A stretch of 64,000 bases of DNA from Eledone cirrhosa (lineage: Eukaryota): the NCBI GenBank assembly GCA_964016885.1, contig OZ024741.1, positions 87,544,001 to 87,608,000 on the forward strand, given 5' to 3'. Position numbers and translations under genes: made by a program. The notes beneath the pieces were generated by a model. That model worked only from the letters and a program-made list of their open reading frames with translations, searched no databases and was not told the DNA's origin. How positions within the stretch are numbered: the first letter of the stretch is position 1; every line of letters begins with the position of its first letter. Positions 1-64,000 of this stretch are shown one piece after another.

Positions 1-257
1 TGGAACTGCCATGAAGTCAAAGTGATCCCGATTGTCATAGGCGCACTGGGGACTATCTCCAAAAGTTTCCAGGGATGGTTAAAGAAAATCGGCCCCTTCA
101 CGCTTTTTGGAACGCTTCAAAAGGCATGCTTGCTTGGAACAGCAAGAACCCTCCGATACGTCCCGAATATCTGAGGCTGCAGGTAGTGGCTTGATATTCA
201 ATCCAACGGACTTTCCAGTTAACCAACATCAATGACTGAGATTCAAGGAATAACAAC
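1..257 (+). mobile_element. 3' fragment of an R4/Dong-like non-LTR retrotransposon
   Basis: Frame 1 reads WNCHEVKVIPIVIGALGTISK...LQKACLLGTARTLR*, homologous to the C-terminus of the ORF ending at 2418; short 3' UTR then (AAT)n. Confidence 0.8.
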
Positions 258-291
<34 letters not shown>

Positions 292-2418
292 GTTAAGGAG
301 CCAGAAAAGATACCATCATGGCTAGTTAACGGCATTACATTCCTGCTTCCGAAGAATGATGAGACAAACAATCCCAAAAATTACAGACCGATAACGTGCT
401 TGACCACAATATATAAAATTTTAACATCAGTCCTAACTGAATATACATATGACCACCTGATAACAAATGACCTATTTCCCATTGAGCAGAAAGGGTGTAA
501 ACGAGGCTCATATGGCTGTAAGGATCAGCTTTTGGTTAACAAAATTATACTGGAAGATTGTCATAATAGACACAAAAATCTATCGATTGCTTGGATAGAT
601 TATAAAAAAGCATTCGATAGTTTGCCACACAGTTGGATTGAAAAATGTTTAGAGATTTTCAAAATATCCCCCGTTGTCAGGAGGTTTTTGTCATTCAGTA
701 TGAAGACATGGAAAACGACACTCCTTTTGATTAGTGAAACAAAATCACTGGAAGCTGGAGAAGTTAATATTAATTGTGGAATTTTTCAGGGTGACTCTTT
801 ATCACCGCTTTTATTCTGCATCGCACTTATACCATTAAGTAAAATGCTCAATGAAACAAAACATGGATATAAAGTCTATGACAAAGCCATTAATCACTTG
901 TTCTACATGGATGACCTGAAACTATTTGCAAAAAATGATGAACAATTGCAGTTCAGTGATGACATTAAAATGGAGTTTGGACTAGATAAATGCGCCAAAG
1001 CAACGTTCACCAGAGGAAAGCTGCTGAAGAGTTCAGACATTAATCTTGATCGGGGGAACGTGATGAGAGAACTTGATCAAGAAAAAACTTACAAATATCT
1101 AGGTGTTTGTGAAAGAGATGGAATCAAGCACTCGACAATGAGGGAAAGGATAAGGAAGGAATGTTACCGCAGAGTAAGAGCAATCTTAAGAACGGAATTG
1201 AATGCAAGGAATAGGATCGATGCCATAAACACGCTTGCCATACCAGTAGTAACCTACAGTTACAATGTCATCAACTGGTCAAGCACAGAGATCCGTAGGC
1301 TCGATACAAAAATTCGAAAACTCTTAACCATGCACAGAATGCATCACCCTAAGGCAGATATAGATAGAATATATCTCCCTAGGAAAGAAGGAGGACGTGG
1401 GTTAATCCAGTTAGACATTGCGTTGAAAACTGCAACAATTGGATTATCTACATATCTAAGGGAATCACATGATTGGATGATCAAACTCGTTTTGAAACAC
1501 GAAAGCATCAAAAGATCATACTCCATTACAAAAGATGCACATGGACTACACATTCCAGAAGTCCCATTTACTGCTGAAATGGAAAACACAGAAAAAGCAA
1601 AGCAGGTAAAAGTAACTGCAAAGAAAGAACTGCTACAGAAACTGGCTAAGAAATGGCAAGAAAAGCCTCTGTATGGAAAATACCCAGAACGAGCTAACAA
1701 TCCTGATGTTGACAAAACTTTAACCCATCAGTGGTTGGCATCCTCTGGACTGAAATCGGAGACTGAAGGACTGATTATATCAGCACAAGATCAGTGTCTG
1801 CCAACAAAAAATTACCAAGCCAACATAATAAAAAATGGATGCAGCCCATTATGCCGTGTATGCAAAAAACAACCAGAGACCATTGACCATATAATTTCAA
1901 TGTGCAGTCCTATAGCTCCAACCGAATACCTAAACAGGCATGACAGAGTTGCACAATACATACATTGGATAATGTGTAAGCATTTTGACCTGCCCCATCA
2001 AAAGAATTGGTGGGAGCATCAACCACCTCCCATACTTGAAAAAGATCACATCTCAATCTTGTGGAACTTTAGCATCCAAGCAGACCGAAAAATAGATGCA
2101 AATGGACCTGATATAATATTGAAGGACTTTAAAAAGAGGGTATGCCTGCTAATTGATATGTCCGTTCCAATAGACAAGAATGTATCTATAAAAACATTTG
2201 AAAAATTGAGCAAGTATAAGGACCTGGAGATAGAAATTGGAAAAATGTGGAAATTGAGAACTAAAACAATACCAGTGGTTGTAGGCGCTTTGGGAATGAT
2301 ACCTAAGGGGTCTAATGATTACTCATCGCAAATCCCAGGAAACCCGCGTATAGGAGAAATACAAAAGATAGTACTAATGGGAACTGCCCATATACTAAGG
2401 AAGATTCTGTCAATATAA
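232..2418 (+). pseudogene. R4/Dong RT - CCHC finger - restriction-like endonuclease (real homology starts ~291)
   Basis: NYRPITCL, WIDYKKAFDS, GIFQGDSLSP, YMDD, CRVC..ETIDHIISMC, RHD, PDIIL, KLSKY, VVGALG. The N-terminal poly-Ile is the (AAT)n target. Confidence 0.9.
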
Positions 2419-2589
2419 GTACATCACAAGTCTAAACACTAAAGATGCATGTGTGAGTATGTATGTTCTTTCTTGAACATGGCGGACCTTGTTGTCTCTT
2501 GAGGTCACTGGTTGTGACTTGGTGATAACTCGTATGAACATAAAGCAAGATAAATGCAACTGTAAAATTTATATAAAAATAATAATAAT
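291..2589 (+). mobile_element. 5'-truncated R4/Dong-clade non-LTR retrotransposon between (TAA)n tracts
   Basis: Flanked by (AAT)n at 258-290 and TAATAATAA at ~2580; carries the RT+REL ORF. Confidence 0.9.
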
Positions 2590-2893
2590 TATTTCTTCAT
2601 TGGCCACAAGGGCTGACATCAAGAAAAACATTACAGACGGCACAGGACGATAGAGGACGGTACGATGTGGGTTTTGTGCGTGTAAAGATTTTTATTATTT
2701 ATATAAGAAAAGAAAAAAAAAGACATAGAAACATATATATATATAAACAATAAAAATTAAAATTGAAACAATGAAAAATTCCCCAATAGGGGGGAAACCT
2801 CCGAGGGTTACTCGTGGCGAAAACCACACAAAAGACCACGGCCACCCTGACCACCAGGGCAAGCACCCTCTCTCAATTTTTCCATTTCTCAAA

Positions 2894-5800
2894 CTACAGG
2901 CGTATATTTCGAGTGGTCCCGTTCACTCGGACTATTCTCGCTACATTCACCCATCTTTCAACAAACTTGCTAGAAGGCAGCACTTCCCTCTCCACCCTGA
3001 TTTTCCTCTTCAAGTGAAACTTGAAAAAGTTAATTAGGGATTCGCCGAACAGGAAAGTGTCTGTCTTTAACCCTTTCAACCTTGTCCACCACACAATCTC
3101 TTTCGCCATGGCCACCAGGCAGATGTAAACCGTCTGCCCTTCCTCCTCGAAGGAAGACGGCGAGACCATCTGCACAATGGACTCAGTCAATAACCGGATC
3201 AGTCCTACACGCGACAGCAACTGTTCGACAGAGCTCCACAAGTCAGTAATGCTCGAGCACTGAACGAGTGCGTGTACGACGGTTTCGTCGCTCTGCGCGC
3301 ATCTCGGACAGGCTCGGCTGACGGGACTTCCGTGCCTGTAGAGCTTATCTCGAACCGGCAACGCTCCTCGGTAGCACTGCCAGGCCAGGGATTTTTGGAA
3401 GTTATCCATAGGCCCTGGGATGAGAGTTCTCTGGAAGAGAGCAAACAGCTGATCTTCTTCGACGCCCAGGATCTCTCCGAGAACGTCGTCACTCTTCCCC
3501 TCCACTAGTCCTCTATAGAACGCCGAGGTGGATGTTCCACCGATAAAGGTGCCCAGCTGGCAGAGGGCAGTTGAGCGTCTGGAGACATTCCAGTTTCCAA
3601 GCGCTATTCCTCGGTCTTTTCCTGACTCAGGACTGCAGCTCCGTCAAGGAGACGAGCTGTGGGAAAACGTGCCTGGCGAAGGAAACACCAGAGATGTCGC
3701 AGCATGTTTGAGCATCATAAGCCATGGCATGCCCAGTGCTCCACGCAATGGGTGTTGATAGCAGATGGATCGTCTGACCATGAGAGCGCGTCCCTTCCAC
3801 AAAAAGCGGAAGAGGAGGCGCTCCATTTTGGTGAGAGTTGGGCCGGGGCAAGAGACGACGGTCAGGCGGTAGCAGATGACGGATGCGATGTACGCATTCA
3901 CCAGCTCCGCCCGGCCTTTTATGGACAGCTTCCTCTCGGCCCATTTCTGGGTGAGGGAGGCCACCTTGCTCGTCACCCCGCTCCAGTTTTTCTCCATCTG
4001 GAGGTCCGGTCCGAACCAGACCCCGAGCAATTTAACCGGTCCGTCCGTCCAACGCCCCACGACGCTGTCGGACGGCATGGACTTGCCTCTCCAGGTGCCG
4101 AGCTGCAATCCTACCGACTTTTCCTGGTTTATCTTTGCTCCTGTCACCGCTTCGTATTCCTTGAGAGCGGTGCCGAGCATGTGGACGTGTCTAGTGCTCG
4201 ACACCACCACGGTGACGTCGTCGGCGTAAGCCGACTCGGATTTCCCGCATCCTAGTTCGCGTGGGACGCCCCTCATCACCCCCAGTTTGTGCAGTAACGA
4301 CGCGAGAGCCAATACGTACAAGAGGGACGAGAGGGGACAACCGTAGCGGACCGAGCGCATGATGCTGAACGGCTGGGACAGGTGACCGTTCAACCTCACA
4401 ACTGAGCAGATGTCGCTGTACATTGCAGCGATCCAACCCCTAAAAACGGGCCCGAAACCGGCTGCCACGTGAACCGCCGCCAGGTACCGATGGTCGACCC
4501 TATCGAATGCTTTAGATTGATCCAAGTTGATCAGCGCCCTACCAGTGCCAGGTTCCTTAACCACCCTCTCTATGATCTATCGCATGAGATGGAGCTTGTC
4601 GTGTATGGATCTGTCCGGAATGGCGCATGTCTGCGCCTTCCCACCAGACCCTTGACGACAAGCGCCAACCTTGTTGCTAACACCTTGGCCAAAATCTTGA
4701 ACTCTGCGTTTAGCAGGGTTATGGGCTTGAAATTATCGATAACATCCCCCTTGTTCGGGTCTTTTCTCAGCAGCGCCACCGCTCCCCGGCTCACAAAACT
4801 GGGAATGCTCCCGTTCTGCTGCTAGTTGCAGTAGACGTCTGCCAAGAGGTCACCGAACAAGTCTGACATAAATGCATAAAGCTGGTAGGGTAGACCATCC
4901 AAACCTGGCGATTTACCCATCGTGCAGTTAGCCATCGCTTCCCGTATTTCACTGGCTGTTATTGGCTTTTCGCAACACTGTGCTGCGTTGCGGTCGTCGA
5001 GAGCCGAGGCAGTCCGTCGAGGTATGCACTGAAGTCCATGCCCCAATTCGGCCCGCCGCTGCTCCCGAACAGTTCAGCAAAGTGCTGCTGAAAAGCTTCA
5101 CACATCTGCTAGGGTTCGAGCAACACGCACCCGTTTTGGTGATTCAAAGACCGAATTGTGGCTTTGTTGCCACGTCGCGCGTCTGCCACCCGGGCCCATC
5201 GGACGGCTTTTGTCCCCTCGTGTTTCAGAGCACGCGCTCTAGCTCTGACAATGCAGCATTCGCGTTTTGCGTTGAAGAATTGGTCGAGTGCCAATCTCGC
5301 CGCAAGCAAGTCGGTTGCGATGCCTGTTCTAAACGCTTCTTATAGCTTTCTGACTAGCTCTCCCTCTACTCTATTTTCCTCTATCACTAGTCCTTTTCTA
5401 AACCTAATCGACTCTACTTTAATTGCCCTTTTCAGGGCGAACCACCACCTGTTGTTGACGACCGCTCCCGTCAACGCCCGCTTAACTAATACGCTAATCT
5501 GGTCTCTGTAGGCTTTGCGCACCGGGAAAGACGCGTTTAGCTTCCAGTAACCGGGCCCTTGTCTATGAAGTATGTCTATGTCGATCTCACAGATCACAAA
5601 TTTGTGGTCTGTGTAGTCGACTATTTTAAATTGTGGACAACTTATACTAGCCTTATCTAGTTCTCTGCAGAATACCCTATCGAGATAAGATCTAGATGAC
5701 CCGATGCCGTTTGTCCATGTCCACATTGGCATATTCGGGTGATCCAGTCGATACCTGTCAGATAGTTCAAAACGTCTGAGCAGGTTGCATCCTCCTACCC

Positions 5801-6275
5801 TATCCACTAGCCCCACACAATCCCAGCGTGCATCCAAGATACCGTTCCAGTCGCCCACTAACACTAAAGAGCGGGGTGTTCCAAGAAAGGTCTCTAGACG
5901 TCTGAAGAAATCTGACCGTCCTGCCCCAGTTGGGGCGTAGACGGCTACTAGCCTGAGAGCATTGCCTTCGCTGCCGGTCACGTCCAGCACCACCGACTTA
6001 CCTTCTGGATCCAGGAAGATGACCCGTATGGCGAGATCCAAGCTTCTCCGAAAAAGGACGGCAACCCCCCCCCCCCCCGATCCTGGACGGGTGGGAGATG
6101 CGTATACATCGTAGCCGCCGAAGATCGGTGCGAAGGCTCGTGCTTCGGAGATTCTGGTCTCACTGATGGCCACCACATCTATGTTTAGTGACCTGAGGTC
6201 GTTGAGAAGGTGACCCTGCTTCCAAGATGACCCCGTGCCATGTGCATTTATACTGCCTATTCTAAGTACGGCCAT
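2894..6275 (-). pseudogene. Tx1 ORF2 (APE + RT + C-terminal zinc finger), frameshifted
   Basis: IGSINAHG, ISET, VYAP, GDWN, SYLDRV, TDH, GPGYWKLN; KSPGLDG, FKPITLLN, DQSKAFDRVDH, GCPLS, YADD; CPRC..ETVVHALVQC. Confidence 0.9.
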
Positions 6276-6307
6276 GTTGGATGAGAAACGGGGAAAGTGA
6301 GAAAGGG

Positions 6308-8324
6308 TCACTTACCTTGATCGTTTGGTAAAGGGACAGTTGAACCGTCCCTTTGGCTGGTCATGGGTGTTTCCAAGAGGATGACAGTGTATATCCTCTT
6401 GGTAACTGACCCTCTGAAGTCTCCAACTGCGTTGGGGAATTTTTGTTTTAAAAGTTTGTACTGTTCTATTTTGATATCAATGATGTTTATGTTTGTCGGG
6501 AGAGTTCTTGGTGTTGGTGGGGTGTAGTAGTTTTTTTCTGTGATGTCTGTGTGCTGCTTTATATATTGTATGAGTTCTTTATTTGCCATGTTTATGGCTG
6601 TGTACTTTTTTGGGGGGGGAGGGTGATTTTGTTGCTGTTTTCTTCTTGTTGCTGTTTGGTGTGTGTGTTTTGTTTTGTTTGCGTTGTTGGTGTTTTTGGT
6701 GATGGTGGTGGTGGTGTGATTGTTGTTGGCGGTGGTGCTTGTGGTGGTGATGGTGATGGTGGTGGTGTTGTTTCAAGTTTCCTTGCTGCCTTTACCCCTC
6801 TTCGTGTGCCTTCGCTTTTGGAGGGTGAAGCTAAGGGGTTTTTCCTTTTTTGTTTTTTGTGGCAGACCGTTTGCCACTTCACTCCCGCCTCAAACTCCAT
6901 GTCGGATTCCGTGGCGTCTGGGAGGGGTACGTGCTCCACGGCTGTTCGTGGTGGTAGTGGAGCCCTGTCCGGCAATTTTGTTGCTGGTGCAGCTACTGCA
7001 AATGTAGCTATTGGTGTTGCCGCCACTGATGCTGCTGCTTTAGTTTTCATTGGCCTTAGTACGGGTGCCATGGACGTTTCCCTCCTAATCACCGTGGAAG
7101 GGGCTTCTGTGTTTGTTGCCTGCCCTGCTCTTGGTAGCAGCGGACCAGGTATTGGAAGGAGAGGGGTCTTCTTCTTCGCTGTCTTCTGCGGGCAAAAGGC
7201 CCTGAGGTGACTCTTTGACCCACAGAGATCACATTTTGGCCGTCTTCCTTCTACGCTTATAGGGAGTTGGAGTCCTTCCTCGATGTCTATGATATCGGGG
7301 ATAGCGTCGATACATTCCTGGTCAGTTTGTATAAGCATTTGCATGCCTATACCTGACCAGTTCTCTCTCCCTATTTTCTCTACTTGCGGCATGGTCGTCC
7401 AGTCCTCGATTCCAGCAAGGACAGAAGCGACCAAGGTATGGGCACGTCGGGTGGGACCTGGGTCACTTTGACCCTCACAATTTTCTGCCCGCAGTAGGAG
7501 GGCACCAAGACTATCTCCTCACTCTTTAGGGTTTCCAAAGAGTGAGACTTCGCTTCTTGGGGGGGGGGGGGAGTACGTCTACTGTGGCGTACTTTCTGCC
7601 TCGGGTGATGTGGGTTTTGCGTGCCCAGACTCACCCCAAGGCCTTTGGGATTTGAGCCTCCGTAGCTCTCTCCACCCGATGTGACATTTTGGTTACGGTC
7701 CGGTAAGTCACGGTCCGTAGCTGCTGGTTCTTGAAAAAATCGGGTGGAGGTTTCAGGGAGACTCTATTGGCGCTTCTTGTCACCATGGCCCTTGCGACTG
7801 CCATTTCTTCCTCTGTGACTAACACTGTTTCGATATTTCGGGCGACACCTGCAAAAGAAGTGGTCCCTTTTTCAGCAGCACCACTATTGCTGCCGCTACT
7901 GGTCTTACTGGTGGTGCTGAGATCGCTGTTACAGGTATCGGTGTCATTGTTGTTGTTTTCGTTGGTTCAGTTGTTGGTGTTGTTGTTGTTGTTTTCGTTG
8001 ATACTGTTGTTACTGTTATTGTGGCTGTTGTTTTTGTTGATACTGTTCCTACTAGTATTGTTGTTGTGGCTGTTGTTATTGTCGTTCTCGACCTAACCGC
8101 TGTTATTTTTGTTGTTGTCGTTCTCGACTTTACCGCTGTTATTTTTGTTGTTGCTGTTGTTATTGATGGTGTTGTTGTTGGTGTTATTGTTGGTGTTGTT
8201 TGTGTTAGAAATATTTGGTAATTTTAAATCTGTAACAATATCATTAAAAATGATATTGCTCCTCTTTTCCTTCGTAATATTTTCGTTTATATTTACCTCC
8301 GCTGGAACGCTGTCTTGTTGACAT
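6308..8324 (-). pseudogene. Tx1 ORF1 (gag-like, CCHC knuckle), frameshifted
   Basis: EGRRPKCDLCGSKSHLRAFCP knuckle; homologous to the ORF at 12167-13315. Confidence 0.8.
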
Positions 8325-8613
8325 GCTGATAAAGTCTCCCTCTCTCTGTGTTGTCTGACAGCGCTCTCTCTCTCTTTCTTGTGTTATCCATGTTGAAATT
8401 CTTTTTTTTTTTTTTATTATTTTTACACAAATACGACACCCCGTAAATGGGTGCTGTATTATTTACGAGTGAACCCTTGTATTTGGTGGGTCACTTCTAA
8501 ACTTTTCTCAAATTTAAAACTTGAATAAAAGGTTTAAAACGGTTGAAAACGAGGTAAAAGTTGAAAAAAACTGGAGGCGATAAGAAGCGTGACTTCACCA
8601 ACAATAATAAAAC

Positions 8614-8653
<40 letters not shown>

Positions 8654-8912
8654 TTAATAATAATAATGTTTTCTTTATTAACCACAAGGGTTAACATAAA
8701 GTAGACATTAAGGACAGTACAGGACAATACAGGACGGTACATATGGGCATTTCTGCTTGTAAAAAAAACAGAGGATGTAATAAAAATAACAATGAAAAAT
8801 TCCCCAATAGGGGGGAGACTTCCGAGGGACATTTGTGGAGAAAGCCCATTAAAAAACCACAGTGACCCTGACCACCAGGGCAAGTGCCCTCTCCTAGTTT
8901 TCCACCTTTAAT

Positions 8913-11350
8913 TTACAGACACATACTCAGAGAAGGCCCATTCACTCGGGCCATACTTGCTTCTCTCACCCATCTTTCAACAAAATGCTGGGAAGAGAGC
9001 ACTTCTCTCTCTACCCTGATTTTCCTTTTCAAATGAAATTTGAAAAAGTTAATCAGGGTATCACCGAAGAGGTAAGTGTTCGTCTTCAGTCCTTTCAAAC
9101 GTGTCCACCTTACTATCTCTTTCGCCATGACCACCAGACAGATAAAGACTGCCTGCCCTTCCCGGCTAAAGGAAGAGGGCGGGGCAATCCTCACGATGGA
9201 CTCAGATGATAGCCGGATCCGTCCTACACTCGACAGCAGGTGTTCGACATAAACCCACAAGTCAGCAATGCTCTGACACTGGACGAGTGCATGCAGGACG
9301 GTTTCGTCTCCCTGCGCGCATCTCGGACATGCCCGCTGACGGCACCTCCATGCCTGTAGAGTTTATCCCGAACTGGCAAAGCTCCTCGGTAGCACTGCCA
9401 GGCCAGGGATTTCTGGAAGTTGTCCATAGGGCCCGGACCGAAAGTTCTTCCAAAGAGATTGGCTAGTTGATTTTCGTCGACGTCTAGAGTTTCCCCAAGT
9501 ACGTCGTCGCTCTTTCCTTCCACTAATCCTCTATAGAATGCCGAGGTGGAGTTTCCACCGATCACATTGCCCGATTGGTAGAGGGCTGTGCGCGCCTGAA
9601 GACATTCCAGTCTCCAAGCGCTCCCTCTCGGTCTTCGCTTGACCAGGACTGCAGCTCCGTCAAGGAAACGAGCTGGGGAAATACGTGTCTAGCAAACGCC
9701 GACCACACCTGATCACCGTCGAGGAAGAGGTGGAGATGTCGTAGCCTGAGCGCGTGTCTGCGCATCATCAGCCACGGCATGCCCAGCCCTCCATGTAGCG
9801 GGTGTTGACAACAGATGGACCGCCTGACCATCGGAGCGCGTCCCTTCCACAAAAAGCGAAAGAGCAAGCGCTCCAGTGCAGTCAGGCGGGGCATAGGACA
9901 AGGTACGACGGTGAGGCGGTAGTAGATGACGGACGTGATGTATGCGTTAGCCACCTCCGCTCGACCTTTCAGGGATAGCTTCCTCTCGGCCCATTTCTGG
10001 GCGAGAGAAGCCGCCCTGCTCGTCACCTCGTCCCAGTTTTTGTCCGTCTGGAGGTCCGGACCGAACCAGACCCTAGCAATTTAACCGGTCCGTCCAGCAC
10101 CCGACGACGTTGTTGGACGGCATGGACCTGCCTCTCCAGGTGCCGAGCTGCAGGCTCACTGACTTTTCCTGTTTGATCATTGCTCCTGTCACCGCTTCGT
10201 ATTCTCTTAGTGTAGTGCCGATCGCCTCGATGTGTTTGGCGTTCGACACCACTACGGTGACATCGTCCGCATATGCTGACACGGATCTTCTGAATCCTGG
10301 TTCGCGCGGGACGCCCCCCCCCCCCCCCCTCAACGTTTCCAGTTTGTGCAGTAATGGCTCGAGAGTCAATACGTACAAGAGGGGACATCTTTGGTGATGC
10401 CTTTGCTAAGCGCCTCGTCTAATTCTCTAACTAGTTTTCGCTCTGCTCCATTTTTCTCTATTGCTAAAGCCTTACTAAACCTAATGGACTATATTCTAAT
10501 CGCTCTTTTCAGAGCAAACCACCACTTGTTGTTAACGATGGCCCCCGTCAACGCCCGCTTAACTAGTTCGCTAATCCGGTCTCTGTAGGCCTTGCGCGCT
10601 AGTAAGGACGCGTTTAGCTTCCAGTAGCCGGGTCCTCGTCTATGAAGCCTATCTAAGTCAAGCACACAGATCACGAATTTGTGGTCCATGTAGCTGACTA
10701 TCTTGAATTGTGGACAGCCTATCTATTTCCCTACAAAATACTCTATCTAGATATGATCTGGATGACCCTATGCGATTTGTCCAAGTCCACATTGGCACAT
10801 TCGGGAAATCCAATCGGTACCTGTCAGACAGTTGAAAACGCCTGAGCAGGTTGGTGAGGCTCTTGCACCCTCCTCCCCTATCCGCTAATCCCACACAGTC
10901 CCAGCGTGCATCTAAGATCCCGTTCCAGTCGCCCACTAACACTAAAGAGCGGGACGTTCCAAGAAAGGTCTCCAGACGCCGGAAGAAATCAGGCCGCCCT
11001 GCTCCTGTCGGGGCATAGACAGCCACTAGCCTGAAAGCTTGCCCGTCTCCGTTGGTCACGTCCAGCACCACCAACTTACCTTCTGGGTCCAGGAAGATGG
11101 CCCGTATGGCGAGATCCAAACCTATCCGAAAAAGCACAGCAACTCCGCCTCCCGATCCAGGACGGCTGGGAGATGCGTACACATCGTAGCCGCCGAAGAT
11201 CGGTGCGAAGGCCCGTGCTTCGGAGATTCTGGTCTCGCTGATGGCCACTACATCTATGTTTAGTGACTTGAGGTCATTGAGCAGGTGTCCCTGCTTCCAT
11301 GACGACCCCAAGCCACGCGCATTTATGCTGCCTATTCTGAGTGAGGTCAT
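8913..11350 (-). pseudogene. Tx1 ORF2 copy B, lacking the N-terminal half of RT
   Basis: APE at 10658-11350; at ~10390 the linker joins directly to the PLLYVL/YADD region. Confidence 0.85.
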
Positions 11351-11384
11351 GTTGAAATGGAGTGGGAATGATGGGAAAGACCAC

Positions 11385-13440
11385 TTACCTTACTTCTCGT
11401 AGAGGAAGGATGGTTTCTCCATCCTTTTCACTGCTTGTGACCTCCTCCGGAAGGATGTCCTTATAAATCCTCCTGGAGAGTGCTTGTCGGAAGTCTCCGA
11501 TGTCTTTGGGGAATTTATGTTTTAGTGTCGTGTACGTTGTCTGTGTGATGCGAGTGATTTGTATGTGTGGAGGTCGTGCGAACTTTTGGGTTGTTGTGTA
11601 GTATTTTTCTGTGATGCTAGTGTTGTGTTGGATGTAGTGTAATAATTGGTTGTTGTTCAAATTTAATTGTTTCTACTTTAGGCACAAGGCCAGCAATTAC
11701 CCAGTGCATTACTGGTACTTTATTTTATCGACCCCGTAAGGATGAAAGGCAAAGTCAACCTCAGCGGGATTTGAACTCTACAAATTTAATGCTGTGTAGT
11801 GTGTATCGTTTTGGTTGTTTTGTTTTGTTTGCGTTTGTTGTGGGTTTGTTTCTGTTTCGCTTTTTGGTGACTTTTGTGGTGTTGGTGATGGTGGTGTTGG
11901 GGTTAATGATGGTGAGGGTGTTGGTGTTTGTGGTGATGGGGTTGGTGATGCTGGTGTGGATGGTGGCATATCTGTCCTAACTTTTTTGTTTGATAGTTTA
12001 TTTGTTTCCCTCTGTATTTTGTTTTTGGATGGGAGGGAAGAGAATTTTTTCTTTTTTGGTTTCTTTTTTTCTTTTTTCCTGATACCGTTTCCCACTCCTC
12101 GTCGTCACAATCTGTCTCCAGTTGTGATAGGCCGGGGAGTAGAAAATCCTCCACAGGCGTTGGTTTTTATTGTTGCGTGGTGGATGGTGTAGGCGCTGGT
12201 GCTAGTTCTGGCGCGTTGGGTGGTGGTGGTGTTGGTTTTGCTACTGTTGCTAGGGTTGTTGCTGTTACAGTTGCTTCTGTTGTTGCTGCTACAGTTGTTG
12301 CTGCCATCTCTGCTGCTGGTGGTGTTGATGATTGAGTCACTGGGGTGGGTAAGAGAGGTGGCTTCAACCTTTTAGCCTGAGGGCAGAAAGCCCTTAGGTG
12401 TATTCCTTCACCACAAACGACACACCTAGGCCTTCTGCCCTCGACGATTACTGTGAGGTGGCTGCCGTCAGTGAGGTCTATTACCTCTGGGATCTCCTCA
12501 ATGCTTTTTTGGTCCGCTTGGATCAGGAGCTCCATCCCAGATCCGGACCATCTCTTCTGCTTTTCTTTCGCTATTTCGATTATCTTGGTGGTGGCCTCGA
12601 TGTCGGCGAGGACGGCAGCTATTAGCCAGGGAATTTCGATGGCCGGTGGAACGTGGGTCACCCTGATCTTCACGAGTCTCTGGCCACAATAGCTTGGGAG
12701 GAGTGTGAAGTTGTCACTTCTGAATGGGGCCATGGAGTGTTCTCTGGCCTCCTGTGGTGTTTCAAAGAAAACGTCCACGGTTCCATATTTCTGCCCACGT
12801 AGGGGGTTTTTTGCCCACACATGTCCCAAAGCTTTTTGGATTTGGGACTCGGATGCCCGTTCCACTCGGCGCGATTTTATGTTAATCGTCCGATAAGACA
12901 CGGTGCATAGGCGCCGATGCTCCATTTTATTAGGTGGGGGTGGGGGTGGGGGGCTGACCCTGTACCCATCTTTCTTTACCATTCTTTTGGCTTCTTCTAA
13001 TTCCTCCTGAGTTACCTGGATCGCTTCGTACGTTTTTGCTACTCTCGCAAAAGACAGGGTAATTTTCTTAATTTCATTGTTGCTGTTGTTGTTATCGTTA
13101 TTTTTGTTATTGTTAATTTTAGTTTCAGTTGTGGTGGTGGTGGCGTCAGTGGTGTTCGGTCTGGAAGAGTTCATTTTGGTTGAATTCATTTCGATATCAC
13201 GAGTTAATTTATTTTTTTCTTTTGTTTCTGTTGTCGCTGTGGTGGTGGTGGGGGTGGCGGCTTTAACACCTGCAGTAATTGGTAATGGCGGGAAATGAAT
13301 GTCTGCCTGAGACAAATTTAAAATATTGCTACTGCTTATATTTTTAGTGTTGGCAAACGTAGTAATATTTACAATGGTGGTGTCGGTGTTAGTTTGTGAG
13401 GAAGGCTCTCAGCTACTGGGTTCAGCTGTGAGTCGGCCAT
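11385..13440 (-). pseudogene. Tx1 ORF1 copy B
   Basis: EGRRPRCVVCGEGIHLRAFCP knuckle, Pro/Thr-rich linker, conserved C-terminal domain. Confidence 0.8.
11668..11780 (-). mobile_element. 5'-truncated tRNA-derived SINE with 10-bp TSD inside Tx1 ORF1
   Basis: TSD CAAATTTAAT at 11658-11667 and 11781-11790; B-box GAGTTCAAATCC and central TTTGCCTTTCATCCT...GGGTCGATAAAAT..AGTACCAG (Meta-domain-like, from recall). Confidence 0.85.
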
Positions 13441-13655
13441 GATTTTTCAAAGAAATATTTATTTTTTGATAATTATAAAAGTTTAAATTTTGGGCTCAAG
13501 GCCCCAATCTTTTTGAGTGTCCTTTTTAGAAAACAATGTATGTGCACTTATATACAGTTAACAATAAAAATTTTCCATAAATGCCAATTTTAAACAACTG
13601 AAAATAACAAACCTTTGCGGAGCTCACGATAATACGATTTACTACGTAGGTCGCC

Positions 13656-13688
<33 letters not shown>

Positions 13689-13689
<1 letters not shown>

Positions 13690-14296
13690 GTTTCTACTTT
13701 AGGCACAAGGCCAGCAATTATCCAGTGCATTACTGGTACTTTATTTTATCGACCCCGTAAGGATGAAAGGCAAAGTGAACCTCGGCGGGATTTGAACTCA
13801 GATCGTAAAGGGACGTAACTATGCTGGAAAGCATAATAATAATAATGAATAATTTATTAATACACAATGAAATAACACAACTCCCCCTACACACATCATA
13901 AACAACATAAACCTCACTCGTCTACCCACTAAACACAAGAAGCTGCAGGCTAAACCCGATAACAAAACAAAACCGATTCAATATATTAACAAGAGTCAAT
14001 ACTTCCCCAAATCGCACAAAAATAAAAACACAATGTTGCATACGCCTGAGGAATACGGATGTGCATGAGGTGATGCAGTACAAACTCACATGAAACTACT
14101 AAAGAAATAATATTTAGTTATAATTTAGGCACAAGGCCAGCAACGTACGTTACTGGTACTTTATTTTATCGACCCTGTAAGGATGAAAGACAAAGTTAAC
14201 CTCGGCGAGATTTGAACTCAAACCGTAAAGGGCCATAACTATGCTGCAAAGCATGGCGTCCGACCATCTACCGATACTGCCAATCCACCGCCCTTA
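13689..14296 (-). mobile_element. Two further copies of the same SINE (13689-13833, 14120-14296)
   Basis: Same core and tail as 11668-11780; TAA flanks. Confidence 0.8.
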
Positions 14297-14329
14297 ATAA
14301 TAATAATGATGATGATGATGATGATGATG

Positions 14330-14737
14330 ATCCCTAGCTTGCTATCACTGCAAGAAGTGCAAGAAATTGTTTTAACTGGTACTGTACACACACTGAGAAG
14401 AGCACTGTCACTATGAGAATGGTAATCATCTATGCAATTCTCTTTTCATAACTTTATTTGATTATATTCCATAATTTTTTAAGTTTTAAATAATCGAGTA
14501 CTCATATATAATTGATTATCATTCTGTTGTAAATATGATCTTAAACAGATAATGTGCGCATGTATAAAGCAAATGATATGCTTGTAACTGTGTAAATTGT
14601 ATGACGTAAACAATCTGGTGTGTTTATTTTTGTGGCTTAGTATGTGGTGAGTTCCTCTGTCCTAGATGTTGGGAAGATACTGGGAAAGAAATGGAAAGAA
14701 AACTGAAGTAAAAGGAAAAACGCAAATAATAATAATT
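14330..14737 (+). mobile_element. R4/Dong 3' end fragment
   Basis: LQEVQEIVLTGTVHTLRRALSL* then 3' UTR and TAA tail. Confidence 0.7.
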
Positions 14738-14739
14738 AT

Positions 14740-17430
14740 TATTTATTTATTGGCCACTAGGACCGGAAAACAATGGACAATACAAATTGACCAGGATAGT
14801 GGAGATATACATATAATTAATCGCGAAAACAAAGAAAACGGGTAACAAAATGATGAAATAAAACAAGAGAATTCCAAAATAGGGTCGAGTATAACCCAGG
14901 AGTAGTTTAGGGACCTCACATATGCAAAACCACCCTAATCGCCAAGAGCACTCTAATTTCTTCTATTGCTACTTTTTTTTTAACTAAAGGCTACTGATTC
15001 TATTCTAATCGCTCTCTTGAGAGAACACCACCCCCTGTTGTCTACTGTTTTTTTAAACTAACGTACTAATCCGGTTCCTGCAGACTTTACGTACCGGGAA
15101 CGACAGGTTAAGCTTCTAATAACCGGGTCCCTGAAAACATGTTCTATCTAGGTCGACCATGCAGATCACAAATTTGTGGTCGGATAAGTGACCATTAGTA
15201 ATTGTGGAGACCCTACGCTATCCCTCCCTGTTAACCTAATGGAAAACATATCTAAATACGATCTAGATGATCCTATGCGATTGCTCCATGGAATTCAGCC
15301 GTCCTGCCCCGGTCAGGGCATAGGCAGTCACCCATCTATTGCTCACATCCAGGACCACCAATGATCTAGAAAGTTCGTCCGTACCTCGAAATCTAGGCTT
15401 TCCCTAACAGCACAGCCACTCCTCCAATTCCAGGCCGACAAGGAGTTGTGTAGAAGTGATCAAAAATGGGAGCTAGTGCATGCGTGTGGGAAATCCTAGT
15501 CTCACCGACGACTGTCACAGCTATCGCTGGAGAACGGAGGAGGGTGAGCAAGTGATCTTGCTTTGGGGATGACCCCAGGCCGCGAACATTTATGCAATCT
15601 ACTCTTTAAATGGCCATCTTGACCGGAAAGTGTTAAAAACAAAAAATGTGTGCTACTTACTCTCCTGATGCTGTAGGAGATCGGGTGGTTCGACTTCTGT
15701 GTCTTGTTGGGGTTCCTTTGGGAACCCTTTTATAGCCTACTGGTGGCTTTTACATTAGGGGTTCCTACATTGTGGGAAGCTCTCCCTAATGTTTTTGTAT
15801 TTTTCCAGAGAAATATGCACCTTCATTAATGTTTATGAGACTTTAAAAGTGTTGGTACCGAAAATCACTCTCCTCTCTCACTATCTTTATTTTATGTTAT
15901 GCAGGCCATCAATTCTTCATTGGTCCTCCTCACTAGCACGAAGTTTGGGATCTTGTGAATGTTATCTGGTTTGATGTGGAGGAGCACCTCTACACTAAAC
16001 CCAGACTAGTTTTCTCGTTGGGTTCGTTTCACCTCCAGGGAAGTGCTGCTTCCTTCTAGGACGATGCGGACCAATATCCACCAGATATTCACCTTTGGTG
16101 GGATCCCGACACCTACCGTCTTTTCTTCCTAGGAAATATACTTAACGCTCAACTGAGTACCAGTAAGTGTTTAACGGCTAGAGCTTTACTCTTTAGGATC
16201 ACCGAAAGGCCCGGATGCTGTTTGACCCTTGCAATAGTCTATATATTGGGCATTATCTCTTTCGTCCTTTCTCTATCTCAATCTGAATTACTGGCTCCGG
16301 CCATTTCATGTTTGTGGACACATATTTATATATAATAGTCGGTTATATTTTTTGGTATCGGCGCATGATTTTTCTAATTTGATCAGTTTGACTATTTGGG
16401 CAAAACATATTTCTTTTTCTAAAATGTTCATATTACTCAATTCTGTGCCTTTGCAGCAAATATTGTTGTTGTTGTTATTTTGCCGTTATTATTGGCATTT
16501 GTTTTGTTGTTGTCGTCGAGGTTACGGTTACTTTTGTTTTTTGTTTCTGTAATATGTTTGTTGTTGCAGTGGTGGTGGTGGTGGTAGTGATGGTGGTGGT
16601 GGTAGTGGTGGTGTTTGTGGTGGTAGTGTTGGTGACAGTGTTCATTTTAGTATTGTTGATATATTTTTTTGTTTTTAAGATGGTGACAAACAATGGTAAG
16701 TTGCGGGAAATTCGCCTCATAAATTCCGTGCAGAGTTGTTGATGCTGACGTTGTTTTATAAATGGCGCCATCTCATTTTTGGAAAAATTGAGGGGCATGT
16801 TTGGAAAACAAAAACAGGTCTAGCCTTGAGGGCTATTGGTAGAGAAAAAAGTAAGCAATTGACGAAGATACTGTTTAGTTTAGCCATAAAAGGATATCAA
16901 ATGTTCAACAAAATACGTTGGATAACAATAAAATAACAACAAACTTACAATGCTAAACACGAAAGCTGCGTGGGCAGAGCTAAGGCGCGTGCTCTTAGAC
17001 AAGAGGGGACGAAAGCCGTTCAAGGAGCCTGAGTGGCGGAGATTCGGAGTGGAAACAAAGACACAATCCTGTCTTTGACGCACTCGACGGGTGTCTGTTA
17101 CTAGATCCCAAGCAGATGTGGGCGGCTTTTCAGCAGCACTTTGTAAAAAAAGTGTAGTAAGTGTAGTATGCAGAGTTATGGGCCTTAGGTTATCTATTAT
17201 ATTACTTTTATTCGGTTCTTCCCTGAATAGTGACACCAATCTTCGGTTCACATAACTAAGAATGTTCCTAGTCTGTTGCCAGAGACAACTTCTAAGTCAG
17301 TGGCAAAGAGTTTGGGCATGTAACAATCTCGGTGATTTTCTCATCACACAGCCGCCAAACACATTAGTTATTTAATCTGCTGAAATTGATTTTTCACAAC
17401 ACTCTATATCTTCGACCGAGACCCATTGTG
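14740..17430 (-). mobile_element. Heavily degraded Tx1 relic(s)
   Basis: Tx1 3' end at ~14745; APE remnants 15000-15620; RT NLRPITL remnant ~17170-17250; + strand RAKARAL linker at ~16965-17140. Confidence 0.65.
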
Positions 17431-17574
17431 GTTCGTTTAGACAGGCATTTAAATGGAAAATATGAAATTTGAGCATTTTGGTAAATCTGACAATGTTTCG
17501 TAAATAAAGAAAAACATTTATTGATTCAAAATTTCATATTCATTATGTTTACAAACAGAATGTGAGGCAAATAA

Positions 17575-17780
17575 TGGTTCCTGATTTAGGCACAAGGCCA
17601 TCAATTTTAGCGGGGAAAGGGGTAAGTCAATTAAATCGACCCCAGTGCGTTACTGGTGCTTTATTTTATCGACCCTGTAAAGATGAAAGGCAAAGTTAAC
17701 TTAGAACACAAAGAGCTGTAACTACATGCCACAAAACATGTTGACCAACGCTCTACCAATACTGTTAATCCAACACCCTC
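17575..17780 (-). mobile_element. SINE copy (same family as 11668)
   Basis: TTTAGGCACAAGGCC tail and TTATCGACCC..GATGAAAGGCAAAG core. Confidence 0.75.
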
Positions 17781-18219
17781 AGGTGAGGCAAATAATAAAA
17801 AAGGGAAGGAATGGGGAAAAGACAAACTCTATATCTTCCCGTGAACTATATGAGTAAAGAGCTGCCGCGGAAAACAGCTAGTGATACCCACATTCATCAG
17901 TCATTTCCCCTTACAGGGCTTTTTTCTCGGGATAGATATAACCCCCTCCCCCGATCTTGCGGAAGAAATCAACAATTCGAGGATCGAGGACACCCGAGGT
18001 CTCAATAGTGGCCGGCGCAAAAATAAGACAGTCTTTCAAAACCCGGTATTGAGATCCCTTCCGCGCCTCTGTGTTACGGGAGACGTTGCTCGACGTGTAA
18101 TATTTTGTAAATAAATAAACCTTCATAATTTTTTTAATATTAAAATTAAAAAGTATAACTCTCGTTAACCTGTTCAGTGGTCCAGTAATAATTATATAAT
18201 TAAAACAGCTATTTTTGAC

Positions 18220-18470
18220 GATCATCTAAATCTAATCTGACCGAGTTTACACTCGCAAATAAGAAGAAGCAGGGCCGCCCCTAGGAGCATTGGATTTGGT
18301 GTACTTCATATTTGTTTCGGTTGCTGAATACAATCAGGGGTCGCTGCTTCTCCTGAAGGTCAATAGTTCTCTTCTAACTCGAGCAGGAGCGCCTTTCCAA
18401 TTGTCAATTTGCATTGATCATCTGCAAAGCCGCATTGTTCACAGAACCACTACACCAGTCTTTCGATTGG
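18220..18470. mobile_element. Internal fragment of the piggyBac-type MITE seen at 55474-55957
   Basis: Closely matches ~55600-55842 (CTAATCTG.CCGAGTTTACACTCGCAA...CCAGTCTTTCGAT). Confidence 0.75.
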
Positions 18471-18504
18471 TCATTGATTTGGCAGATCGTAATTCATTTC
18501 GACA

Positions 18505-18637
18505 GATGAGTAAACTAGAGCAACGTGAAATAAAGTTCCTTGCTCAAGGACACAACACATCACCCGCTCCGAGAATCGAACTCACAACCTTTCGATTGCG
18601 AGACCAATGCACTAACCACTAAGCCATGCGCCTTCAT
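18505..18637 (-). mobile_element. Second tRNA-derived SINE family (related copies ~27350-27680, 48130-48230)
   Basis: Minus-strand tRNA-like head GGCTTAGTGGTTAG...GAGTTCGATTC then GTGTCCTTGAGCAAG. Confidence 0.7.
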
Positions 18638-18748
18638 GATCAACATGCACTATTACATTTACATATTACTATTTAATAGAAAATGAGATGTTTTTATCCG
18701 GATTTTCACATGTACTTTGCCACTCTTTATAAATAATAATAATAATGA

Positions 18749-19817
18749 TTTCATTTATTGGCCACAAGGGCCGACATGTAGAGTACAATACAAAGACACA
18801 GACAGTGGGGGTTTACAATGGCGAGACTATTTTAACAATGAAAATATAAAAATATAAAATAAACTATGCATAAATATAACAAAATAAATTCCCCTAAATA
18901 ATAATAATAATAATAAAAACATCAATGTTTTCGAAATACACCCATTAATAATAGTTGTCTTGAAATGATTTAAAGCAAGTAAGTCAATAGATACCAAAAT
19001 CCCCAAACCTACAAATATACATAAAAGAAACATTACAACTAAACCGTGCAATGTCTTGTGCCCTTATATCTTGATTGACTTGTCGGGACGCCGTATATCA
19101 CTACGGCGTGTTTTGAGCATGTAAATCTGGTGGTGCTCATTCCTCTCCGATTTCTCCCAGAGAGAAAGAGGCGGGATAAACGAAAAAGAAGTGTAAAGAA
19201 AAATCTATTTCAGTACTGGACTGGTAATTTATTTATCCACTTCCAGGGATGAAATAGAAAAGTTGACCTCGATGGGATTTGAAAACATAGCGTTGAGAGC
19301 CGGAAGGAACAACATGAATCATTTCATCCGATGTCCGAACGACACTGCCAATTCGCTACCTTAGCAGTATTAAGCGCTGTAAATATATTCCATAGAAAAT
19401 ACAAAATCAGAATTGAAACACTGCACATACACAAAGTGCAGTTAAAGCACGCCATAGAAACAACAATTTCTTTATTGGCCACTGGGGCCCACATATAGGG
19501 GACAATACTAAGACAGGGACAGTGGGGGTTAACAATAAAATACACAATAACAAAAACAATTAGCAATCAACATATATAAAAATATATAAAAATATAAAAT
19601 ATATAAAAATATCACAGAATAAATTCCCCAATAGGGGGAGGGCATTCAGGGGTGACTCAGGTACCCACCAATCCTGAAACCACCCGATGCTTCAAGGACA
19701 CATGGAAAGAGTACCCCTTCTCCCTCTCAAATTAACCAGCCTACAGGCGCATGCTCAGAGTAGTCTCATTCACACGGGCCATTCTCGCCACATTCACTCA
19801 CCTTTTAACAAATATAC
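18749..19817 (-). mobile_element. Two Tx1 3'-end fragments (18749-, 19467-19817) with a degraded SINE between
   Basis: TTTATTGGCCAC ends; 19740-19815 matches the ORF2 C-terminus. Confidence 0.65.
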
Positions 19818-20849
19818 TGGCCTCGTGCCATATGTAGAAACAATTATTATTATTACTTAATGGCTGATGATGTACAAGCATGCGCTGAGGCTGCAGCATC
19901 TCCAGATATTCTGCATAAACGATGAACAGGTATAGTGGCCTGCTAGCAAGCCAGGCCAGCGGTTTCTGGGCACTATCCGGGAGGTCAATCCCCTAGTTTT
20001 TGTTGGTAGGTTTTGATGAGGATCTTGAACCCCATTCTGAACCAGTTAACCCGCTTCATCCTATAAATTTAGTGAATTGTAGTTTGATCCTCGATGTTGG
20101 CAGTAGCGACCGTTAAGGAGAAACTATATCGGGCAAACAAAACTTTAATAAACTATAATATTCTAAACATTGAAGAAAGTAGATCCACTGAAGACAAAAC
20201 CAAATAACAGACTCAGATAAAAAATATAATCTACAACAAACCAATGAAAGCAACAAAACAAAAACAGTCAAATACTGGGAAAATTCTACGGAAACCGCTT
20301 CATAAGAAACAAATAAAAGATTACAGCTAATAAAAAATTTTAAAATAACTAAAATTCATAATAATGATGAAGACATTCCTCATAGAAATATTCAACAGAG
20401 AAACATAGCTGCAACAAAAATATGCCTCGAACACTCGCTTATCAAAATATAGAATATAAACGCACAACAAGAAGTTTATAACAGAAACAAAAAAGGAAAC
20501 ATGTGAAGGGAACATAACAAAATGAATAAATATAGATCAACGTAAACACCTTCCCAAGCTACAAATGAGTAAGGAGTTCGATGAAATAATAAGTGCATTA
20601 GAGCCCTGTAAAAGATTCTGTTCGAGGCAACAAAATAAATGACCTGAACTATTCAGTAATGGTAGTATCTAAGTTTTATCCTAACCCCTCCTCAAAAATA
20701 GAAGGAAAATGTACTACATATAATCTTTAAAAAGTACCTTTAGTTAGTAAAATACAAAAAGAAAACTCCGGTGTAAAAGAATTATCATATGCGCTAACGA
20801 TTCTACTATTCCACCACTCTAGGAGCCCGAATAACAAAAACAAATATAT

Positions 20850-21610
20850 ATTAATATAAAACTAGATGTTTTGGAAGCAAAAGAAAAGCTTAAATTAACT
20901 ATACAAACAAACGCAGGCAAAATGTCAGAACAAAATGTCAGCTCTCTCTGAACAAGGATTTTGAATCAACTAACAAAGGGGTTTACAGATTTGTGAACAC
21001 TTATCAATACAAATTCAATATCAATACAAATTCAAGAATACTGGAAAGAAATGCATAACAAAAACATTCTGACCAATAGATTCAAAGGAAAGGAAGAAAA
21101 TATATACCGTATTTCCCGGCGTCGAAGACGCTACTTTTTTTCCTAAAATAAGTCTAAAAAATCTACCATGCGTCTTGGTTGTTTATTATTTTTTTTTTTT
21201 CAAATTTTTGGTTGCCAAAATTAGTGTGCGTCCTCGAGGACGAAGCGTCTTCGGCACCGGGAAATACAGTAATAGCGTTGCAAGCTTTGGTCTCCTCAGA
21301 ACAGCCAACTAATGGAAATCCTTGAAATTGATAAGACATCTCAGTTACTTTTTATAAAACATCACTTGGAAAGAAGTGAATAAGCTGTCGATATTTCATT
21401 TTGAAGTTAAAACAGGCAAAATGTGGAACATAAAAGTTAAAATAGTATCAATAATAATTGGAGCACTAGTTATAATTTTTTTAAATATATGAACAAAAAC
21501 ATAAAACCTATACCTGAGCTCAACCCATAATCCAAAACATAGCTATGCTAGTTATAAGCCGCATGCTAGACAAGTCATAATTCCTATAGTTATAAATATA
21601 TATAATAAAA
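20850..21610 (+). mobile_element. Degraded R4/Dong 3' relic interrupted by a MITE
   Basis: KMWNIKVKIVSIIIGAL at ~21418-21470. Confidence 0.55.
21107..21269. mobile_element. Tc1/mariner-pogo-type MITE with TA TSD
   Basis: TIRs CCGTATTTCCCGGCGTCGAAGACGC / GCGTCTTCGGCACCGGGAAATACAG, each flanked by TA. Confidence 0.8.
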
Positions 21611-22525
21611 TAAGCTGTTATCACATGTTGGGCAGAACCAGTAGTCAGTTGAGTCCTTCATGAGGCTTGCACCCTTTCCTTACCATCGCAAGGAAAACAC
21701 GTAGTTTACGTTTGTTTGTTTGTTTATTGTATCAAAAAATGTAGTCTGTGGGTAAGATTGAAACGACTGGGGTAAAATAGTTCCTTTCGGAGACAAACTC
21801 TCATCAATTCGCCTTTGTATGCTACATCAATTTTACTTTGTTCTGGAATTTAGTTTGTTGTTTCCAGTGTGACTTTAATGCTTCGTTTCCTTGCTGGATA
21901 GAATATGTACAATTTGATTTATGTATCTTATTGGGCGATAATTGTTTCATACCTTCTGTTATGTAAGTTTTTCATGTGTTTTAGTGTTGAGTGGTCAATG
22001 TGTAAGGTATGTACTGTGTAGGATGTATTATTTTATAAAGTGACAATCATATATATTGTTAATTCTGTGAGGTGCTGGTAGTGTGTATGGATGTATTATA
22101 GCAGCGAATGACAATTATGTAAAAGTATGTGTTATTTTGTCGGGTAGTCATCCTACAGGGTATGGTTGTGTGAATTGTTGTTTGCCATAAACGGTCGCGT
22201 TCCACAAAGCGCTTAAACGATTTCCTCCAGAATTACTTGTTGAAAACAACTTTTCTTTTGTGCTCTGGTTACTAACTTTGAAATATTTAAACACTCACCC
22301 TTTGTTGTGTACGTATATTTCTGTAAACATCCAATGTTTTGTTATATTAATGATTCAATGTGCTAGTCATAAAGGTCGTAGCAGTAAATATGTCCTCTAT
22401 CAAACTTTTTAAAGCATTTAAAAAATTAAAAAATAAAAACAAATTCATCAGCCAGTTATGTTCACAGAGTGTCACAATTTAAAAAGCACACGCACACGCA
22501 CACACAAACACACGCGCGCGCACGT

Positions 22526-22578
<53 letters not shown>

Positions 22579-23581
22579 GTGACGAAAACAAATTTCAATG
22601 ACAATAACAAAAACACTAACAAAAATATCTCTACTTTGACCAGCATTACTATCCAACAAGAGGTTTAAATATTAGTCAGCTTCAGGCAAAAGAAAAAAAA
22701 AGCGTGGAAGAGGTTATTTCTTAGGAAAGAGTGATTCCTTGCCGGAGCAATTTACCTAAGAAAAGACAAGCAATAAAGTGATGTATGTACCATTGGATTT
22801 TTCGAAATTCAGATGGGGCTTCAATATGACCTTGAAAGATAAGTTGGTACAATCCTTAGGCATTATGTGGAAAGATATATACTCCTGTAACGAAAGAAAC
22901 CATATTGACTTGTGTATCTATTCAAACAGAAGATGGGACGAGACGGTGTATATGTGTCGTAGGCTACATGCCCACCCACATGATGGTGCCGCAGCACATG
23001 GACAGGAGAAACACAAGGGTCATATAGCCAAAAGCATTGGTACCCACGTAGAATCTCGGCTGGTTGTCATCTATTATACCACAAAGCGGCAAATCGTGAG
23101 CGCGGAGTCGACCCGCAGTAACATATGATCTAGTAAGTCAACATCTAGGTTTTGATGACTCCCCAAGGCCACAAAGCTATCTTGCTATACCAAAGAAAGT
23201 CAATCAAATTATTGATACCCAAACTACATCAGGACTTACTGCCTAGAAAGTGAAAAGAGTGACGGTAAAGAGCAACAGAAGACCATGAATATTGCTACTG
23301 CTCTGTGGCCGCAAGATCACTAGCCGTTCTGACGACAGTCAAGCTGTAAGCAGAGAGAAACAGAATTCCCTCATTTTCGGTGTCACCAGCACCAACACCA
23401 GGTGCCGACGAAGGAAGGAACCGAGGAGAGAAGAACTCTCAGCCAGGGGCTCCCAACAGCAGTTCCTACGCCATTGTCTTTGAAGCGATTAGGAAGAGAT
23501 GGAACTCAGCACAAGAAGAAGAGAAAGAATGAATCGAGACTAAAAGCAAAAAGTAGGCTAGAAGTTGCGACCTAGTAATAA

Positions 23582-23764
23582 TTGTTTCTACTTTTGGCAC
23601 AAGGCCAGCAATTACCCAGTGTATTACAGGTACTTTATTTTATCGACCCCGTAAGGATGAAAGGCAAAGTTAACCTCGGCTGGATTTGAACTCAGAATGG
23701 CAAGGGCCGTAACTCTATGCGTCAAAGCATGGCGTCCGACCCTCTACTGATATTGTCAATCCAA
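23582..23764 (-). mobile_element. Near full-length SINE copy (same family as 11668)
   Basis: Tail, core and tRNA head all present. Confidence 0.8.
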
Positions 23765-24339
23765 ATAATAATTTAACAGAATCGCTGAATGACCTGAAAG
23801 AGGAAAATGGGCATACTGTACTGGTTGAATAGGAGATAGTAGCTGAATATATCTAATACAAAAAAATAGCAAGCTATTGGTTAAAGACACACCCATACTT
23901 TGTATGGCGTGATGTATGAGAATTTTGCTATTTCTAGCGAACCTCTTAACTACGTGACGATACCTGTGCTTATAAATTTCAGTAAAATTCATTATGGCTT
24001 ATATAAAGGTCTTCCGTTGTACTTCTATTCACATATATCAAATCAATACTAGTGTTTGACTTGTGCTTTGTTTCACTGGCCACACAAAAAATGTACGATA
24101 AAAGCAGATTATGTATAGACCCATAACTCGTAAGGGAGTCGTAGAGACGCCGTAGTGACATACGGCGAATTGGAGACATTTAAGCCTGGCAGAGACCATC
24201 CCTCTCTATGTCTGAACACAGCCGAATTCTTCCAGAGGAGGAGAAAGAAAAACAAAGGGAAAAAAAGAAAGGGACAATTTCCAGCTACCATATATGGAAA
24301 ATGATTTTAATAGTACTAAAATGATGAAACATAAAAATA

Positions 24340-25400
24340 CTGAACGTATTATTAAATAACCTAGGAATATAAAATTACCAGGTTCTCCCCACCTTTCTCC
24401 TTGAGTGTTAATACTAATGTAGGAAATAGTTTTAGCTCTCATAGATAACACTTTCCCCTAGGACATAAATGCCACCAGATTTTTAACTGCCATACGATTA
24501 AATTGAATACCCCTGTGCCAGAAACATGAAGTCACGCTTCTTGCATAAACAACAGAGCCCCCAACAACAGAGCCCCTAAGCAGATGGATGTTCTCGCACA
24601 AAAACAAAGTCATGCCTGCTAAATCAATAATGCGCAGCCACGCCCATAAGATATGAAACTGTGATCTCTTCTTCGAGAAGAGACCTAAGTTTCATATCTT
24701 AAGAAATCCTGGATATATGTCGGTATGTCAGAAAACCGGTTTAAAAACCACTTCCTTAATCGTGAAAAAATCTTCAGATGCCTAAATAAAAGGAACAGCA
24801 CAAATTTGGCAAATAAGAAATGGTAACTCATTGACAAGAACATAGACTTCTCCCTCAAATTGAAAATACTGAAATAATCTCGACCATACATAAATGGGCT
24901 CAAAGCCTGTTGATTATGCAATAACAAGAAATGATGGATATTAGATAATCTTCACAATAACAATAGGTCGAATGGAATTCTTCCCGCGGTGCCCCCCCCC
25001 TCCCCCCATCCATGCAGCGAAAGACATTTTAAAGAACAGGACTCCTTCATATATATTTTTTCTTAAAAACTTATTTTACTTCCTAGAGCTCTCCCTATCT
25101 AACTTATTAGTAATTTAGCAGCTGTTGCTCTTGAGATGATCAAAATAACAACTATTTCCTGAAGTTGTCTCCCTTAAGGCAAATAACTTTCTAATATTTT
25201 TCTCCTGATTACATTCCCTTTTGATGACTCTTCTATTTCCTTTCTTTTAAGTAAACATTTTCTGATTCAATTCCAATGACACGGGTTGAATAAGTGGGCC
25301 CTCCAAGCCAACGAAACGAACGTTCCTCATAATAGGCCGTTGTAGTAACAGGCCTTAATAATTATGTTAAAACGCCTCCCACTGACTTGAATTGCTCTAT
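24340..25400 (+). pseudogene. Degraded Naiad-like PLE 3' relic (linker + GIY-YIG)
   Basis: PPFS..V.TNVG, IDNTF/HFP, IFNCHTIK, WIYVGMSENRFK, CxLC remnants. Confidence 0.6.
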
Positions 25401-25430
25401 ACCTTGGATAGCCCTAACAAGCTATTACCA

Positions 25431-25510
<80 letters not shown>

Positions 25511-25653
25511 CAACGTAAATGTCAGACCACTCACTGACAATTTTAGCTTGAACCTTTGGAGAGGTTACAAACTGAAACCTCCAGAGCTCGTGGCCAGACT
25601 GCTCTATATCACATCATACATCGAGTACTACTCTGATTTGTGGTCTTCCTGGT

Positions 25654-25703
<50 letters not shown>

Positions 25704-25708
<5 letters not shown>

Positions 25709-25910
25709 AACAAGTATGACCCCGACGGCAGAGCTCAAGCCGTTTCGACGGCTATTTCTGGACAGAAATAGTCCAGAAATAGCCGTCGAAACGGCTTGAG
25801 CTCTGTCGTCGGGGTCATACTTCTTCCTATTACCTACTCTACTACCCTAAGTATTGAGTACTTTGGTGCGTTATGGTCCATCTGGTTCCTTACCACAATT
25901 CCTTCGTTAT
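25704..25910 (+). mobile_element. ~205-bp palindromic mini-derivative of the PLE at 38863-44174
   Basis: Fold-back 25704-25830 plus an 80-bp tail; closely matches 38863-39000 reversed; (TA)n on both sides. Confidence 0.85.
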
Positions 25911-27809
25911 ATATATATATATATATATATAAATATAATTTTATTTTCTGCAATAACAATAATAATAAAAAAAGGAAACAAAAGGAAAGAAAGAATAGGA
26001 AAATATAGATAAAAAAGAGAGAAAGAAAGAAGAAAAAGAACGGGAGGGGAGGGGATGGCAAGAGCACTGGTGTCGCAGAAGAGAGGGGGGTGAAGGGGGG
26101 TGATTGGACTTTGGGTCTAGAGCATATATATATATATATACATATATTAAAGTAAGCACTAAATAGCTGATATATCAGAAAACTGTACGAGGTTGTGTGG
26201 TGTACAAAAGAGTATACTACCTTTTCAGTATGAGTACATATTTACCGAATATTTCAGCTATTTGATGTATATTTTAATACTTAATGGAATTAGTTACTAG
26301 TAAGCACTAATATTACGTAAATTGGCATTTCTATTTGGTAATAATCTGCATATCTTTACATCAATATCTACAAATTTGGAACATATTTCCAGTTACTCGA
26401 GAAATCTATGTTATCCGTAGGAAATAATATATCTTTCAAAGGAAATGTTTATGTTCGGTGTTCTTTGATAATGGTGAAAATGCCTGTGAATTTCTGAACT
26501 TTATCTTTCGTTCGACTTTAGGACTCTTTTGTTGCAAAGTTATAATATTGATAAAGTGAACCAGGTGATCGATGTACGACTAAAAGACATTGATGCCAAA
26601 TAATAAATCATATACGAGTTTAAAAGAATGCTTTGAAGATCATTACAACATGTATTAACTTTAATATAGTTGAATAAAATTGAGGATGTATCTCCTTCGG
26701 ACAAAAAAAGTTAATAGAGTTGCTCAAGAGACTCGAACTCACATCTGCCGAATGACTGGGTTGCCATTATATCAAAGCAAGACTCTTTACTGCCAAAGCG
26801 CTAGATTATGGGGCATAAACATAGACATAAATATCAACAACGATACACACACACACCCACACACACACACCGAGTCATCTTATGTAGGGGGAGAAGCATA
26901 TAAGGAGTGCATTTTTTAAAAAAATTGTTACATATGGCCTTGAATTATAATTTACTTTATTTTATTCTGAAAGCATGGTTTGATTATTAAAAATTCGGAC
27001 AAGTTAGGCATATAAGCCCCTAGGAGCAGCAAAAAGTGAAGAGGACCGCTTCTGAGAATCGAACTTACATCTGTGGGGATGCCGGCTGTGTTATTATTAC
27101 ACCAAAGAGAGAGACTGACCACTTAACCGTCGTTTGTTTACAGCCAGGAGCTGTAAACTAATAAATGGTTTTAGGAAGCATCGAATGAATTTGAATTTTG
27201 AAAGTCTATTAGGTTATTGTAAGCTGCTGTAAGCAGTTTTTTATGTTATCATCCGCAGAAATTAATACATCTATCAAGGGAAGAATATTTGTTCCGTGGT
27301 CTTTAATAATATTACCCGAGCGATTTTCTCATCGGGGAAAAACTGGTATGTGCCAAATGTTCTGGACCTCCGTCGGTTTCGACGACGAGTGTGTCAGTTG
27401 ATTCGATCAATAGACAGCCTGTTCATAAAATTAACGTACAAGTGGGTGCGCATTCTATTGACACGCTCAGTGTAGTTCTCACAAAGATTCAGCGTGACAC
27501 ATGGTGTAATAAACCTCGCCCTTTGAATTAGAGGTACAATTCCTTTTTGCTAGCTGAGTGGATAGAGCAACGTGAAAATAAAGTGATTTGCTTAAGGACA
27601 CAACACACGACCTGGAATTGAACTCACGATCTTACTATTGTAAACCTAACACCCAAAACCATAAAACCATGCGCCTTTACAATGTACCAAGTACGTTAAA
27701 CTATCCCTTTCTGAGCTTTATCTTTAGACAGACTTTCTTCTGTTGGAAATTAATAATACAATAAAGTGAACTAGGTTACAGATGAACGATCAAAATACTT
27801 TGACGCCTA

Positions 27810-28300
27810 ATAAGGGTTTCTAATTTTGGCATAAACCAGTTATTTTACATTAAGAGTTGTCAGTCGATTATATTGACCGCAGTTCGTAAATTGTACTTCG
27901 GAAGGATGACAGGCAAAACTGACCACAGTGTGGTTTGAACTCAAACAGCCCTAACTAAATGCCACAAAGCATTTTGTCCAGCGCTCTAAGGGTTTCTAAT
28001 TTGGGCACAAGACCAACATATTTGGGTGGCGGGGCCAGTTGATTATATTGAACCCAATATTTGAATTGTACTTTATTCTATGAAATTTGGAAAGATGACA
28101 GGCAAAGTTGAACTCAATGTGATTTGAACTTAGAGCCGGAACAGAAACGACTAAGAATTGGCAGAATTGTTAGAGCGTTGGATAAAATTCCAATGCGGTA
28201 TTTATTCTTGCTCTGTACATTCTGAGTCCAAATCCTTCTTGGGAACTGGGATTGATTAATCAACTTTGCTCTTCCCCTAAATTTGCTGGTCGTGCGCCTA
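27810..28300. mobile_element. Cluster of old SINE copies (two on -, one on +)
   Basis: GGATGACAGGCAAA..TTTGAACT cores; + strand TGGCAGAATTGTTAGAGCG head at ~28160. Confidence 0.55.
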
Positions 28301-28819
28301 GAGTATACATATCGATATTACAATACAACATCAGACAAAAACCCCCGCGGTGTTAGTTACGTTTCTTAAATTAGCAAAAAAATACATTTCCCTATATAAA
28401 ACCAGGCTCCATATTCAATAATTATTTTGTTATTGGAGAATGTAAATATGTACCTTTTCAACGCCAGATTAGTTAGTGGAGTATCATAATAACGTCATTA
28501 TATTCCTTGTTTATCAATCTGTTCTTGCTTAATTTCCATCATTTGCACTTGAGTGTATGAAACATATTACTTCAAGCGCTATAGAATTGATAGCTATTAT
28601 CTTAATCTTGCAATTAGTTGATATTTAAATATTAATCCGAGCCATCTCTTACTATCTCTCTCAATCTTTTCATTCATTCCAGTGATTATTTGACCTATTT
28701 CATCAATTCCTCGAGGCTTTCAAGTTCAACCTAACTCTGAATAACTCTCTCTTTCTCTCTCCCCCTCATTCTTTCTTTCTATATATATATACATATATGT
28801 CTGTATCTATCCAACTTTT

Positions 28820-28891
<72 letters not shown>

Positions 28892-29894
28892 TAACCCCTT
28901 ACCTGTGCTAGTATGTTTCTGTCTGTTAATCTAATGAGATATAGTTTACATTTATTTGCTTTTTCTCTAAGCACATATTTCTGCAGCATACATTTCTATT
29001 AAAATTTGCTTTCACAAAAGCCTCGCCAAATCAGGTTACTCTAAGTATTACATTTTTCAATTTCAATAGTATTGAAGAAGAAGAAGAAGAAGAAGAAGAA
29101 GAAGAAGAAGAAGAAGAAGAAGAAGAAGCTCTGAAGCGGATGACCATGTCTTATTGTTTTATCTGTTAATTGATACCTTCTATTGCTTACGTCTAGAACT
29201 CACCACAGCATAAGTAAAAAATCAATAAGGATATGCTGACTATGAAGGATAGAGTTGAGAAATCTTGCATGCATTAATTTCAACTCTTCGCCTTAATAGC
29301 TGCAATGAATCCTTCCAGGTAAACTGATTTCAAATGTAAATTTCCTTTCTCTCCCACTCTCCGTTCGATATGAGGTTATATCTTAACCTGAATTTTACTA
29401 TACATATAAATGGTATCCAGCTGTTTACAGCTACCCTTCGCGGTGAGAATACTACAATTTTGTGAAAATTCATATACACTCATCACTTCAAAACCTTTCA
29501 ATTAGGTCCGAAGGGTCAACGTCAGGTGTAATGTAGTCCGTGGCGGTGGCACGGCCAAAATGGTAAGCACGCCACCGCAGCCTTTAGGTAAATGTGTCCG
29601 TGTACTGTAACATCCTACACAGGTAAGTGTTGCTATCTGGTATTGGTATGTCCTCAGAAGAAGATGCGCAAGTAGACCTGTCCTTGGTACTCAGCTGGGT
29701 GATGACCCCAGATAACGAGCCAGCTGTCTGGGAAACATTTGTAACTGGGTTAAGCAATAAATCTTATATGTAACACCTCTACTTTGTTCTTATTATATAC
29801 ACTCTGCTCTGCATCGAGTGCTGACATTGGTACTCTCACCAGTTTTCTCCGGACTTACTGAACAGTTTTCTTCGGACTTACTGATCTTTTGCGC

Positions 29895-29968
<74 letters not shown>

Positions 29969-30287
29969 GGAAGTACAGCATAGTCGAAGCTCGAGCCGCA
30001 GCTAAGCCAACGAATGCAATCAGAAAGTGCAGCCAAGCACTCTATAAGGTATAACACCTTAGAGTAATAACATACAGTTTAAAGGGCTTTGCAAATTGAA
30101 GATAGCGACCGGTAATTCAGCCGCGGGGACTGTAGCAACGAAAGCACTGGCTCGCGAGAAAAAATACATATATATATATATATATAATTAAATTAAATTA
30201 AGGGAGTCATGTCCGAGACATGCGCCATATCCACCGTAGAATAAGCTCAAAGATTCCAATGAATAGATCCGAGCATTTTATATCAAC

Positions 30288-30762
30288 TATTGATTGACAT
30301 ATATATATATATATATTTAAAATAAACACATGAAACAATCGCAGGGGATAATTTGTAAAGTGTGTAATCACACATAGCTAGGTAGGTAACTAATTAAAGT
30401 TTAACTAGAGCTTCAAATATTACCTTTTAAAAAATAATTAATCTTCCTTGTATATATCTAATTAAAGAAATATATTTCACCATTAATCCGTAACGTCACA
30501 GTAGTCAAATCATGGATCTTCAGCAAGGGAGAAGATTTAACTATCTAATTGACTAATGTGACTTTACGGATTAATGGTGAAATATATTTCTTTAATGAGA
30601 TATATACAAGGAAGATTAATCATTTTTTAAAAGGTAATATTTGAAGCTCTAGTTAAACTGTAATTAGTTACCTACCTAGCTATGTGTGATTACACATTTT
30701 ACAAATTATCCCCTGTGATTGTTTCATGTGTTTATTTTAAATATATATATATGTCAATCAAT
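30288..30762. repeat. ~220-bp-arm inverted repeat with partial HHR motif in the centre
   Basis: 30288-30510 is the reverse complement of ~30547-30762; minus-strand CTGAAGA (30517-30523) ... GAAA (30475-30478). Confidence 0.8.
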
Positions 30763-30769
30763 TTCTAGT

Positions 30770-30834
<65 letters not shown>

Positions 30835-30982
30835 GATAAATCTACCAAGAGTTTACGGTAGTGTCCAATCCATATGAAGAACAAAATGTAATCCGGATAT
30901 CATGGAAAGAAGAGATGCAATGAAAAATCACTTTCGGTGAAAGATAAACGGAATACAGAGTCAAGATAAAATATTAAAAAAT

Positions 30983-31130
30983 ATTATTTCTGAAGACGGC
31001 ATATATATGTGTTGGTATGTATATTTAATTTTGATAGTTTGTATAATTTTGTATAATTTTGTACATAGATCTGTTGAATATGCATGCCAATTCTAACACA
31101 TATATATCCTAGAAACGATCGTTAAATAAT
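30983..31130 (+). ncRNA. Type-I hammerhead ribozyme with ~115-nt stem II
   Basis: Stem I ATTATTT/AAATAAT; CTGAAGA 30990; stem II ATATATATGTGTTGG/CTAACACATATATAT; GAAA 31112; palindromic CGATCG; cleavage triplet GUU. Confidence 0.75.
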
Positions 31131-31187
31131 GAACTTTTTTTGTTTAATATAAGGAACTGTTTCATTGTTTTATTCATTATTTTTTTA

Positions 31188-31278
<91 letters not shown>

Positions 31279-31280
31279 CA

Positions 31281-31398
31281 AACCTGGACCATCGCTTCGA
31301 TGGTTTCTGTAAATCCGAAATCTTCAAATTCCGCTTGCGGTGTATGCAAGTTGTTGGTTTTGGAAGTTTGAACAGAAGATTTACTTTCTCAACAGGCT
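31281..31398 (-). ncRNA. Type-I hammerhead, U3:A8 core variant
   Basis: AGCCTG-TTGAGAA-a-GTAAATCT...GGATTTAC-a-GAAA-CCATCG-aag-CGATGG-TC-CAGGTT. Confidence 0.8.
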
Positions 31399-31642
31399 TC
31401 CGTTCAGACGCCAGGCCGGTTATGAGTAAACACATATTTCTCCAAAGGGAGCTAATACACGGCTTTTGGCGGTCAAATTTAAATTTTGAGCAATGGAATT
31501 ATTTCCATACACAAACTGAATTAAGCACTCAACGAGATCGTTATTAAACAAACATAAATAATTAACCAATCAATAGAATTGTCTAATTAAATTAATCAAT
31601 TAATCATTAGGTCTAGGAGATAATAATACAAATGGAAGTACA

Positions 31643-31682
<40 letters not shown>

Positions 31683-32503
31683 CAATTGATATTAAATAAA
31701 TGGAAACTATATTTATAAAACCATATTTATTCTATTATATATATTTCAAGGGTACCACAAATTTTGGTACGTTATCATCAGATAAAATACAAAATGTTTT
31801 ATAAATATTTGACATGACCAAGGATGATATACCTTAACGGTTCAAGTTATCCCTGGAAAGTGAAGGGAAGAGAGGAGAAAAAGTCAGATATTTAAAATTA
31901 TTAATATGATTATGCAAATGATGTGTATATTAAAGGGCTGAAAAAAACGTTATTTTAGACGCTATGGAAAATTTAGATATTTGTGATAAGGAAAGAAGAG
32001 AAAGAGAAAAGAATAACGTTAATTTGGGGGAAAAAGATTTTTGTTACCTATGCTATGAGTTATAAAATTATATGAAGAATTATGGTTGTAAGTTTTGGAA
32101 ATCAAACAAATATAGATGTTTACAACTGATTCAAAGCACACGACACGTTTCAAATATCTGTATTTGTTGGATTTCCAACAAATTAAATATCTCTTATACA
32201 TATATATATACTAGACCACCCGTGACCCGTTGGGTCATGTTCACTTTAAAATATTTTTTTTTAAATCGTGTTCACTTAAAAATAATTTTTAAATAATAAA
32301 AATATACACAGACATGTATATAATGTGAAATGAAACTGGAAGACCTATATATATAAGTGAGTGTATGTATATATATATATGTGTGTGTGTGTAAACATAT
32401 ACATATATATGTATGTGTGTGTATATATATACATATGTGGATGTCTGTGATCTACACGCACTGGTCATAATCACACACATATATATATATATTCACACAC
32501 ACT

Positions 32504-32555
<52 letters not shown>

Positions 32556-32867
32556 ACAGCTCTCTTCCATTTTCATTCTCTGTCTCCTCTCCCTCTTTCT
32601 GTCTCTCTTTCAATCTACTCTCTCACAACCACTATCTCTTTCTCTCTATCTTTTTCTCTCTTTGTTTACTTTGTTTATGAAGGCACCAGGAAAAACCCCA
32701 TATGTCGGGAACCCGCGGTCTGATTTACGCGAAATTTGTTTTGTTCCATTTGTATTCCCATTTCAGGGTCAACTTCCTTTCAAAGTATTTTCCCATTATG
32801 TGCCCTTTATCTGTATTACATTACAGATAAGCAAGCAAGCAATCAATCACAGACTTTTAGTATTATA

Positions 32868-33352
32868 TAAAAATGTATACACCATTCTAATATATATATT
32901 GCCTGTACAAGTAATCAAAGTGTGTATACATTTTTCGGGGACACCATATATATATATACCGGGGTCCCTAAAAATGTATACACCATTCTAATATATATAT
33001 TGCCTGTACAGGTAATCAAAGTGTGTATACATTTTTCAGGGGACACCATATATATATATATACCGGGGTCCCTAAAAATGTATACACCATTCTAATATAT
33101 ATATTGCCTGTACAGGTAATCAAAGTGTGTATACATTTTTCGGGGACCCCATATATATATACCGGGGTCCCTAAAAATGTATACACCATTCTAATATATA
33201 TATTGCCTGTACAGGTATTCAAAGTGTGTATACATTTTTCCGGGACACCATATATATATATACCGGTGTCCCTAAAAATGTATACACCATTCTAATATAT
33301 ATATATATTGCCTGTACAGGTAATCAAAGTGTGTATACATTTTTCCGCGACA

Positions 33353-33355
<3 letters not shown>
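32868..33355. repeat. Tandem array of ~5 mariner-like mini-MITEs (~100-bp period) separated by (TA)n
   Basis: Unit CCGGGGTCCCTAAAAATGTATACAC...GTGTATACATTTTTCGGGGACACC. Confidence 0.85.
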
Positions 33356-33392
<37 letters not shown>

Positions 33393-33547
33393 TAAAATAA
33401 CAGATTAAAGTTTAAGCAAAGAATCGCTGCTTTCACCCTTAACGGGATCTTCTGAAACTAACAAAGTCAATCTGTAAACGCAGAACTGGATATTTCAAAA
33501 AACGTTGCAACCGGAGGAAGACAGGAAGACGATACTTTGGTTCGTGG

Positions 33548-33805
33548 TAACGTTCGCTGGCAAAGAACGGGAAAAAACGAATAACACATAGGAGCGGTGA
33601 AAAACAATTACGCGCAAAGACAAAACCACGTTTATGGTATAAAAGAGGTCGTAGACTAATGTTCTCTTAGGTGGTGCATAGAGACGTTCTCTGGCAATGA
33701 ACGAAAAAACGAAGATAATAAGTCATATGTGGAGCGTGGAGAACAATAGCACGCAAAGACAAAACCACGTAGATGGTATAGCAGAAATCGTAGACTAAAT
33801 TTCTA
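33548..33805. repeat. Diverged ~130-bp tandem duplication
   Basis: Two copies of ACGTTC.CTGGCAA.GAACG...GCAAAGACAAAACCACGT...TCGTAGACTAA. Confidence 0.7.
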
Positions 33806-34321
33806 ACTAGGAGACCAAATGAATCTCCGCTACATGTTATCCATGTGCTACCTGCAGTATTTTTCTCTATATTTTATTACATATATTTACCACTGCGATT
33901 CTGTGTTTTTTTCTCTCTCTCTTACTGTTCCCCCATTCTCTCTGTTTCTCCCCCTCTGTCATGTCAGTTAACTCTTCCTCACACTTTCACTCACTCACTG
34001 TTTCTCTCTCTTCTCTTCATTTCATCCTGTACACCACGAAGGCTATTTTTCTCTCTCACATAGCCTTCGCTCGTGTCGGGTCTGTTCTAAAAGCGCTCAT
34101 ATATTCACCTAGCTTATGCTAAAAAGAATAATTTTTGAAGCTTGTTTCTTTCCCCTGGTTAGCCATACTCTTTGTTGTTCTCCTGTCTCACTCGCTTTAC
34201 GCGTTTTAATTGTCCTAATAACTTATTTTGGTTATTATTGCACCGACGTGAGGTATATGATTTTTAATGCAATGAAATATCTATGATCGTCGGCAAATCA
34301 CTGATGAGGGACTCCTTTTAT

Positions 34322-34369
<48 letters not shown>

Positions 34370-34436
34370 GTTAATTATGCTAATTGGGAGAGGAAATAGT
34401 ATATATTTTATCTTGTGATTCTATAGACATGTTTTA

Positions 34437-34515
<79 letters not shown>

Positions 34516-34542
34516 TATGTATATATATATATGTATATATAT

Positions 34543-35627
34543 ATAAAGAATTAGTATATCTACCAACATATATATACAGATGCATACCTATGCTAGCAAA
34601 TATATAGCTTTTGTCTTAGTAACTTTGTGGTTTAATGCAAGGGGATGCAGAACAATTATATGAAAGACGTAAAATTAAAAAATTATAAAAATTAACTTAC
34701 TTACTAGAATTTCACTCCAACTAATTAGTTTCTGAAAGGGAATAAACATGGTTTCCAAATGTCTTTTTAACACCCCACGCCTCACTGATTAACCTCGATG
34801 TCACGTGATTGATTCTTTTGAATTTGCCACCGACCAAGTAGGCAGTGAATTTTTCAATGTCTTGGAATTTAGTCCACGCTTGCTTTTTTCCATCCATTGA
34901 ATTATTTTTGTATAAGTTCCCTGCTTCCACGCATCGCCTGGTAACTTAGCTGAGAACAAACTTCTTGATGACGAAACGGCTTCTCCATGCTTTCCATTTG
35001 GAAACCATGTTTATTCCCTTTCAGAAACTAATTAGTTGGAGTGAAATTTTAGTAAGTAAGTTAATTTTTATAATTTTCTTATTTTACGTCTTTCATATAA
35101 TTGTTCTGCATCCCCTTGCATTGAACCACAAAGTTACTAAGACAAAACCTATATATTTGCTAGCATAGGTATGCATCTGTATATATATGTTGGTAGATAT
35201 ACTAATTCTTTATAATTATCTCCAAATTATTTTGTTGAGCAAAAATTTTCCAAAACTACTACTATGGTTCATAGTAATAGTCAGGCAACTGTCTTATTAG
35301 CACCCCACTCCTCACTGATTAACCTCAATGTCACGTGATTGATTCTTTTGAATTTGCCACCGACCAAGTAGGCAGTGATATTTTCAATGTCCTTGAATTT
35401 AGTCCTCGCTTGCTTTTTTCCATCCACTGAATTATTTTTGTATAAGTTCCCTGTGTCCACGCATTGCCTGGGAACTTAGCTGAAAATAGACCGCCCTGAT
35501 GACGAAAGGATTTTTCTCGATGTTGTTCCGATCTAAAACCATGTTTATTCCCTTTCAGAAACTAATTAGTTGGAGTGAAATTTTAGTAAGTAAGTTAATT
35601 TTTATAATTTTCGTATTTTACGTCTTT

Positions 35628-35630
<3 letters not shown>
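34543..35630 (+). mobile_element. ORF-less PLE-like element: 5' inverted arm plus 1.6 copies of a 530-bp unit with degenerate HHR
   Basis: 34543-34761 is inverted to 34996-35213; 34761-35092 repeats at 35291-35627; CTGATGA at 35496, TTGATGA..GAAAC at 34965-35005. Confidence 0.75.
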
Positions 35631-35680
<50 letters not shown>

Positions 35681-35682
<2 letters not shown>

Positions 35683-36363
35683 CACAATTCGGAAGTTGCG
35701 TTTCGCTAATTTCTACTCGCCGAAATGCGATTCTCGTTAAATGTATATTTGTATTAATCTCCCAAGTCTAGCAATTAACCAGTGAATTTTTTTGATTTGT
35801 TTAGTTAATTCTATTGACTGATTAATCGCCTAAGTTTATTTTAAAAACTACTCGGTTGAGAACTTAATTCTTTTTGTGCTTTTTTTGCAAATTTTTGCAA
35901 TGACTACACATACTGAATTCTTTTGCCAAAACTAGGGGTTTTCTCCCTTTTGGACTTCACATGTGCTTTGTAACACTGTGGGATCCTGGCGCACGCTGAA
36001 CAAAATGCCTGTTGAGAAAGTTATATCCTTGTTCGATCATTATACCAAAAGTTTATTACTTTTTATAAGCAGACAGTATTATTGATTTAGGTGTCTCAGA
36101 AACCCTATATCGGATTATACCATCATTCCCGAGGGTCCGGGTAAATATTTCAATCATATCTTATTTTTGTTTCACCCGCTTAGCTTGCTCGCTTTTTTAG
36201 CTTAGGTGGTTAATGGCTTCTTAACCATCGTCTCAGTTATGTATGGCCTATTAACTTATGTTTATAGCTCTGGTATATTCAAATCCATTGAGCACTCGCC
36301 AACACAATTCGGAAGTTGCGTTTCGCTAATTTCTACTCGCCGAAATGCGATTCTCGCTAAATG

Positions 36364-36368
<5 letters not shown>
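35681..36368 (+). mobile_element. ORF-less 620-bp unit with ~67-bp terminal direct repeat and one HHR
   Basis: AACACAATTCGGAAGTTGCG...AAATGTATAT at 35681 and 36301; microsatellite flanks. Confidence 0.8.
36006..36143 (+). ncRNA. Type-I hammerhead, U3:A8 core variant
   Basis: TGCCTG-TTGAGAA (36012) ... GAAAC (36099) CCT...AGG-GTC (36135)-CGGGTA; homologous to 31281-31398, stem II base weak. Confidence 0.65.
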
Positions 36369-36454
<86 letters not shown>

Positions 36455-36483
36455 GTATATATATACATATATATATATATGTG

Positions 36484-36546
<63 letters not shown>

Positions 36547-36556
36547 ATATATATAT

Positions 36557-36608
<52 letters not shown>

Positions 36609-37773
36609 ATCTATTGCCGGTGTTTTTGCATAGCTACGGCTTTCTAAATGTTTATTTATAAATATACCGTATTTCTTTAGAAATACGAAATTCCAATACA
36701 TATCCGTATTCAGCTATGCATGAAGCTAAATTCTAATTCTGTTTTATATATATATATATATACATAATTATATGTGAGTGTGTGTGATTATAGTGTAGTA
36801 CTTCACTATTATCTTTGGTAAGGTGGGAGAAGCTCTATTCACATTACAATCCTCGGTTCATCGGGAGTATAAGACGGACGACAAAGTTATTGTTAAACAC
36901 AGTTCAGGTAGCAGAGCATTAATATTCAATATTACAAAGAAACCAAGGTTACCATCTTACATCACTCCTTTATTTCTATGTTAGTTTCTATACGGTCGTA
37001 ATGGTTGCAGAACTAACTGGAAATTATTAATTATCAATTAACTACATCATACATAATGCCTATAATTCGCATATTCTCTGGAAATTGTAAATAATTGTAT
37101 AGAATAAAGTTCACCAACTTCAAAAGGTGTCAAGTACATATGCAATATCCAAACGTGTTAGCGTAGAGCAAGCAGTTAGGTTCGAAAAGCATATTACGTA
37201 CATGGAGTGTTTTGACCGTACAAAACCATAGGTTGCGTTACAATTTACAATGTTATTAGTTATTTTTCTTGTTCAGTTAGAGTGATATCTGTTGTGTGAC
37301 ATTACAGGAGTGGAAAATTATCCTATAGATGGTAGTAAGTTAGTTTATGTACCAGGCATTACTTATCTATTATTTGTTTATTTAGAATGTTGTTATTTTT
37401 CTTTATGTAGATGATGAAATAAATTTGTTATTAAAATTGCGGAATTTGGAAGTGTTTTTAAGAAGCAGTAGTAGGCGCTGACAGGGATTTAGCGTTTTAC
37501 ACAGAGAAATAATGTATACAGAAAGAAATAATATATAAAAAAATATATAAAGCACACATTGCACATGAAAAATTATCATATTTATCAGTCCGGTTCAAAT
37601 ACAAAATATTTGTTTCGAGTTGATATGGCATTATTCCTGACATTCTGTTTATTTTTTAAATGGATAAAAATATTTGTCATTATCTTGTTGATCAGTATAT
37701 ATGTATTCTGGCAGTGTTTATTCCGTTAATGTCGCTTGTTAAATAGTTGTCGTTATTTGCTTTGTATTTTCGT

Positions 37774-37885
<112 letters not shown>

Positions 37886-38038
37886 GAGAGAGAGATGTAA
37901 AATTCCGAGCACCAAGTGGTTTCACGAGCGGAAACTGCTTGGTGCCGCCGCTTCGGGATTTTTACATATCGTTATACTCAGATTGCATTTCCCCGTACAT
38001 TGAGTACTCCTATGATTAGTGGTCTCCCTGATCCAGCA

Positions 38039-38157
<119 letters not shown>

Positions 38158-38558
38158 ATGTATATATATATATGTATAATGTATAATAAACAATACAATA
38201 TAATTACCTCATTACCAGAGGTTTCCCGAATAAGACGAATACGAAAAACGTCCTGGACCGGCAACCACTCTGTTTAATTAGCTCTTAAATATTACTGGAA
38301 TTCTATAAGAATCCAGCTTCTATAACCCTCGGCAGAAGCAAAGGAGTGGAGTGAGTGGCTATGATAAACGCTAACAAGCGAGTAACAGGACTGTCGATCA
38401 TTCTTCTTTTCTTTTGCCGAGAATAAGTTAGCGACGTAGTCACTACTTTAAAGCTCATAGCGAATGATCTTCAAAATGTTTTTAATTAAACATACAGTAC
38501 ATTGTTAAATATACTATACATACATTCATGTATACATCGCTATTTCAGAGCACCAATA

Positions 38559-38865
<307 letters not shown>

Positions 38866-38956
38866 CGAAGGAAATGTGGTAAGGAACCAGGTGGACCATA
38901 ACGCACCAAAGTACTCAATACTTGAGGTAGTAGAGTGGGTAATAGGAACCAGTAAG

Positions 38957-39050
38957 ACCCCGACAGCTGAGCTCAAGCCGTTTCGACGGCTAATTCTGGA
39001 CTAAATGAACATTTATCCTGGTATTTAAATAGCCGATCTTCTCAAGGGGT
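38957..39050 (-). ncRNA. Type-I hammerhead (U3:A8), mirror of 44066-44159
   Basis: Reverse complement of the 44066 motif. Confidence 0.8.
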
Positions 39051-40149
39051 AATTCCATATATGGTCAAAGTGATTGTCAAAAATCAGTAGTAATTCTGTG
39101 GTTGCAAATTAGTAGGGGAGATGGTGGCTAAACCTGCCAGTAGGAGAAAGAGGGGAGGGGGTGGAGTAGACCCAATCAAGCGTTGGTAGTGCCAGCTACA
39201 GCTGGGCATGAGGTCAAAGAAGATACAGGGGAGGGGGAGGGGGAGGAAGTCGGAACGGTAGGTAGAACAATGGGGGGTAGAAATAGGAAAGAAAAAATAC
39301 TGAGAGTGAAGAAAAGCAAATAAGTGTAAAGAAAAAATTAAATTCTACGACCTAGGTGTCAGGCTATTGTTAGGCGAGAATAAAATAAAGAAAGAAAGAA
39401 AGAAGTAAATAAATAAATAAATAAATAAATAAGGAAATACGTAAAAGAACTAGGTGGGACGAATTAGGCAAGGACCCTTTTAAGAGGTATAAGTACGTAA
39501 ATGATACGGTGACTGGTCAACAAAAGGGGCCAAAATACTAAAGAGACTACCACGAAATAAACAATAAAGGTTTCCATCCCGGGCCAGCAACGACCCAGTG
39601 CAGCAAAGTGAACTTGTACGACATAATAATTCTGAGTCCCGAGAAAAATATATACTAATGCTAACTCTAAAAGATCTAAAACAAGCTACATGAAAGTTCG
39701 TACGAAATAAAGGTAGAATACGGAGAAATAAGTTCAGAATCCACCCCGCCCAGAAGAAAAGCGAAGCAAGAAATACTGAAACGAAAAAATAAGGCATAAG
39801 TGCCACTAAGAAATATAGAGGGCACAGAGAATAGTGGGAGCGGTCGGAAAAGGGGGGCAAGTATCCGGGGTCTAAGCCAACTGCTATAAAGGGCGGCGTC
39901 CGCCAAATCTATCAAAGACTAGGGGAGGGGGGAGGGGGGGTACTAAGGCTACATGGGGCCAAAGGGCAGCCTCGGGTGGGCGAGGAAAAGACGCCGACAA
40001 AGGAGAAGAGCTGGGGTAGAAGGACAAAGGAGAGAGGGGGGAAGGAAATAAAGGATGCGATAAAAGAATACAAAGAAGATCTTACGTCTTCCTTGGCAAG
40101 CAGGGGTTACCCATTGCAAAATCGGCAACTGGGGTGTTATAGCCCTAGT

Positions 40150-42195
40150 CTACCCCCCCGGGTCATTATGGGGTTTGAGGGCGAGGTAAGTCCTACGCAA
40201 TCTATGTTTACATGCAGTAACCAGTTCATCTTTCTTGTTTAGGAGTCGGTCCGTCGAAAACAGCATTTGTAAAGTTTCCTCCGAGCATAAATTGCACGGA
40301 CGGCGTCCTCCCGTGTAAGAATTGGCTCTGGACAGTAATCTCCAAGTGAGATCATAGGTGATGTTGTTGTCCTTGAGGTCCCATATGTGGCCCGAAAGTG
40401 TAGTGGCGTGACGCCGGGCCGGGTTTCGGAAGGTATGTCTATGTTGGTATAGCCGGGTCTTGAAGTCACATGCGGTAAGTCCTATATAGGCTTTGTTGGA
40501 GGTATCCGTCCTCACGTTGCACTGGTAGATCACATTACGGTCTCTGCATCTATTGTCGAGTGGGCAAATAGATCTATCCGGGCAGTTACACCTCCTGGTC
40601 GGTTCTCCACTGCTATTTAGGTTATTTCTGCCATCGGGGTTGAGTTTTTTGTTGTTAGAGGAGACGATGTTTTGTGCGAAGTTTGGTGTAGTGCTGTAAG
40701 AGAGTTTGATGGTATTTTTGTTAATTATGTTGTGGTAGCGGTGTTGTAATGGGAAGTGTTTTTCAATGAGCCTAAAGAATAGTTTCCCGATGGGAGTAGT
40801 CACCTCTGCGTTGTGGGGAGGATTGAACCATGTTACATTGCGTGAGCGGCGGTGTCTCCTGCTGGTTCCGCTAATGGGATCTGGACAGTAGGATATTTCC
40901 TCCCGGAAACCACTCCGCTTGAGGGCCTGGTTGTAATAAGGCGCATGTTCATCGAATATCCGCTCATTAGCTGACAAACGGGATATGCGGAGGGAGATGT
41001 TTTTGACCAGGTTGTTTGTGATGTTCCTAGGATGGTTTGATCGGCGGTGGATGTAGTGCAGATTGTCATTAGGTTTCCTGTATGGGTAGTACAGGTCGTT
41101 TTCGAGGTCGAGGGTTACGTCCAGGAAGTTTACTCGGGTCAGGGACGTTTGTAGGGTTATTTTAAATCCCCAGTCGCGGAAGAATCTGATTAATTGTTTC
41201 CGGACCCGATCTGTACTACTGGGGTTGTACCCTTTAAGGGTAAGGAGCCCATCATCACGGTACAATCCACCACCGAATGCAGGAAACATATCAGTGAGTT
41301 TGGCTATTAGGAATAATCCTATAAGATCAGTGACCTCCGCCGAATCCGTGGCGCCCATGCTGACGTCGAAGGGTGAGTCGGGAGCTCTTTTTATCCATTT
41401 AGAGTCGTCAAAGAGTAAGACTGTCTTCCTGGCGTGGAGGATGATTTTTCTTTCCTGGTCGGTGATGGGCACGAGTGTTTCGGCGAAGTCCAAGGCGGCA
41501 GTAAGTAGCGGTAAGGTGATTGAAGCATAGTAGCTCTCTATGTCGAACTGTATGAATTTAGTTTCTCGTTTATCCTCCATATTGCTGAACCAGGAGATTA
41601 CTTCCTGGGTGTTGATCCATAGGCTAAGTCGGGTGTGTTGCTTGACTTTTGGTATCACGCGGTCTAGGATTTTTTTGCTGATTCTCCCTATGTCGGACTT
41701 CGTTGGGTTAATAAGCCTGATGGAGGGTTTACGGTCAAAATCGGATTTATGGTCCTTCAGTGTGAAGTATGGTGTCCGTGGGTCTAGAGGTTCCGTGCGG
41801 TCGGCGACCCCGAGGCTGGAGGTGATTTGTTGTCCATCTCGATTTATGTCCTCGATGCAAGAGTGGTTGGCCTTTTTATAGGTGGAGTTTAGGCTGCTCC
41901 TGATCAGTGTGTGGTATCTGTCAGGGTTGACAAAGTATAGGTTCCCAGTTTTATCCGAATGCACCATGATGTCATTTGTGTTATCATACTCTGTTAAGTT
42001 GCTACGGAGTTTTTGTAGGAATCGGTTGTGTCTGGGTTTAAATTTAATGTTCTTGACCAGTTGGAAGAGGTCATTCTCGAAGGGTGCGAGCAAGGGGTTC
42101 AGGGGCGGAGATTTGTAGGTAATAAATCCGAATCTCTCCTTGGTGCCGAAGTCTTGGTTGTCGCAATATCTGTCATAGAAAAAAGTTCTCCATCT
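40150..42195 (-). CDS. PLE RT + GIY-YIG endonuclease, open but slightly 5'-truncated (ORF-track start 42264 runs into the inverted arm)
   Basis: DKTGNLY, TLKDHK, RLINPTKS, FDIESYY, MGATDSAE, GLYRDDGL, SNHP, WFNPP, CNC-CPL-C, VIY...YIG, CNLC. Confidence 0.9.
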   Translation of the reverse strand, partial: RWRTFFYDRYCDNQDFGTKERFGFITYKSPPLNPLLAPFENDLFQLVKNIKFKPRHNRFLQKLRSNLTEYDNTNDIMVHSDKTGNLYFVNPDRYHTLIRSSLNSTYKKANHSCIEDINRDGQQITSSLGVADRTEPLDPRTPYFTLKDHKSDFDRKPSIRLINPTKSDIGRISKKILDRVIPKVKQHTRLSLWINTQEVISWFSNMEDKRETKFIQFDIESYYASITLPLLTAALDFAETLVPITDQERKIILHARKTVLLFDDSKWIKRAPDSPFDVSMGATDSAEVTDLIGLFLIAKLTDMFPAFGGGLYRDDGLLTLKGYNPSSTDRVRKQLIRFFRDWGFKITLQTSLTRVNFLDVTLDLENDLYYPYRKPNDNLHYIHRRSNHPRNITNNLVKNISLRISRLSANERIFDEHAPYYNQALKRSGFREEISYCPDPISGTSRRHRRSRNVTWFNPPHNAEVTTPIGKLFFRLIEKHFPLQHRYHNIINKNTIKLSYSTTPNFAQNIVSSNNKKLNPDGRNNLNSSGEPTRRCNCPDRSICPLDNRCRDRNVIYQCNVRTDTSNKAYIGLTACDFKTRLYQHRHTFRNPARRHATTLSGHIWDLKDNNITYDLTWRLLSRANSYTGGRRPCNLCSEETLQMLFSTDRLLNKKDELVTACKHRLRRTYLALKPHNDPGG

Positions 42196-42966
42196 AAGCG
42201 GAGTGGTTTCCGGGAGGAAATATCCTACTGTCCAGATCCCATTAGCGGAACCAGCAGGAGACACCGCCGCTCACGCAATGTAACATGGTTCAATCCTCCC
42301 CACAACGCAGAGGTGACTACTCCCATCGGGAAACTATTCTTTAGGCTCATTGAAAAACACTTCCCATTACAACACCGCTACCACAACATAATTAACAAAA
42401 ATACCATCAAACTCTCTTACAGCACTACACCAAACTTCGCACAAAACATCGTCTCCTCTAACAACAAAAAACTCAACCCCGATGGCAGAAATAACCTAAA
42501 TAGCAGTGGAGAACCGACCAGGAGGTGTAACTGCCCGGATAGATCTATTTGCCCACTCGACAATAGATGCAGAGACCGTAATGTGATCTACCAGTGCAAC
42601 GTGAGGACGGATACCTCCAACAAAGCCTATATAGGACTTACCGCATGTGACTTCAAGACCCGGCTATACCAACATAGACATACCTTCCGAAACCCGGCCC
42701 GGCGTCACGCCACTACACTTTCGGGCCACATATGGGACCTCAAGGACAACAACATCACCTATGATCTCACTTGGAGATTACTGTCCAGAGCCAATTCTTA
42801 CACGGGAGGACGCCGTCCGTGCAATTTATGCTCGGAGGAAACTTTACAAATGCTGTTTTCGACGGACCAACTCCTAAACAAGAAAGATGAACTGGTTACT
42901 GCATGTAAACATAGATTGCGTAGGACTTACCTCGCCCTCAAACCCCATAATGACCCGGGGGGGTAG
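42196..42966 (+). pseudogene. Inverted duplicate of the PLE linker + GIY-YIG
   Basis: Same protein as the 40150 ORF except DRLL>DQLL. Confidence 0.9.
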
Positions 42967-44065
42967 ACTAGGGCTATAACACCCCAGTTGCCGATTTTGC
43001 AATGGGTAACCCCTGCTTGCCAAGGAAGACGTAAGATCTTCTTTGTATTCTTTTATCGCATCCTTTATTTCCTTCCCCCCTCTCTCCTTTGTCCTTCTAC
43101 CCCAGCTCTTCTCCTTTGTCGGCGTCTTTTCCTCGCCCACCCGAGGCTGCCCTTTGGCCCCATGTAGCCTTAGTACCCCCCCTCCCCCCTCCCCTAGTCT
43201 TTGATAGATTTGGCGGACGCCGCCCTTTATAGCAGTTGGCTTAGACCCCGGATACTTGCCCCCCTTTTCCGACCGCTCCCACTATTCTCTGTGCCCTCTA
43301 TATTTCTTAGTGGCACTTATGCCTTATTTTTTCGTTTCAGTATTTCTTGCTTCGCTTTTCTTCTGGGCGGGGTGGATTCTGAACTTATTTCTCCGTATTC
43401 TACCTTTATTTCGTACGAACTTTCATGTAGCTTGTTTTAGATCTTTTAGAGTTAGCATTAGTATATATTTTTCTCGGGACTCAGAATTATTATGTCGTAC
43501 AAGTTCACTTTGCTGCACTGGGTCGTTGCTGGCCCGGGATGGAAACCTTTATTGTTTATTTCGTGGTAGTCTCTTTAGTATTTTGGCCCCTTTTGTTGAC
43601 CAGTCACCGTATCATTTACGTACTTATACCTCTTAAAAGGGTCCTTGCCTAATTCGTCCCACCTAGTTCTTTTACGTATTTCCTTATTTATTTATTTATT
43701 TATTTATTTACTTCTTTCTTTCTTTCTTTATTTTATTCTCGCCTAACAATAGCCTGACACCTAGGTCGTAGAATTTAATTTTTTCTTTACACTTATTTGC
43801 TTTTCTTCACTCTCAGTATTTTTTCTTTCCTATTTCTACCCCCCATTGTTCTACCTACCGTTCCGACTTCCTCCCCCTCCCCCTCCCCTGTATCTTCTTT
43901 GACCTCATGCCCAGCTGTAGCTGGCACTACCAACGCTTGATTGGGTCTACTCCACCCCCTCCCCTCTTTCTCCTACTGGCAGGTTTAGCCACCATCTCCC
44001 CTACTAATTTGCAACCACAGAATTACTACTGATTTTTGACAATCACTTTGACCATATATGGAATT

Positions 44066-44159
44066 ACCCCTTGAGAAGATCGGCTATTTAAATACCAGGA
44101 TAAATGTTCATTTAGTCCAGAATTAGCCGTCGAAACGGCTTGAGCTCAGCTGTCGGGGT
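44066..44159 (+). ncRNA. Type-I hammerhead, U3:A8 core variant
   Basis: ACCCC-TTGAGAA-GA(T)CGGCTA...TAGCCGTC-GAAA-CGGCT..GAGCTC..AGCTG-TC-GGGGT; cleavage triplet GUC at 44152-44154. Confidence 0.8.
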
Positions 44160-44169
44160 CTTACTGGTT

Positions 44170-44209
<40 letters not shown>

Positions 44210-44215
<6 letters not shown>

Positions 44216-47200
44216 GGTTTGAGGTTCACCACTGTATAGAGCTGGTCTATTCCGTATGGTCAATCGTAATGCAATAATGTAGAGAGTACTCAACGTAAAG
44301 CAGTTCAACCGTCTTTGTTTTTGTAGTTGGTGGTGCTATTACGGAGTTAAATATTATAATGAAATGACAGGAGGCTGGATTTGTGTAAATCCTTGAAAGG
44401 TTTATTATACTATGATCATTTCAATGACCGGGTTCCGTATGAATCCGGTGATATCATCAGGTATTCGAAATATAATACGTGAATGTAATAGGTAAAATCC
44501 ATGGGGCTGAAAATCGAGACCCGAGGGCGACCGCTATTCTGTTCCTTCAACCTCAGCCGGTCGCCCTGGAGTGACGTGGCTAAATTTTATAGTATGCTAC
44601 TACCGGTCAGATGAACGAAAACAGTAAAACACTGTAAAACACTGACTCCCAATATATTCATCTCCGCTAAGATGCGGGTCCCTGTGAAAATTTTCTCGCG
44701 CCACTCCTGGCTTGACCGTGGTCTGACATTAATATCGACCTTTCTTCCTCTTCCTTTCTATCTTCCTTCTTGTAGCCATCAACCCTTACTTTTCTACTTC
44801 TCTCTTCCCTTCCTTCTCTCCTCTCCTCCTCCCGCAGACTTATCTTCCTTCCCCCTCTTGCTTGCCTATATCTGACCAGTAGTAGTTACCTTCCTCTTTT
44901 AGCTGATATTAACCCTGACTTCTCTTCTTCTTGCTTCCCCCTTCTTCTCCTTCCTTTCTTTCTTTCTTTTACCTTGTGTCATGGGATCGACGTTAACCTA
45001 TGCTCCCATCCTTTCTGTTTTCGTTCATCTGACCGGTAGTAGCATACTATAAAATTTAGCCACGTCACTCCAGGGCGACCGGCTGAGGTTGAAGGAACAG
45101 AATAGCGGTCGCCCTCGGGTCTCGATTTTCAGCCCCATGGATTTTACCTATTACATTCACGTATTATATTTCGAATACCTGATGATATCACCGGATTCAT
45201 ACGGAACCCGGTCATTGAAATGATCATAGTATAATAAACCTTTCAAGGATTTACACAAATCCAGCCTCCTGTCATTTCATTATAATATTTAACTCCGTAA
45301 TAGCACCACCAACTACAAAAACAAAGACGGTTGAACTGCTTTACGTTGAGTACTCTCTACATTATTGCATTACGATTGACCATACGGAATAGACCAGCTC
45401 TATACAGTGGTGAACTTCAAACCTGAATAAATAACGCTCCTGAAATGTTGAGCACTTCAAAATGTAATAATCAACAGCGGCATGGGACTGAATATATCTA
45501 ACCACAATTCGAACTTTGGCTACCCGGTGCTTTCGCCTGGCCCTTTGCTACTCCCCTCACAGAATATCCGAACTTCGACGAAACTCCACGGACTGGACCA
45601 TAACATGTATTGTACTGCACTGAATTAACTAAATGGCTACCCTATACTTCTGGGCATGTATAACTCACACTGAACTCCCAGACTCGAACACGCACTGTTT
45701 CCACATCTATATGCATTATCTGACTGCAACTTGAACTATATTGTATTTCTTCTGTGTCTTGAACTCTCCATTTAATAGACAACGACTCTTGTTTGTTTAT
45801 TTATATCTTTACATCTTTATTTGCTGTATTAATGCTCCTCCACGTATTCTACCTCTATACATCCATGTACTTTCTACTTCCCTTATTCGGACTTTTACTC
45901 GCGTGTACCCTCAGCACACGTCACTGGGACATTTCCCCCTGGGAACATAAATACCGCAACCTGAACTATATTGTATTTCTCCTGTCTCTTGAACTCTACA
46001 TTTACTAGACAACGACTATTGTTTGTTTATCTATATCTTCACATCTTTGTTTGCTGTATTAATGTCCTGATTTCTCCATCTTACTCCAACACCACTCTTG
46101 TTGGTTTATTTACATGTTTATACCTATATATTGATATGTTTATATATTTATACCTCTGCTGTACCAATGTGCTCTTCCACATATTCCACTTCTATGTATC
46201 CATGTATTTCTACCCCTCACATTGGGACCTGTACCCATTAGCACACGACACTAGAATGTCTCCTCCTGAGAACAAAAATTAAACATTACACGACTATATC
46301 CCGTACTCTACATCCCACTAGGATAAATTACAGATCTACATAATACAATTAACGTTTCTTCATAAAAGACTATTTAATTAAACCCCGCAACCCAAAACCT
46401 CATAGAAGTTATTTGAATGTCTAATCTTCAATTTTCTGTTTGTTCAATTCTCAATCCTCTTACTCCTTAGTTTTATAATGTTATTCTGAATTCTTTCAAC
46501 TTCATCCGATAGAGTTAAGCAAAATTCTAAAGTTCCAACTTTCTGTCGGACCGTTGGGTGGGTTTTAGCGGCGGCGCGACCAGCTCCCTGGCGAACGGGC
46601 TCACCTGGAGTGCTTGGAAAAATAAATTCCCCTTCTTTCGGTAAATGAAAATACTCGGCGTGGCTTAATTAGCCATGGGGCCCGGGGCGCGGCCAGTGTT
46701 TTAACCGCCAAATAGTACCTTTAAATTACAGAACAAATCGGAGCTATTATATATATCAACCTGAAACTGTTGAGCTTTAAATTTTCTAACCTCTTTAATA
46801 TGGAATATTGATTATTAATTTATTAATTTTTTAACTTCATCCTATAAGTCTAAACATTGTAACACACTGACCCCCAATATATTCATCTCTGCTAAGATGC
46901 GAGTCCCTGTGAAAATTTTGTCGCGCCACTCCTGGCCCGACTGTGGTGTGACATTAATATCGACCTTCCTTCCTCTCTCTTTCTATCTTCCTTCTTGTAG
47001 CTATCAACCATTACTCTTTTACTTCTCTAAGCTAAATTTTAAAGTTCCAACTTTCTGTCGGACTGTTGGGTGGGTTTTAATGGCGGCGCGACCAGCTCCC
47101 TGGCGAACGAGCTCACCTGGAGTGCTTGGAAAAATAAATTTCCCCTTCTTTCAGTAAATGAAAATACTCGGCGTGGCTTAATTCGCCATGGGGCCCGGGG

Positions 47201-48017
47201 CGCGGCCGTTGTTTTAACCGCCAAATAGTACCTTTAAATTACAGAACAAATCGGAACTATTATATAATTAATTGTTAAACTGTTGAACTTTAAATTTTCT
47301 AACCTCTTTAATATTGAATATTGATTATTAATTTTTTTAACTTCATCCTAGAAGTCTGAACACTGTAAAACACTGACTCCCAATATATTCATCTCCGCTA
47401 AGATGCGGGTCCCTGTGAAAATTTTCTCGCGCCACTCCTGGCTTGACTGTGGTCTGACATTAATATCGACCTTTCTTCCTCTTCCTTTCTATCTTCCTTC
47501 TTGTAGCCATCAACCCTTACTTTTCTACTTCTCTCTTCCCTTCCTTCTCTCCTCTCCTCCTCCCGCAGACTTATCTTCCTTCCCCCTCTTGCTTGCCTAT
47601 ATCTGACCAGTAGTAGTTACCTTTCTCTTTTAGCTGACATTAACCCTGACTTCTCTTCTTCTTGCTTCCCCCTTCTTCTCCTTCCTTTCTTTCTTTCTTT
47701 TACCTTGTGTCATGGGATCGACGTTAACCTATGCTCCCATCCTTTCTGTTTTCGTTCATCTGACCGGTAGTAGCATACTATAAAATTTAGCCACGTCACT
47801 CCAGGGCGACCGGCTGAGGTTGAAGGAACAGAATAGCGGTCGCCCTCGGGTCTCGATTTTCAGCCCCATGGATTTTACCTATTACATTCACGTATTATAT
47901 TTCGAATACCTGATGATATCACCGGATTCATACGGAACCCGGTCATTGAAATGATCATAGTATAATAAACCTTTCAAGGATTTACACAAATCCAGCCTCC
48001 TGTCATTTCATTATAAT
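44210..48017 (+). mobile_element. ORF-less PLE-architecture element: inverted arm + 659-bp direct repeats, 2731-bp period
   Basis: 44210-44624 inverted to 45015-45429; 44628-45286 near-identical to 47359-48017; three HHRs; (TA)n flanks. Confidence 0.85.
45175..45232 (+). ncRNA. Type-I hammerhead (copies at 47906-47963 + and ~44407-44464 -)
   Basis: ATAC-CTGATGA-tatc-ACCGG...CCGGT-catt-GAAA-TGATCA-TA-GTAT; palindromic loop 3; triplet AUA. Confidence 0.75.
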
Positions 48018-48124
<107 letters not shown>

Positions 48125-48425
48125 CACATTCACACACAAGGTACTGGTCATCCAGAGATTCATAATTCACGCAGTAGGACTGAATATTACATAGTTGTGA
48201 AGTGAATACCTAAATCACACAGCCATACCTACACCAATCGTTAACTCTGTTATTCAACTACCTTCGAAAAACAAGAAAATACGAATGTACATTGTCATAA
48301 CAAATTAAGTACACCTGAAGTTGTATATACCTGTTAAAACAAAACTTTTTATTTTTCAATCTATCAAAGAAGATATTTAATGACTACTGAATTATACAAA
48401 TTTGCAGAAACTTACACACATGTGC

Positions 48426-48520
<95 letters not shown>

Positions 48521-48577
48521 ATATATATATATGTGTGTGTGTGTGTATATATATATGTATGTATATGTATGTATGTA

Positions 48578-48638
<61 letters not shown>

Positions 48639-49055
48639 AATTATTTACTTGTTTTGATATGTTTGCTGTGTATATTTTGGAGGAAACACAGTGTTTTAAG
48701 AAGCGGATTTGTTCTGTTGTTATTGTAGTTTTTATATAACAGAAAACAGTGTCTTTCAATAACCTTTCAGCTTGGCACAAGCTAATGCCATAACGGCGAT
48801 GAATTAGTTTTGCGAGGTTTTTTATATGAAATCGTGTGTCGAAACAAATATTGTTATACTTGGGTAAGGTCATATTTGTGTAATATTGCCAGAATTAATA
48901 ACAGAACACACTCACTGTTTGGTTGGTTTTCGCTTTTCGCTTCTGTGTCTTTTATATCGGTAATCTAATTTACTCGGTCCTCAATGTTGCCATTGACTGA
49001 CCGACGGTCAAAAATAATACAGATACAATATAGACACAAACACATATATATAGTT

Positions 49056-49099
49056 TATCATAAAGCTTTCGTTGCACATCTGCAACATCGTCAGTGGTG
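49056..49099 (-). ncRNA. Minimal type-I hammerhead (stem I eroded)
   Basis: CACCA-CTGACGA-t-GTTGCA-gatg-TGCAAC-GAAA-GCTTTA; palindromic AAAGCTTT. Confidence 0.7.
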
Positions 49100-49511
49100 C
49101 TCTTGTTTCCTCCCGTTGCATTGTATGTCTACGCCATTTTTATTTAGTCTGTCTATATATTTATTTGTTTATTTGCTTGTTTGTCTATTTTATTTTGTCT
49201 TCTTTGCGCATGCGTTTGCGTGTGTGTATAGTGTTTTGTTTGATGTGTGTTCGTGATTGGGTGACTAGTGTGTGTTTATGTGTTTGTTGTTATTGTGCTT
49301 GTGTATGTATTTATTTATTTATTTATCTATTTATTTACTTATTTATACTTCTCTTAGGTCAGTGTTCTTTGTTTGGGTGTTGTTGTTATTCCGTTCATTC
49401 TTTCTGTTTAGTCTTGGCCTTCTAAGTTCTATTTCACTGGCCTCTCTGATTTGCCTATCTGCTGGGTCATTTCTATGTTTAGATATTATTCTAATTTCTA
49501 TGTTGTCTATG

Positions 49512-50099
49512 TTACCGTTGTGTTGTTGTCTGGCATGTTCGTAAAGTACTGATCCGTTTTTTCGTCCTTTTAGTTCCCCCCCAGTGTTGGTCTATCCTTT
49601 CACCTATGCTACGAGCTGTCTCACCTATGTATGTTGTTGTCATGTTTCTGCAAGTACCCTCTGTACATCTTATGCTATAGACTACGTTTCTAGTTTTACA
49701 GTTTATCTGGGAGTTTATCTTACATATGATACATTTCCTATTGGTACAGTGGGTTTTCTTAAAAGGGTAGGTTTTGCTGATCAGGGATTTTATGGTCGTT
49801 CCTGGCTTTTCTACCACCTTAATTTTTAAGTGGGTCTTTCTCAGGGCCTTTCTACACTGGTTAGTTAATTTCCCTCCAGAGGTAGCGTCCACAAACATGA
49901 CACTCTGGTATCTCTGGTTATCGTACCATGAGGTGGCTTTCCCTATCTTATGTCTGGCCCTATCTAAGCTATTCCATGATTTGCTCCTGTATAATGGGAA
50001 AATTCCTTTCATGTCCAGTTCTATGAGGGTCTTATACTTCTCCATGGCTCCTTCGTATACTCTGACTCTGTCTCTTTGGTTGTAACCAGAGAACTGCAT
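49512..50099 (-). pseudogene. PLE C-terminal region with Cys cluster and GIY-YIG
   Basis: SGY..R, PLYR, IKVVE, C..C..C..CKTRNVVY...YIGETARS..ERI..H. Confidence 0.8.
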
Positions 50100-50508
50100 G
50101 CGGTTGATGACCGTCGGTCAGTCAATGACAACATTGAGGACCGAGTAAATTAGATTACCGATATAAAAGACACAGAAGCGAAAAACGAAAATCAACCAAA
50201 CAGTGAGTGTGTTCTGTTATTAATTCTGGCAATATTACACAAATATGACCCTCCCCAAGTATAACAATATTTGTTTCGACACACGATTTCATATAAAAAG
50301 CCTCGCAAAACTAATTCATCGCCGTTATATATATATATATATATAATTGGTGTTGGATGCTTAAAGCATCCGTATGCGGTAGGCCGTTTGAGAACTCGAT
50401 GCTCTCATAGAGCAGAGTGCTCAAACGGCCTACAACATACGGACGCTTTAAGCATCCAACACCAATTATTTTGCTCCTCCCCAAGTCTAACGCTTGAAGC
50501 GAATTGCC

Positions 50509-53362
50509 ATGGAGAAATTCCAGTACTCTTCCTCACCCAAAGACATCCCGATTCCTTCGACAACACCTACCTTCGCCTACTCATCCACCATACTAACTCT
50601 TTTGTCAGGCGCATGAGATGGAGCGCCATCCACTAAGACAACGGGAATACACAACAGACACAGGACGTCAGCCGCGATCACCCCAAGAGGATTTTCAAGT
50701 TCAGACGATACCCCCCGCACAACGAGGCACTGGAAGAGTTTGAAAACCGCCTAGTAAGCATCGTAAGGAACATAGAATTCAGCAGGAATGCAGCGCGTGG
50801 AAACGAGTACCTGAAGGAGCTCAGTTCCAAGATTAAAAGCATGGAGAGTTGCCCGGAATTACTTGTACCTTCAGATAAGACGGGTAACATTTACAGGATG
50901 AACCACAGAACCTACGGAAAATGCATTGAGAAAGAGATTAGGAAGATTTATAGGATTACGGGACAGGACAACCTTGACAGAATCAACAACACGACCAAAA
51001 AGTTAATGACGGGACTAGAAGTAGCAGACAGGACAAACAGTACGTACCTAGAAAACCGCGAATTTCTATCAAGGACCATAAATTAGACTTTAAGATTAAC
51101 CTCCCGGTTAGACTAATAGCACCCTCCAAGTCGGACCTAGGTAGGGTCAGCAAGAATATAATAGATAGGATCCTGCCCACACTTATGAATAGAAATAGAC
51201 CTAGCATATGGACTTCCACTAAGGAGGTAATCGACTGGTTCACAGCGCTGCCCACCAAACAGCAAGTGAACTTTGTGCAGTTGGACATAGCAAATTACTA
51301 CGCGTCTATCTCACCAGTAATTGTAAACAAGGCCCTCATGATCGCTATGGCAAGGTCCAACTTAACTAGAGGTGAAGTGAACATCATTATAGCTACTAGA
51401 AAGACGTTCATTAGGTTTGACGGTAGATTATGGAAAGGAGAGATAGACCCGACAGTTTTGACATCACCATGGGCTCGATCGACTCCGCACAGGAGACGGA
51501 CCTGGTGGGAATTTATCTACTCCGTAAGTTAGCAGAGGAGATTCCAGGAATAGGCGGGGGGGATATATAGAAACGACGCCCTATTTACCTTCCGCTCACT
51601 AAACTCTACCCAGCTGGAGCGCATGTGGAAGCGCATCTCATATTTCTTTAAGCAGAGCGGCTTATCCGTGCTAATAGAAAATAGCACTATGACGGTAAAC
51701 TTCCTAGACGTATCCTTAGAACTGGATACAGGCTTATACCGACCATATCACAAGCCCAACGAGAACCTGCAGTACGTAAACAGGCACTCAAACCACCACA
51801 AGTCGGTTATAGACGCTATAGTAAAGGGGTACCCACCCGCGTATTCTCATTGTCCGCCAACGCGGATGTGTTCAATCAGCACGCCGACTCCTACAATGAG
51901 GCACTGGGCAGGGACGGTTACACAGAAGCCATAGTGTACACCCCGGACAAGGGCAAGTCGCATAGTGAGGAACGCAAACACCCGGATACCATTAGTAATA
52001 ACATAGGCAGACAATCTACCCGTAAGCACACACATAACAGTATAGATAGGAGTATTACACACGACAGTGATGACAGCACGGCGCATAGACAGAAGAGGCG
52101 CACGGGAACCCTATGGACCCCAGCACATACGGACTGAACCGTAGTAACAGCACAGACCAGGAGGGAGAAACGAAAGATAGTGAAGTAGATAATGCAGCAC
52201 GGAACTTTGAACACGATAGGGATAACACCAAGATTAAGAATACCAACAATGATACGGCAGGATACTCGGGTAGCAGGACAGGGACGCAAACTAGGGCTAG
52301 TAAACGTGTCCAGAACAATATAGGGAGTGAATGCCTTTCCACAGACTTAAGTAATAGTTCTAAGCATAGGGATAGAATAGGGGATCAAATAAGAGTAGGG
52401 CGTAACCCGAGAAAACAACATGACAATGCACACACTACTAGTAGCAGACGACGAAATAGGAACAGATCTAGAAACATAACATAGTTCAATGCACCATACA
52501 CGCACCATACACGAAGCATGTACGCACTAACGTGCCAGGTCTCTTCTTCAGGGCATTGGTCGAGTGTTTCCCGACTTCACACAGCTCCCACAAAATATTC
52601 ACACCGTAAGTTCTCATTTTCCACGGCACCCAACATAGCAGACTACATGGCCGAGGCCAACGCATTGAGATTGAGGACACCCCATCGACAAACCGATCAG
52701 GCCCCAGACACGGCGGAGAGGAGCGCACGGGGAAGTGGTTAGTGGTTCTGGAGATGTGCCTGGGGCGGAGCCGTGGCAGCGGAGGACCCCACACCTGTCA
52801 ACAGAGACCAGCTGGTGGTGAACACTGAGTCCACTACCCTGCCGGAGCACCACTTGAGGACCGGGGAGAAGCCAAATAAGACGCCAGGCCCACATAAGGG
52901 GAATTACAAAAATGATGCACGGACCTGAACTGCCATGTTGGAGAGGAGTGCTCTCTGTAGGGAATGTGCCTGACTAAGGGCGTTATCTACAGATGTGTGC
53001 TTACCACGCACAGCGATAGGCATACATACATCGGAGCAACATCCACGACTTTTAAATTCAGGATGTACAACCACAAAAACTCGTTCAAGGACAGGAACAA
53101 GAGACACTCCACCAGACTGGCGGACTTAGTATGGGGACTCAAAGACAGTGGCATAGAGTTTGACCTCAGCTGGAGTATTGTACAGCGTGCGAATGCGTAC
53201 TCGGCCGGGGAGAGGAAGTGCAAGTTATGCCTGTCCGAGGCTATGGAGATATTAAAACTTAAGGGCGACGCAGTCAACCTCAAATCTGAAATCATCATGG
53301 CCTGCAGACACCAACGTAAATGCACGCTCTCCGTTTTAGTGATACCAGATGGGTCTATCTAA
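50509..53362 (+). pseudogene. PLE RT + GIY-YIG, frameshifted, with long linker insertions
   Basis: KDIPIPS, RRMRW, DKTGNIY, LDIANYY, IYRNDAL, YHKPNE..YVN..SNH, VIYRC..YIGAT, CKLC. Confidence 0.85.
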
Positions 53363-54516
53363 GGCACACTACCATGCAGCGGACCACGATATAATACAGC
53401 ATACCTATGAATGCATGACGAAACAAGCTGATATCAACGACAGATCCAGCGATGCCTACCTCATAGCGTACCTTGGATAGCACCACCACACCAATTTGTG
53501 GACGCCGACTCAATATAAGTCTGATTTGGTCTACAACCCTATGTGTGGTTTAAAATTTTAAAAATGTTTAATTTCCAATTTTTGATTTTCAATCTTCGAT
53601 TCGTGGTGTTTAATTTGCTACTTAGATGCCGGACTTGATGCTGGTCTTAGGTTAATGTCGCAGTTAATTTTAACTTTGCCTGCCGTTGATATATACACGC
53701 CTACAACACAACCCGCTGACACATTCTAATCATGCATACATTCCACGTACATTTCATATATACTGTTATGAAACACATACCCTAAATATTCCACATATAC
53801 ATCCACTCCATGTACATCTCATATATACTATTATGAAATGGATGTTCTACACATCCACAATATATATAACTTGTTTGTGTACGCACACACGGTCCCCATG
53901 TGTCCACCAGCCATGTGACCTGCATCGTGTGCAGACTCTTACCCAGTCCCTTAGATCACCAGTCCCCATGTATATTATACAACCATATGCACCACAGCCC
54001 TCAAGTATTTTATGAAACTTTACGCACACTCCAATAATGTCCGGACCACTCTGCATCCTTCTCATGTATACATTCCTTTTTTCAGTATTTTATTTTATAC
54101 TATATTATTTTATATTATTTTATTTTACTTTATTTTATGTACGTACAGGCATTTTTTATATCTATGTGCCATCCACGTTATATGTGATTAGTGCAGGGAT
54201 ACTATGCGGCTATAGCATTTATGCATATTGTGCATGCACTTTCGGGCTTACAGACAGAGAAGGCGCCGAAAGGCCGCCAGCAGTTCAAGCATACAACCCC
54301 TTACCTACTACAGTAGTAATTCCGATCTAAGAAGCAACTTTGATTGATAGGTGGAGAATGACAAGAACCAAATAGTGGACAACCATGAGTGGCTAGAAAT
54401 ATCGATGATGTGTACAATTCTTGACCACTCATAGAATGACAACAACAGGATCTAAGCCGACAGGCGAAGGATATCGATGTAAAAGGACATTAGGAAAATC
54501 TGCTTCGTAGAATCAA

Positions 54517-54612
54517 GACGTATCTGAGGACCTTGCGATTTTCAGAGTCAGGTTTGATCATCACATCGATCGTGCCTCGAGCTGATCGCCAGAGAAACGA
54601 GTGTAATATGTC
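54517..54612 (+). ncRNA. Type-I hammerhead
   Basis: GACGTAT-CTGAGGA-cCTTGCGAT...ATCGCCAGa-GAAAC-GAGT-GTA-ATATGTC; 7-bp stem I. Confidence 0.75.
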
Positions 54613-54645
54613 CAATAAATTCCATTCGTCGCAACACTGATTCTC

Positions 54646-54687
<42 letters not shown>

Positions 54688-54719
54688 AAAAAAAAAGAGA
54701 ATATATATATATATATATA

Positions 54720-56634
<1,915 letters not shown>

Positions 56635-56774
56635 TGCGTGCATGTATGTATGTTATTCAGTTGAAGAGAATTGGTTGATCATAAATCTCGACTTTTTCTT
56701 AAACTTGAAGCACTCCACGGTTTGTATTTCTTAAGATTTTCTCCGTAAGGTATCGCCTAGAGTTTTGGTATAAA

Positions 56775-57102
56775 TAAGGGAGACGGTTTTATTCGAAAAT
56801 CTTCATTTTATTATCTAGTTCATTATACGTATTTCAAAGGTGCAAGATAGTTATATAATAACCGCCTTACACATTCTCTTCAGACGAATCGAGATGTATT
56901 TTTCCTTTGATATGCCACTGATATGAGTGCTGCACGGCGAGGTTAACGACACGCTGGACCAGTGGCATATCAATGGAAAAATACATCTCGATTCGTCTGA
57001 AGAAAAGTGTAAGGTAGTTATTATATACCTTACATCTTTGAAATACGTATAACGAACTAGATAATAAAATCAAGATATACTAATAAAACCGTCTTTCCTA
57101 TA
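56775..57102. repeat. Palindrome with back-to-back hammerheads
   Basis: Arms ~56775-56920 and 56960-57102; each arm carries one HHR. Confidence 0.85.
56992..57056 (+). ncRNA. Type-I hammerhead (mirror copy ~56819-56888 on -)
   Basis: TTCGT-CTGAAGA-AAAG-TGTAAGGTA..TACCTTACA-tCTTT-GAAA-TACGTA-TA-ACGAA. Confidence 0.8.
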
Positions 57103-57609
57103 TATATTAAATATGCTAGCAGAAAAACCACCCTTCGGGTGGTTTTCTGCTAGCATGTGTAGTGTGTATATTGATATTATACGCAAGTATATATATACAT
57201 GTAGATATGATACGTCAAATAAAATCGTAATTGACAATATACACAGAAATTGAATGAAGACCGTGTTACACTGTCTTATTTAATCAGTAATGTAATCCAT
57301 GATAGATTTAAAAAAAGACGATATTATATCTAAACTGCATTAGGAGAAAATTAGTGACGAAAATATATGAATACTTATTTAAGCGATCACCACGGGAAGG
57401 GTTGACATTTGAAAATTTTAAAGAAGTGAATCTTTAAATAAATAATAAAATGTATTTAATGAACAGCCACGAAATTTAGTAGATAAATTATGTAATATTC
57501 ATTCATTATTTATTCAAAGTAATTCAACTTATTTTACTAATGGGATAAACAATTATAAACCGTACGCAGTCCCGCGCTTCTTACTTTATTATAGTTTAGA
57601 TATATATGT

Positions 57610-57665
<56 letters not shown>

Positions 57666-57727
57666 CGCGGGTTCAATCGGGGGTAACCACAATAAATCAG
57701 GTACTCAATACATAGTAGAGTATATAA

Positions 57728-57859
57728 TGTTTAATATAGAAATGGCTTCTACAGGACAAGAACTGTTTCATTCGAATGAAATCATCAGGAAAGCTTTCCT
57801 GGTGATTTCCTTTGAATGAAACAGTTCTAGTCCTTTAGAAGCCATTTCTATATTAAACA
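57728..57859. repeat. 132-bp palindrome with divergent HHR-like cores
   Basis: Centre AAAGCTTT; CTGATGA..GAAAC on -, CTGGTGA..GAAAC on +. Confidence 0.75.
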
Positions 57860-57963
<104 letters not shown>

Positions 57964-58164
57964 GTGAATAGGGAGAAAACAACGATTATTAGGAAGAAAC
58001 ATTTTTTTTTTTCCTTTATTTTTTTCTCTTTTTTCTGGGTTAGAAAATGTTTAAAACAAAATATTTTACTTTGTGAGAAGTGTTAAGGTATTAGTTAATT
58101 TATTTATTAATTAACAATACCATTGATTTATTTATTTATTAATTTATTTATTTAAAAATTGTCA

Positions 58165-58199
58165 ATTACCGGTTTCAGCATTTTATGCATTATCAAATT
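58165..58199 (-). ncRNA. Minimal type-I hammerhead, U3:A8 variant
   Basis: AAT-TTGATAA-t-GCAT-aaa-ATGC-t-GAAA-CCGG-TA-ATT, downstream of a PLE endonuclease. Confidence 0.6.
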
Positions 58200-58684
58200 A
58201 TGTGAGTGGGAGAGAAAAAAAAAAGGGGGGGGGGGGGATTTGTATTGGTATAAAGTGTAGGAGAGAAGATAAGGTGATGTTGAACATGTTATTGAAATGG
58301 GAAAGAATAATATTATTTACAAACAAGGTTTTTGAAGTCAAAAAAAGGGGGTGATGTGGAACATGATAAGGTAAGGGGTAAGAAAGAATAATATTATTTA
58401 TAGGCATAGTTCTTGAGGATAAGCAGTCCAAAAAATGTTATTATGGCAGGAGCGCTTAGAGAAGTTGATCGATGATGAAGGCAAATGGTAGTCTGGGTTT
58501 GGATATGTTTTCCCTTTTTAGAGAGTTAATATGCAGGGGGAGGTAATTCAGGGTGGTCGGGTAAGAGAAAGAGAGGAGAGGTGTAATTCATTTATATAAG
58601 AAAAAGAATTAGGTAGGGTGTAAGGCAGGTAACTCTTTAGAGAACGTAGGAATTTTGGGCTATGGTTCATTGTTCGTTCCAGCT

Positions 58685-59358
58685 TTAGTTTAGTCCGAAG
58701 TTTAGTCCATTAAGTAGAAGTTGGAATTTGTTAATGAAGTACGTTTCCTTATTAGTACGATGGATGAAAGAAGCGTTGTCTATGAATTTGTAAATGGGGA
58801 AAATTTTAAATTTTGGTTGTTGGTTAGGTGCACAATTGGCGATATGTTCACTAAAAGCAATATTTCTGTATTCCTGTATTTTGATTTGTGATCTATGGAC
58901 GGTCATACGTTGTCGGAGGTTGTTTTTTGTATGTCCTATGTAGTGCTCTCGATAACCTGAGCAGGTCAAAACATAGATTAGGTTTTCAGATGCACATGTG
59001 AAGTTGTATTTAATTGTGAAATGTTGTCCTTGTTTAAAGTGGAATGTTGAACCTTCTATTAGATTTATAGTTGGGCCTTCCGCATTTTTTTTACTGTAGG
59101 GTTCATTGTGAGGGTTGGTTGGATTTCGGCTTGTGTGAGGATGTTTTTTATGGATTTAGGTTGTCTTTTGCTCTTTATGATGTTGTGTGTTTGGAGGATT
59201 TTGTTCATTCTTGGGTCTCTTTTTAGCAAAGGAATGTTCTGGGGGATGGTGTCGAATGCCTCATTGTTGAGGGGGTTGTGTGTGGAGATGTATGGTAGAG
59301 TTTTCTGTTTCGGTTCATTCCTGGGTTTGGGGTGTCTGAGTTCCTGGATGTTGAGTTT
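58685..59358 (-). pseudogene. Neptune-like PLE GIY-YIG fragment
   Basis: LPYISTHNP, SKRQPK, TCASENLIYVLTC..HYIGHT..LRQRMTVHR, KE.YFI.KF..LNG. Confidence 0.8.
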
Positions 59359-59764
59359 ATAATATATATATATACATGTATGTGTATGTATATGTATATA
59401 TATGCAAATAAAAATACATGCATACATACGTATATATATAAACGCGTGGGTGTATGTGTGCGTATGCTAATACTGTTTCGGTTGAAATCATGAAGGAATA
59501 TATATAGATACATGAATACATGTACTGTATGGGTATGTGTGCGAGTGTTTGTAAAAATGGAGAGAAACCTCCACACACAGTAATATTTAATGACACACAT
59601 CTCGTGTGAACATATATTCCAAATATTATTTGCAACCTAAATATTTCAGCGTGTAATTTTATCCAGTTGAAAATCTTTCGAAGAATTTTATAAGAAATAC
59701 TACTATTGTTAATTAGCAAGAGTTAATTATGGTGGTGGGAGTGGGGTTTACTGGTATTATGTAA

Positions 59765-59915
59765 TGGCTTAGTGACGAATTGACAGAGTCGTTAGAACCT
59801 CGGATTCCTTCCGACTCTCTGCATTCATGCATTCACTGAGTTCAAATCCAACCAAGGTCAATTTTGCCTTTCATCCTTTCGAGATCAATAAAAGAAAGTG
59901 CTTCTCCAGTACAGG
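59765..59915 (+). mobile_element. SINE copy (same family as 11668)
   Basis: GAGTTCAAATCC..GGTCAATTTTGCCTTTCATCCTTTCGAG. Confidence 0.65.
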
Positions 59916-59964
59916 TATCCATTCTTTCTCTATATCGCTTTCTCATCACCACCTCTCTCTCTCG

Positions 59965-60057
<93 letters not shown>

Positions 60058-61190
60058 ATCCTTTCTGGAAGAAATCGACTGTGTTCAAGCCTGGAGAGGG
60101 GCTGGGCACCACCAAGTTTAAAATATCAAAGGAACATCGTATGTTACTATGGCACCACTACGGCTCTACCAGGAGTTACGGGTCTATACATACACAGTAT
60201 GGCTTAGTCCATAAAACAAATACAAAACTCAATCTATCTTCTTGTGAGTACAAATGTGTTATCATTTTACAATTTAAAGTATGAATAATACATAAATTGA
60301 TCCAAACATCATATTTGTGTAGTCATTGCTACCCCAGTGGTACGAGCTCCAACAGTGTGTGAGAACGCCAAACACCAAGGGCAAGTACCCTCGTGGTCCT
60401 AGCGGACAAAATGGAAATAATTTTACCCTGGAGGATAGCGAAGGAGACACGTTAAAAGAGCCATTCTTGTGGGTGGCTAACTCCACTCCGATAGAGTACG
60501 TAGAATTTTCCACAGATACAGGTTCAATGACAGAGCCACCGGAAAACAGTCGAATCTTCTACAGTTTGCTATCTTCAGCTTGTTGGGTCTGTCCTCGAAT
60601 GCACCAGATTGCCACTGGATAAAGGGACGGTACATGTTGCATCTCAGAATGGGAAGATCGTGATGCCATCTAGCATTTTTCTTTACCCTAGGTTCAATCC
60701 TATCGGTTAGCTACGAAGGTTATCAAGCAGCATCCAAGCCATACTTAATAATCTCTCTGAGATCGGCATGGCATAGGAGGCTACCGGCAATATGACGGCA
60801 TGGCGGTGAGTGAAAGCCAAAAACCGTCCTAGGTGGATCCACAACGGCATTTGTATTGCTTGCAGATTCAGAGACCGAGCCTGAAGGAAACACCGATGCG
60901 CAAACATTCGCTGTTTCGCTGATTACCTTTTAGCCAGGCATCGCTATGGAGTTGGGAGAAAGATCAGAAACATGCCTGCCGGTGTTGGTCAAGCAGGCTC
61001 ATAAGGCTGTCTGAATCTTTGTCGCACTGGATTACATCCTATTTGCGCTGGAGTGAATGGACGTCCACAGAAAGGAGGAGGAGATTGTACGCCCGCAGAG
61101 TGGATGTCGAGCTGATGCCAAGTCGTATTGGCTGCCTCGAGTTTCCTGTTATTACACACACACACACACACAAAACACACACACACACAC

Positions 61191-61250
<60 letters not shown>

Positions 61251-61255
61251 CACAT

Positions 61256-61340
<85 letters not shown>

Positions 61341-61546
61341 GTTATGCAAGAAATGCTTAGGATTATCCTGAATGCAGTAATGGTTAATTACTACACTGGA
61401 TAGGGTTGACGTACGGTGAGGGGTTACTCATCGAGTTATGGAAGAATAGTTGAAGAAACTCAATTCCTGATCCTTCTGTATTCTGGAGTGTAGATAAAGA
61501 ATGAATAATAACAGGTAGACATCATAAAAAGGTAATTTATTCCGTG

Positions 61547-61658
61547 TGCTTACAAATGTTTCCACGGTGGTTATACAGCCTAGTTATGCTATGTGCAAAT
61601 TTATAACTATTTGCAAAACTCAATTATCAAATGCTGTTACCACTGTTTCCTCAGAGCA
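61547..61658 (-). ncRNA. Type-I hammerhead with long stem II
   Basis: TGCT-CTGAGGA-aacaGTGGT...ACCACcgtg-GAAAC-ATTT-GTA-AGCA, ~520 nt past the PLE stop codon. Confidence 0.7.
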
Positions 61659-62176
61659 GAATGGTTAAAATGTAAAATGTAAATACCCTTAAGTGAGGTT
61701 ATAAAGGAAGAGAGAAAGAAGGGGAGAGGGAGAGAGAGAGAGATATGCAGGGGTTGGAGAAATGCGAGAGAGTGGTTTGTAGAATACAGATATCTTAATC
61801 AAAATGTTGTGGTAGGGTTTTATTATACTGGTTACTCTCAAAGCGACAACCAAAGGTTGGAATTATTTATTGCCACAGAAGGAAGGTTCATAGATGTGGA
61901 GAGGGAGGGAGGTGTACCTAGGGCGAGAGAGAGAGAGAGAAAGAGAGAGGAATGGAGAGAGAGGAAGAAATAGAGATAGAGAGGGGACAGACGAAAGCTA
62001 TGGGATGGGTGTTCATCGAGTTCATAGTTGTAGGCTACAAAGTGCACTTAAGTATCCATTTATAATGATAAGCAGAATATTGTCTTGTAGTGTGGGGGTG
62101 GGGGATATAGTTAAGAAGTTGTTATTGAGAGAAAGTAGTTAGCGAGAAAGTAATGTTAAAGCTATGGGTTCGAATG

Positions 62177-63127
62177 TTAAGTTATTTTATAGTGAGAGAA
62201 TTTAGCCTTTAGTTTGTGGTTACAGTATAATGATCGTTCGATTCTGTCATTTAGTAATTTATTTTGGGATTTTAAGATGTAAAAGAGTTCAAGGTTACAT
62301 AACCTGCAGTACTTCAATCCACTCCGATATGCACTAACGCTGGAAAGTATATCCCATTTCAAGGTGAACTGTTGGTTGCGTTCACGGAGTTGCCAGGTCT
62401 TATTGACGAGCGTGGTCACAAAACGGTGATTAGGATGTTTAATTGAGAATCGATGACGATACCAGCGAGATTTAAAGGAGGTAGTGGTAGACCCGATGTA
62501 ATACCATTTCTGGTCGTTCGATTCGACAGTGCATTGATAAACAATGTTGGACTTTAGGCATTTATTCTTCAATGGACATCTTTCAGGTAGGTGACAGTTA
62601 CAGTTTTTATTGTGGGTAGCAGGTATACCGTGGATAGGTTGGGATAACAGTTCAGGTGGGTTGTGTAATACCCGTCTCCCATTTAGTGGTTGGGAGGCCG
62701 ATACTACGTTATGCTCATCTGTTATTAAAATATTTTGTTTTGTAGTGTTGTTTAATTGCTTTAAGTTAAGTTTTTTTATGTATGCTTCAAGGTTTGGTGC
62801 AGTGGAGTATGATAGCTTAATAGTCTTAGAGTTCAGAATTTTATTGTATTTATGGGAACTAGGGAAATGCTTGTTGATTAACTTAAAGAATGAAAGAGAT
62901 AGTTTTGTACTAATCGAAGCATTAAAAATGGAATTATACCAGATATACTTTCTACAACGTGATTTATTTGGTGATGATTTTCTATTATTAGTATGTCTGG
63001 TGGTACTGCGTGTGTGCGCTTGTATTTCTGTACCCCGGTTACGTATTCTTTGATTTCGTGTAGAGCTATGTGTGTTATGGAGATTCTTATCAATGTATTC
63101 TATTTTATCCACTAATATACACACCAT
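62177..63127 (-). pseudogene. Naiad-like PLE linker + GIY-YIG (5' truncated or degraded)
   Basis: IWYN, KHFP, TIKLSYSTAPN, CNC..CPL..C, IVYQC, YYIGST..FKSR, CRLC. Confidence 0.85.
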
Positions 63128-63957
63128 CCCCCCACATCACCACCTTCTCCCTCCACCTTTCACACATACACATCCTCTCCCCTGTCCACCGCACCTCCGC
63201 ACACACAGACACACAGTCCACAGACACACAGTCCACACCACATACAGACCCTTTCTTTACTTGTCATCCTACTCTACTACTATCTTTTCCCCCTGCCTTG
63301 ACCCTCTGACCACTTCCTGTTGTATGTGCACCCCACATCTCTCCACTTCTGCACTACCACACCAGGATTTCACACCATCGGTCATCGTTCCAGCTATCCA
63401 TTCTACGGCACGTGAAATGTCTAATCTTGTCTCACACTCCATGGAAATACCTTAGGAACATACACACGAACAAACACTTACATTATTTTCGTATCCCCAC
63501 ATACACACACTCAGCCTCCAGACTCCACGCGCCCCCCTCCCCTATCCCTCTCCATACACACGCACGCACACACCGACTTACATCCCACCCCATGTACACA
63601 CCGGTTTCTCTTTTACCTGAACATGGAACCTCGTTCTTCCCCCAACTCTCACATTCACATACACACACACATACGTACACTTACACCCATACACAAACAC
63701 CACCTTCAGCCCTCCCCCTCGGACCCCCCGCCTCCCTCTCCTCTCTGCAGCCCCCCTCCACCCACCACCACCCCTACACGCCTCACACCCTTTCACCTCT
63801 TGTTTATTTTTATTTTTATTTGTACTTTTAAAAATATTTCCTTTACTCTCTAAAAAAATTGTTTTCCCTCCCTTTTCTCCTCCCCCCTCCTTTTTAAATG
63901 TCTTTCCTCCACTCCCCCCACACACCCTCGGAACTCTCTTCCTACCCACTCACTGTT

Positions 63958-63991
63958 CTCCTGGTGAAGGGCTTATGCCCGAAACGTCGTC
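63958..63991 (+). ncRNA. Hammerhead-like motif (A6G core, no stem I)
   Basis: CTGGTGA-a-GGGC-ttat-GCCC-GAAAC-GTC at the window edge. Confidence 0.45.
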
Positions 63992-64000
63992 CCCCACCCC

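Follow-up and report, generated by a model that had tools for sequence, protein, structure and literature searches.

The insertion at positions 44206–48017 of the 64,000-nt stretch of Eledone cirrhosa DNA analyzed here (contig OZ024741.1; the window) is very probably a non-autonomous PLE. More specifically, we lean towards the reading that it is a multi-copy, ORF-less element that would be mobilized by Hydra-clade machinery and copied from a circular monomer RNA; taken separately, the chances of the circle as the template appear evenly balanced.

TA runs border the insertion on the left (44172–44211) and on the right (48021–48128); these represent the (TA)n target microsatellite. The short inverted arm (44206–44627, minus strand; 422 nt) is the inverse of 45012–45433 with an identity of 99.3%, its 415-nt core containing 2 mismatches, and its outer end is a long 3′ end, about +200 past the predicted hammerhead cut (tail 199). 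The long arm (44628–48017, plus strand) contains 1.24 monomers, and its outer end is a short 3′ end at about +58 (tail 61). There are two direct repeats in this arm (44628–45286 and 47359–48017, both plus), which are 659 nt each, have 3 differences and a period of 2731 nt; the upstream one is a 5′-truncated pseudo-LTR that would represent a second pass over the monomer end. The PLE architecture described in the first-pass annotation (inverted arm, 659-nt repeats, TA flanks) thus holds at its coordinates, with the arm extended to 422 nt. The 3.8 kb had been taken as the size of the element, but it is two cDNAs (422 + 3390 nt) joined back to back; insertion lengths at other loci vary from 0.4 to 5.3 kb, and 3.8 kb describes the window insertion only.

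By a hand motif scan, hammerhead cores were found at +45179, +47910 and −44460. Hammerhead 1 (45175–45232, plus), of type I, has a stem I of 4 bp, the core CUGAUGA, a long stem II with a U.U junction and a C.C mismatch, and a palindromic helix III; hammerhead 2 (47906–47963, plus) is identical to it. Cuts are predicted after 45228 and after 47959; one hammerhead lies in each direct repeat, 2731 nt apart, as had been noticed. Three motifs are indeed present, but a design with three hammerheads is not: the unit carries one, and the third (44407–44464, minus; core at 44460) is merely the short arm copied antisense, a by-product of two-ended copying. The cut-to-cut monomer (45229–47959, plus; 2731 nt) has 40% G+C and a longest ATG frame of 86 aa. 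It includes a PLE-type tail of about 147 nt (45287–45433, plus), which spans the gap between the two fixed 3′ ends, and a non-coding interior (45434–47358, plus), where the window copy does not have a 70–84 nt duplication near 46159–46242 that most copies have. An internal 512-nt duplication (46516–47534, plus; 91%) contains a G+C-rich block.

Several observations concern the surroundings and joints of this insertion. A Hydra-like PLE insertion adjoins it at 38942–44174, the left TA run being common to both; it has 1979-nt arms at 99.9%, the core variant UUGAGAA, and short and long ends at +17 and +97. Contigs from four sequencing runs of one study cover 27–28 of 30 bins and contain inversion-type joints; they are uninformative on expression. 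Inversion joints recur in contigs at window position 44518 (equivalent to 45121); this site, some 108 nt upstream of the cut, may be a hotspot at which short arms stop or are joined.

With Rfam silent, the grounds for the hammerhead call are the hand scan and conservation: at E ≤ 1, no hammerhead match was found in positions 40000–52000, and neither a ribozyme nor any other credible family in the element and four related loci, where the matches stayed below gathering scores and came almost exclusively from miRNA models aligned to microsatellites and inverted arms. The exact type I core pattern (CTGATGA...GAAA-TGATCA-TA) has 4,975 matches genome-wide, as compared with 0 for the reversed control, a frequency that is not due to chance. 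Among 104 distinct hammerhead sequences (a set enriched for variants by the search patterns), stem pairs are kept in 96–102, with one pair varying among A-U, G-U and G-C; the C.C mismatch persists in 97, and at the junction before GAAA the pair is U.U in most. Helix III consists of an 8-nt palindrome, the character of the dimer type hammerhead (PMC4209133), and the young subfamily has A-U in place of G10.1-C11.1, the usual pair in that source. The predicted energies are −4.0 (active) versus −14.9 kcal/mol (minimum) for the monomer and −24.6 versus −33.4 kcal/mol for the dimer: the active fold lies about 11 and 9 kcal/mol above the respective minimum, because the core pairs with the palindrome. 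On these predictions, the cutting would be weak or protein-assisted.

The interior is multi-copy. A search of the genome gave 854 candidates; 40 of them were scored, most having 97–99% identity, and 39 of the scored loci were taken at 9.5 kb each for comparison. The youth that the first-pass annotation had assigned to the insertion is likewise supported. The first 20 loci inspected with their flanks are almost all TA-flanked and tandem or inverted, with variable 5′ truncation; the lineage thus has partial-tandem pseudo-LTRs and 5′ truncation, and in it two or more successive units each carry a type I hammerhead. The modal monomer length is 2802–2805 nt (full range, 1904–2851 nt), which makes 2731 nt a minority length and not the fixed unit size that it had been taken for. 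The 21 distinct cut-to-cut segments (1904–2805 nt; 75–100% identity to the window copy; longest ATG frame, 120 aa) come from several subfamilies, and all of them are collinear and ORF-less. Sister subfamilies found with relaxed core patterns are also collinear over the monomer; these patterns (83 and 216 matches) yielded sister subfamilies and point mutants, with no linked ORF in the loci fetched. Such a range of monomer identities, combined with the lack of an ORF, points to an old non-coding lineage with a recent burst.

The lack of a long ORF and of an RT or GIY-YIG remnant was also confirmed in the element itself. The longest stop-to-stop frame within it is 112 aa; none of 9 element frames passed the cut-off against Pfam, one having two sub-cut-off matches (E 0.011 and 0.069); and tblastn with 37 PLE ORFs of the same genome gave a best E of 0.026 in the element, while the same ORFs matched 15 bins elsewhere in the window as a positive control. 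Among 255 non-redundant stretches upstream of lineage hammerheads (a small sample relative to the 4,975 cores, biased to the search patterns used), 30 have unexplained or PLE-matching parts, and a PLE protein match was found in 3: one chimera (L278) and two in flanking DNA.

Two further sequences recur within lineage copies. One is a motif of about 56 nt (47120–47175, plus, with a second, slightly altered copy near 46608–46663), which contains two short palindromes, with AATAAA located in a loop, is almost invariant across subfamilies and is often duplicated; its first 24 nt have 934 exact matches in the genome (control, 0), and it is a candidate promoter or RNA signal. A second structured RNA there is unsupported: the consensus fold of 35 sequences has a single 5-bp stem without covariation, and G-C/G-U/A-U variation in a second hairpin was seen by eye only. 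The other is a short element of 100–110 nt, nested at differing places in many lineage copies and found elsewhere in the genome (L094, L095, L097, L334, L353).

The copies end at about +52–65 or about +192–207 past the cut, and not at the cut itself. In back-to-back insertions, one short (about +54) and one long (about +200) end were paired in 41 of 41 cases, and then in 19 of another 20, among which one locus of the first 41 recurs; the sole exception (L334) is short/short. The inverted 5′ arm with a tail at only one end was seen in the same proportions. This fixed-end geometry is that of the PLE tail, which is present at one end only (PMC8557442). For an anole PLE in vitro, the tail is accounted for by RT initiating internally at two sites downstream of the hammerhead (PMC11167929); the two 3′ ends of the lineage match these, and the fixed ends would thus be the reverse-transcription starts.

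The template can be characterized by comparing differences within and between insertions. Direct repeats within one insertion have 68 differences in 18,243 nt (0.37%; 22 of 40 loci), and inverted arms 78 in 20,615 nt, whereas the mean difference between loci is 1.11%, with a nearest-neighbour median of 0.49%. Twenty-seven private alleles, absent from the other sampled loci, occur in both direct repeats of an insertion. The private-allele density in single-copy parts, 0.35%, matches 0.15% inherited plus 0.19% later. Since repeats inherited separately down a linear lineage would differ, the monomer end seems to have been copied afresh from one source. In addition, all arms begin downstream of the cut and extend across it, and the template junction must therefore have been intact, either uncut or rejoined. 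These features fit one template copied for more than one round, by way of a circle or of template jumping; gene conversion would also allow shared alleles. A circular template, as proposed for PLEs in 2014 (PMC4209133), gains indirect support from the arms crossing an intact junction and from the tandem repeats sharing private alleles. In the Hydra family H1, within-insertion similarity is seen in one of two tandem loci (99.3% within versus a median of 97.0% between); the other, L328, does not fit, with only 96.1%.

Judging from the insertion signature, the lineage is probably mobilized in trans by a PLE protein, and the helper likely belongs to the Hydra clade. The genome is rich in PLE families, with 10,597 GIY-YIG candidates. 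For H1, 59,797 first-look candidates were found, and 150 were scored at 93–100%; its unit of 3180 nt has a 777-aa ORF and carries RWK and CxCx5C, and DKT in L194, which are Hydra motifs (PMC8557442). The element has neither the ORF of RT and C-terminal GIY-YIG nor these motifs, all present in H1. The ends of H1, +54 and +197–203, are paired in 6 of 6 cases and agree with those of the lineage, while most of 14 other families differ; the poorly sampled H7 has a long end near +204, and several families have a short end near +50. Because H1 is abundant and autonomous and has the same ends, we favor it, by a small degree, as the helper. The tail likeness between the lineage and H1 is weak and depends on scoring (z of 2.6–3.9 or −0.2 to 2.4; 15 families compared), H8 and the tatata2 family scoring as high as H1 for some queries, and the region past the tail gave no alignment with H1 (z −0.4 to −1.5). 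The GIY-YIG loci (50 of 150 fetched) and the H1 and H3 loci share nothing with the element except separate insertions and the chimera, and its interior has no alignment with ORF-bearing PLEs among the loci fetched. In the chimera (L278:4830–7865, TA-flanked), a 500-aa Hydra H3 ORF runs straight into the final 920 nt of the lineage with no TA between them, making it a candidate for a template switch between helper and parasite RNAs. No other chimera was found, and its partner being H3, a different Hydra family, speaks against H1 as the helper. The window also contains an H1 copy at 62180–62617 (minus), an endonuclease end with 95% amino-acid identity.

If the template is a circle, the insertion could have arisen as follows. 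A tandem locus would be transcribed across two hammerheads; the two motifs would pair through the palindromic helix III, probably with the help of a protein, and after the cut the ends would be rejoined. The helper would nick both strands of a (TA)n run, and cDNA synthesis would begin near +54 at one side of the target and near +200 at the opposite side. Each cDNA would cross the junction and run for a variable length, past a full turn in long arms, which would yield the pseudo-LTR; and the two cDNAs would join back to back, giving the inverted arm and the "third" hammerhead. An extension that we offer tentatively is a lineage of 2–3 kb non-coding circular RNAs, three times the largest described retrozyme and long parasitic on Hydra PLEs. 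With similar reserve, the circular-RNA reading would imply that the ribozyme, the two RT start sites and one internal motif have been kept through 25% divergence.

A possible but doubtful alternative is a non-autonomous PLE copied from linear read-through RNA, in which the downstream hammerhead is uncut and the RT switches to the redundant end, either on the transcript being copied or on a sister transcript. It predicts the same shared alleles and end pairing, and the chimera L278 resembles such a switch. The active hammerhead fold is predicted to be disfavored, and for the anole PLE in vitro the cleavage was dispensable for insertion, no RNA-seq reads ending at the cut (PMC11167929). However, a fixed RNA 5′ end should pile up truncations at the cut, and a hand tally among the first 100 of 181 matches gave no sharp pile-up: of 32 truncations near the cut, 4 are at it (9 when the 5 at +2 are counted), 9 lie farther downstream and 12 upstream, the other 2 being inversion joints. 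Moreover, subfamilies that have diverged by 25% retain both core and stems, suggesting that the cutting is of importance.

We regard it as improbable that the copies derive by deletion from an ORF-bearing lineage member, or are long pieces of its UTR, with repeats homogenized by gene conversion. The upstream stretches examined number only 255 for 4,975 cores, and PLE 3′ UTRs in this genome are long, low-complexity and internally repeated, resembling the interior; but the collinear, ORF-less state of 21 of 21 complete monomers from several subfamilies speaks against it, none of the GIY-YIG or Hydra loci fetched has the lineage interior, and in the first 21 loci shared and unshared alleles are interspersed and not in tracts, contrary to what gene conversion would leave. 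A viroid-like replicon copying RNA to RNA and reverse-transcribed only occasionally seems highly improbable. It could account for the source-private alleles that insertions carry (0.15%) and for T>C being the commonest class (13/45 versus 18/121), and RNA-to-RNA steps were floated in PMC4209133; many DNA source copies are nevertheless a simpler origin of such alleles. The folding is neither rod-like nor unusually stable: when 19 sense-strand windows of 150 nt were scored, z fell below −2 in just two, of which one extends into the TA flank. The motif scan found no minus-strand ribozyme within the monomer. The RNA replicon proposed in the first-pass annotation is therefore not borne out, the monomer showing no viroid-like structure, either in extensive base-pairing or in ribozymes of both polarities.

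Returning to the non-autonomous PLE, we compared the lineage with known systems. Like animal non-LTR retrozymes, which are likewise proposed to use PLE machinery, it is non-coding and low in G+C, with one type I hammerhead per unit and head-to-tail repeats. Its monomers of 1.9–2.85 kb lie outside the sizes given for retrozymes, namely RNAs of about 170–400 nt (Cervera and de la Pena 2020, PMC7229834) and consensus sequences of 51–972 bp (Li, Clavereau and Pollet 2026, 10.64898/2026.07.22.740005), the latter limit being partly methodological as that screen was limited to period 1000. Unlike retrozymes, the lineage is dispersed, has fewer than two units per arm in the sample, and shows 5′ truncation, inverted arms and PLE tails; circles have been demonstrated for retrozymes, while the lineage is known here from DNA. 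The word "giant" thus holds against published retrozymes but not against PLEs, since the autonomous Hydra unit here is longer. The 2026 preprint argues that retrozymes are non-autonomous PLE derivatives.

Hydra-clade PLEs (Craig et al. 2021, PMC8557442) share with the lineage (TA)n targets, a hammerhead near the 3′ end, tandem and inverted insertions, a one-end tail and a unit near 3 kb; unlike them, the lineage has no ORF, and homology of its interior to the sampled Hydra families was not detected. MRC1 and other non-autonomous Chlamys PLEs (PMC8557442, PMC9940879) are similarly ORF-less, with pLTRs, head-to-tail and recently active, but they belong to another clade in green algae and are generally helper-like at the 3′ end, the lineage being only weakly so. 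As in the PLE hammerhead variants of PMC4209133, stem II is long, stem I is short, an extra base follows A9 and helix III is palindromic, and, like PAc (PMC11167929), the lineage has two fixed 3′ ends downstream of the ribozyme. It differs from the forms described in these two papers in an additional U before GAAA, in its conserved C.C mismatch and in the length of its tail (about 147 nt versus 30–40). Schistosome W-elements, four families of which carry hammerheads, reach about 1.3 kb (PMC8490949). TOC1 does not count as a large non-autonomous PLE, PMC9940879 classing it as a DIRS element. No description of an animal 2–3 kb hammerhead-bearing, ORF-less PLE lineage was found in the literature covered, subscription journals and Repbase lying outside the scope and supplements of the 2026 preprint possibly listing longer families. 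The lineage would thus be a large non-autonomous PLE, retrozyme-like in its working but outside the retrozyme size range; its own size matches that of autonomous PLE units (3180 nt). What is new is its size and longevity, non-autonomous PLEs with pLTRs being already known in algae.

The genome contains other hammerhead families. Several with the extra U before GAAA and loops of TATATA, TGCGCA or TACGTA (L096, L082, L100, L153; window 31781, minus, and 56997, plus), most of which showed no linked ORF at the loci inspected, could represent non-autonomous lineages parallel to this one. Hammerheads repeated in tandem every 450–470 nt or so (L020, L057, L107) are a candidate for an ordinary small retrozyme in the same genome. 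Neptune-like families (L143, L144, L116, L124) have the core variants UUGAAAA and UUGAUAA and fixed end pairs of their own.

These results bear on how PLEs make more-than-unit tandem insertions and on what PLE hammerheads do: DNA alone points to a single source, copied more than once, behind both repeats and both arms of an insertion. They also suggest that a size class escapes retrozyme screens limited to 1 kb, and that there is a gradation from retrozymes to non-autonomous PLEs. The lineage provides a cargo-free substrate, in thousands of copies, for a direct test of the circle model. Should there be no circle, the lineage is a non-autonomous PLE of the ordinary sort, albeit a large one; if the circular-RNA reading is true, PLE reverse transcriptases would use ribozyme-made circles as templates.
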